Positions 1-64,000 of a stretch of 64,000 bases of DNA are shown here, piece by piece. Both the position numbers and the translations under genes were made by a program. The stretch's first letter is position 1; the number at the start of each line of letters is the position of its first letter. The notes beneath the pieces are model-generated. The model was not told the DNA's origin. It did not search any database and worked only from the letters and a program-made list of their open reading frames with translations. Source of the stretch: Tubulanus polymorphus (lineage: Eukaryota > Animalia > Nemertea); contig NC_134026.1 in assembly GCF_964204645.1 (NCBI RefSeq), positions 248,001 through 312,000 of the forward strand. The letters run 5' to 3'.

Positions 1-3000
1 ATTTCATTTACTCGAATTTCTGTCTCTGATTAATCAACAGTTGGCAGCAAATTCGTCAGATTTCGCGTCCTCGAATAATGAACATCATTTATTGTGGCGC
101 GATATCCGCGGATTACTATAGACGACACTAATCAACGCCGAGACTTAGCGAGAGATTAATGATCGCGATCATATATAGAATACGAGCCTACCGTGAAAAA
201 TAAAGGATTCGAACCCAAACATTCCAATCAACGGATTAATGACGTTACGTCATAACAACGTTGATAAGCTGTATTCTTACGCTGGGGGATAATCGACGTA
301 GTTTTTACCGCCGCGATAAGAAAATTCCAAGAAAAAAAAACAGCCACGAAAATTAGAGTACGCATAGTGTATATGAGAAAAAAACATCAACCAATAAAGT
401 TAAACCGGCGACCGACTGGGGAAACAAGAGGAATTCAAATACACTCAATTTTATACAAATAATGGACGGCAAATAATGTGAAATGGCGAATCAATATTTT
501 ACTCTTCGCTGTCAGCTGCGAAGTAGACCTTTTATGTTGAAAGTAAAGAAAATAACCAATAAGTAATATGGTCTTGCACACGCCTACTTAGGTTCATATC
601 TGTAAATATCTTATTTCTGAAAAATATCATTTCGCTGATTGATTTTCTGTATATTTCATGTCATTTCGGAATTGCACGCACGATTTGCTTTTTTTATTAT
701 TACTTCGCGTATGTTTCAGCCACTTATGCGGACAACTTTCCATTAGTTACGGTTTTTGTCGAATAACAAGCAAATAGTTCAATCTATTGAGTAGGCGGCG
801 TGACGTGTCATTTCATCGAAAACATTATGATTGAGTAAAAGTTTCTACAGTTGTGAAGATCAAAGTTCATTCCCAAATATTTAAAACATGGGGTTTACTA
901 CGTCCGTGTGAACCGAGTCAAAATAATCCTGCCGTTCCCTAGTTGTGACTCGAGTTTCAATCACAAATTTAGCCCGGCCAAAAAAGGCTCGCGTGGATCG
1001 CGGATTACGATAGATATTTCCATGAGAATCATGTGTTCAGTGTTTGTTGTCTGTGGTTCAGTGTTAATAGTCGATACCCAGTAACAACCGGTAACAACCG
1101 GTAACAGCCGGTCGCGCATTCTACATTTGCATTTTTCATCAAATCGTCGTTGATTATTATTGACAGTATAAACCGTTACGACTTTAGATCGCAGCTGAAT
1201 TGAGGAAACCCGAACGAGTGCGCGTGCGCGTAAACCGACGCCGGAATTAGATGGGAAAGAATCTTATACCCGATTCTTTAAGCCATTGACACGTGAGATG
1301 TGTTTAGAAATATATCGTGTTTGTATAGTTTCAAAATGAGAAATAAATTGTTTTTTAGATGAACGATATGATCATGAGGTTTTAGATGAACGATATATGA
1401 TCATGACTGTATGATTACGCATTCGTTCAACTAATTTGCTACCTGTTTCTAATCTATGATATTCCGGTCCAATGATAGCCAGTTAGTTGTGACATTCAAT
1501 TCGATTTAAAAAGTGGTTTCCTACATTTTTAAAGTGGTTTCCTTCCTTCGTAAAACCTTTCCGTATTATTAGATACACATCTTCGGGCTGGAAAAAGAAA
1601 CAAAGTAATTTCTTCTCATAACCATTATATAACAGCCAATCCGTTCTAACATCATCTTTCAATCTGAAAGAAAGTTCTGTAATCTAAAATGTCTATCAGC
1701 TATTATATCTGCATTGAAATGAAAGACGAATCTGGTACAATTTTTTTTTCTCCTCGTGAAATAAATAATAGAAATGTTTTGCTTCGAGTATTGTTTGTTT
1801 TTTACGTAGTTACAAATGATGTCGTTGACATCAAAGTCTGTCAGTACATGTAGCACTATTGATTGTGACGATAGAACGCCAGACACGGAGTCCACGTTCG
1901 CTTCATTTCACCTGAGCTTGTATTCTCCACGGCTACGGCATTTCTAGGACATAATGTTACCGGTGTCCGGTCATTGCAGAACCATACGCCTGATTACTGG
2001 CAACTATCGGGTCGTTGCATTTGCCGCTATCATGTTTAATGCATTTTTTGTAGATGATTATGTCAGTGGTATATCCTCGTCCACGCGCCAGATTTACCCC
2101 CACGGCGAGAATATCATACATTGATTCGCGCAGCTGTGCTTCAATTTGCCAATCAAATCAGTCTGTACACGGACCACATGAGGCGGCGTCGACTAATTGC
2201 TGTTGGAATGAACGCTAACTCTCTGACAACAGAGAACTTTATTTTTTTCTAAATAAAAGCTTAATTGCACTTCTTAAAGTAAAACTGCTTGTCTTTGTCT
2301 GTCTCAGTCTCGAGTGGCTGTGGATGCGATTCTAGTCTAGAGTTACAGTTGAAAAGACTTAGAACAGTTGAAATAATCCAGTATTGGCAATAACTGCGAA
2401 TATGAATGAGAAATTGAGGTGTAATTTGAGTTTTCAGAAGCAATCCTGAAATTTAAGGAAAAAAAGTATGTTGACATCACGTATAGGACATTAACTGCTC
2501 GCAAAGCATGATGCGACCGATGTGAAAAGCTATAATTACGGTGTTCGTCTATCGCGCGCGGAGTCCATTTAGTTTCCTGTCTCACACGAAATCATATACT
2601 TCATAATTTCACGACGCCGTTTCTGCACTTGTCAGTTTCATCATTTGTCGGAAATCTCACCACAATTAGCATTTACTCCGTTTTCTGCTTATTCTACTAA
2701 TAACAACACGGTTTTTTTTTTCGGTTGACAGTTTAATTCAAACGACGCCAGACGCTTTTAACAGTTTTTTCTTAACGCTTTAAGTTTGAATTTAAATCTC
2801 TCTTAATCCGAACGAGTGAAAGAAATCCACCCCACGCTATAACCTACTTTAACGACGCCCAAGCATTATTGAGTTTTTGACATTTTGAATAGAAGTTGAA
2901 CCATTTTAATCCGTTGGGCCCAAACCAGACTAATTTTTTTCGCATAATGATTGAATTGAATTTCATTTACATTCACTAGATCCAGTTAACAAACTATAGC

Positions 3001-3056
3001 AACTAGTAACATACACAATATATCAATTAAACTAGAGTATAAACAATAAATGACGT

Positions 3057-3251
3057 AATAGAACGATAACCACACTCAAACGTGGTGAACGGATAATAAG
3101 ATAAAATCCCACTATTTACAGATTAAAAGAATTTAAAAACCAGAATTTATTTATTCAATCAAAAATATTTAAAAGACACGACGTTTCGATCTCACCCTAG
3201 AGATCATCGTCTAAATTCTTTTAATCTGTAAATAGTGGGATTTTATCTTAA
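3057..3251. mobile_element. Penelope-like (PLE) non-autonomous fold-back relic, copy 1, with truncated hammerhead core on the minus strand
   Basis: Inverted repeat AATAAGATAAAATCCCACTATTTACAGATTAAAAGAATTTA / TAAATTCTTTTAATCTGTAAATAGTGGGATTTTATCTTA. Internal GACGTTTCGATCTCACCCTAGAGATCATCGTC. Closely similar to 39883-40097. Confidence 0.55.
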
Positions 3252-4470
3252 TAAATGAGGTTATGATGTGACAGGCAGTATAATGAAGGATGGCCCCAGT
3301 AAGTTGGAGGTATACAGTGCCCTAATCGTAATAAACTCATTTTCTAGGAATGGAAATACACTTGACGCGCGTTCTATCCCGCGGCACTGCGATGATTCCA
3401 CAGTAAAATGGTCACTGATTGATATAAAGTTATACGGGGAAAATTCTGGTAGAAATGATTTAAGGATTTGCGTCGTTTTTTCTGTAGTAAAATATGCGGG
3501 CGCTGATTCTATTGGATACTCTGTTCGATGTCCTCTGATCGTGTATATATATATGTATATCTTACCGCGGTTATAAATGATATTGATAACTTCGAGCGCC
3601 GTCGTTGAACAAACGGTCTAAGGCCACGCGCGTGAAGATCGATTTCGGGTATTTCTCTTATGATCTTTGCTCGGTTATTCTTTTTTCGTAAACAAAACGG
3701 GCTGCGTTTGATGTATTGGAGAGATGAGAGATGTACACGATGCCGATGCTTGAGGCAAGTGTGACTGTGGTGTGTGTACAAAAGCAAATAGCTGGGCGTA
3801 AGGTCAACTGTGAAGTAAATAGGAAACCAAATTACTCGCGAGTAAACTAGCTGCAAATCAAATCCTGATATACCTGTGCACGCATTTCAAATTCCCAATT
3901 TTTCACTGATATTCCAGTCACGTGACGGACGCAGTTTATTTGCGCAAAAAGAAAATGGGGCGAACATAATATAACTGAATCGTAAAGCGTGGGAGGACAC
4001 GGAAGCGACAAAAATAAAATTTGCAACAAGACGGTCGTCATATTTTTGACGAAGTAAAAGGTCGAATAAACTAGGATCCTGAATTCAAATCACGACGTCT
4101 TAAAGTTATGCAACTTTTTATGAATCTGATTCAGAATATTTCGGATTGTGAGTAGATAATAGCTGGAAAGTGGTCCATTTACAATTCGTGAATAACATCA
4201 GTTCATTGATATCTAGTATTCATATAATATCGTATATAACGTTAAATAAATGGACAAATTTATTGTTCGGAGTTAGAAATATTATTCCTGCAATATGTAT
4301 GTGTCTAGTGTTTCCAGCTAGCAATCCCTTGTTATCAGAGAATCACGTGGTTGAAGGGAGCGCTTGACAATCGGTCACCTGACTGGTTAGCGCACCAAGT
4401 GGTCGCATTAAACACTTACTTTCCAATGTGCTGCTCTCAATGAAGGGTTACCGCGTAGGGTTTGAACGCC

Positions 4471-4616
4471 AGGGGCTGGTGCCATAGTCATAGCTTTGAC
4501 TTAAGACCAGTCTAAGGCTATTTTAGTTCTAAAGCTAATCTAACAGCTTAAGACCACAGTTTTAAGATTTTTAGACCACTTTTGGACTTAAGTCTCGACT
4601 ATGAGACCGGTCCCTC
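4471..4616. mobile_element. MITE (GGGGCCAGTTGCA-type family)
   Basis: Degenerate TIRs around internal CTTAAGACCAGTCTAAG repeats. Reverse-complement similar to 6298-6422; related pieces at ~11013-11200, ~17630-17695 and 61217-61340. Confidence 0.55.
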
Positions 4617-6297
4617 AGTTATCCCAGTTCGGCCTTTACCAGCGGCCAAAGTTTTCTATTGTTCAGATGCTGTTAGAGAAAACTGAAATGAATAACTTCC
4701 CCTGAAAATACACTAACACATTTTGTTATATGTGTTTTCTATGGAATGCTGGAGGAAATGTCTGGCCGCTGATGACCAGTAAAAAGATGTGTTACAACTT
4801 GATATTCATGGCTACTTACTGTGGGACTAAAGAGGGGATTTTGTTAACTGAAGCAATCGTTGCTGCAGTTGATGTAAATTGTAATTTATTACCCAACAAT
4901 ATATCAATGTCAACGTATCTGACCGATCTTATAAGGTCTTGGATAAATTGCTAGACAACATGACCATATATCACTAACCGGTCTGTAATCCCCGCATGAT
5001 GTCGACCACTGTCTTCGTTTGAGGTCAATTTCGCCATAAAATGCTGATTGTTGCCATATCGTTGATTTGCGCGCGCATATTGTTGTTAATGGCCTATATT
5101 TCACGTCAGTACACTGATGCTGCTATTAGGGCACTATTTGTGACAATATGGAAACGCATCCTTACCACGTACAGTTGCTAGAGCGCTGATTGGTCATTTG
5201 AATTTTATACATTCGTTAGAAATGCATCAATTTATCCAGGTTTTCTTTGCCGGTGTCTGTCCGTGGGATCTGTGGGTATCGCGCTAATCTGTCGGTTTCG
5301 GTTTTTTCATCGACAATCTAGTTTTCATTTGATATTGCGGGAATTTCAGTCTATTTTATACTAATCATACTAAATTATGTAAAGCTTCAATAAAATTTTT
5401 GTTTCCAAACTCCGGCACGTGACTCGTCGCAAGTCACTAAAAGATTACGTCATGTTATGTTCGCTCACTTTTTCTTCAATGAATGATTTGGTAAAAAATA
5501 GAAAATATCGTATAAATGGAATTATTATCACGAGAATTCGAGCTGTAAAGCGGGCTCCAGTGAGATGTAACATAATCAGCGTCTTGAAGACGACGTTTCT
5601 GTCCAAAGCGTGAATAGAAATAGATCTACGTATTTCTAAAGACCGACGATGATTAGATGTACAAGAAATCACATCTCATACTGCGAAACCGATTCTCAGG
5701 GGTTATCATGTCTATCAGTGGGAGAACTTATCCAGACTGTCGGTTACAGTCTCCTCTATCGTATGATCCACCTCATCTAACTATCAACGTGGGAATTCGG
5801 TGATTGACATAGTCAAATCAAGCGTTCATTCGTGCTGCGTGAAGTTTATGCAATGTAGGATATCTCCGAGGATATGATCGATTGGTCTTGCCGAATCCGT
5901 GATAAAAGCCAATCTGAATTTTATGAGAAACGATCGCTTGGCATGCGAAGGAAAGCATTCAGCCATCGTCGTTTTCATCTGCGAAAAGACGACCGAGTTG
6001 TCAACAGAAATTGCGATGCTGATCGGCCGGGTTTAATGAAGTGTATTTTCATCAATATGTACCAGATTGACGATGCAGATGCCGTGTCGACGGACTAGAG
6101 CTGCGGTAATTCGAGTCACGTTTACCGCGCACAAAGACCAACCATAAAAACTATCGGTGTTATGTAACCTGTTCAGAATTCTAGTCATTACTTCACTTTC
6201 AGTCTCTTTATCAACTTCGATCTCTTTTAGCGATCAAACTCCGCCCCTAATCTTCGGATATTCGGTCAAATGCTTTTCACGCAACAACTTTTATCTG

Positions 6298-6422
6298 CTG
6301 GGGCCAGTTGCAAAAGTCGTTTTAAATCTTTAGACTGGTCTTAAGTTATTCGTTTGGCTTTAGAACTAAGTTGGTCTTAGGCTGGTCTTAAGTCTAAGCC
6401 ATGACTATGCAACTGGCCCCTG
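6298..6422. mobile_element. MITE with perfect TIR GGGGCCAGTTGCA...TGCAACTGGCCCC flanked by CTG
   Basis: 13-bp TIR and a 3-bp CTG duplication are directly visible; the family recurs in the window. Confidence 0.7.
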
Positions 6423-7170
6423 GTTATAGAGCCTTTTACGAGTGTGTGCTGTATCTTAAGAGCGACCTTGCCATCTACATCTTAGTCCGCCCTTAGATGC
6501 TTTTAAATACATTAATATTTTGAATATAACTTTTTCTCAGATTCTAATGTCTCATCTTTTCCTTTTTGGAAAATAGCGATGAAAATGGGAAGGACTAAAA
6601 AAAACAATTTTTTTTAATTTGATAATATTTGCAGAATTCTGGGAGGTGAATCCGTACTCAAAGGAATTGAAATGTCTTATGGCAATAGATTATCATGATT
6701 ATTATCAACTGCCTCGACACTGAGTCGAATAAAGCCGAATCACCCGCTCTCAATCAAGTCGATTTTACAGTTGATTTGATGGTGCCTAAAACGTGGCTCA
6801 TCAAAACACATCATTACTCTCTAAAGCTAATAGACTTCAACTAATGCTCGAAATTGAATTCGGTTTGTTATCCGCGGCTCCTAAACAAAGTCAAATCTAA
6901 TGAAATAACTAAACCAGCAATCCTAGCGATGAAACAATAAGATTTAAAAGATAAACCTCGCGTTCTTCATTAGAAACACGTTCTTGTTATAGTTCATACA
7001 TGTACAATTTATTAGCAAGCACATCAGGATCATCACGAGAATGGTCCGGGACATATCGCATTATCAATCTCTACATAGCCTACTAAAAAGACGTGTTTCA
7101 TCCCCCGTGAGGGCTCATACAGATGTGAGGTATAAAATACGTATGATCCTGCGGTGAACGAGGTGTCAGC

Positions 7171-7753
7171 TGTAGCGTCTGAAATTCTCGGTGTCAGATT
7201 CTCTTGAAGTTGATTCGCAGTTTGTTGATCGTATCAAATTCTTATCAGAAAGAATCTTACTCGCTAAATATGACCCGGATTTATCCAGAACATCGCGATT
7301 TGAACCCTTGACAATTTCACTGACAAGCGCCTTTCAAAATAGATATTTCGCTTTCAGTTCATATCTGAATATCTGATGTACGAGATGAATCAGATAAACC
7401 TGAAATAGTTTGAAATCTGAACTTGATTAAGGACATAAACGTGTAAATTTGTAACGACGGTAAACTGAATGGGTTACTCCAACACCAGCTATCCCACCAG
7501 AAGGACTGAATGGGTTATTCCGACAATCCCACCAAAAGGCGTGACGAGCACAATATTAGACTGGTTGCCTGTCCCATTCATAGAGACCGGTAACCAGACT
7601 AGCGCAAAATTGGTTACACAGCCTTTGGGCTTTTCTGGGCCGGAATAGAAGCACGTAATGAATTGTTACATTAAATATGTTCATGATTACATTCTTTGCA
7701 AATAAATGTTATTGTATTGTATTGGTTCGGTTTCAGACACCGAAGCCGCTACA
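7171..7753 (+). mobile_element. Candidate solo LTR
   Basis: TGTAGCG...CGCTACA termini with extended imperfect inverted repeat (CGGTGTC/GACACCG), AATAAA ~50 nt before the 3' end, and an internal short duplication. No clear TSD. Confidence 0.35.
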
Positions 7754-8614
7754 GGTTCGAACCCCAGCTATGTAGGATGAAGAAAACTCGATTGAGTCAA
7801 ACGTGTTCAATACACGCGAACGATACAAGCAACGATACGAAACTGTAATAATTTTCCTTTTTTGATTTCATCGTTTCTCAAAATGCTATCGAGTAAACGA
7901 CTGGTGACGGAATATCGCGCTGAACGGAGGCGCTGGCTGTCGGCTGCCGTGAATATTCGATCCTACTCCGTTACATTGGTAATTTGTCACATTTGTAAAT
8001 TGCACGCTGTTCGGCGGGTAATAGATGGTTGGAAGGTTTGATAGTTTTCTATTATCATGAATCGGTCAGGTGTCGACGAACAATTACGGTCGCCTGTTAC
8101 TATATCGATCGACTGTCTCTCCTCGAGTTCATCTTACCCAGCAATGGAATGCGCGTCGGTTGTTATTAGAAGTGTTTCGTCGGTTTTTACTTTCCACTTG
8201 TAGGATCGGAGTGAATGTATTTTAATTCGTTTATCTTATCACCAACACGCGGTGATTGCCTCTTGTGTATTTCGCGATTGGTTTGATTCGATTTGATGAA
8301 TGTTGTTCGCACCGTTTTGATCGATCGTCTGCTGAATTAAGAATGAAAAAAAAGTTTTCACAACGGATAAAGTTCACTGAAACTTCAAACCTACGACTAT
8401 TATATCAATCATTCTTTCAACTAATTCATCATTCACATTTTTAAATGTCTATTAAAGTGTAACATCCCTCGCTGTATCCGGTCCTCTCGCTTGTAACATC
8501 CGACCTATTAGTACTCAATGCCCATCAGTTATATTCATCTATCGTGTCAGAATGCCCAGATTCACCCGGGCGATGAGAAGGGAAAAGTGACACGCGAGAC
8601 AGTGTCACTACCAC

Positions 8615-8684
8615 AGGTCATCTATTAGAGGTCATCTATTAGAGGTCATCTATTAGAGGTAATCTATCAGAGGTCATCTATCAG
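8615..8684. repeat. 14-bp tandem repeat (AGGTCATCTATTAG) x5
   Basis: Directly visible tandem array. Confidence 0.9.
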
Positions 8685-9223
8685 GCCACGTGTATCCAAA
8701 TAATCATGGGCGGACAGCGGGGAATAGTAAGACTGTATCAGCGCTTATCATGGGTAATCCATTGTTCCTGGGTGGAGAGAGGCAAGAACTTTCTCATGCA
8801 CATTTTCCCAAACTGATTGCGTTCATCTTTTTCCACGGCTCAGAACTTCATCGTCAAGATTGAATGGCCTTGTATATATACGACACGTAATCATCATAAC
8901 GTAGTTGCTTTGATTTTGGAAGGTTCGGAAAAGTTCACAAACGAGCTTATGGAATTAATATTCCCTACCGTTACATATTCCTAGCGGCCAACTGACGACC
9001 AGTCGAGATCCTATCAACATCATAAGCTCTGATAGCCAATTTTGCCAGATAGACAAAAATCAATAGATGAACATAGCCCGAAGTTATGTTCGAATTGGCA
9101 ATTTGCTAGTGGCTCGGTGGTTCTTTTTATATCACGGTTTCTTTCGCCACTGATGAGGAGTTTATTTAGTCGTGTATAAACGAAGTAGGTAGGACTCGGC
9201 AAGCACTTATTTAATCTAGTTAG

Positions 9224-9289
9224 CTCTCTCTCCCTCTCCCTCTCTCTCTTTCTCTCCCTCTCTATCTCTCCTCTCTCTCCCTCTCTCTC
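9224..9289. repeat. (CT)n pyrimidine tract
   Basis: Directly visible CT/CCT low-complexity run. Confidence 0.9.
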
Positions 9290-10696
9290 GATATAACTAT
9301 TTCGTAATAACTATCTCGTTACTCTCGACCGGATAAGCACCACTCGGGACGTAGTAAGATTGCCTCTGAGACGCCAGAGCCGCTCGTCGGGAATAGGATT
9401 CGAGTCCGACCGCTGTATGACGGCCGCCTGCTCCGGACATGTAACGACACCTGATGGTGGTTGGATTTCAGCAAGTCATCAGCTCGTTGTGTGCACGGCA
9501 TACACCGTAGGATGGTCTTTGGGTCGAAAAGCTATAAAACGACTAAGGAATAATTTACCTTCTGAATTGAAAATGAGCTATATTTGAATCATATTTATTT
9601 ACGTTGTAATTATGTATTTTTTGTGTATCTAGTGACGTAGAATTTACAGGTTTTTGGCGATAAAGTATCACGTGACAATCTAAGGTCTCGGTTTGATCGG
9701 TAACATTCTCAAATAAAGCGCGTCATTTTCAGCAGCTACTCAATTTAGAATGGATATCACCACCGCGGGTGAGGTTACAACTGGAAATACAGCCGATGCT
9801 ATCTGTTCGCCGAAAGGACATATTATCTACTGGAAAAAAAAACATCAAATATCTCGGTGCCTATTAGACAGGATTATTGTGGAAAATTGAGCATGAACTA
9901 TCATAACATTGCCAGCAGTGAGATAAGAGAATCGCGAGACGACGCGAAAAATTAACGATTATCCCCGAAAAAACATCTACAATAATATGTGATGAAGTTT
10001 TTTATGTTTCGTAAGATTTCGGGCTATTTTCTTTTCCCCGGTGGGAAATCAATTTGCAGAACACGTGACCCAGACTCGTACTGTATGTCCTATAGCGATG
10101 TGAACTTGAGCTGTACCAGGGATCCGACGCTTTCAAAAGCGATCAGATCCGTGTGTTCATTTTTTTGCGACAGCGGCATAGGGACAGTAATTAGAAAGAC
10201 TTCCGGCCTTGACCTACAGCACCACCTGGTGAGACCACCGGTGAGAGTGACTGAAAAAAAGAATCAATTGCTGAAGCGACGACTAGAGTTCCCGAATAAT
10301 CAATGGTTTTCTCTCTATTACAAACAACTCTCCAGAAACATGGAATTACATGAATCTAATCGTGTTTATAACAAATCACCCGAAAGAAGGAAATCACTCG
10401 TAGAATTTATCCTTGTTTCTAGTTTAAAACATCTCGAATGTAACTGAAGAAGACACCGACCCGGGTGAACTATCCGTGAAAATCGATCGGGATACACGGA
10501 TAGAATATCCGTTCAGCTGTCACTAATCTCTTACTAAATTCTCACTACAGCTACAGCCTGACATGTATTACAGTCACCAGTTTGATTCGCCAATTTCCGT
10601 TTTATTTGAAAGGTTTGAGATTTTCGAATGATGCGAAGGAAATGAACTTCCAGACGGGTTACAAGTTGATGTTTATGGAAATTGCTGATAAGTGAA

Positions 10697-10720
10697 CGCC
10701 GCCGCCGCCGCCGCCGCCGC

Positions 10721-10754
<34 letters not shown>

Positions 10755-10755
10755 G
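10697..10755. repeat. Compound trinucleotide microsatellite (GCC)n(GCT)n
   Basis: About 8 GCC followed by about 10 GCT units. Confidence 0.95.
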
Positions 10756-13700
10756 ATGCGACTGTGGTCTGTCGTCTCCACCGTTAAGAAATGTATTATG
10801 AATCAAAACCTGCCTTACCCAGTGTTTTTATGTACTCATCATTTGTTTTCTAAATAAATAAAGATTCGTTTTGGATGAGATGAATTTCAGACACAGTTTT
10901 CGTATTAGATGATTACGTCATATAGTCGTCACTTTCGGTTTGTCCCCGTGGTGTTAATTACATCGTGGCATTTATAGATACAATTTTAATGATCTAATTA
11001 AAATTAACTCTTAGGGCCCGTTCCTCGATCTACGATCAGTTCAAGCTCAGTTCGGTTCTATAATTAATCTAACAAATTACGACCAGTCTAAGTCCCATCT
11101 TCGCTCTTAACTTCAGACCATCTTTTTCCTAAAGCCAATCTATGAGTTACTTTGATTTAATGCCACTCTCAAACTACACAGGCCATAGTTGTGTGACTGG
11201 ACACTGATGTTTTTTGCTTCGTTAGTTAGCCGATATCTCTTTGTCAAGCGAGATCAATTTCATCCCAAGTGTAGATACAGCTAGACGAATATAAAGGTGA
11301 ACGTTCATTCCGTTAACAGATCTATCGCCGAAATGTCATTTCCAGGCGTTTCGATTGCTCTCTGCCGGAAAGCTAAATGGTCATTCAACGAACAGAGAAC
11401 GTCAGAAATAACCTGTAGGTTTCATTTATCCAGAAATCATGAACACTTTCAGAAACTATTGTCTTATTATCAGGTTATATCTACGTATCAACCGTAGGAA
11501 TCACAGGACATTCAACTTCAGCATTGCGCCTCGTAGAAATGGTTACTACTTTTAGTCAACGATATTTTTCGATATCGAAACTAAGAAATAACCCGAGTTA
11601 AATGAAGACTATTTTTCATTCTAAAACATATTGCACCAAGAACGATTATATACAATCATACGAACGTGCTTTCCGGATTTTTCAAGGGCTCTTATATTAT
11701 TTACGTTGATTGACGAAATCATCACGGGAATCAAATTCTTCGAGTAACAAGTAGAATTCTTGTAAAAGAATTGGACAGCTAAGAAGCGCAACATCGGCAA
11801 ATGGACTGCAGTCGGTGACAGCAATTTTCTCGAGAGATTTAAGCGCAGTAGAAATCATCCTCGTAGACCTGTTTTAATGGTCGTTCAGAGATAAAAAAGA
11901 ACTCAACCCATAAAACTTGGCCATAAAATATTCAAATGTTTCGAAATTATATCCATCAACACTGGTTACTACATTTATAAATGATATATCAACTATTAAA
12001 CTTTATTTCATCATAAATATACAATACGTGTATATATAAACCGCATTCACAGTGCGTAAGAACATTCAGATTTGGCCCCGTCCAAAACGAACCAAGAGTT
12101 CACACTTGCAAAAAGGTTCGTTCAAAATTGGTCTATTCTATTCATTCCGACCAAAAAGACCGATCCAAATCCGATCTTTCATAACGAACCATTTCCTAGA
12201 AACTTTGCTATTAGTTTTGCGTCTAGCATGGACGAGTGATCGGACAGCATTGACTTGGTCTGTTCCGGGTACGGATGGATTTAGAACAGACTAACCTCAG
12301 CTATAGTGCCTTTTTAATCACACGCATTTTCCATAAAAGTAATCGTTAATTCATTACAGTAAATTAGTTTTATATAAGCATTAAGCAGGCATAAGTATTC
12401 CAGCGAGTTGATTGGTATTTAGCGCCGGCTTCGATTGCTATCCGTGTCAAATAGTTGACCATCGTTTCGATCTACGTATCTGTATATATGTCGAAAACTA
12501 GTGATTGACATCTGGAAATTGAGAGCTTTTCCTCAATTGACGCTTCAAGAAGAATATCTTTGCGATGATTGATCGAGACTATGTTAAGGTTCTCTCGTAC
12601 GGTCGAACTTGTATACGTCGCATTTAGTTGGCGTTTTTTCAGCTCGAAACCGATCAATCATTGAAACTGTATATGATAGCGTGTAAATCTCGCTGGCCAA
12701 AAGAAACATTAGCTGATAAGACGTTTGCGTGCCTACCGGTACAGGTCATCGCCGAGGTATCCTCGCTGACGTATCGATGATAATTCACGCTCTGAGTCGC
12801 GTTGATCTACAGTTTCATGCAGATGACAGAAACGCGGAGTTCTATAAATTAAAAATATTTAAGCCGGTAATAGGAAGAGACGTTGTCACGAACCGGATTA
12901 GAAAGTCATCGGCGTTGCTTTAAGTCGGGTGTTAGATCCGATCTGCCTCGCCGTAAAGTATGATAAATTAACGCCTGTCATTCAGTTATAATACGTTTTA
13001 CATAACGCGCCGAGCCATCAATTAGATTTCTAATAAACAGAGACTCTATCGAACTACGACCATCGAGGTTCGTGTAAGACCTCTCCCCCTTAATCGAAAA
13101 ACAGAAACAACCTCGAATGGCGTTCAGGCCGAGTCAACTGAGATTGTACACATGGAGTCGGATCCGACCCCCGGAACTACTCCGAACATATCGAATAAGA
13201 TTTAAACATATTTTCTATTAGTCCACTATCACCGTGTATTCGTAATGATGATTGAATTTTCGATGTGATTTGCAAACTTTTTCTGCGTTTCTCCCATCAT
13301 TTCAATGCAATACAACAACAATATTCATTCCATTATTTTTTCTGCAGTACTTTCTAGACTTTAAACGATAAAAATATTAAATTCATAGAAAAATATCATT
13401 CTTCTATTTTTCCCTGTTCCGTCGCATTACGAGTCGTCTGCTTTTAGTCTTCAACTTTGCCCATCCCCTGTCCAATATTTCCTTCAAAAAATCCGTACTC
13501 CGAGTAGTCAAGAAAGGCCCGGGGAAGAAAATGAAATGGAGATATAATGAGCGCCCATTTCACGAGTCTAGACTGATAAATCATCATCATTTCTCGTCTG
13601 AAGTTAGTTTTCTAATTATAGCAACTGTGAAGCAGCCGAAACTCTAGATCGCACGCGGCGACGACGGCAAAAATTTACCATCTGTCAAAGCGCGTTATCT

Positions 13701-13782
13701 TTTCTGCTATTTACAATTTAACATCACCGAATATACGATATACGAGATACGAGATTCAACATACGAGATACGATTTCTCTTT

Positions 13783-15334
13783 TTAAAGTCTAACGGTTAT
13801 TGTCGTTATCTTTTTACTCGCTACATCGCCGCCATTACTACTTCCGGTATGGCGGTCGGATCTATTTTTAGAATTATCGCTACACAATTCACAAGAAGGA
13901 GACGTGTAATCTTTAGAGAGCTTCGCGTTCACGGGGGGAAGTTTATTTTTCACGTTCTCCGCAGTGCTATTTCTAACTAGGAGTTGTTGTTTACCGCGTT
14001 GATGTAGCACCGACTGTTTTTGAATATTAATGAACCCGCCGCTATCTGATCCACCGTTATCGGCTGTAGTTTCTTCTTCGATTTTAGGTTTTCGTACTTT
14101 GGCTGACGGTCGGAATCCTCGTCTCGACAGACCTGAACGCGAAGGCGGGGGTGTATAGGGTTGTCGCTGTCTACCTCCATTATCTAAATGAAAGTTAAAC
14201 GTAGACGCAGCCGCTACCGGTATTTTATGCGTGTAAGTTGGAACTTCTGTTTTTGTCTCTTGCGCTATGTAATAGGAGAGAACTTTGTCCGTATGAAAAT
14301 CATAATCACGTGATTGACCGGGCGCGGATTTCTGCTCAATTGTCGGTGGAATGACTTTGTAATTTTTGCCGTGATAGATATTGAACGGGATATGGTCCAA
14401 TTCCGGAGATTCCGGTTGCCGGGCGAAAAGAGCCGGCGATTTTTGTTGAAACGATCGAATCGATTGGGGTAGATTCCTGTGGCGCTTCCTGGTCGTGGTC
14501 GCGAAAGCGCTGAAATTATCGTCCATTGAGTCATAAATTGAACTGGATCCTCCGATACCTCGGTACTCGATAGCTAATGGGACGGTTTCATCGTCACTCT
14601 CATCATCTTCAGTGCTCGGTGTTATATTCATGAAACGGTTTGAAGAGAGGTCGGTTACTGCACGATTATAACTTCTCGAAGGAGAAATCTCTGCTCCTGA
14701 GAACCCGTCGAATCTGACCGCCTTTACTTTATCTTTACTCGCAGTTTTACCGGACTTTTTATAGAATCTATTACGATGATCGGTCGTATATTCTTTAGTT
14801 TCGACCCACGTGTTCTCTTCTTCGTGTGAACCGGCGGTGATCGGTAGCGGATGATCGCTCGTGATCGGTAGCGGATGATCGCTCGTGATCGGGCGTCTAT
14901 TCTGTTGTTGATATTTCCCGGCAAGTATCGCCGGACTGTTAGATTTGAAGGTCATATTATCCGGATTGTCGCACAGCATCACCCGCGCCGAATTTACCCG
15001 AGATTGTCTGATCATATGATCGATATAACCAGACCTTCTATAAGGAAAATAACTAGTCAACACGCAATCAAAACTGGCCGAGGGTGTAGCCGGGAGCCTG
15101 GACCGAAAGTCCTGATCTACAGCTACTAATTCCGTATTACCAGCAGAGGTTTGCGCTCTAGGTACGATATTCAATTTATCTTCGTCATCGTCTTGGTAAT
15201 TTGATTCGAGTTCAAGACCGTACGAAGCCAACGATGATTGCAACTGTCTCCGGGAATTATCTTTGGCTGATATTTGTTTACGCGGTGGTAGACTTTGCCA
15301 GGTTTTCATCATCTTGTTTTTGTAGGCTGATTCA
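13783..15334 (-). CDS. Uncharacterised, largely disordered S/R/P-rich protein (509 aa from ATG 15312; terminal exon starts at 15334)
   Basis: 1.5-kb stop-free ORF in AT-rich DNA with raised GC. TTTTTGCAG acceptor at 15335-15337 and frame open from the acceptor to the ATG. No recognisable domain; internal 24-bp duplication encodes ITSDHPLP x2. Confidence 0.8.
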
Positions 15335-15589
15335 CTGCAAAAAATAGATTAACGACGAGTGAGTTGCAGACATGATCCAATGAGGTACGAACGAAGATGA
15401 ATTGAAGGGTTGTGGACACGTAACGTATCCTAATAATCGAAGAGATAGAATCGAATCTAGAGGAAGGACATGTCCACTAGATTAGTCGGTGATGTTCCAA
15501 AAAATGATATTTCTCCCAGCGCTCAAATCAATTATTGTTATAGCAAAATCAATGATATACAGAATGGAGGATAATGGCGACAAAAATCA

Positions 15590-15720
15590 AGTGGTTAGTG
15601 TTCTACTGAGGGATTCCAAGCCATGAGTTCTAACTTCCTAATCCAGTGTCTCCGGGTAAGACACTTATCATCGTCCTAGGAGTATGGGTAACCTGGTTCT
15701 GAGTATTCCGGGTGTTACAT
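15590..15720 (+). mobile_element. Degenerate tRNA-derived SINE-like fragment
   Basis: A-box-like TGGTTAGTG, decayed B-box GAGTTCTAAC, and GTGTCTCCGGGTAAGACACTT resembling the GTGTCCTTGGGCAAGACACTT hairpin of many animal SINEs. Confidence 0.3.
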
Positions 15721-17156
15721 CTCACCAGGGAGAGATGCGACTAATACATCAGAGACTAGGGTAATGAAACGAGTGTCAATGAAAGCATTCGATGTGGATA
15801 TTTAATAACTCTCTCGGAATCATCATCATTTCTATTTGTTCAGTAAATACACAGGACCGGGGTAAGACATACCTGGGTAAAACTGGTCCCGAGTAACATT
15901 TTTCGACTATGCACACTCGGCCGCCACCGAAACAAATCATCGGCCCCTCAACTTGTGAATCTTTCATTCGAATTAGCTGATATTCGTCCAAATTACTGCT
16001 TTCCTATGACAAAAAATAAAATAAAACAGATTTCGGTTGGTGATATTATAGTCAGACGCGAAGGTCCTATCTTATGTTTCTTCGGTTGTATCTAAAACGA
16101 TATCTATCAAAATTAGTAAAAATTAGCCATTCGATTTTTGTTTATAGAAATGAAAATACCTCCGAATCCTCATTAGAAATATGCTTCATAAATGCTGAAC
16201 ATTGTTTTCCGGTGCATAGATTCGTTATATAGATATCAAGTATCATAAACTCATAAAATCATTAACTATAACTCTCAGCCGAACGACATATCAATGTATA
16301 TATGTGTTGCGTGCGCGGTCCTCTTAACTACAAACAGGCCTACTCTAGTTTCTTTATGTTGTATATCTTGAAAAGAATCCTTACAAAGAAATATTCCGTA
16401 CAAAACAAAAACCGGGTATAAAATAAGATATACGTATTAAATAACGGAATACATTTGGCCCGATTCGTGTGAATTCTAGCCACAAAAGTTGTTACAGAAT
16501 GACTTACGTGAATAAGCCTTATTCTATAGCTACCGTTTTATAAACAACACCAGTTCGAGCATAATAACTCATAGAAAACCACTGAAAATCTTTTTCTGAA
16601 GTTTAACTTTTTTTGTCTGTATCAGAAACCTAATTCTACGATCGATATCAGCCCACTATGTCAATAATACATATTCAAATGTCAAATAACGGATGACTTT
16701 CAATCGAGAGAGAGTGGTTCATATCATGAGTGAAAATATTGAATAAATAAAGTTAAGAATTGACTGAAACAGGTTCTGATAATTTTTATCTATTTAGAAT
16801 CGAGCGCTGGTTCGAAAAAAACACAACTGTTGAACAAGTTCTATTTATAATTTCTCCATGCGTCATCTTTTGAAAGAAAGTGCTTGTGCGGCCATATCGT
16901 ATGAAATTTAATGTGTTTGGCTTAAGGCAAATTTTACTCGTTATTTTTTCCCGTCATTTCGAAAATATTGATAATAGAATTATGTTCCACGTACCTGTTA
17001 TAAAACATCGCCTTATTCACACTAATCCTTCCACCTTCATCTTAATTCGAGGATTTCTCATTGAATATTCGTCGAGAATGTTTTATAAGTAAATACGATA
17101 GTTATAAGACGAGTGTGTATATGTATGTGTGTAGGTGAGGTGACTTCACCAATGAC

Positions 17157-17370
17157 CAGTCATTAGCTTACAGTACTCTATAGTTTACCGTCGTTAGACC
17201 AATTCAGTTTAATAGCAATAACACTATTACACACAGTAAGTCTCCGTTCCGTGACAACACAGTTCAAGAAACTAATGCTCTTTTATATTTGAACCCAGGT
17301 ATATGCCTTATTTTTGTGGTCGGTTGGAACTTAAAAGTATTCATTCTGCGAGTTTAGATTGAACATAATT
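17157..17370 (+). repeat. Dispersed ~200-bp repeat, copy 1 (copy 2 at 26351-26545)
   Basis: Shared blocks CAGTCATTAGCTTACAGTACTCTA.AGTTTACCGTC, GCTCTTTTATATTTGAACCCAG and GGAACTTAAAAGTATTCATTCTGC. Confidence 0.8.
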
Positions 17371-18224
17371 CCGTGGTGTCTTATCAAAACTACGCCGTAA
17401 AATACTCAAAGCGATTACAATATCAGAATTGAAAAGACCACTGACTACTTGACAAATTATGTAAATAGAACTAAAACGTTCATTTGAACATTATTCAATA
17501 TAGTAAATAATCTAAAAGCAAGGTAAATAGAAACCGCGTAAGAATCGATTGAGCTTTTTTACTCCGAAAAACAGACGCCAGTTTGGATCTGAGACCGGTG
17601 GAAAATCGATTTGTTCTATAGTCAATTTACGTAGCGACGTAAGACTAGTCTTAAGGTTTTTAAACCACTTTTGGATAAAGTTACGACTTGCGACACTTCA
17701 CATCATTTACATCCCCAACTTTCATGTATTCAGTTGAAATCAGTGCTAAGCTCAGCGCCATGCGAAAGGAAGGACTTCGAGTTGCAAAAATTCACCAAAA
17801 AAACTTTTTATTTCTGGTAATAATCGAAAAGTTACAATATAGAGGTAGTGATGACAAGCCTCGATAATCAACATCATGAAGTGACGAGAGATCATGGATC
17901 GTGTATATATATACATATATAAACAGACTAGATTAGGTTATGGTAGAATAGCCCGTACACTCAGACGTGGAGAATAGAAACAATGATATATATTTAAAGA
18001 ATTAGAAACGAATCCTTTTTTTATCAATAATTAGAATAAAAAACGATTGGGACTCTCTTGGAGACCATCGTCGGGTGTGGCTGACAACGGTCTCCAGAGA
18101 ACAGTCCGAAAAGTCCATTTCTATTTAAAGTCTTGATAAAGAAAAATTAGTTTTTTCAATCTTTTAAATGTGTATAAAGTTAGGATTATAACCTGCTTAT
18201 AGATTCAGCAATGATGTAATAGAT

Positions 18225-18838
18225 CAGCTGGACGGTGGCGCTGGTCTGGAGGGACAGTCTGTTAACTGCAGTGTTCAGCTGGACGGTGTCGATGGTCTGG
18301 AGGGACAGTCTGTTAACCGCAGTGTTCAGCTGGACGGTGGCGCTGGTCTGGAGGGACAGTCTGTTAACTGCAGTGTTCAGCTGGACGGTGTCGATGGTCT
18401 GGAGGGACAGTCTGTTAACTGCAGTGTTCAGCTGGACGGTGTCGATGGTCTGGAGGGACAGTCTGTTAACTGCAGTGTTCAGCTGGACGGTGTCGATGGA
18501 CTGGAGGGACAGTGTCTGTTAACTGCAGTGTTCAGCTGGACGGTGTCGATGGTTTGGAGGGACAGTCTGTTAACTGCAGTGTTCAGCTGGACGGTGTCGA
18601 TGGTCTGGAGGGACAGTCTGTTAACTGCAGTGTTCAGCTGGACGGTGTCGATGGTCTGGAGGGACAGTCTGTTAACTGCAGTGTTCAGCTGGACGGTGTC
18701 GATGGTCTGGAGGGACAGTCTGTTAACCGCAGTGTTCAGCTGGACGGTGTCGATGGTCTGGAGGGACAGTCTGTTAACTGCAGTGTTCAGCTGGACGGTG
18801 TCGATGGTCTGGAGGGACAGTCTGTTAACCAGTGTTTA
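18225..18838. repeat. 51-bp minisatellite, 12 copies
   Basis: Unit CAGCTGGACGGTGTCGATGGTCTGGAGGGACAGTCTGTTAACTGCAGTGTT starting at 18225, 18276, ... 18788; one unit has a 2-nt insertion. Confidence 0.97.
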
Positions 18839-19521
18839 ATACGAACATGAACCGGCAAACTTTTCGTATCGATTTCGCGTAGTATTTTTCTAACCATGGC
18901 AGGATGACGCACGTGATCATTGGCTCGTTCAGCGCGTTTTATTTCCAACTGCTGAAAGTCAAATAAAGCTCTACAATTCAGGGCGCTTTCTCTAACGGTC
19001 GTGGCGGCTGCACCCCCTCCCGCAGCGCCGCACGGCGGTGGTCTCACAGTCGTCCTATTCTGCGGTTTAGTCACCGCGAATTCCCCGGTCTGAGTCCCGT
19101 AACGTCGTAACGAATATCTCTGCGGCAACGAATGCAATAAAGGACATAAATTCGGCGTCTTCTTCGTCGACGTTTTATTATTGTTTATCGATGGATAATA
19201 TTTCCGTTTAGGTAACACGTGAGCGGCGTCAGTTTTCTGTAGTTTATTCGATGTCGAAGTCTCGTCGGATCTCGTTGCCGGTGAGACTGAAGACGGATTC
19301 GGCCGCGTGTTTAATTGTCCAGAAGCTAACCGGCCGTTTAAAGTCATCGCCTCGACGTTGAATGGGTTTATCGTAGTTTCCGGTGAGCCCCGTGAACGTA
19401 CAATCAGTCGGTTTGCAATCTGCTGACGAGCCTGTGATAACCGAGCGCTCTCCTGGCGGATGAAGGCCGGGATATCCCGGTCGTTTGGTCGGATAGTCAT
19501 CGAATGGATATCCTCGTTCAT
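18787..19521 (-). CDS. Uncharacterised 244-aa basic protein; its C-terminus and stop codon lie in the first minisatellite unit
   Basis: 735-bp ORF with coding-like composition. Splice acceptor TTTTATAG at 19567-19574 precedes a 45-nt 5'UTR segment containing an in-frame stop. Confidence 0.7.
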   Translation of the reverse strand: MNEDIHSMTIRPNDRDIPAFIRQESARLSQARQQIANRLIVRSRGSPETTINPFNVEAMTLNGRLASGQLNTRPNPSSVSPATRSDETSTSNKLQKTDAAHVLPKRKYYPSINNNKTSTKKTPNLCPLLHSLPQRYSLRRYGTQTGEFAVTKPQNRTTVRPPPCGAAGGGAAATTVRESALNCRALFDFQQLEIKRAERANDHVRHPAMVRKILREIDTKSLPVHVRIKHWLTDCPSRPSTPSS

Positions 19522-19832
19522 TTTTGGGCGAATTCCCCGTTGACGCCGATTACTACATCGTTACACCTATAAAACGAAAAAACAGAAATAATTTAGAGAA
19601 AAAAATTACAATCATGTCCGAAAAGTTTGCTGGATAGTTTATTTAGATCAACGTCTCCACTTGATCCTTTTCATCTGCAGGAATACTGCAAAAAGAGCCT
19701 TTGAATCCTTAAAAAGAGATAAAATGGATGAAACTTAATCACGGAAATCATTGGTAATTGACTTAATCGAACTGTGGTTTTCTAATAGTTATGGAATACA
19801 TAATACAACCACGAAATAAATTCTAACACGCC

Positions 19833-20072
19833 CAGGACCAACTTCGGTTTTCGTAGCTAGTCGACTATTGGTCGCAACTAATAACCGAAAACACTATATT
19901 TCGGTCGTAACGTATTTCACAGTGTCGGCCATCTTGGAAATGGGTCGGAACTACAGCGGCCGCGCTCAATCCCATGGTCGACCATTTCCGGACCATAGTT
20001 CCGACTAACGGACATTCGGTTTCGTTTAGTTCGACTATAGTCAACTAACTCCGATAACCGAAGTTCGCCCTG
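19833..20072. mobile_element. MITE with long imperfect TIRs (CAGG..AACTTCGGTT...), hAT-like termini
   Basis: CAGGACCAACTTCGGTTTTCGTAGCTAGTCGACTAT matches the reverse complement of the right end, CAGGGCGAACTTCGGTTATCGGAGTTAGTTGACTAT. Confidence 0.65.
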
Positions 20073-21777
20073 AATGCGGCGCATGTCGTGAGTGAACTGA
20101 TGATATCTATTTCATAGCAGTTTGAAGTATTCTCATTACGGACATCAATTTGAAGTATTTTATTGGTTTTTCAATGATGAGAAGTTCGAGACTCGACATG
20201 TGAATTACTATTTGAAACATGTCGCGAGGTCATGGGAAAAACTACGAGTAATAAATAATTCAAACTCGTTCACACGATACATGACGATACATGACGATTA
20301 CCAGTAGGAGACAAGATTGAAGCTGCTGCAAATTGAAATTCTTTCTTTTACAAATGATCGAATTGCAAGATAGACTGAAAATAACTGAAGCAATCTAAGT
20401 GAGAACAGTGAACTATTTCATTGAATGATTCTCTTCAGGTCGAGTGCGGAACTGAAACATGGAACTGAAATCTGCTCTCAACATTCGGAAATCGACTGAA
20501 TGAATGAATTATTTTTGGGTGAATCTCTAGAGAGCTTCTATATATATATATAGTGTGTCATTGAGAAATTTGAAAATGATTATACCTTATAACACTTTTA
20601 GTAATGACTTCACCGAGAACTGCCGAACTATGGGTTCAGATTGAACCCACAGTTGAGTAACGATTAAGACAAAGCATTTTCTTAATTTGAACCTACCGCA
20701 TTTTTCGAAATATTACACTTCCAAAACCCCCGAGCTGTACGGGAATGACGGCACATTGCATTCTGTTTAATCGCGTATCCAACTGGTGGTTACCACTAAA
20801 CAGCAGTGTATCAAAGTCCAGAACTGGTTTAGTTAATTACATCTGTAACTAGTGACATCGCGTGCTATTGGCTTCATTATAATAAAACTCGACACGAAAT
20901 TCGAGTCACCAACTCTGAATGATTGTGTATAGAACACACTATGAATCTCATAAACACTTCGTTCAACTAACGCGGATTATTTTCGTGTAGCTATAATAAA
21001 TATAAGTTGACAGTGCGTGAATCTGAAAATGTCAGCCATAAAACAACACGTAAAACCGGTCTCTTTCCAGTGTATTAAAACACAAATTAAGTCTATACAT
21101 TTTTCGGATTATTGTGAATTTTTTGTGAACTCTATATAAACCGTCTCACAGTTGGGTTCGGTTATGTGGTGCGTCAAGAATACTATTTATCTGCTTTATT
21201 CCTCCGTAGTGTAACTCAAACATCGACAGACGATCCTGTCGCAAACAAAAGTTACTTTCAAATTCTTCTACTTTTGTGCTCATTTTCTTACATTATAAGA
21301 ACGATAGAATAAGATTACCGTACAAATTTTTGGAAAAATATACTTAGGCGAAACCAAACGACGACCCGACTTTCTACTTATTGGAAAAAGATGCGCCGCG
21401 TATTATGAAAATAGCGATTGTTCTCCAAAAGTTCGCATTCACCGAAAAATGGAATAAATCGCTTCGGTTTTGATCGAGTTCATGTATCGTACATTTTACG
21501 GCTTATGAATAGATTTGTTTAATGCGACAGTAAAATATTCTTTTAAATTCATTCATTTCTTGCCGAAAGTGTGTATTCAAAACCGGCTCATAAGTTGATC
21601 GGCTTTAAACCGCGATGTAAGAAAATCCAATGCAAATAAAGTCGTCGGTGTTAAATATAATTGAAAATTACACGGAATTATGTGAAACATTTAGGCGTCC
21701 AATATTTTCACACGAAAAAGAAGTTAACACTATGGAGCGAGCAAAACAATATTCACCCGATAATAGTGCAACCGTCA

Positions 21778-21870
21778 GCTAGCGCCCTCTGTGTCGCAGT
21801 GATAAATGTTGTATGTAACTGCGTCTGTGATTGGCGGCACTGCTCTGCCAATCACAGATAACTTCCGGGT
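21778..21870. promoter_or_regulatory. Promoter-like cluster: CTCF-like motif, inverted CCAAT pair, ETS site
   Basis: TAGCGCCCTCTGTGT (rc ACACAGAGGGCGCTA), TGATTGGC...GCCAATCA and ACTTCCGG within 100 bp. Confidence 0.35.
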
Positions 21871-23130
21871 TATGGTTGAATATTTGTCCACCCTCGAGCT
21901 CTGTGTCTGTCATCTCGGGAGTTGAAGAAGCTAATGCTTTTCAAACCTGTGGCGACAAATTCGAAGACACCGGTTTTTTTCCGTGTAATAGGGTTATAGT
22001 TAGGTTAAGTCATTAGAGATTCATTGGGGACATATTCATCCATTTGGGATACCTAAACTCCAGTCGCGCCCTGATTTTGGTCCTTAAACTGCCGGATGTT
22101 CCGGGCGTCCTATATTCATGAAACATGTTGTCCGGTTTAGTTGTCGTTGTCGCGTGACGGAGGCGTCAGAAGTCAACCAGGGATTGCAGAGCTAAGCCAT
22201 CGATTTAAATGTTACAACATTTATTATCACATATAACACAAAACACAAAGCGTATATAACAGGTATTAAATAATTTTCTGACGGAATCAAGTGAATCCAG
22301 GAAACCAATTTGATACTGCGTATATATCATGACATTTGACTTCGTAGACTAGCTGCAACTCTATGAAATCCCTGGGGCGAATCGAATTCCCAGAGCAAAT
22401 CCTAGAGGAGAACTATATACAACTGGGAACTGTGAGCGAGTAATAACCGTAAATAGCCAGTTCTAAATTGAATAGTTCTGAATACAAAAATTATCCTCTT
22501 TATGTATTTTTGATACAACCTAATACAATATGAAATCCAAATCCATATCAAATCTATATACATGAAAACATTAGACACACTTAAATAAAACAAACACATC
22601 AAACAAATTTAACACCACACATAAAGACAAAAAGGATTCAATCGCCAACAGTCGTCATGTCGACGTCACGAATGTTGTTCGTCAATCGAGGTTTAGCGCC
22701 GGCAGCGAAATGAAAATATTGAAATACTATCTTATAGAAAAGGAACAATGATTAAAGTCGGATTTCGTTGATGGATTTTCTGTGTTATGGCGCTGATTTT
22801 TCACTGTCATTCGAGTCAACTTTATTGATGTCTATGAGATTGCATTCAGTGTATCATAGATACCGCATCGTATTGAGGATCACTATTCACAAGCTTCAAT
22901 TAGCATATGACAGCTATTAATGAAATAACTTTTGAAAAAAATAATTCATATCTCCGGGAACCGCTGCGAGAGTCGTTGTCGTTTTGAATTTTATTTCGAC
23001 AATTCGACTTTTATTTAATGATGAAGCACAAGTTATAAGCAACCAAGGTTAAAAAAGAGTAAAAAGAGAAAAGAGTAAAAAGACTAAGAAAGGGAGGCTG
23101 GAAATATAAAATCATTTCACCAGCTTTTGC

Positions 23131-26100
23131 TCAATCACGGACTATTGGAAAGTCAGTAAACTTTTTAACGTCGTATTCTTTGTTTGAGATTCCAAACCGT
23201 TCGCAAAGTTTCAACAATTTTTCTTTCGCTTCTTCTAAATTATCAGTTTTAACGCCTAAATGACAAATCGGTCTTTCTGTATCAGTATCGACAACATCAT
23301 TAGCTGTACAGCATTGAATTAGGCTGAACTGAATTTCACCAGATTTGCACAATTCATTGATTTCATCAATTCGATTCCAAATATGAGAGTGAACTGATTG
23401 TAAACAAATAACACCTACGAGTTGTCCACTAGGGGCAGGTTTGTAGATGTGAGGCTTCACTGCGCACGCGCACATGAACACACATCTCAGTAAATCAACT
23501 CTGTAACATTCCTTTATCCAATCCCTCACGTAAAATCCTGCCATTCGAGCATTTATTTCGATCAGTTTCGGTCCTAATGATGTCATCATGAACCCTACGC
23601 TAGAACTTCCACTAGTCAAACCTATTGTCAAACAGCATTGGTAAGCAGCGGAGATCAGCTGTGTTATCTTATCTGGAGGTAAGCATGATGGCATACATGC
23701 TCCCGTTTCAACGCAACTTCCGTCTCTAGTTGGACCAAGGTCAGACAGAAACGCTGCGATCAACTGACGTTTATACATAACTATATCCACATTGTGTTCC
23801 GTTCCTTCTAGAAACGGCATCATCATCATACTAGTTCCAAAACTTATCCCAATTCCAGGTAAATCTTCTTCTGAGCTCAGTTTCTTTTGTACAAGATTGA
23901 AATAAGTTTTAGATTCGTTTTTATTTTGAACGCGTTTAGCTCCTACTGAAGCTGCTCCGAATTCACGTTTGATGATACAAGGAAACGACATTGAAGCCTC
24001 GTCTATGTCACGTTCGGTTTCTATTTCGACGCTTTTTTCGGCGTAAATTCGCGCTTGAGGAAAATGTTTATATTCGCTACGACTTTGGAAAAGAGTTTTT
24101 TGTGTCGATGATTTTTTCTTAGCGATTCTACAACCATTCAGACCGGAACCGTTCAGAGATAACAACTCACAAATGTGAGCGCACAAACGAATGCAGTCTT
24201 CCCAGATTGTACAACAACCATCTATTTTTAGACGACAATTAGCGAGTATTTTGCTGATATTGATGGCGTGTTGCTCGTCTCGAGTGTGATCCGTAAAGTC
24301 ATAATCGATAAATCGGGTTACATCTGGAATGTCATGTGACTTGCGGTCAACAAGAATGATCTAAAACATAGAAGGTACCAGTGTATATTAATCCATTAAT
24401 GAAGGTATTTATACTAGAAAACCTCATTTGAAATATATTATGCGTGGATCTGCTTTTACCTTTAAATTATCTTGTTTAGCTGCAGCCCACATGAATGCTT
24501 TACTTGGACCTCCTTTCGCTATCACAACTATCACTTTACCCCACATCGTATATAGTTGAGATCTTTCACACATCCTCTCAACCAATGGAATCACTGATGT
24601 TCCTGGATTCAGGTCGGTAGATGCACGTAATGGATCGCTGACCAAACTCTTTAAACAGCTTTTAACCCCGATCCCGATAGGACAGTAGCGACCATCGCGT
24701 TTTACCAAGATGAAGTCAGCAGCTACAAAAACAATACACAATTCAAACCTTTGTCTAAATGAAATACACATATAATAAAATGGCTTTAGTGTTTCTTACC
24801 TATAAAATCTGTTTGTGTTTGGTCATTTTCATTATTATTCTCCTGTTTAATTATCTCTCGTAGCAAGTTTTCCGAGTCGTTTTTCAGTTGTTTTTTAATT
24901 CTATCTATTTCTGATGTTTCTACACCCCACTGTAGTAGAGTCGTTTCTATCGATTGTGCTGTTGTATTATCGCTGGTGATTGGCTCGTTTATGCGACCGA
25001 CTCTACATATGAAACCCGTGGCGATTGGTTGATCACAGTGCCCTCTACATGCGATAACTCGAACTCGGAAAGATAGATTATTTACTCCATCAGCTGCTGA
25101 AAGGAATTTCATTTATTGAACTTCTAAAAGCTTATAATCCATAAATCATTTACATGTTCATTCGACATACCTGTTGGACCTGGTTGATAGAATCGTTCTA
25201 TTAATACATAATCTCCCGGCTCAGACCGCGACAGTAAAGTGACAGCCTTGTTACAGATATTGTCCTGATCAGAATCACTATGGATAGAAACTTGTTCCTT
25301 GTGACCCGTTGCTATTCCGAATTTTCTCACCGAAATCTTTGTTAAAAAAATTCAGAAAAATCTCCTATAGAATTCACCAATACATCGATAAATTTAGAAC
25401 GTCTAGATACGACAGAAATTACCTTGTCATTCGAGGAATCGAGATGTTGCAGAAATCTTCGTATATTTTCACTAACCACATTCTTCAAGTCAGTTTTTAT
25501 ATCTATTTCCTGTATCTCTACACAAACATCTCCCGGTATATCGTATTTATGAGGAACGTAGTTACATAATGCTAATGATTCAGGGCAACTAATTCCTGCT
25601 TTACACATTAAAATACGTGTCCAAATCTTGTCATCTAGTTTCCTATTGATCGAACTCGATGTCGGACAATCTAAATCATACTTGAAATCTGCAATTCCCG
25701 GTTCATCGTCGCTAAAATTATTCATCAAATAAGTCACCCTCCTCGGTGGATCGAATACATCGAGAAAACTCGCACCGCCGTTGTACATCGATATCGCTTT
25801 ATGCAGCAAGATCGTCTTTAACGCAGGATTTCGATCACTTAGTTTTATTGACAGCCAAGAAGTCGATAAAACGAGATGTACATTACCCGCACATGATTGG
25901 CCACCTTGCAGTAGTACAGGCATACATTCGACGGGTGATGATAGAATAACGATATTTATACCTGTTTCTGGTAGTTTTGTTCTGGGTATTATCGTACGAT
26001 CCTCAGTTTCTGGATGGTTTGTTTCATACAGCGTGTATTGTAGAATGTTATAATAGTGTTTAACACGTTGTCTTTCATCATCAGACATTCGCTGCTGATC

Positions 26101-26280
26101 GGAATTTAAAGATTCGAGATTCACATCCTGGTTCCATTCGCAGTAAGGTATTTCATTCAGCGCTGAAGACATTTCGATGTTTGATTTGAACAGATTGATG
26201 CAGATACTATAATGGTCGTTGATGTAAGAAACTCACTCACAGCGGTCGTGATCTTTCAGCTGAACTTTACTAACTGTCAT
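23131..26280 (-). CDS. CARNS1: Carnosine synthase 1-like ATP-grasp ligase, copy A (~911 aa; exons 26241-26280, 25423-26162, 25171-25336, 24800-25096, 24460-24722, 23131-24360)
   Basis: All introns are GT-AG and phase-consistent. Motifs match CARNS1: ILQYTLYET, ILSSPVEC, DCPTSSS, DFTDHTRDEQHA, GCCTIWEDC, KREFGAASVG, GIGISFG, EGTEHNVD, SDLGPT, ETGACMP, GPKLIEINARM.GFY. An alternative start at ATG 26172 is possible. Confidence 0.88.
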
Positions 26281-26350
26281 TAACAGTCACCACGCAGATC
26301 CTTAAGTCTGATTAAGGTCTTTTGAAAAAAGTTATTGAATCATCTCACTT

Positions 26351-26545
26351 CAGTCATTAGCTTACAGTACTCTAAAGTTTACCGTCTTTTTTACACGGTT
26401 TGCTTCCCTTCCGTGACCACACATTTCATTAAAGATAAAGCTCTTTTATATTTGAACCCAGACACATATTATATATTCTATATTATTTTCGAGGTTGTCT
26501 GGAACTTAAAAGTATTCATTCTGCAAGGTTAGATAGAACATAATT
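26351..26545 (+). repeat. Dispersed ~200-bp repeat, copy 2 (copy 1 at 17157-17370)
   Basis: Direct sequence match to 17157-17370. Confidence 0.8.
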
Positions 26546-26580
26546 ATATGTATATTGTATTTATTTCGTCAAAGTCATTT

Positions 26581-27047
26581 GGGGAGCGTTCTAATAGTAC
26601 GTACGACCTTAGGGGGAGTGGGGTAAAGAAATAATGTACTAACTTCGTATGGGGAGAGAGAGGTGGGGGTTAAAGAATAATGTACGTACTTTTCTGGTAG
26701 GGGGGTCTCTCAAACAAATGTACGTACTTAATGGACGAGAGATATCCAAAATTACGTCAAACATATGTCTGAGACAAAATGAATTACTGTTAACCGATCC
26801 TTATCTCATGAAATCCTTAGTTAATACTAGCCTATATAGTAAGTGAAGTGAAGGCAGGTCAAAAGTGCTATTAAGTTGGATTAAGTGTCATGTTATGTCT
26901 AATTTGTTGATTTGAGGGAGAGGGGTCTTTCAAAATGTACGTACGGGTCGGGGGTGGGGGTTAATGAAATAAGTACCAAGATCGTACAAGGCGGGGGGGG
27001 TCTAAAAAACGGTAAAACTGGCTGTAAGTACTATTTTAACGCTCCCT
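26581..27047. mobile_element. MITE / non-autonomous DNA transposon
   Basis: Left GGGAGCGTTCTAATAGTACGTAC versus rc of right end GGGAGCGTTAAAATAGTACTTAC; subterminal G-runs and GTACGTAC repeats on both sides. Confidence 0.75.
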
Positions 27048-27149
27048 ATAATACTTGTATATGACAATCTTTCATTGATTTTACAGTTGGCGTTTTTCCT
27101 CGAAATATACAGACATATCTTTTACATTTAAGTTACCCTAGGAAGGAAT

Positions 27150-27554
27150 TTCCGTCCCTTAAACGTCTGTAAAAGGAATTTTGCAATGCGCTTTAAGAGA
27201 TTGTTGGAGGTTGTGTTCATCAAATCTATGAATTTATAATGCTCGGATTATTCCAATAGTATCGGGGAATGAAATTGCTTCTCGGGGTGTTATAGTGGAT
27301 ACAGCATAGTAAAACGTGGTACTCGTCTTCGATTTGATTCGGGTTACAGCTACACAAAAGGTTTTCGCGTGGGATCCGTGGCCTGGTCCATCTACCACTT
27401 TCTATCATAAGGTCGTAGCTTCCACAGCGGGATTTACTGAAAGTATTTACTAAACAAGGGTCACTAATATCAAGTAATCTCTCGTAGGTAAAAGAAGATT
27501 TTAGGTGCTTATAGATATAACATTTGCGGCTAGTTTCAATAGAGTGAAACCAGT
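27150..27554 (-). mobile_element. Non-LTR retrotransposon (CR1/L2-group-like) ORF2 3' fragment, downstream part
   Basis: Translates NWFHSIETSRKCIYYKHLK...MIESGRWTRPRIPRENLLCSC...IEDEYHVLLCC, the typical C-terminal Zn-finger-like tail of these LINEs. Confidence 0.8.
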
Positions 27555-29248
27555 TGATCCGCAGCTGAATTGTACTTTACAGTTGCGTTTAGGCGTAGGC
27601 CTGGAGATGTATGTATCAGTGTTTTGTTAGTAATGCAGTCAGCCAGTGTTAATGGTGTTGTCCCTCTTGCGAAAATCGTTATACTCACGGACTTGTGATA
27701 ACTCCTTGGGGACAAAACACCTGGCTGCATGCAAGAAATCGTGAAATTCGCCGACGACATTTGCGTTAAACCGATCTAAATGGCGGATGTATGAACTCGA
27801 TGTTCCAGCGCGCCGTATTCAGCTTCGTTGTGGTATTTTCAACTCGTATGTTGCGATATAAACTGTGGAGAAGTTATAGACTCCTGTATCGTAAATCTGG
27901 TTCTACGTTGAAGCCATTGATATTGCGTGTTTTCGCGCTGGATGGTGTATTATTAGGCTGCGAGGAACTGCGTTGGATAACGTCATTCGTCCGTCCATGG
28001 CGTACTGTGTTGTTGTGGTTGCTGTTGAGTCTTCATGCGGTATATTTTCAAACTTCGTAATTGCGGTGGTGTTAAGTGCTAGACTTTTTACGGTATTAGC
28101 GGAGGCAGCGGTCTCAAGATACTTTCATTTTCCGAGCGGGTATCCTGAACTTTAATTTGTGGTTTTGTTGAACTGTAATCCTGAACTTTTAGTGCGTGTT
28201 ATTACTATGAACTTTAACGAGTAGTTTTAGAATATGGTCTAGTTAATATCTTTGGGGAAAAAGACGCGATTTGGCGTTTTTCATCCGTTTGTTGCTGTTT
28301 TCTTTTTCAGGGTTTTTCATGAGGTGTCGGCTTGTGTTTCAGAGGTTGTCTAAATTCAAAATTTCGGGACGAAATTTTAAGCTGAGTGGGGAGTGATGAT
28401 CCGCAGCTGAATTGTACTTTCAAAAAGATCAAACGATTAATATACGTAGGTTTCTTGGCATGTCCTGGGAGAACACACGCATTGTTCCTTATGTACGATA
28501 ATACATTATCCGCCTTAATGGTTGTTTGTCTGAAACATTTATACTTGTATCAGACGAGCATTCTAAATCACTTTGAAGGTAATCACGGGGCTGTAGTCAT
28601 GAGAAGAATTCGTGGAAATGAGCAATTATGAAATCAACTTATGAAACACTCGCTGACCCTTAGTCTGATAATTCGATAATAAGGAGTTATATTAAAGAGT
28701 AATATTAAAAAGTAATATTAAAGAGTTTTATTATTTTAATTGATAAGGGTTTGTGTGTTTAAATTTGAATGTACTAATAATGTTAAAGAATATAAATAAG
28801 AAAGATGATATTTCGGCTTACATTGTATACTACTATTTAGACAAAATTAAATACCATTCATTGTGGGAATTGTAATCATTGGATTAGTTAAAATAAATGA
28901 GTTCGAGGGTTGGAAAAATAGTATATATGTAATCTCTTCGGTGCGGTTGAGAAGGAGAGCAGACCGGCAGGTATCCTGACGTCGAGGGTCGGGTTAAAGT
29001 TAGCAGCGAATGAAAAGTCTAGGAATCAGGACCCCAGCTCTGCGTCGTGGTGCTGCGTTGGTTGCTCGTTCCCTTTTACGGCTGGCCGCAAGCAGGGTTC
29101 TGGATTTTTCTTGGGTGTGGACGCAGCCGTATAAAAGGGGCCGCACCTCGAGAGAGAGCGGACTCTTTTAGAAAGCATTCGACTTTCTCGCCAGGGACCG
29201 GAGTTTGTAATAGAGGAAAAAGACAATAGAGAAAGGGACCGCGGAACA
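27555..29248 (+). mobile_element. Internally deleted Gypsy-type LTR retrotransposon (25-bp stub of 5' LTR, 3' internal region, PPT, 3' LTR 28397-29248)
   Basis: TG...CA termini (TGATCCGCAG / CCGCGGAACA) and 4-bp TSD CAGT (27551-27554, 29249-29252). TGATCCGCAGCTGAATTGTACTTT is repeated at 27555 and 28397. AATTTCGGGACGAAATTTT plus purine tract GAGTGGGGAGTGA lie just before 28397; TATAAAA at ~29130. Confidence 0.8.
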
Positions 29249-29420
29249 CAGTTTTGGATAAATATTGATCTTTGAGTCTTTGCTCGACAAGTTTTATAGG
29301 AAAGGTGGCATTTCCTGCATCCTGGGAAATCCAAAAATGACCAAGACCTAAATCATTAAATAAATCACGCATTTTGGATGCCCAATTAGATATGAGAGGG
29401 TTGTTATTCATCTGATTCAG
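29249..29420 (-). mobile_element. LINE ORF2 fragment, upstream part of the element split by the LTR insertion
   Basis: Translates NWASKMRDLFNDLGLGHFW...VEQRLKDQ.(F)IQN and joins the 27554 fragment across the CAGT TSD. Confidence 0.75.
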
Positions 29421-29511
29421 GAGATGAATGACCCAGAAATGCCACTAGTCATAACCTATTGTCAAACGACACTTTTTGTTGCATGGTCGTTGATGTAAGA
29501 AACTCACTCAC

Positions 29512-29551
29512 ATCGGTCGTGATATTTCAGCTGAACTTTAGAAACTGTCAT
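29512..29551 (-). CDS. Duplicate / alternative first coding exon of CARNS1-like copy A (MTVSKVQLKYHDR + phase-1 GTGAGT donor)
   Basis: Paralogous to exon 26241-26280 (MTVSKVQLKDHDR) with the same length, phase and donor; flanks also similar. Confidence 0.55.
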
Positions 29552-30550
29552 TAACAGTCACCACGCAGATACTTCAAACTGCTTCAGTCTTGTGAGAAAG
29601 AATTATTGAATTACCTCAAATACACTTAAGGTTTGTCATTAATTTTTCTTCTACTCAAAATATCTACTTAAAACCTACGTTGCGATTGTCTACTTGAAAA
29701 GGGAATTGAACTTATAATCGCTTTGATCGATATTTTGGATAGTTAGTGTTCATTGGAATAAAAAAGTTTTTGGTGAAGAGAGTTTGTGAAATGAGCGCTT
29801 GTTAAAAAGTTATATTGAAAGTTCACTGTTTTTTTTTTGAGCATGTAATCGTTGACTTGTTCAGTAGGTACAAGGTTCCATTGACATCAAAACACGCGAG
29901 AGTTGTATATAAGCTCGGCGTGCTGATACTGCAAGATTTAGTGTCAGTAAAAAGCCGATAAGTTGTGACCAATTATTTATATCTTCATATAAAGTTATAT
30001 GATCCTTCCACGCCGGGATTCGAACCCGGTGGCATCGCGACCATACCGTATCGCTATAGGAAACCATGCGTAAAGCCCCAGCACACATTTATTTGCACAA
30101 CTGCTGCCCAGATTTCCATGATTCAAATCATTTCGAATTCGATAATGAACCAAAATATATTGCAAAACAGTATTCGTAAATAAATATGATTCCTCTTTAT
30201 GCCGGGAGAGGCAGCTATAAAACAATACATTGAAAAGAAATTTATTGCTTTTATCGGAATTAGAATCTTAAGTAGAAAAGACAAAATTCCGTGTTTAAAT
30301 TTCAAAATATCGATTTACACGGTTTGCTGCTTGCTGAAAGCTGTTTTAACATAAATTTTTACTGCTTTAGCATAAAACTCAACAAATCCATAGGTCATCA
30401 AGACTTTCCCTTCGACACCTGCCGCCACTGTGATCGATAATTCCTATACTGCCATCGCTGACAAGCATTATGTGAAATACTGTAAGATCCGGTGACGTGT
30501 TAACTACAGATGTTTATCAACTGTAAGTGCCTGATAGTGTCATTAGAAAT

Positions 30551-33500
30551 ATGGATGGTAATCGTTTAGATCAGTCTCAGGAGGTAAGTATCAGAGGCAA
30601 ATCGTGTAACATGTCGTGTTCCAAACCTCAAAGCCCATATGGCATTAGTCATGATTAGTCATATCCATTAATGCATGTACAAAAAAATGCGTACATAAAG
30701 TTTAATTTGTTTGGATTTCGGCGGCTCTTAATTTTTGATTACCGGGATATTTGACCACCGAGCACCACTCAGTCCAAGGGCCTTTCTCCTATTTTAGGGA
30801 AATTCATACTCGAAAATCATATCTGTATCTTATTTAGAATAAATGGGAAATAATCAAGACTTGTGAAGATGCCACCCTGAATGGAATCCCTTACTGCGAA
30901 TGGAACCAGGATGTGAATCTCGAATCTTTAAATTCCGATCAGCAGCGAATGTCTGATGATGAAAGACAACGTGTTAAACACTATTATAACATTCTACAAT
31001 ACACGCTGTATGAAACAAACCATCCAGAAACTGAGGATCGTACGATAATACCCAGAACAAAACTACCAGAAACAGGTATAAATATCGTTATTCTATCATC
31101 ACCCGTCGAATGTATGCCTGTACTACTGCAAGGTGGCCAATCATGTGCGGGTAATGTACATCTCGTTTTATCGACTTCTTGGCTGTCAATAAAACAAAGT
31201 GATCGAAATCCTGCGTTAAAGACGATCTTGCTGCATAAAGCGATATCGATGTACAACGGCGGTGCGAGTTTTCTCGATGTATTCGATCCACCGAGGAGGG
31301 TGACTTATTTGATGAATAATTTTAGCGACGATGAACCGGGAATTGCAGATTTCAAGTATGATTTAGATTGTCCGACATCGAGTTCGATCAATAGGAAACT
31401 AGATGACAAGATTTGGACACGTATTTTAATGTGTAAAGCAGGAATAAGTTGCCCTGAAACATTAGCATTATGTAACTACGTTCCTCATAGATACGATATA
31501 CCGGGAGATGTTTGTGTAGAGATACAGGAAATAGATATAAAAACTGACTTGAAGAATGTGGTTAGTGAAAATATACGAAGATTTCTGCAACATCTCGATT
31601 CCTCGAATGACAAGGTAATTTCTGTCGTATCTAGACGTTCTAAATTTATCGATGAATTGCTGAATTCTATAGGAGATTTTTCTGAATTTTTTTAACAAAG
31701 ATTTCGGTGAGAAAATTCGGAATAGCAACGGGTCACAAGGAACAAGTTTCTATCCACAACGGTTCTGATCAGGAGAATATCTGTAACAAGGCTGTCACTT
31801 TACTGTCGCGGTCTGAGCCGGGAGATTATGTATTAATAGAACGATTCTACAACACACATCAGACTGGTATGTCGAATACATGCATTACGTTGCTTATAGG
31901 CTTTATTATAGGCACATCATATATCCATAATCATTCACTGTAGTGTTATGAAGAGTATTGACTTATGATTTGTTGACGTGTGATTTGTTGATTTTGTAGC
32001 AGCTGCAGGACGGAATCATCTGTCTTTCCGAGTTCGAGTTATCGCGTGTAGAGGGCGCTGTGATCAACCAATCACCACAGGTTTCATATGTAGAGTCGGT
32101 CGCATAAACGAGCCAATCACCAGCGATAATACAACAGCACAGTCGATAGAAACGACTCTACTACAGTGGGGTGTAGAAACATCAGAAATAGATAGAATTA
32201 AAAAGCAACTGAAAAACGATTCGGAAAACTTGCTACACGAGATAATTAAACAGGAGAATAATAATGAAAATGACCAAACACAAACAGATTTTATAGGTAA
32301 GAAACACTAAAGCCATTTTATTATATGAGTATAAATCAGCCCTACTTCATTTAAAGACAAAGGTTTGAATTGTGTATTGTTTTTGTAGCTGCTGACTTCA
32401 TCTTGGTAAAACGCGATGGTCGCTACTGTCCTATCGGGATCGGGGTTAAAAGCTGTTTAAAGAGTTTGGTCAGCGATCCATTACGTGCATCTACCGACCT
32501 GAATCCAGGAACATCAGTGATTCCATTGGTTGAGAGGATGTGTGAAAGATCTCAACTATATACGATGTGGGGTAAAGTGATAGTTGTGATAGCGAAAGGA
32601 GGTCCAAGTAAAGCATTCATGTGGGCTGCAGCTAAACAAGATAATTTAAAGGTAAAAGCAGATCCACGCATAATATATTTCAAATGAGGTTTTCTAGTAT
32701 AAATACCTTCATTAATGGATTAATATACACTGGTACCTTCTACGTTTTAGATCATTCTTGTTGACCGCAAGTCACGTGACATTCCAGATGTAACCCGATT
32801 TATCGATTATGACTTTACGGATCACACTCGAGACGAGCAACACGCCATCAATATCAGCAAAATACTCGCTAATTGTCGTCTAAAAATAGATGGTTGTTGT
32901 ACAATCTGGGAAGACTGCATTCGTTTGTGCGCTCACATTTGTGAGTTGTTATCTCTGAACGGTTCCGGTCTGAATGGTTGTAGAATCGCTAAGAAAAAAT
33001 CATCGACACAAAAAACTCTTTTCCAAAGTCGTAACGAATATAAACATTTTCCTCAAGCGCGAATTTACGCCGAAAAAAGCGTCGAAATAGAAACCGATCG
33101 TGACATAGACGAGGCTTCAATGTCGTTTCCTTGTATCATCAAACGTGAATTCGGAGCCGCTGCAGTAGGAGCTAAACGCGTTCAAAATAAAAACGAATCT
33201 AAAACTTATTTCAATCTTGTACAAAAGAAACTGAGCTCAGAAGATGATTTACCTGGAATTGGGATAAGTTTTGGAACTAGTATGATGATGATGCCGTTTC
33301 TAGAAGGGTCTCGACATGGAGTTGATATAGTTATGTATAAACGTCAGTTGATCGCAGCGTTTCTGTCTGACCTTGGTCCAACTAGGGAAGGGTATCTAAC
33401 GGGAACTGGGGTTACGATGCCATCATGCTTACCTCCAGATAAAATAACACAGCTGATCTCCGCTGCTTATCAATGTTGTTTGACAATAGGTTTGACTAGT

Positions 33501-33974
33501 GGTGTTTTTAATGTCGACATTGTGCTGACATCGATGGGTCCGAAACTGATCGAAATAAATGCTCGAATGGGAGGATTTTACGTGAGGAATTGGATAAAGG
33601 AATGTTACAGAGTTGATTTACTGAGATGTGTGTTCATGTGCGCCTGCGCAGTGAAGCCTCACATCTACAAACCTGCCCCTAGTGGACAACTCGTAGGTGT
33701 TACTTGCTTACAATCAGTTCACGCTCATATTTGGAATCGAATTGATGAAATCAATGAATTGTGCAAATCTGGTGAAATTCAGTTCAGCCTAATTCAATGC
33801 TGTACAGCTGATGATGTTGTTGATACTGATACAGAAAGACCGATTTGTCATTTAGGCGTTAAAACTGATAATTTAGAAGAAGCGAAAGAAAAATTGTTGG
33901 AACTTTGCGAACGGTTTGGAATCTCAAACAAAGAATACGACGTTAAAAAGTTTATTGATTTTCCCCAAGTCTAA
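30551..33974 (+). CDS. CARNS1: Carnosine synthase 1-like ATP-grasp ligase, copy B (~919 aa; exons 30551-30583, 30838-31614, 31701-31866, 32000-32296, 32389-32651, 32751-33974)
   Basis: Inverted near-identical paralog of copy A with phase-consistent GT-AG introns. First exon MDGNRLDQSQE ends in GAG|GTAAGT. Motifs KREFGAAAVG, SDLGPT, GVFNVD, GPKLIEINARMGGFY. Confidence 0.88.
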
Positions 33975-34898
33975 ACACTGAGATTAAATGTATTCAAGTT
34001 TTTTTCTAGATTTCATGCTAATTGTTGTTTTTATGAATTTATCATTAAACATAGAATTTCTTATTATTAAATAAAGAAGTGTCTAGTTTGATGTGTTACA
34101 GTCGTTTCTTTACGAATCCACTTAAAAAAACATGTGTAAGACGATTCAATTGAAAAAAAATCATAAATTCAAATATGAAATGCATAATTTTCATAACTTG
34201 CTATAATTTCTTTCTGAATACAGATCTAATCATGAAAATTGGTTTTTAACGATATCCCAAACGAATATCGTATTTTCCTTGATACTGGTGTCTATCATGA
34301 TTATCATGAATTTTATGATTAAAGGTTTACGAATTATTTGAATGTGATAAATGTCACGTCAAAATGAGTATAAAAACATTTCAAATAACATCCTGTATTT
34401 TCTTTATACAATCATGAAAACGATTTTTTAAAGTTTGAGTTTATGCACGTGGTTTACAGCGATCATTACTATAACAAGCAGCTGTAAAACTGATGGCAAA
34501 GGTCTTGAAGTTCATTTACTGCGAGTGAGCCCCAGCGGTACGTTCCGTTCTAAAACAATCGAAAAATATTACCGCAAATAGGCGTTTGGCTGCGAGGCAA
34601 TTTAGAAATGATGGACGACAAACCTCAGGGAAAACCGCAGTAATGATCGCTTAATGCATCTCCCGTCAAGAAACAAATTGCCTTCAGTCTCTCTGCATCT
34701 CACAGCTTCGCGTGAACGCGAAATTGTCTTGCAAAATAAGAAACTGATCCCGCTTTACACAAGTCATATTTGCAGGTTGTAATGAGGATCTCTGTCGTGA
34801 CGAAAATGGAGATCCCAATGAAAGGATTGTTGGAGTTCCCAAAGACAAACCCTTGAATTAGCCCAATCATTATTTTGTATAGTTAAAACCTAGACACC

Positions 34899-35059
34899 AG
34901 GACCCGTTTCCACGGTAGTGAGTTTAGAGTTGGCGCTTTAGTTAACGTTACCTCAGAATCCAGCTCCTAATTGTGCGTTAGTTGTGAGTTAGAATCAGAT
35001 CATTTTCAATTCTTAACTCTAGATTCGAATTAAACTCAGACTCGTGGAACTGGATCCTG
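34899..35059. mobile_element. MITE, CAGGA.CC.GTT(T)CCAC...GTGGAACTGGATCCTG family
   Basis: Imperfect TIR. Related ends at ~37060-37080, 39690-39770, 42543-42605, 59983-60097 and 61090-61218. Confidence 0.55.
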
Positions 35060-38000
35060 AACTGATATTCTACTTCATTTCAAACAACTGCGGCATCAGA
35101 ACAATGAATATACACGATTTGATGTCTCATTATTCATTTTCTATATATAAAAGTTACAAATACATTAATATTTTCAATTATCGTTTGAAGACACCTTTAA
35201 AAATGAAATGATATCTCGATTATAAAGTGAATATTTATCATCGCACACATCAAGAGTCAATTAGAGTCATCTGTGTGATGCGCGATAGCATTTTTATTTT
35301 ACGGAAAATAATTACAGCCAAAATGATCGAACTGTGAATGTGACAGCTTGCCACACGAAATGGACATCTATTTTACCATTATATTCATTGGTGAACTGTT
35401 TATTGGTGTAGTGCGTCCCATTATTAAAACTTGTTCATCGTGTAGATCATTACAAACGACATTTCATGCCATCTTCTTTTGTGTGCATAAACAGCAGCAG
35501 CAATATAATATATACATTTATCTTAAACGTCGAGGCCGACCGAACACTGACTCATCGCCGGACCCAGTTATATCTGGCGTTGATTATGAAACCTATTTTC
35601 TAATTTTCTAATTAAAAATCCAGACTTTCTTTTCTGGAACCTATTACGACGACGTGTTGCAGATTTTTACGCAAATCGTATTATAAAATAGTATATATAA
35701 TCTTACAGCGCAGAAATCGATGCCTTAGAAAATCCATTGAAAAGCCACATTATGTGGAAGGAACAGCTTTATTCTGGAATTAAATAATAACCCTGTCGTG
35801 TAACATATGTCATCCAATACCCAATTATCTAAAGTTCTATAGTCCATCGCATCGCGGCGACTGATCGTAAATTTATCTTTATCTGAGGCAACAACAACAG
35901 CTCTGCGCGAGGCGGGATCTATTTAATTCTTGTTATAAGGATTTATAAATTCACGCACAGATTTCTTTAAGACTATTACTAGCGCTTTAAACCTAAAACA
36001 CTTAAACCTTCTTTATCAGATTAGAGGAATCAAGTTGTAATGCGATAATCCTCTTATAGTCCGATAACGGGTATTATTTTAATTAATACATTCGTGTTAA
36101 ATCGTCTTGAAATTTGCAACGTAAAAGTTAAAAATTGTTTGATCATAAAAACAATTCTAAACCGAGTTACGAGTTAGGACCTCCTATGCAACCAGTTTTC
36201 CACGGATCTGAATCCTAAATACGATTTAAAAGGCTTAGATTGATCATTAAGTGAGGATAGCTCGATCTTCACATAAGTCACGATTGTAGAAGGGTGAGAC
36301 GATTGCTATAGTAATGATTACACAAATACTATGGAAATTAATTTCGTTCTAAGAGTCCACGGTTTGAATGAGTATGAAATGGCAGAAACTAATTCGGTCT
36401 CGTGCAACTTACTACAAAGACATATACGATAGAAATGTGTTTTGCAGACGACTTTCATAGAGAATTGCGACGACAAGATGCGTGATTTTAACTACGACAT
36501 ATGCCGTCAATAATTTATGGTCTATTAGGTATTATAGAATTTTCTATACGCAGATGTTCCGTTTTACCTATAGAAAAACAATTCAGATTTCCTATTGAAT
36601 TCCGGGACTGGGGACTGTGTCAATGTAATATTGTGAATCAATGTGATTGATGATTCGTTAATTACTTACACTCGATTCAAGTAGAGAAAACCACACGTTT
36701 TTTGCACGCGTTTATTATTCAGCTTTTGCGTCACTGTTTTATCGACAACTTTCAAAAGCTGATGTTACAATTTCTTCAACTATGATTGTTCGTATTCGAT
36801 TTATACATGTATTATATAATGTACCGTACTTACATTGTGCTTGATCCAATTTCACTAGTTGTGGCTTAGAATATGAAACTATTATGAAATTATAAATATG
36901 AATTCATTTTCATTTCAAATAACATTACAATACTTAGATACGTTAGATTACATTAAATATGCATTTAATTAGGCATACAAAGTTGCATGTAGTTTGACTG
37001 TTTAGAATGAAGATTAGTTAAATTCTAATGCGTTACTCGATTCAAACGTTTACTGAGAACTGTGGAACTGGGCTCTGGAATCGCTCTCTACTTGTTAGCC
37101 TTAAAGAGATGTAGACATTCGACAATTAAGGCAATTTTGTAGATTATGACTGCATTTGAGTTCTTCGCCTTCGCCTTGAGGTTATTCAAGGACGGTTCTA
37201 TGCATGTAATAGAGTTATAGGCTGGGGATAATAATACCAAATTTGGAGCGCATTTGAGCCACAGCTGGTTAGTGTACCTGCGCTATATAAATGACTATTA
37301 TTACTATTATTATTATCATTCGACACCTAAAACTGATATTCACGGTTCAAAGGGTTCTTTGTAAGCGAAAAGTTCAACCGTAGAATCCACAAATTCCATT
37401 TCATTTGGTAGATAAAACAGCTACAACTGTGGAACAATTCATCCACTTCAATTTTACATTAACTCGCTGTAGTTTCCTCTCATGAATACGGGTTATGGCT
37501 CGATAACATCTTAAGTTACAGATCTTTTCTTCTTAATCTGGAATATTCTGGTGCCATCATTTCGTTAATCCCTAAATGGCATGTTTGAACTGTCATCAGT
37601 GTCTATCAACTGACTAGAATTATTGTCGTAATCTCAGTGACTGATGTCTGTTGACTTAAGACTGATGTCTGATGTTGACTTACGTGTTTATTGCCGTCGC
37701 GACGATCAGTTTTAGTCGTGTTTAAGAAGGTGCTATAATCTGCGTAGAAGTCGCTTAGTTTCGGTTTACAAAGTGTCGCATAGGCGAGAAATAAGATCGG
37801 ATATCAGACGAATTTAAGACACTGACCGCGGCGAAAAGAAAACAAATTGCTTTTAGTTCAAGTATCCGTGACCTGACCGTGTCGTTCAAGTGAAATCCTT
37901 CATCAATGGATTTCTACGAATAAAGGCTTCTTTTACCACATTTAAATTCTTAAAATCTTTTACATAATTGTATATCATAGCGGCTGCTGTTTTATGTCCT

Positions 38001-39882
38001 CGGGTTTATTTTCTGTGCGTTTTTCATCATTGTCCTTCGATGTGAATTCTGTCGAATTCTTTGACATTGTTTGCTGCTAGTTATTTTACGCGCGCTGTCG
38101 AATCTTATTTCAATCAATTTGTGAATTCAACTGAGAAATGTTTTGGCAACAAAGTTTCCCCAGTTAAAGAACGTTAGAACTATTTACTGTAAGCAGAAAT
38201 AACTCGGTCATTGTCGTCTTTTTTCTGAGTTCCGAACCATTTTCCGGTAGACCGCGCCTTTCATTTGACTTTTCATCAATTCGATATAGAAGCGCAGAAT
38301 TATACTCTTTATAATGGTGTATAATATACATTGATTTCATAACACAATAAAGCGACATATTCTTCTGAAAATTCATTGTCCATTTTCGAAGTGAATTTGA
38401 TTAGAATCCGTTTATTCTTCACCATATTCAACAAACAACTCGCGGTGGTAAAAAAAACGATCTGCCCAGAATACAATGGGGTTGTGTAGACCGCTTGTTA
38501 GCTTGTCAATCAATCTGCCAACCGCCATTTAAGACCTATCAAACTTGACTTGTTTAAGGTGTACGACGGCTCCAAAGAAGCTAAATTGACGGTTCCCGTC
38601 TTAAAATAACCTTGCGCCAAGTCTTAATAAGCCGAAATTGGGAGTTATTAAATGCGGGACAATGTTCGATCTTAGCATCGTGACAGATAATTACATATAG
38701 GGTTAAGAAGGCGGACTATATTAGCCGAAACTACACGGTATCGCACACGGTTCTTGTACCAGTTTGAATTGCAAACGGTCTCTTTTTACTGGAAACGTCA
38801 AATAAAGCGGCGTCAATCGTCAAACTGGCGCGCTACAAACCAGCTGATGAGCTGAACGAGCGATCATCGCGTCACCTAACTCAGTTGAATTGTCGGTTTT
38901 AATTTGTTTTGCATGGATACAATGTTAGTTTAATTGAGAGTTTTCATACTATATACGCGGTTATAATAGACAGTCGATTGTGTCGTTTGGCGCATAAAGA
39001 ATCGCCTGGATCTTGATCGACGTCAAAAAAGGGTGACGTTAACGGAGTATTTTTGACAGGAATTTAATTGCGTTAAAGCCGAGCCAAATCGTATCCATGT
39101 CGCCCGAGGCTTTTCTCGGTGAATATTATGAAGAATGGTTAGATTAGGTCCGCTTCGCTGTTATGTCATTCTTTAAAAAAAAAAGTCGAATGATTATCTT
39201 AAAATATTCGAGAGAAAAAAATAAGATGCATGAAAATAATTGGTTCATATTTATTTAATTTCAATTTGATTCACTGTTCAAACCCAGATCCTCGGATATC
39301 AAAACGGACATTAGTGAAACAATATATTTCAGAAAAAAAAAACCGGACAATTTTTCAAGGTAATTTTAGTGTTATCTCAGATTTTTAGGTATTAAGAATG
39401 AGATAAGATTTAGTTTTTTAATATCCGAATTTACATAGAATGTTTGGCATTGACTTAATTCCAAAAAGATTGGAACTTAATAGCGGTCTAATGTACCTTA
39501 CCAGGATCCAGTTCCGTGATATCTTACAATTAAACTCAATGGTCGCCATTGTTAATTCATTTCTCATAAAGATTATATAATTCATAATACACACAAAATG
39601 ATACATAGGATTAAAGGACTATTTACAATAAAAAATATTGAAAATAAACTGATTGTAAGTCAAAGTTAAAACCGACAACTAGAACAGCATCCTGAGCCAC
39701 AGTTATGAGTTTGAGCTAACTCTCTTCGGTGTCTAAACTTTACTCACAATTCATACAGAACTGGATCCTGAAGTTTGAAACTAGGACCCGTTCTGAACTA
39801 AGGGTAAAACAAATAGACGTATCTAATCATTAATGGAGTGAGAGAAATAAAAGAATAACGTCTTCAAATATGTATAAAACCC

Positions 39883-40097
39883 AATAGAACGATAACCACA
39901 CTCAAACGTGGTGAACGGTTAATAAGATAAACCCACTATCTACAGATTGAAAGATCACCTAAATATCAAAAACACACCTGACGACGATCTTTAGGGTGAG
40001 ATCGAAACGTCGTGTATTCTATATATTTTAGATTGAATAAGAGAATTCTTGTTTTAAAATTCTTTTAATCTGTAAATAGTGGGTTTTTATCTTATTA
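39883..40097. mobile_element. Penelope-like fold-back relic, copy 2
   Basis: Shares AATAGAACGATAACCACACTCAAACGTGGTGAACGG and the long inverted arms with 3057-3251. Confidence 0.6.
39974..40015 (+). ncRNA. Minimal type I hammerhead ribozyme motif (PLE-type)
   Basis: ACAC-CUGACGA-C-GAUCU(UUAGGGUG)AGAUC-GAAAC-GUC-GUGU: full core, stem II, palindromic ACGU stem III, GUC cleavage triplet and 4-bp stem I. Confidence 0.55.
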
Positions 40098-42437
40098 TGT
40101 ATAAAACCTGATTAACCCCACATGACTATTGAACAGTCTGTAACCGCCACGGATTCTGTTGTGTTTTCTAAGCTCATTAATTCAAGCAATTTGCTACATT
40201 TACCGGACGTTTTGACGACATTTCCCAGTGTTACCGGCTAACGATTTATTTTCCGAAGACATCTCATTTCCGACGATAATTTCCTATCGTGTTTATCGGT
40301 CTACAAGGACCAGAGAGTATCTGTATCGTGATCGAGTTGAGATGGTAATTTGAACGTAAAGTTGTTCGACGGTTTTTCGCCCATGGGATGCAATTTATTG
40401 ATGATCCTAATTGCTAAGCAGTGTCACAAAGTTAGATGGTAATGATATAGCGATGTGGTTAGACACTTAAAATCGCTGAGGGCTTTTTCAATCACCTCTC
40501 TTGCTATTCAGCTTATTTTATCGCGAGGAGGCGAAGAAAAGATGATGAGGTTGAAACAACGACAAATTAACAGAAAACGGAGAAAAGTAAATTCAGCAAA
40601 TCGTGATCAGTACGAACCATTTAGGGGTTCGAACCCGGTAGTTTTCATAATTTAAATCTGGATGTATTTTTGCATCGTGTAGCGGTATTAGATCCTAACT
40701 TACCAAATTAAATGAAAAAAATGGCAAAATGCTACGAGAGCCGCGCGTAAGATTTTCTACTGGTTTTTAACTGCTAATAAAATCATCGATTTCACACACG
40801 GTTCATCCGCAATATTGAAAGTCGTAATCCGATATAATTAAATCGGAATAGTTGAGAATTATTATCAATAGTTAGTCGACTATCATTAGTTTTTTCGATT
40901 GTTTATTATTCGGATTTCCTCGTACAAATAAATAGGATTATGATGGGTGTGTGAGACAGACGGATTCATAACGAATTTGATCCTTGTTCAATTAATACGG
41001 CGTGAATATAAAATATTTCGTCGAATGAATAAATTGATAAAAATGAATATAAATCTTCGTCGTCGAAGATCGATTCAGTTTTTGTGTTTGAAGGTATTAT
41101 CTGGTTGGAACAGAGGACATCGTGACTATCTGAAAATATGACCGGATCAACACACCTCTTACAAACAGTAACCGTATTAGGTTTGTTTGCTATGTGACAA
41201 TACGGAGAGAACGAGTGAGCGAGTGCGGACGGTTCGGTCGGTCGGTCGGTCTCTGAGTTGGTTGTCACACAGGTATATTACTCGTCCCTTATCTACGTTC
41301 TTCATTTGGCTGCATTAAAACTTCATTACCGGCGGTAAATAACGTTTATTTGGACTAATAAATTGGAGTAACGAGTTTAATAGACAGCGTTAATAGATTG
41401 CGGACAATGCCGGTTTTATGACGAGAGACAAAATGATCTTCGCCATGCGTGCCATCACGGATCCGCACAAAACCTTAACTTGTAATAATATTTACCGAAG
41501 TTTCGCAAATAGCCCTGGCCAGTATCGTAGCGTCAATGCGCGTCTACGACGAATTTTTAAGAATATCGCGTTGAAATAACCGCGGTTTGTTTGGTCTAGA
41601 GTTGGTTGACGACAAATCTCGATAAATAAAATGAATGAGAGGAATTTAACGGACTAGGCCTTTGGGCTATCTCTACGTGTGTTCAAATATCTGCATCAAG
41701 CTCCGAAAGCTTTATATATGTTCTGAACTGTTTCTCGCTCAAATGCCGTACATTCCAAAAGTTGCTAGGACTAAAAGGGAGACAAAGGTTTTTTAGAACG
41801 ACTTTTGTGGATTTTTTCAGCCGAAATCAACACGCAAAAAAACGTGTTGTTATTTCGTGTTGGAATGAACTATTCGCGCTTTCGATGTTCGGCCTAAATT
41901 ACTGTTTTCATAAAACACGACTTTATAGTTCCATAATCAAAATAATACGAGACAACACAATCTGCGAGCGCAATGTGGATCGACTGAGTAGAATTAAATT
42001 CCATATATTTTACCCTCAGGGGTCGGTAAATTATTTCTGATGAGAATTCAAAGTCGGCAAAACACAAAGAATGGGATTCGATCTGGTTTGTGGTTGGTTT
42101 TTGGGAGAGTGCACCGAGCGTTCTAATATCCGCAAATTTAGATTAATTTTCAAGGTATTGTGGGACGCGAGGGAACTCACTGACTAGTAGAGTGTGGAGT
42201 GTGCAGTGTAATCAGGATTAATTCAACTCCCAAATGATAGCGACTGAGGAAAAATTGACAGTAACTTCTGTGAGACATTTAAAACTGACTTCGAAGTTCA
42301 GTATAACCGAACTCACTATAAACAAATCTTATGTGAAAATCAAACAAAAACCTCAAAACGTATTTCGATTTCACTTATATGTGACACGACTTCTAATTAT
42401 TCAAGTCATATTCTAACCTCCAACTTGTAGAACAGGA

Positions 42438-42505
42438 CACCGGTCCCACCGAGCCCACCGGTCCCACCGAGCCCACCGGTCCCACCGGTCCCACCGGTCC
42501 CACCG
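42438..42505. repeat. 9-bp tandem repeat (CACCGGTCC / CACCGAGCC)
   Basis: Directly visible, about 7.5 units. Confidence 0.9.
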
Positions 42506-44818
42506 TTTATCTGAAGTTTTGGTTGAATTTAACCCTCTTGCACCCAGCTACACAGTTCGCAAACACAAAGTCATACTTAATAGATAACTATCGAACTGGG
42601 TCCTGATTCTCAGACGAAGACTGTTGCTTAATGTCTTCATTTCAGCGCTCAATTTAGTTGTTTATATATTTTTATATATTATTTCACATTTATTCTACGG
42701 GAATACACGATATATTGATGTCCTATCAGACCGAATTACTGCATAATTCTACAACTATATTCATCTAGTGACATTATGATTTATAACAGACTCGGGATAC
42801 TGGTGAAAACAATTAATTCTCTGCGGGTATCGTGTGTGTAATGATCTTACGTCGTAGAAACTATTTCATACTGCAGAAGATTATTAATGATAAATATATG
42901 ATAATACGGGTAGATTCTTTTTTTTATAAAATGCATTCGTCATTGCGGAAAAGCGCCGTCTCTGTGTTTACAGGAGAGAAAAGCGATTTATATTTAATTT
43001 GTTTCCGATAACAATTGTTTGACGGCTCTAAAAGGTGTTTCGGTTTCGGCCGACCGAATTCGCGTATAGAAATTGCCCACGGTATTTCAATGCGAGCTAG
43101 GTCGCTAGATTAATTACGGAGGTTTAATGATGTTTTAATGATCAGCCATTATGCACAGGTAAAAATGAAATGATTTATACTAAATAGCGAACGTAAAACT
43201 ATTAATCTTTTGGAAAAACATTAATTTACGTTTATTGATGATGATTCAGTTTTTTTCAGCAGACATGTCGCCCACTTTCATACCGTTTCAAATCAGACTT
43301 TTACAAAAAATACAATTCCGTGACATTATTCTATGGTTTCTATGTGTATGTTATCTTTTTATATCTGTCTGCATAGATACGACTGGACGACATGTATTTA
43401 TATATATAAAACAAGTCGCTAGTTTTTTTACTAATAATTTCTTTCTGTCTGACTTGAATACTTGAAAACACCCTAACAAAATTAAAACTCACTAAACACA
43501 GATTTATGAGATTAAAAACTGAATATATTTATGAAATTAGAATACACAACATGTTCGGACTCTCTCTAGATGCCATCGTCAAATTGCTTGGAAAACTATC
43601 ATAAAATCAATGTTATAAATTTTCTTGAACTTCCTAGAACTTCCTTAATCTCAACCAGAGATTGCTCTGAAATACTGACATGTCTGCACCACTGGGCTTT
43701 ACTCAGTGGGTTAGACCAGGACAGTTCAGTCAGGTTTTTCCAACGTATAATATAGAGATGCTATTATTAGTGTCCATGAAATGCGTCATTACTGCGCAGT
43801 TAACTATAGTAGTGATAATGAGAGACGACAGGAGCTGCACTAGCAGACTGATGTGGGATACTGGATTCATCTCCATCCCCTGCTCCGTATCTCACGGGTG
43901 GCACATCTGTATGCACTCGCTCACCGCATCTACGATTCAATAAGTCCCCGTGACGAAATTCACTCGTCATTGGATTACGGAGACAGTAACGATTAGAGGC
44001 AATGTTTACATTAGGTTTCAATGCAGAATGCGCCTAATCGGTGTTCGGACAATTCACTCCCAGGTGTTTAGAGGCTCTATCTCACCGTCACATTTCCTGC
44101 AATAAAATCCTCATTAAATCTGGTAAACATCGGCTATTTAGACTAATCAATCTAGCTATAACCACAGTAACTAGTTCTAATAGATAGAATGTGGCTCAGC
44201 GATTGTAACGCGCTATTGTTAGTGAGTAAACACTGTCCGAAACGGAACGTGCTCGACTGGCGATATTTCACAAAAACTTGCGAAAGAAAAATATTGACTT
44301 GTTTAAACTTAATCATTAAGTATCCGATTGTGAAGTCGTTCGAATAATAGAGATTCGTGCAATTCAAATTGAGATGGTCGTCGAGAACTGTTTAATAAAC
44401 TCAGATTTAATGCAGTTAGCAACGTAATTGTGTTTAATATCACACGATTTCATTAATTAACTATAAGCGATGAGCGGTTGCCTTTTAATTAACCATCTGC
44501 TTCGAGAGACCAACTTCCGGAACGGTGTTTTCGCATTCTACAAGTTCCATAGTTACATCGGATGAAATATTTATTGACTAGTTTACGGTTAGGCTTTGTG
44601 GCAAGCGAGGATCCACCAGACGGCAACAGTATCGTGCATGAAAATTACGATGCCGGATTTCTTCATTTGGATTTAACCGAAATCGATCTATCATTTTCTC
44701 AAAAACGATAAATAGTACCACGTACAAACCCTAGATATCTACCTAATTTGCCGAATATTTTACGTGGTTGGCTAAAAATCTAGATGAAATTTTGATCGGG
44801 TATGTCCTACTGTTGGGC

Positions 44819-44832
44819 GCGCCATCTGGTGA
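44819..44832 (-). promoter_or_regulatory. CTCF-like binding motif
   Basis: rc TCACCAGATGGCGC closely matches the CCACCAGRKGGCGC consensus. Confidence 0.4.
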
Positions 44833-45827
44833 GATAGATAGGGCACGGGTACGGGCTCGTTAGGGAGGTAGCGCTAATTTTGATAGAAAACAATACTGAA
44901 AATAACGTGCGACAAACTATTAATCATATCACTAAGATTTAAACCTTGACCCAGCCCTCGCTACACACAGGTATTCGCTTCTCCAAGTTCTTTCTGTTCG
45001 CATATTTCGCTTCAAAGCGATGACCAGGAAAATTAAACCGGTTTTTCGAATCTCTTAAGATAAGAGGTTATAAACTAATTAGAACATTGCCGCGCACTGG
45101 TGTTTTATACAGAAAGATGATGACACGTTATTAATCAGTGCGTACTCGGAATATAATTGAACTAACATCTGTGACCCTGACACAGACTGTAGAATTAGAT
45201 GTCTTATTACTTTTTTTGTGCAGTCTATATCGAGTCGTCAAAAGACCCGTAGTTTGATTTCGATAAGAAACTATAGCCTGATTGACAGTAATACCGTTAG
45301 ATGTGTGGCGACATGTGTTGCTGTTTTCATTTATCGATGAAAAACTGTATAGAATTGTCTAGAAATATATTATTTACCGGCGCTATCTCATCCAGGGACC
45401 TACATACAATATATATACATCATTAACTTCGTATTTTCTGGTCACAATCGCGCAAAAAAAATCACAATAGCGAAAATAACCGTTTTTTGCGATCAGCGCC
45501 AATCTGCCTACTGATAGAACGACGCATGACCCGACCGAAGCGTGGCGAAATAGATTAGATAAAAATTGGAAATAATTTTAAAAATTTCTCAAAACAAAGA
45601 CGTTTTTGTGTCTATGATTTTTAATGTATCTCTTCTCAGTGTGAGGCCAGTGCAAAATATCCTATTCACGCACTACATACTCTGTGTGTACAGACCAGCC
45701 GGGAGATCCTGGACTTAAGGACTTTCCTGGGCTCACTGAACACAGGTTGAATCAAGTTCGTAGTCGAATTAAATACTCCAATCCGTGTAAACTGTAGATG
45801 ATTTCCCACAATAGAAGTTTATATGAT

Positions 45828-45906
45828 AAACGTTTCGGCTGTTAACTTACAGCCATCATCAGGTGGAATGGTGGAATCATCATTCCACCTGATGACGGCT
45901 GTAAGT
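45828..45906 (-). mobile_element. PLE-type hairpin relic with degenerate hammerhead core
   Basis: Minus strand CTGATGA-T-GGCTGT(AAGTTA)ACAGCC-GAAACGTT, with an inverted partial copy CCTGATGACGGCTGTAAGT; stem I partner missing. Confidence 0.45.
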
Positions 45907-46640
45907 GGACTTCATTCAATTCTGGTTGAATCAAGTACTCATTGACACAAAGATGAGAAATCTCAACCAGACTCCTTGATTTAATGATTATCATAATATT
46001 TTGTTCAATGAAGCTTTGAATCCCACAGATTCACAAATCGATCCAATTTCTGGTTAATCTATAAATAAATCTAAACTCAAACAATTTTTGCGAAACTGGA
46101 CGCTGAAAAATATCGATTGACTTGTAGGGATGTTACCCAGTTGTGAACTATATCGAACTCCTCAATGTGCCATCAATTCTTGAGGTTCTATCAGTCCACA
46201 ACAATTCTCTCTCAAGATACAGACATAAAGAAACTAACAATCGTGAATTTATTGAAGATTTTCTTGTATTATAGATAATAATCATAATAATAATGTTAAT
46301 AATAAATATAATTTCATGATTTATATACAGCGGATTATATTTTACATATAAATATTTACAATATTGTTTTTTTCAACGAGTAATAAAATGCGAATTTTTA
46401 ACGGCAATGGTTCATTCAAATCCGCGGCCGCATCGTTAAAGTCCAAGTCTTTCCACATCTTTTAAAAAAATGCACTTAACACCGAAAAATATTTCTAATC
46501 CGAATGTTGTTTATATTCTTCTCAGCACCAACGTGATCAATCCTAGCAATATGGCCACAAATACATAAATCATAATCTATAGTTCTATATTGCACTATTC
46601 AGCGTTTTTTCATTTCGTGTATTTTTACGTCAGTTTATTT

Positions 46641-50295
<3,655 letters not shown>

Positions 50296-50544
50296 CTTAT
50301 CGTTCAGTTTATAATGAACTATGAATGTTTGATATTATATTCCAGAATGAGTTGATATGAGAGAGCGAGAGAGACGCGCTGAAGTGAATAAACCAACTGC
50401 CACAGCGGTTTCACTTGTAATAACAATCATTCGGACACTGTTAAACCTGATATCACATTCGCGCGCAGCTCGTGATGAGTTTATGCATTAAGTAAATTAC
50501 CCGGCAGTATTTTTTTCATTAGAACACCATTTGCGTTAAAGACG

Positions 50545-50660
50545 GACGCGTCACGATTGGTCCGTCTTTTGATCATCCGTCATAATGCGGTGCGCTATTG
50601 GTCACGGTGACAGTAGGCGTGTCACACGAGTTTCACGACGCTTCTCGGTTTGATTGATCT
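50545..50660 (-). promoter_or_regulatory. Emx proximal promoter candidate with CCAAT boxes
   Basis: GATTGG at ~50555 and TATTGG at ~50595 (CCAAT on the Emx strand), 250-300 bp upstream of the ATG in CpG-rich context. Confidence 0.35.
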
Positions 50661-53600
50661 ACTGTATTCACATTGTATTGTAATCGAAGAAACTAATTTT
50701 GCCGCAAAACGAGGATGACTTTACCTTCACCATAATGCGAGGCACAAACCCGGAATCGACGAACGTGGGTCACCGAACAAACCGATGTGTATAATGAATT
50801 TATCAATTTGAAACTTTTTTTCTGAAAGAAGCTGCTGTTGGTTATATAGAAAATCCCACACTCAAGAGAATAACAAGTCCGTTAGGGTTTCCTTTATGAG
50901 TAGAGAATCCTACAATAGTAACGAAAAAGAATGTGATATAAAGTATTCCAGTATAGATGACTATTAGAATATAGTGGAAACGTCGAATAAACTACACTAG
51001 CTCTAGGAAACATTTATTCACTTTATATCATGGGATTCTCTACACATTTCGTCACAACACGAATATAGTTTTTTTTATCAAAGGTTATCAAAGGTTTCCT
51101 TTAGTTGAGGATTTATTTTCAACGTTTTGATTATACATCCTATAGTAAGAAGTCATCAGGAAACTCGAGTTACAGAAGAATTCTGATATACAGTCGCTAA
51201 AGTAATCTGGATGTATGACAAATTAAGGGTGATACAAAGTAAAAATAACATGCTCTTGGTTATTTCTTATCTAACATCAATATTTCTATCTAACAAAATT
51301 GAACTTTATTCTTCGCGCGTCGTTACTTGCGCAAAAAAGAACTAGGAAATATTGAATACGGTTTGTTTGAAGCTCGGAGGCTGGGGGGGGGGGGATTATG
51401 AGACACTGGGAGGTGTGGATATACCGTGCAGTCTCCGCTAGCGGCTGGGTTATAGTCAGAGGTCGTCGCGACGACGAAACAAGAAGCCTCTGGCAAATAT
51501 ATTCAAATCGTTTAAGATTAATTACCTGACGATCTAAATGGTGTTTTAATGAGGCCTAGTTTACAGTGGTTTCTACCCGTGTTTACGAGTCTGCACCGAG
51601 ATGGTTCTGTAATATCGTATCAGTGAATAAATTCTCAACACTTGGATGAGTTTGAAATATGATCGCTCGGTCTGAAGTGTAAGTCCATAGGCTACAATGG
51701 CTATAATTAATTGCGTTATACGCCTCGTCATCTTACACAATGACAATTGAAGTTTAATTACCCTTAATGGTTTCACTTTAGTCGTATAACCAGTTTATAT
51801 TGATACTCATCGACGATGAGTTTGGACGGTTTTCATTCGGCATAGAAAGTCTTATTTGAATTGGGCACTAATCACCGAGCGATTAGTTCAAAATTGAATT
51901 AAATGCACGTGTCTAATTTATCAAACGTCAAAATATTTTTAAGGAACATTTTGCGACCTGCCCGCTTTATTTTCGAATGCGCAGAATACCTGCGCTCGCG
52001 TGAACTGTGGTCGAACTGTTCATCCAAGGAATACACGCTTATAAACGCAATGGCTGAATAAGCGTGAAGAAAAGCTTCTCAAGTCGACCTTGCCTTAGTT
52101 GGGACGAACATTATGCTGTAACTTATCAAAAACAGCAAATGCGACCAGTTGCACTACGTCATCAAAGCGCTCGCCTGTCGTTATAGATCAGGAATCAGTA
52201 TCAGCGGAGTGAATATTCTATTCGTCTCGAAGAAGGATTCTTCTATCAGATTATTACACCTCCAACCCCTCCGTTTTCAAATTCATTAGTCCTCTAGCAA
52301 ACAGCACGCCAAATCTATGTAGAAAATTAGCATGCCATTTTAATGAAATATTTAAACGTAGCTAGTTCCTACACAGAACTCTGACTTCAAATTTCACTAC
52401 TATTTCAAAGCAGACTGCGATAGATTTTGTTTAATCATATTTCCCATCCAAAAATGAATATATACTATATTCTGCAAACAAATTGAATTTGAAATACAGA
52501 TTCGGAATCACTTGGCGATTCACTCTCCCCCGTATTTTTTAAAGTGTTCGAGTCAATCACGTGCACCGGCGGGATATTCGAGGGACTCATTAGAGGGTTA
52601 TAAGATTGATCCAATCCAATAGAAGCGCGTCGCCAGTGCCCTAAATAGAATCTGTCAAAATGTCTAAAGACGCCAGAATCGACACTAAATGGCAACCGTC
52701 AAAGCTCCAATTACTAACTTTGACAGGTACAAGCGCAATAGACACCGCTACTACATTTAGAAATAATCCTGTCTTCAAACCTAAATGACATTGTACGTTT
52801 GACAGGTATCTGTGTTTTTATATAATAGCGGTATTCTAAGCAGAGAATTCTATTAATTCTATTTAAATCTGAATCTAATAATTTGTTGTTTTCAACGATT
52901 GCAAAGAGTTTTCAGTCAAACAGCATTTACCGCCTTGTCATTATTTCATTATTCTGCATGTATTTTGCATTATGAAATATTTCATTTTTCCGTAACTAGT
53001 TTCGCAGTTGGTGCTGTCTTTTGAAATGTTGGTGAAATTTGGATATACCACTTCTAGTTGTAACCTCGCATCAAATCACTAATATCTGTAACGGAAATTA
53101 ATGTGAATATTCTGATATATTTAGTAATGTTTATAGATCGATACCTTCTTCAATTCGTCTTTATACACATTTTCAAGTGATATTTCCATCAATTTCAAAT
53201 GCTCAGAACCGTTATTTCTTTGATCTTAGCCGCGTGTATCTCTTAACAGTGAGAAATTTGACTACGAATTGATCGTTACGAATACATCATTTCATACTAT
53301 ATAGGAACCGGTGTAACCGCGATCTGAATAGATTCGAATGCGCCCACAATTATTCGAAGTCCCTATGTAATCAATAAATAGCCGGGCGGATAGCACCTGT
53401 GTACCGAGTATTGTCTTAGCCCGTCATCGCTGCGACGTAAATTATTGCATTAAACACCCAGTTTATTGTCTATAAGAATTGAAATAAATTGTTGGCGGTG
53501 AAATATTTCAGGTATTCATCATCAGCTAAACAGATCGTATGACCACAGTGTCTGGTTAGAGAGGTAACACGTGGCTATAATTTCGTATACAGATATATAT

Positions 53601-55929
53601 TTAAGTATTCCCTTATTGTCCAATATGTCTTCAACAGGTGGATATACGAATGTATGTTTTTCAATTTATAACAACAGTGAATTAATAATTGCCTCGTAAA
53701 GTCATCTTTCTTCCTCGCAGTCTGGTATTAAGTGCCTGCCAGATATTTATGTCGGTATCTTATGCAGATAACTTCCACATGTAGAAGACTTTAAAATGTG
53801 TGAAAGCCACATTTATCGTGCGCCATGTGATAATTATTTATATAAGTCCCTTGTTCCTTGCCGTTTATAGGCAGTTATCATTTAAGTAACTGTCAACTTC
53901 TGGTGGAAATATTCCTTAATCTTAGGTCTTAGGAACCCGGTTTAATTTCAAAAATTGACGAGTTCTTCCGGTAAGATAAGATTATCTCCAGTGAAGAAAA
54001 TGCATGGTCTTCTGTTAGATAACTTTAATCTTCTAGGCCCGGTTTTGTGAACTGGTATTGTCGAGGATGGTACAGTTTATAAAACCAACCCCTGGTGGGT
54101 GTTACATTATTGTAACATGATCATGATGTTCATTTCCTGTCAAATTATATAAATTCTGCCATTTTCTTATATTGATCTTTTGTATTAATCGGCTCTGCGC
54201 ATATTTCTTTTGTTGAGCAATACACTTTGAATTAAATTGAATTGGATTGATTTATACCGTGGGGAAATCCAGTCCGCTATAGGCCAGTAGAACTAGTCCG
54301 CTATAGGCCAGCAGAACTAGTCCGCTAGTCCGCTAGTCCTGTGGTTATACAGCTTGTAAACACTAAACACATTCGTTGTTTTTATTTTAGAGTTGCTGAC
54401 TACATGACGTTGAGTTTGGAGACCCAGTTTACCCGTATAAATACATGAGCGCAATGTATCTACACCGATATGGCGCATCCCAGACACAATCAAAGATTTC
54501 ATACAAACCGAAAAGCCGCCGCGGTCGAAAACTATTATACAGGCGGCGAGATGAAAGCACTCGTAATTTGGAAATAAAAGGTGTATTAACGGATGGAATA
54601 TGGCACATGGTGGCATCCCCAATTCAATGTAATAATAGACGATGCAATATGTGGCCATATCTTAAATGCGGCAGACGCGAGACGCGGGCGTCATTTGTAG
54701 AAATCGAGCCGAGAAGAATAGAACGTTTCAAGTTGGGAAAAAATGAGTTTCGAACGCGCAGCGAATCTGTTACACGCAGTTTTTATACCGATTGTCATGC
54801 GATATCTCGAATTCGGTGCAACAAACGCACAAAGCTTCCAGGTTTATGAATGCAGTTATTTTATTCGATTCCTAGTTCTTGTGATTATTCATTTCGCTCT
54901 ATAGAAAATCGTATATAGTTAGTTAATTCCTGCCGCTATAGATAGTGTCATCGATGAAATCACATATTGATGTTAATCATCACTCGGTCTGATTTGATCA
55001 GAAATTAGTGCGCATTTTCCCCCGGTTAACGGACAATTCATCTTTTTATACATGGACGGTCAATTGAAAATTGAATAGTCTGAATGTATCGTTCGTTTGA
55101 TGAGCGTTTCGATGGAAAACCAAACTTATTTCCTAGCGTGCGTGGAAAATAACATACTCCATTAACCTTTTGATGGAGCACATTCTCAACCTGTACGCTC
55201 AATTGATGTAAATTACCTACCAAACGAAGCCATTAAATCTAAATTAACGCACGTAAGGTTTTCATCTCACGTTTTCCTGCATGGCTGCACAAACCGTAAA
55301 TGAAACTGGAAACATCCGAGATGAAATATAAGCAGAGTAATGTCGGGTAATTTCTTTTGGAAATAAATCTATTAGGCTTTATTAATATGGATTATTATGA
55401 TAGGAAAACTAGAATTTGCAGTAATATAGATGTTTTAGTTTATGAATGAATAGTCATTGGTCTTTATCACGTCTACTTTACGCTCCATTTAGCGAATCGT
55501 AACCGTTGTCAAAGCTGGCACACGCAAGCCGGATGCTTCATCAATCTAACCACAAAATATTCATTGCTTTTCGACTTGCTTCAACAAACAGAAGCCGGTT
55601 TGATGCTTTCTTTCGTGTTTATGTTCCGTTCTTATAAGGAAATTATTAAATCTCTTATTATAGAATAATTTTGCGCCTTTCTACCGGCGATAGAAATACT
55701 GCACCTGGAAACAAAAATGCCGAAGTTTTTTCAATAGAATGGTCATTACTTTTGGAACCTAAATTTGATTTAAAAAACTTAAAAATATATATGACTATAT
55801 TTACACCAATATGATATCGTCTTGGCCGAGAAACACTTTAATCAATGATGGAAAATATATCTGACCATCAGACGTGTTTCTACTGGCAACAGTTGAATGC
55901 GTTATTCGATGTACGGAACGGCCTGAAAA

Positions 55930-56971
55930 ATGCCAAAAAGAAAAGATACTTGTCGGGTAATTACAGACCTATCAATACCGTTTTCATACCTAAATTAATC
56001 TCTGAATATGGATAAATGTATTGTTTCTGTAAGCAAGGTAACCACCCGAAGCATCACAGGATCTCTACCACCACCAAGACCAGTTTCACCCAGCAGTTCG
56101 CCGCCACCTGTTTGCGCCTCACCGAAACGAGGAAAATCTCTACAACCAACATCATCCAAATACGCAGAGACGACCTCCCCGAAAAAGGTAAAATATACCG
56201 AAAATCTAACAGATGGTTTTTCAACAAATAGAATGCCTTACCAAAAGTATTAAAAACGATTAAAAATAGGGATCAGTGAAGAAAAGACCAACAACAACAG
56301 ACACCACTACTTCAACCGAATCGCAAAACCCTCCTCGAGAATTTCAAGATATGTTGAAAATATACAATGGATTTTCCAAAAAGAATTCAGCTAAAATTGG
56401 CAATGATTCAACCGACATAAACTTTGACACATCCCCTCGTAGAAATAATCATAGGAGACTTATTGACGTCACTGAGCTATTGAAAGACATGTTAGAGACT
56501 GTTTACATGTCACAATGTGTTCAGGTAATTTTGAATTGTTAGCCCTCAGTTTAGAGAATTTTTATATTGATATTTGAGGATACAGTCTACAAGATTTTTT
56601 GATTGGTTCCCAAAGTCTTTTTACAATAAGTAGCAAGGCCTGCCACAGAAAACGTCACACAAAATCCTGAAACATTCACATGAAAGATACTTGAGCTTTG
56701 TTTTTTACAGAGTTTGAAAACTAGAATCAACACAATGGAAATAGAAAATAGACCATGTCCAGATTCAGTGGATTGCGATGAACTTGGATTCGAGCTGAAA
56801 TTTCGATTAGCTCTTTATTCGCCTGTGCTGAAAAAAGAACTCCGTCGACAGAATAAAGTATTAGTTGAAGAATCGTTTCCCGCAGTGAGAATGGTGCCGT
56901 TTTACGATATCGATGAAGAACAGGATTGTCACCTTATCTGTGAACTCCGCGGACGCGCGCACATTAACTAA
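55930..56971 (+). CDS. Uncharacterised ~230-aa protein (exons 55930-55956, 56038-56187, 56270-56524, 56711-56971)
   Basis: Phase-0 GT-AG introns join the separate ORFs: MPKRKDTCR|VTTRSITGSLPPPRP...KK|GSVKKRP...QCVQ|SLKTRINT...HIN*. Confidence 0.6.
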
Positions 56972-59900
56972 ACTGGGCGGCGATTCTGGAGAAATTCTCA
57001 CGATCTGTTACTGAGTTTACGAGTGGAATGAAAACATTTTTCCACAACACAATCTACTGGAAGATGTGCAATAACACTGATGATTATAGCGGGCAGATTT
57101 TTCAATTAAAGCTCGTTTTTTTGTTGTCGCATTTTCGCGGTGCCTGAATAACAAGAAAATGACATCAAACCCGCGGCGATGATGAGTGTAGATGAATAGG
57201 GCTGTTACTGTTAATGAATTATCGCTGCTTTGGTCACATCAATAGCCGTTGCTTGATTATCAATTAATGAATTTAATAACGACCGATAATGGGGGTGTAA
57301 TAGTGAACACCAATACCGTCAATATTGTAGTGTAATTACATAACGAGGCACGTCGGGTCTTCGGTAAGCGCATACTCAGTCGCCGGATGTAGGCATCGCG
57401 TTCGTGCCAGGCGGCGACGTCACATCGGTGCGTTTCACAGGACGTTCATTATCGAATCGAATTGAAATGAAGTCGATTCGTTCGAGTGTTTGAGGTTGAA
57501 TCGTCGTGTTGTTCGCTGAAATGTTATTACACCTGATTAACTAACTGACTCATTCGTGTTGTGGTGAATTCTTTCAGATTCCGCTCTGTGAAGCGTAATT
57601 GTCTCATCAATAATAATATTTTGAATTATGAATAGCCATTAGACGTGGTTAATACTGTACTTTGGTTGGCCTTGTATCCTCCGTTCCTATTGTATCCTAG
57701 TGACCCTTTTGTCACTGTTGTATCGTGATTTTTTCATTAGTTGCGTTCAGTACGGAAAGGGCTCGCGATATTTGTTACGCCAGATGACGTGACGAGCAAG
57801 AAAACTTGTTCTCAAATATCCAATATTTGTTGCCAAAGATATTCCATTTATCGATCAACTTTAAACTGAATCTTTGGCTCCCGAATCCATGAACTGAATT
57901 CATTTTTCTGCTCAGTGATTGGTAGTCCTATAATTTTCCATTAAGAATAGATTTATTTAATAAGAGAAAAAGTAATTCTACTAGCGCACCTAGCGGATCC
58001 TCGCGTGCCGATACTGGAATCATCCAGTGCCACAGTAACGTTCGAGGTTCCAGCAACATTAAACTATAACATTTGGACATACTGTATGAGCATTAGCGTA
58101 TGCCAAGTCGTGGTATGAGGGATTTCTGTACAGTTATCATCGTTGAGTTGTTTGCACCAATATAGCCCCGTCAAGCCTCACTGAACATTCTGTGTTTTTA
58201 TTTCTCACACGATTATTTATCTAAAAAAATATCATAACATTCGTATAGACCTAAACTGGATTGATTTCGTGGTGCTGCAAATTTCTCGTGACACGCGACC
58301 GCGATATATGGCACGGTGAGTTTCTGCGCCTCGTCGTGTCACCGGCCCATTACAAAAGGAACACATAACCTTCTTTACGATCGATGCCATTTTGAAACTA
58401 TTTCCGAACGTTCATCTGTCGCTAATTGGTTCGGTTCGTCGTTTGCCATTTTGTTATTTTCATAAAGCGTCCTTTTAGCGTCCATAAACAAAAGCGCATT
58501 TGTCCCGAGCAAACGGCTAGTAGCCATTACTTGTTTACTTTACAAACACGATAATTCGTCAACAGTGAAGGGTAAATACGTTTAATTGCCTCGAAATCTG
58601 GATGAATTATGAGAAATTATTGGAAATCTTTTCTGGAACGTGCTATGGATGATGCCATCATTAACAAAGGAAACAGCGCGGTTGCGCTGTGTGACCAATG
58701 TTTCCAGTCAAACAGAGGAAGTTTTGCCGTTTGATTTCGCGTAGAAACTGTGTACACGGCGAGTCGGTTTGCCCGGTTAGCTATTAACTCAATAATTACG
58801 AGCTTCGATTGCGATTAATAAGTTTTGATTCGGCGCGCGACGAGAAGTGGATATTTTTACAGTTAATGGAGTGAGTATCGTGAGAAACAGGTAAAACCCG
58901 ATTTCATACGGCAAATAGCTTCCTTCAATTACCATTGATGAAATAATCCAGATCCAACAATACAACAAGAAAATGAGTCTTCGAAATGTTTCATTCAGCT
59001 TCAGTTTATTCGACTTTGTCCTGATAGTCATCTTCAGGATTACCGTATCAGGATATACTCGAATAGAATATCAGCTGTATAGAATATAAAACAGTGATTG
59101 CTCCTTCAGACGAACAGAACAAACAAAATCTAGAAATATTTTTGGAGTGTAGACTGTGGTATCCTTTATTTGACAAAATTGGCTGATATTTTACATGTAG
59201 ACAAATATACATAAATACATAAACATTTACTTATCATAAATACATTCATTGTACAATCTGAATACATCGAAAGCATCAGTGCAAATTCACCGGTATATAC
59301 GTCAGATTTTTCAGCATTTTCATTGATAAATATAGCATATAAAAATTACAACAGATAAATCAATTATGTCGGCTTTTTAATATTTGTAATTGTATATGAG
59401 TACGTAAATAGATATGAAACGGTCAGCTCTGAAACGAAGCTATGCAAATCCAACGGTATGTAAAATTTCGAACCAGAAATTGAATGAATTTTAAAAACAA
59501 ATAGAAACTATAGCTTTAAGAACCAGTGAACAGTAGATTGCGTGTGGTTTATGTTAGAATGACAAATTTATAGCTTTTTACGCTTATCAAAGCATAATTC
59601 ATTAAAACAGACATATCAAACCCCATAATCATTGATATATACACAGGATGAATATCCAATTTCATTCATTTCAATAATTCCTTCTAAAAACAACATTGGG
59701 ACGGAACGCACTATATCTATCGGTATTGTATTCGTTGCAGTGCTCGACCGGAAGTGGAGGACGGTATGATCGAAGCAATTTACATCGCTAAAAGTTTCTC
59801 CAACGTTGGATTGCTGGAGCTGAAAAAAGCTCTCCAAGTTTACAAGAGAATCTCCCTGAACTAAAGACCCCTAAACCCCTAAAACTAGTATATTATATAT

Positions 59901-60268
59901 CAGAAATGGAAATGCGGTAACTGGTTAAATATATACTATTGAGTTTTCCTTATATGGATAATACATGTAATAAGACACATAGACTCAGTTCCACTGATAT
60001 GTTATATGTTTGACTCTAGAAATAGAATTAGTTCATTTCTAAGTACGTTTTAGTACCTTTCAGTCAAACAAAAACCTACAACTCTGGAACTGGGTCTTTA
60101 TACTTTAAATGATTGAAGAATATGATAATATATATGTTTTAGGGTAAAGTCATTTTTATGCTCTTCAGGCATCGTTCTGACAGAGAGACACTAGTGTTAT
60201 TAGCTCTCAATGACGTAGAACTACGGGTTCCAAGTGGTTAAGCACCAGATTCACTGATTCACGTGTTT

Positions 60269-63200
60269 TTAACACTCAGTGTTGTTGTCAGTCAGACTAG
60301 ATTCTGTATTGCGATCATTATCACTCCTCGTTGCTGCTGTCTCCTCTCCCTCTCTTTGTCCTTGTTGTTCTTCCTCTTCGGGTTTAGGTTCCGGACGAAC
60401 TTCGTCAGTAGCCAACTCGACGGCTGCGCCATCTGGCGGATTTCCCGCGTCGGGGATATTCGACAGAAATGTGAACTGCGTCACGACGGAGAGTTGACTG
60501 CCGTGAAGCATGGCTTCTTCAATCGCCTGCTCGTAAGTGGGAGGAGGGGTCATTCTCCTGCCGCGGCGGAAGTTAGGCGGACCAGCCGGAAATATGGTCC
60601 GGTAACTCGGTGGGCGGCCGAATCGAGAGAAAAACGCCGACAGGGACGAATCGCGTCTGTTTCGGCGACCGCGATGACTGACATTCTCGGATATAGTTTC
60701 TAAATGATTAGTACTCGCGTATTGGTCATCATCACGTGGTCTAGTGTTTGGTGAACGGGTGCGATATATAGCCACACTTATACCTACTATAATCGCCATA
60801 CACACCACACATCCTGTAACACCTCCCGCTATTTTGATCGTACTGTCATTGGGTTTACCTGCGAAATAAAACAATGCTGTATGAAATAAGTATCGAAAAC
60901 AATTTACAGAATCTAAAAATTACGCCACCCTAACCCTTCAATATTTCTGGAATTTTTTTCAGCTTCTTAAATGAAGCCCACTTGACCATTTTGAATGTAA
61001 AACAAAATTTCCAATTGTATTTTTATAAAATGATATTCAAATTATTTGTGAAAATATCTAGTAGTTACAGAGATACGATCAAAGCTATCCAGGCTCCAGT
61101 TTCACGAAACTCATTTTTTTAAATTTTATTGCTATTGTTTACTTGATATCGTCAATGAGGACAACGGTTCAAACTTAACTGATTAAAGCTTTAAACTTGT
61201 TCATGAAACTGGACTCAGGGCCCGGTTGCACGTTTGCGACTAAGCCCAAAAGTAGTCTTAAGTTTAGACTTCCTAAATGATATTTATAATCAAGATGGTC
61301 TCAGACTGGTCTTCAATCTAAGACATGCCTGTACAACATGAGCTGTATCAATAAACATTATACCTTTATCATTTGTACCAGAGCCTGATTTATCTTCATC
61401 TGTACAGTCTTTATTGAAGGGCGATTCGTCAGTTTTATCTCCACAGTCATTAGTTCCGTCGCAGACTAAACTCTGGAAGACGCACTTGCCGTTATGACAT
61501 CGGTAGAAGTGAGAATTCGGGCAGGGTGGATAGGCTATCGTGAATAGAAAGCAAAAACTTGGTTTTTATCGAAGTGATTTAGATAAACATTAAGCCTTGC
61601 GACCGCCTGTACGTTCGTCGCAGACTCGCCGCCCTACGCGCCCATGGGACTATACCAGTGACGCCAGTTGCAACAAGCTTTGCATGTTCTCAATGTTTTA
61701 CTTTCGGCGACGCGACCTTTTCTCTTTTTAGTCACAACCCTGATAGACGCTGCTTTTGCAAAAGACAAACACAGTGTCACGAGCGACAGACACGCCCTTG
61801 CATCAGAGGAATCCATTTGGGTTCAGTTGCCATGGACCGCATCGCATCAACCCACACCCGCCCTCTATACATGAATGCATGGTGGCGTCGCAAGTCAACC
61901 CATACCCGCCTTCTATACATGAATACATGGCAGTGGCGGATTTAGCCTACCGCACTTGCCGCTAATGCGGTAGTCAACATTTTTCCTCTAACAACATTTT
62001 ATTTATTTCATGGATGGATTTGACTTAGCTGATTCCTTGGAAAAAGTACCCATATTAAAACAGGATTTAAAATCCCCCGTAGGCACGTCGTGCCTTCGGC
62101 ACTCGTATTGCACATCTCGTGCCTTCGGCACTCGGTTGCCGAAAATGCGGTAGTCATATTATGCTTCTGGATCCACCACTGCATGGTGGCGTCGCAAGTC
62201 AACCCACACCCGCCCTCTATACATGAATACATGGTGACTGTACTGTAAGGGTTAACGATAATTCCTGCATCCCGCGGATTTCGACAGTTAATTTATGACG
62301 ATGAACAAAACGGATGTAAAATATATAGTCGCATGCGATGGTTGTACTTAATGGTAACTCACCGATGCCACTACAGGGGGCGTTGCGAATATGAATCTCA
62401 TCGAGACCTAAACCATATCTATTATACTTTTTGTATATCTGTCTAAGTTCGAACACAATCTGAAATATTAAATTGAAATCAACATTATATTTCAGTCTCT
62501 GAATAGTTACATTGACAAAATGTTGTGAAATACTGATGAAAAATAACTTAGTAAAGTTAAGACCCTCGAAAATGTTTCTACAAAACACACTTTTGATATT
62601 AGTTTATCGCTTGTTCGTGACGATAGAAAATATAAGTTTCCAAGAATTAGTTACCAGGAATTGATAAGCGGACGGTACAAAGCTGACAGAAACTTTAATC
62701 CAACGTGAATCACTGGAAGGTATTTTCCAATTTGTAAGAAATTTCAGCGACATTTTATCCGCATCATCGCCTCGTGAACCTTCATAGACGCTTAACTTAG
62801 TCATCTGATTTCGAATATTCGCATTCGTGAACCAAAAATCTAAACATTTCCAGCCTTTATCCCACGTACGGATGATCGGTGTACTGATGACAATTTCTCG
62901 GGGATAGGGACCCATCGTTAACAAATAATGACCCATCTTAGTACCATCTGTAAAATAACAAAACGAACATTAATCTTTTGGACGATTAACTATTTCTTAA
63001 GCCGGTAAATTCAACAAATATAGTTTCAGACTTTTTAGAGATTATGATCTATTTACATTAAGAGTGAACAAGGAAGTGGTTAGATTACGGTATGTCCTAT
63101 ATTTTCTTCATTATTTAAATCATGATTTCAAAAATGCTCTCTATCACGGGACTTTCCATATTTCCTTTATTATTTACATCATGATTTCAAAAATGCTCGC

Positions 63201-63407
63201 AATAGAATCGATTTCCTTTTGTAATTCATCTGAATGAATCATGATGCGTGTAGAGCATGGACGATAGATTCATGGTCAAAGCGAACTTACATTTCGTGAC
63301 GTCCTCATTTGGAGAGGAGTACTTTGCCAGCACTACCCGGGTGATATTAGCATGCTCGTAGTAATCCACATTACAGGAGCCCTTTTCAAATCCACAATAA
63401 AATAGAT
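60269..63407 (-). CDS. MAM + LDL-receptor class A single-pass membrane protein with PPxY tail, 5'-incomplete (exons 63291-63407, 62655-62947, 62363-62459, 61364-61534, 60269-60858)
   Basis: MAM: CGFEKGSC...GHYL...CLDFWF...W..V.V...IVFE...[12 protein letters not shown]. LDLa: [42 protein letters not shown]: [23 protein letters not shown]. Cytoplasmic PPSY and PPPTYEQA. Splice phases consistent. Confidence 0.85.
61090..61340. mobile_element. Two adjacent MITEs in an intron
   Basis: CAGGCTCCAGTTTCACGAAAC...TTCATGAAACTGGACTCAG followed by CAGGGCCCGGTTGCAC...AGACTGGTCTT (family of 6298-6422). Confidence 0.55.
61846..62234. repeat. 48-bp minisatellite (3 units) interrupted by a MITE
   Basis: Unit TCAACCCACACCCGCCCTCTATACATGAATRCATGGTGGCGTCGCAAG. 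Confidence 0.85.
61931..62181. mobile_element. MITE with TIR CAGTGGCGGAT / ATCCACCACTG and 5-bp TSD CATGG
   Basis: TIR and TSD visible; removing the element restores the 48-bp unit. Confidence 0.75.
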
Positions 63408-64000
63408 CTATATGAAGTAAAAGAAAAAACAGAATTAAAGAATACACACGTGGATATATAGAAGAACACAGCATGGAATCTTCAGACGTTAGGCCTCCTA
63501 TTACCTGAGTTAGAATAGGGTCACAACGAAATATACCTGTTTGCATACAATAAAAATGTTAAGATTGATAATAGATTTCATTCACAACAACGTTTCAGGC
63601 TACTAGCTAGGGGGTAGTCTTAAAACGGAGAGAATGCAACTGATTTTCAAAATATGATCTATATATTTTTTCCATTTCATTGGTTCGGTGCCAATGCTCA
63701 GGACCTCAAGATCAAATTCTAAATCACGTGTTCTCTTTACATTTGGAGTAAAGTTTAATATATATGAACACACGTATATGTGCACAGATCTATTTCAAAC
63801 AGATTTTTATTGACAATGTAATCGATGTCACACGCGCCCCTAGTTAAATGTAAACCTCGTGGTAGCCTGGTAAATATACCGAAATGTCATCTCTGTAAAT
63901 ACGATCGTATGTGACAAGGCGTGGCACATGTCCAACATGTGTGTACTGGTAGTACATATCCATCACCTCTATCAATGCAGCTGCAATGAATATTTGAAAG

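Follow-up and report, generated by a model that had tools for sequence, protein, structure and literature searches.

Gene models and family position

This locus raises the question of why two neighbouring genes that are almost identical along most of their length differ sharply at a few codons of a predicted enzyme pocket. The window, a stretch of 64,000 nucleotides of Tubulanus polymorphus DNA, contains a head-to-head pair of intact CARNS1-like genes, A on the minus strand and B on the plus strand. Exon models with GT/AG sites gave proteins of 901 aa for A (900 aa with the NAGNAG acceptor used by a spliced contig) and 919 aa for B. An earlier note had described two intact genes of ~910-920 aa; intactness was confirmed, and the length proved slightly high for A. 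The two proteins are ~94% identical, with 47 residue differences where they can be compared, 18 of them in the three patches described below, and the DNA is 95-98% identical overall, three introns included. The same note had counted three residue differences in exon 2; the shared part of this first large exon (A 5-250) has four, or three without edge residue 7.

The coding exons of A lie on the minus strand at 25423..26172 (exon 1, ATG at 26172, matched by P0077), 25171..25336 (exon 2, whose 3' end falls inside a divergence island at intron 2), 24800..25096 (exon 3, NAGNAG acceptor, with 25093 used in the spliced contig), 24460..24722 (exon 4, where G-V-K replaces E-x-N in a degenerate N-terminal-domain motif), and 23131..24360 (last exon, with the bulk of the C-terminal LAL-type ATP-grasp domain; Pfam ATP-grasp_4, E 1.1e-6). 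On the plus strand, B has a predicted coding exon 1 at 30551..30583, a private N-terminus inferred from an ATG and a GT donor only, and coding exons 2 to 5 at 30838..31614, 31701..31866, 32000..32296, and 32389..32651. Its last exon (32751..33974) encodes most of the same C-terminal domain. Both genes correspond to RefSeq proteins of T. polymorphus: XP_074643999.1 (P0077) equals A over the first 880 aa, and XP_074644000.1 (P0067) equals the last 436 aa of B, the RefSeq model of B being partial. ARAGORN found no tRNA.

Contigs of X4 contain the spliced joints 25093-25171 and 24360-24460, showing that A is spliced. X4 was taken as RNA-derived because its contigs skip introns; its library type is unrecorded. 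The X4 contigs do not cover the B-specific interval 33076-33642, and X5 yielded no contigs here; neither result bears on the expression of B. With no internal stops in either model, intact GT/AG sites, a background pN/pS of ~0.3, and splicing of A, neither copy looks dead from its sequence.

Full-length homology and two ATP-grasp domains place A and B in the CARNS1/ATPGD1 family, whose members are likewise two-domain proteins of about 900 aa. Canonical carnosine synthase (EC 6.3.2.11) joins beta-alanine or GABA to His, Lys, Orn or Arg (PMC6920838). A and B are 49-77% identical to their five closest full-length homologs. The last exon of B shows 35-51% identity to mollusc and vertebrate matches and 75% to a T. 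polymorphus paralog, P0001 (XP_074649117.1). In a tree built without the patch columns described below, A and B nested among CARNS1-like proteins as sister to P0001 (SH-aLRT 97), within a Tubulanus clade with a support of 100.

Divergence is concentrated in three patches

The clustering of last-exon differences in three patches, proposed in the earlier note, held up: 18/30 residue differences fell within A 679-754 (permutation p 5e-5, 76-codon window), and all three patches and the RMAGF/RMGGF difference were present at the positions given there. In the exon model and homolog alignment, patch 1 of A (23788..23805, minus strand, residues 678-683) retains E680 and carries D682N. Its counterpart in B (33306..33323, plus strand) has E-to-R and D-to-G changes, yielding Arg-His as in biotin carboxylase AccC R208-H209 by motif register. 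By profile alignment, patch 2 of A (23695..23727, minus strand, residues 704-714) closely resembles paralog P0001 and retains E710 at the BacD E273 position, where B (33384..33416, plus strand) has an E-to-G change with further changes around it. In patch 3, aligned by profile and motif register, A (23572..23610, minus strand, residues 743-755) has V-F-N replaced by S-S-S and E748G at the BacD H309/E311 positions, with Gly as in PurD. B (33501..33539, plus strand) retains V-F-N and shows E-to-D at the BacD E311 position, with Asp as in DdlB D257.

The family consensus given in the earlier note proved accurate among 62 aligned homologs (E680 62/62, D682 59/62, E710 57/62, N746 61/62, E748 61/62, G766 62/62). 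Compared with the CARNS1 family, A and B each break several near-invariant pocket residues. From the canonical carnosine synthase pocket set (E680, D682, N700, E710, N746, E748, G766), A departs at D682, N700, N746, E748, and G766, and B at E680, D682, N700, and E710, plus E748D. N700L is common to both (N in 59/62 homologs) and had escaped the earlier note, as had a fourth island, which surrounds intron 2 (A 301-312, 7 differences), and a small further one at A 270-275. Conserved columns accounted for 9/18 patch differences vs 5/29 of the others (p 0.024). Islands placed at random matched the observed degree of conservation at p 0.018 across the whole CDS and at p 0.073, not significant, in the last exon alone.

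Sequence contigs carried both patch types. The A-type patches occurred in an X4 contig with no differences (23358-24035), B-type patches 1-2 in an X1 contig with no differences (33279-33424), and B-type patch 3 in a neighbouring contig with three differences that all lie outside the patch. This contig support and the unique flanks ruled out an assembly artefact or a haplotype duplication.

Signature of probable gene conversion

Synonymous sites followed the same pattern as the residues, and this main signal had been overlooked in the earlier note. Codons specifying the same residue differed in 11/12 cases inside the patches vs 17/824 elsewhere (6/7 vs 24/812 with strict patch borders, p 1e-8), and pS was 0.82 in patches 1-3 vs 0.032 in the background, where pN was 0.010 (p about 0.0009), pointing to constraint on both copies. 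Introns 1, 3, and 4 differed by two bases, one base (plus a gap), and one base, respectively, and intron 2 was far more diverged than these three. Identical tracts reached 388 bp, and a run of 20 identical codons separates patch 1 from patch 2. The homology ends inside the coding ends, and the flanks of A and B align no better than shuffles. Saturated synonymous sites in the patches, near-identical introns, and unalignable flanks together suggest that A and B are likely old duplicates kept near-identical through gene conversion, with divergence islands at the pocket. Gene conversion would thus have erased most A/B differences, and selection would have kept the three pocket patches distinct.

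A recent duplication followed by fast positive selection at the pocket, with gene conversion absent, would fit the high DNA identity that extends through three introns. However, selection on residues would not saturate synonymous sites in the patches, and neither the end of homology inside the coding ends, with unalignable flanks, nor the divergence of intron 2 fits a recent copy. We regard this scenario as already largely refuted and scarcely credible.

The pair shows the Teshima-Innan peak pattern, in which paralogs differ little overall but have local peaks of divergence, synonymous sites included; two sources treat the theory of such peaks under gene conversion (PMC2588116, PMC3924837). 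They present human red/green opsin exon 5 and a Drosophila transporter pair, which are, like A and B, near-identical linked duplicates with homogenised introns and local divergence peaks at functional sites (PMC3924837, PMC2588116). Unlike those pairs, A and B have peaks of just 6-13 codons, three of them in one enzyme exon, both copies are derived, and the peaks are known from one species. The pair would be an unusually sharp case in which selection protects islands of 6-13 codons from gene conversion. Protein database searches found no close relative bearing both the A-type and the B-type, and protein and representative searches found no other nemertean with A-type or B-type patches.

The patches map to the predicted active site of one ATP-grasp domain

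By both sequence and fold, the best PDB matches were L-amino acid ligases (profile E 5e-22); the searched PDB copy contained no CARNS1 structure, bacterial relatives only. The model of B (pLDDT 92) gave a Foldseek TM of 0.74 to BacD 3vmm (range 0.74-0.76 for LALs), and the model of A (pLDDT 86.5) also had L-amino acid ligases as its best PDB matches. A PDB search with a 66-aa query around A patch 3 returned no match. In the profile alignment the patches fall on BacD E273 and H309/E311, and this alignment and the Foldseek match uphold the earlier placement of the patches at the active site. The closest PDB matches, BacD/YwfE, BL00235, and RizA, have the E324 and R328 positions in common with A and B. 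However, they are 15-17% identical, and A lacks the H309/E311 equivalents and B the E273 equivalent. In enzymes of this type, the ET glutamate presumably binds the donor amine. The earlier interpretation is weakened at the TEH glutamate, which aligns with DdlB E187, presumably a nucleotide-site residue rather than a substrate-amine site. RMAGF was rejected as a damaging change, BacD itself having Ala330 at this position.

Both proteins retain K573, K623, E760, N762, and R764, that is, the two lysines, the E-x-N, and the Arg four residues after E of active ATP-grasp ligases. Two ATP-binding lysines and E-x-N are described as ATP-grasp hallmarks (PMC4431377). The N-terminal ATP-grasp domain has lost its E-x-N in both copies, a feature absent from the earlier note, whereas the five mollusc-type CARNS1 rows shown keep it. 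Rescue by the N-terminal domain was ruled out on the basis of this loss. At the position of the strand acid that precedes E-x-N, B has Asp and A has Gly. The Asp of B has a counterpart in DdlB and in LdmS; in the latter, Asp288/Asp301 bind Mg (PMC9486568). E. coli PurD (Gly at E-13), biotin carboxylase (Arg-His), and DdlB (Asp at E-13) provide precedents for each odd residue in motif-anchored registers, which for PurD and AccC are not structural superpositions, although these enzymes use other substrates and have very low overall identity to A and B.

The earlier note had stated that A lacks the metal-site acid. The loss is real, but the PurD Gly at the same register means that inactivity is not implied. 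A related alternative, which we consider rather unlikely, is that selection maintains one of the two copies, most likely A, as a pseudoenzyme or a weak enzyme, binding substrate or ATP and regulating or scaffolding its partner; conversion would then be resisted at the pocket since it would be harmful in either direction. The lost strand acid of A is equivalent to the Mg-binding Asp288 of LdmS (PMC9486568), the preceding Asn is lost as well, and G748 occurs in just 2/229 homolog rows (S746 in 2/230). A is spliced and constrained, and the conversion signature requires selection, not catalysis. However, A retains both lysines, E-x-N-x-R, and its conserved residues in patches 1 and 2, PurD has its Gly at the same register, and an 863-aa homolog (P0134) combines G748 with intact E710, E760, and R764.

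In the model, a single domain supplies the strands and the loop that carry E-x-N-x-R and the three patches (elements E216-225, E249-252, E280-289, and E292-299). The 'reciprocal/complementary' rewiring proposed previously is weakened by this arrangement, which, as modelled, makes complementation in trans between A and B unlikely. An obligate A/B heteromer in which each chain provides what its partner lacks would account for the reciprocal pattern of losses, and at 94% identity any self-interface would be common to both chains. However, the domain superposes on a single LAL chain, in which one site is not built from two chains, and we consider this arrangement very improbable. An A-B complex prediction without alignments scored 0.00 twice and weighs neither way.

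Recurrence of the B-type pocket

The triple change of B (K/R680, non-E710, D748) was found in 5/221 homolog rows, with E760 and R764 retained. Four of the five rows form one clade, in which the three named proteins are from ray-finned fishes (Amia XP_066579534.1, Scleropages XP_018613161.1, Aplochiton KAM6956632.1). These proteins are B-like in the basic 680, the non-acid 710, Asp748, and the retained E-x-N-x-R, but are 32-33% identical to B and have a separate origin on the tree. In a quick tree of 42 rows, well-supported branches require three changes to the B type. D748 went together with loss of E710 in 11/15 rows vs 48/197, counts that are not phylogenetically independent. A literature search found no characterisation of the fish clade, and the A/B pair points to an apparently unstudied paralog clade with a B-type pocket.

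The recurrence also bears on the possibility that B, as an old paralog, is silent or dispensable, with A as the conversion source that maintains its frame; the patches of B would then be remnants still uncrossed by conversion. A working A as conversion donor could keep stops out of B, indels or edges explain the other islands (intron 2 and the termini), the RefSeq model of B is partial, and the within-exon placement test gave only p 0.073. In runs X2/X3, moreover, a diverged B-type copy or allele abuts unrelated DNA; of its codon changes, 10 are non-synonymous and 7 synonymous (among 19/21 variants listed). However, patches 1-3 contain no indels and have identical tracts on both sides, and comparison with P0001 outside the patches revealed no surplus of B-derived changes (9 A-derived, 9 B-derived, 11 unassigned). 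The three key changes of B are those of the fish clade, with the catalytic core kept, which random decay would seldom copy; patch 3 of A is likewise derived, and the B version could have repaired it. We consider a silent B unlikely.

Possible functions of the two ligases

We lean, with limited confidence, towards A and B being two ligases with different acyl-donor pockets, homogenised by conversion and with the patches held apart by selection. Functional divergence, as inferred in the earlier note, is the best reading, and synonymous saturation and recurrence of the B-type change lend it evolutionary support. In both enzymes, an amide bond would be formed via an acyl-phosphate in the C-terminal domain, the likely site of catalysis given the loss of E-x-N from the N-terminal domain. 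A, with Glu at the BacD E273 position, may continue to use an amino-acid donor; its pocket, with a PurD-like metal site, would be wider owing to N746S/E748G. B, which has lost this Glu and has its strand acid shortened to Asp, may take a donor without an amino group near the carboxylate, candidates being N-acyl amino acids, organic acids, and peptides. The products of A and B are probably other than carnosine.

It is also conceivable, though improbable, that A and B form a two-step peptide assembly line, in which A would make a non-carnosine dipeptide and B would extend or cap it, a role tied to the loss of the amine-anchoring Glu. This would replace the step once performed by the N-terminal ATP-grasp domain, which has E-x-N in molluscs and has lost it in Tubulanus. 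The B pocket would then represent an unrecognised class of animal ligase with at least two further origins, one of them in the ray-finned-fish clade.

Two proteins that are 94% alike, with their concentrated differences in three pocket patches, amount to a natural chimera experiment, and patch swaps between A and B offer a route to a donor-specificity map for the CARNS1 family.

Spacer between the two genes

The ATGs of A and B are 4.4 kb apart, with repeats between them. The spacer (26348..30550) is largely high-copy repeat, as judged from contig depth and ORF fragments that we take to be LINE-like. Summed contig depth in X1 was 195-1125 over 26774-29377 vs 30-85 over most of the gene sequence. 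The proposed co-expression from a shared spacer is unsupported, given this distance, the repeats, and a gene relic. The relic, of a third, A-oriented copy (29435..29618, minus strand), is 88% identical over 137 bp to 26212-26347 in the 5' region of A, and an adjoining 33-bp piece matches 23602-23633, at the edge of patch 3, in 31/33 bases.

Inverted CARNS1-like gene pair

Self-comparison of the window revealed an inverted pair, in which 23147-25098 matched 31998-33964 with 95% identity and 25153-26160 matched 30877-31882 with 98% identity. Exon models with GT/AG sites resolved gene A (23131-26172, minus strand) into five coding exons encoding 901 aa and gene B (30551-33974, plus strand) into six coding exons encoding 919 aa, both with no internal stops; the first exon of B (11 codons) is predicted from sequence signals only. 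The Tubulanus polymorphus RefSeq protein XP_074643999.1 corresponds to A over its first 880 aa, and XP_074644000.1 is identical to the last 436 aa of B, whose RefSeq model is thus partial. Contigs of sequencing run X4, which we treated as RNA-derived because some skip introns, did so at A's positions, with one junction bearing A-specific letters, and matched A's patches and 3' end with 0 differences. The patches of B were present in contigs of run X1. The earlier note had proposed two intact head-to-head genes, and open frames, RefSeq matches and contig support indicate that both are real. Four further paralogs (55-77% identity) are annotated in T. polymorphus.

The spliced contig used the distal AG of a NAGNAG acceptor in A (25093-25096), giving one Ala fewer than the RefSeq model, which used the proximal AG. 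After residue 880 the RefSeq C-terminus of A differs (23131-23200); an X4 contig continued without splicing past the stop at 23131 and showed 0 differences.

Divergence islands under probable gene conversion

In the shared region (A residues 5-896), A and B differ at 47 residues, 18 of which fall within three patches: patch 1 (23788-23805 in A, 33306-33323 in B), patch 2 (23695-23727, 33384-33416) and patch 3 (23572-23610, 33501-33539). Synonymous divergence reached 0.82 within the patches against a background value of 0.032, and same-residue codons differed in 11/12 cases in the patches versus 17/824 elsewhere. With strict borders (first to last residue change), which remove the bias of edge choice, the counts were 6/7 versus 24/812 (p = 1e-8). 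Introns 1, 3 and 4 were near-identical and intron 2 was much more diverged, while alignment scores of the flanks were no better than those of shuffles. The synonymous saturation, near-identical introns and unalignable flanks suggest that the duplicates are probably old, with bodies homogenised by conversion. Edges and indels can account for the islands at the termini and in intron 2 but not for patches 1-3, since these are free of indels and a 62-base stretch of identity lies between patches 1 and 2. Local divergence peaks of this kind are a published signature of selection against conversion (accessible portions of PMC2588116 and PMC3924837). The pair is a real, well-marked case of kinds already known, namely the CARNS1 family and divergence islands under conversion.

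Conserved columns held 9/18 patch differences versus 5/29 other differences (p = 0.024). Random island placement gave p = 0.018 across the CDS and 0.073 within the last exon, so this test is not decisive alone. Outside the patches pN/pS was ~0.3, and polarisation by the paralog XP_074649117.1 assigned 9 derived changes to A and 9 to B, with 11 unresolved. Patch sites were ancestral-like in A at 9, in B at 3 and in neither at 6, by which A and B are each derived, but in different patches.

Active-site changes and proposed chemistry

Against 62 aligned homologs (of 66 protein-search matches; the four weakest were omitted), the conserved residues broken were D682, V744, F745, N746, E748 and G766 in A; T679, E680, D682, E710 and A713 in B, with Asp at position 748; and N700 in both (A numbering). 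Predicted structures (mean pLDDT 92 for the C-terminal part of B, 86.5 for the RefSeq form of A) had L-amino acid ligases as best PDB matches. In the B model the patches occupy strands and one loop within a single domain, which makes the suggested complementation between A and B in trans unlikely.

A profile alignment of 53 family members to the bacterial ligase BacD, with the numbering offset set by the W332A entry 3wo1, equated E710 with E273, N746/E748 with H309/E311, E760 with E324, R764 with R328 and A766 with A330. We take BacD E273, H309 and E311 to hold the donor amino group. If these residue roles are right and carry over, the roomier pocket of A would still anchor an amino-acid donor, and B would accept a donor without a nearby amine. 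Each would most likely form an amide via an acyl-phosphate in its C-terminal domain, the family chemistry described in the available part of PMC9486568. A mollusc CARNS1 homolog has been linked to carnosine (PMC11591149, in part).

Paralogs P0002, P0003 and P0004 of T. polymorphus have pocket changes of their own, including Asn or Gln at 684 and Leu at 713; P0003 has Asp at 746. The entire paralog expansion may be diversifying in specificity.

Functional copies or a pseudoenzyme

Both copies keep K573, K623, E760, N762 and R764 of the ATP-grasp core (PMC4431377 and PMC9486568, in excerpt). The Asp of B at 748 matches DdlB D257 in motif-anchored registers and is compatible with activity, since the strand acid of LdmS is the Mg-binding Asp288 (PMC9486568, same excerpt). 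In the same registers, the Gly of A at this position is as in E. coli PurD, and the Arg-His of B equals R208-H209 of biotin carboxylase, where A and DdlB carry Glu. The position of this Arg presumably has a ribose role.

The wider set comprised 274 domain rows, drawn from 240 distinct proteins, with A and B left out of the counts. Position 748 was Glu in 202 of 229 rows, Asp in 17 and Gly in 2. In the 221 rows with coverage of every one of the six key sites, E710 was absent in 11/15 D748 rows versus 48/197 E748 rows (p = 2e-4, the rows not being independent), and the full triple change of B occurred in 5. Four of these (P0117, P0182, P0149, P0127) form one fish clade with support 100, three of them from Amia, Scleropages and Aplochiton; P0171 was not placed. 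Members of the clade keep the catalytic core and share B's three pocket changes. A quick tree was built from 42 hand-picked rows out of 132 without the patch columns, and its well-supported branches require three changes. Given this recurrence, the B pocket looks less like decay than like a recurring alternative. The A pocket is rarer, and A is the better pseudoenzyme candidate. Literature searches, with subscription papers mostly outside their scope, returned no paper on the pair or the fish clade.

The N-terminal domains of A and B (motif within 24460-24722 and 32389-32651) read G-V-K where mollusc-type rows read E-V-N, and so probably cannot compensate; of the four other Tubulanus paralogs, three also read G-V-K and one E-V-K. 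The mollusc-type P0005, P0006, P0007, P0012 and P0014 retain D...E-V-N in the N-terminal ATP-grasp domain, by which mollusc-type CARNS1 may have two active sites.

Spacer and partial copies

The ATGs of A and B are separated by 4.4 kb containing high-copy repeats and a third-copy relic, leaving the idea of co-expression from a shared spacer unsupported. In this relic (29435-29618, in A's orientation), A 5' region adjoins a 33-bp piece matching the patch 3 edge; a LINE-like fragment lies beside it. An X4 contig of the A 5' end matched only from letter 178, at the AG site 26300, and no joint was listed within 22000-35000 for its first 177 letters; the first exon of A may thus lie elsewhere, possibly beyond B.

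Runs X2 and X3 contained a B-type piece (33208-33851) with B-type patches and 21 mismatches across 644 bases (the 19 listed variants alter 10 codons non-synonymously and 7 synonymously), abutting unrelated DNA at 33208. This diverged piece and the partial RefSeq model of B count against two ligases with different donors, and protein searches brought up no second species with both patch types. B-like sequence was also joined to unrelated DNA at 32035, 33548, 33916 and 34022; these junction contigs point to further incomplete copies or to an interrupted allele.

Other features of the window

An ORF at 49780-50334 (minus strand) had no Pfam match; we presume that it resembles exon 1 of an Emx/empty-spiracles homeobox gene. 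A tandem array of ~51-bp units (18224-18836) overlaps open frames on both strands. A likely membrane-spanning exon (60269-60919, minus strand) and a weak MAM-domain match (62604-62969, minus strand, E 0.0048) perhaps belong to one receptor-like gene.
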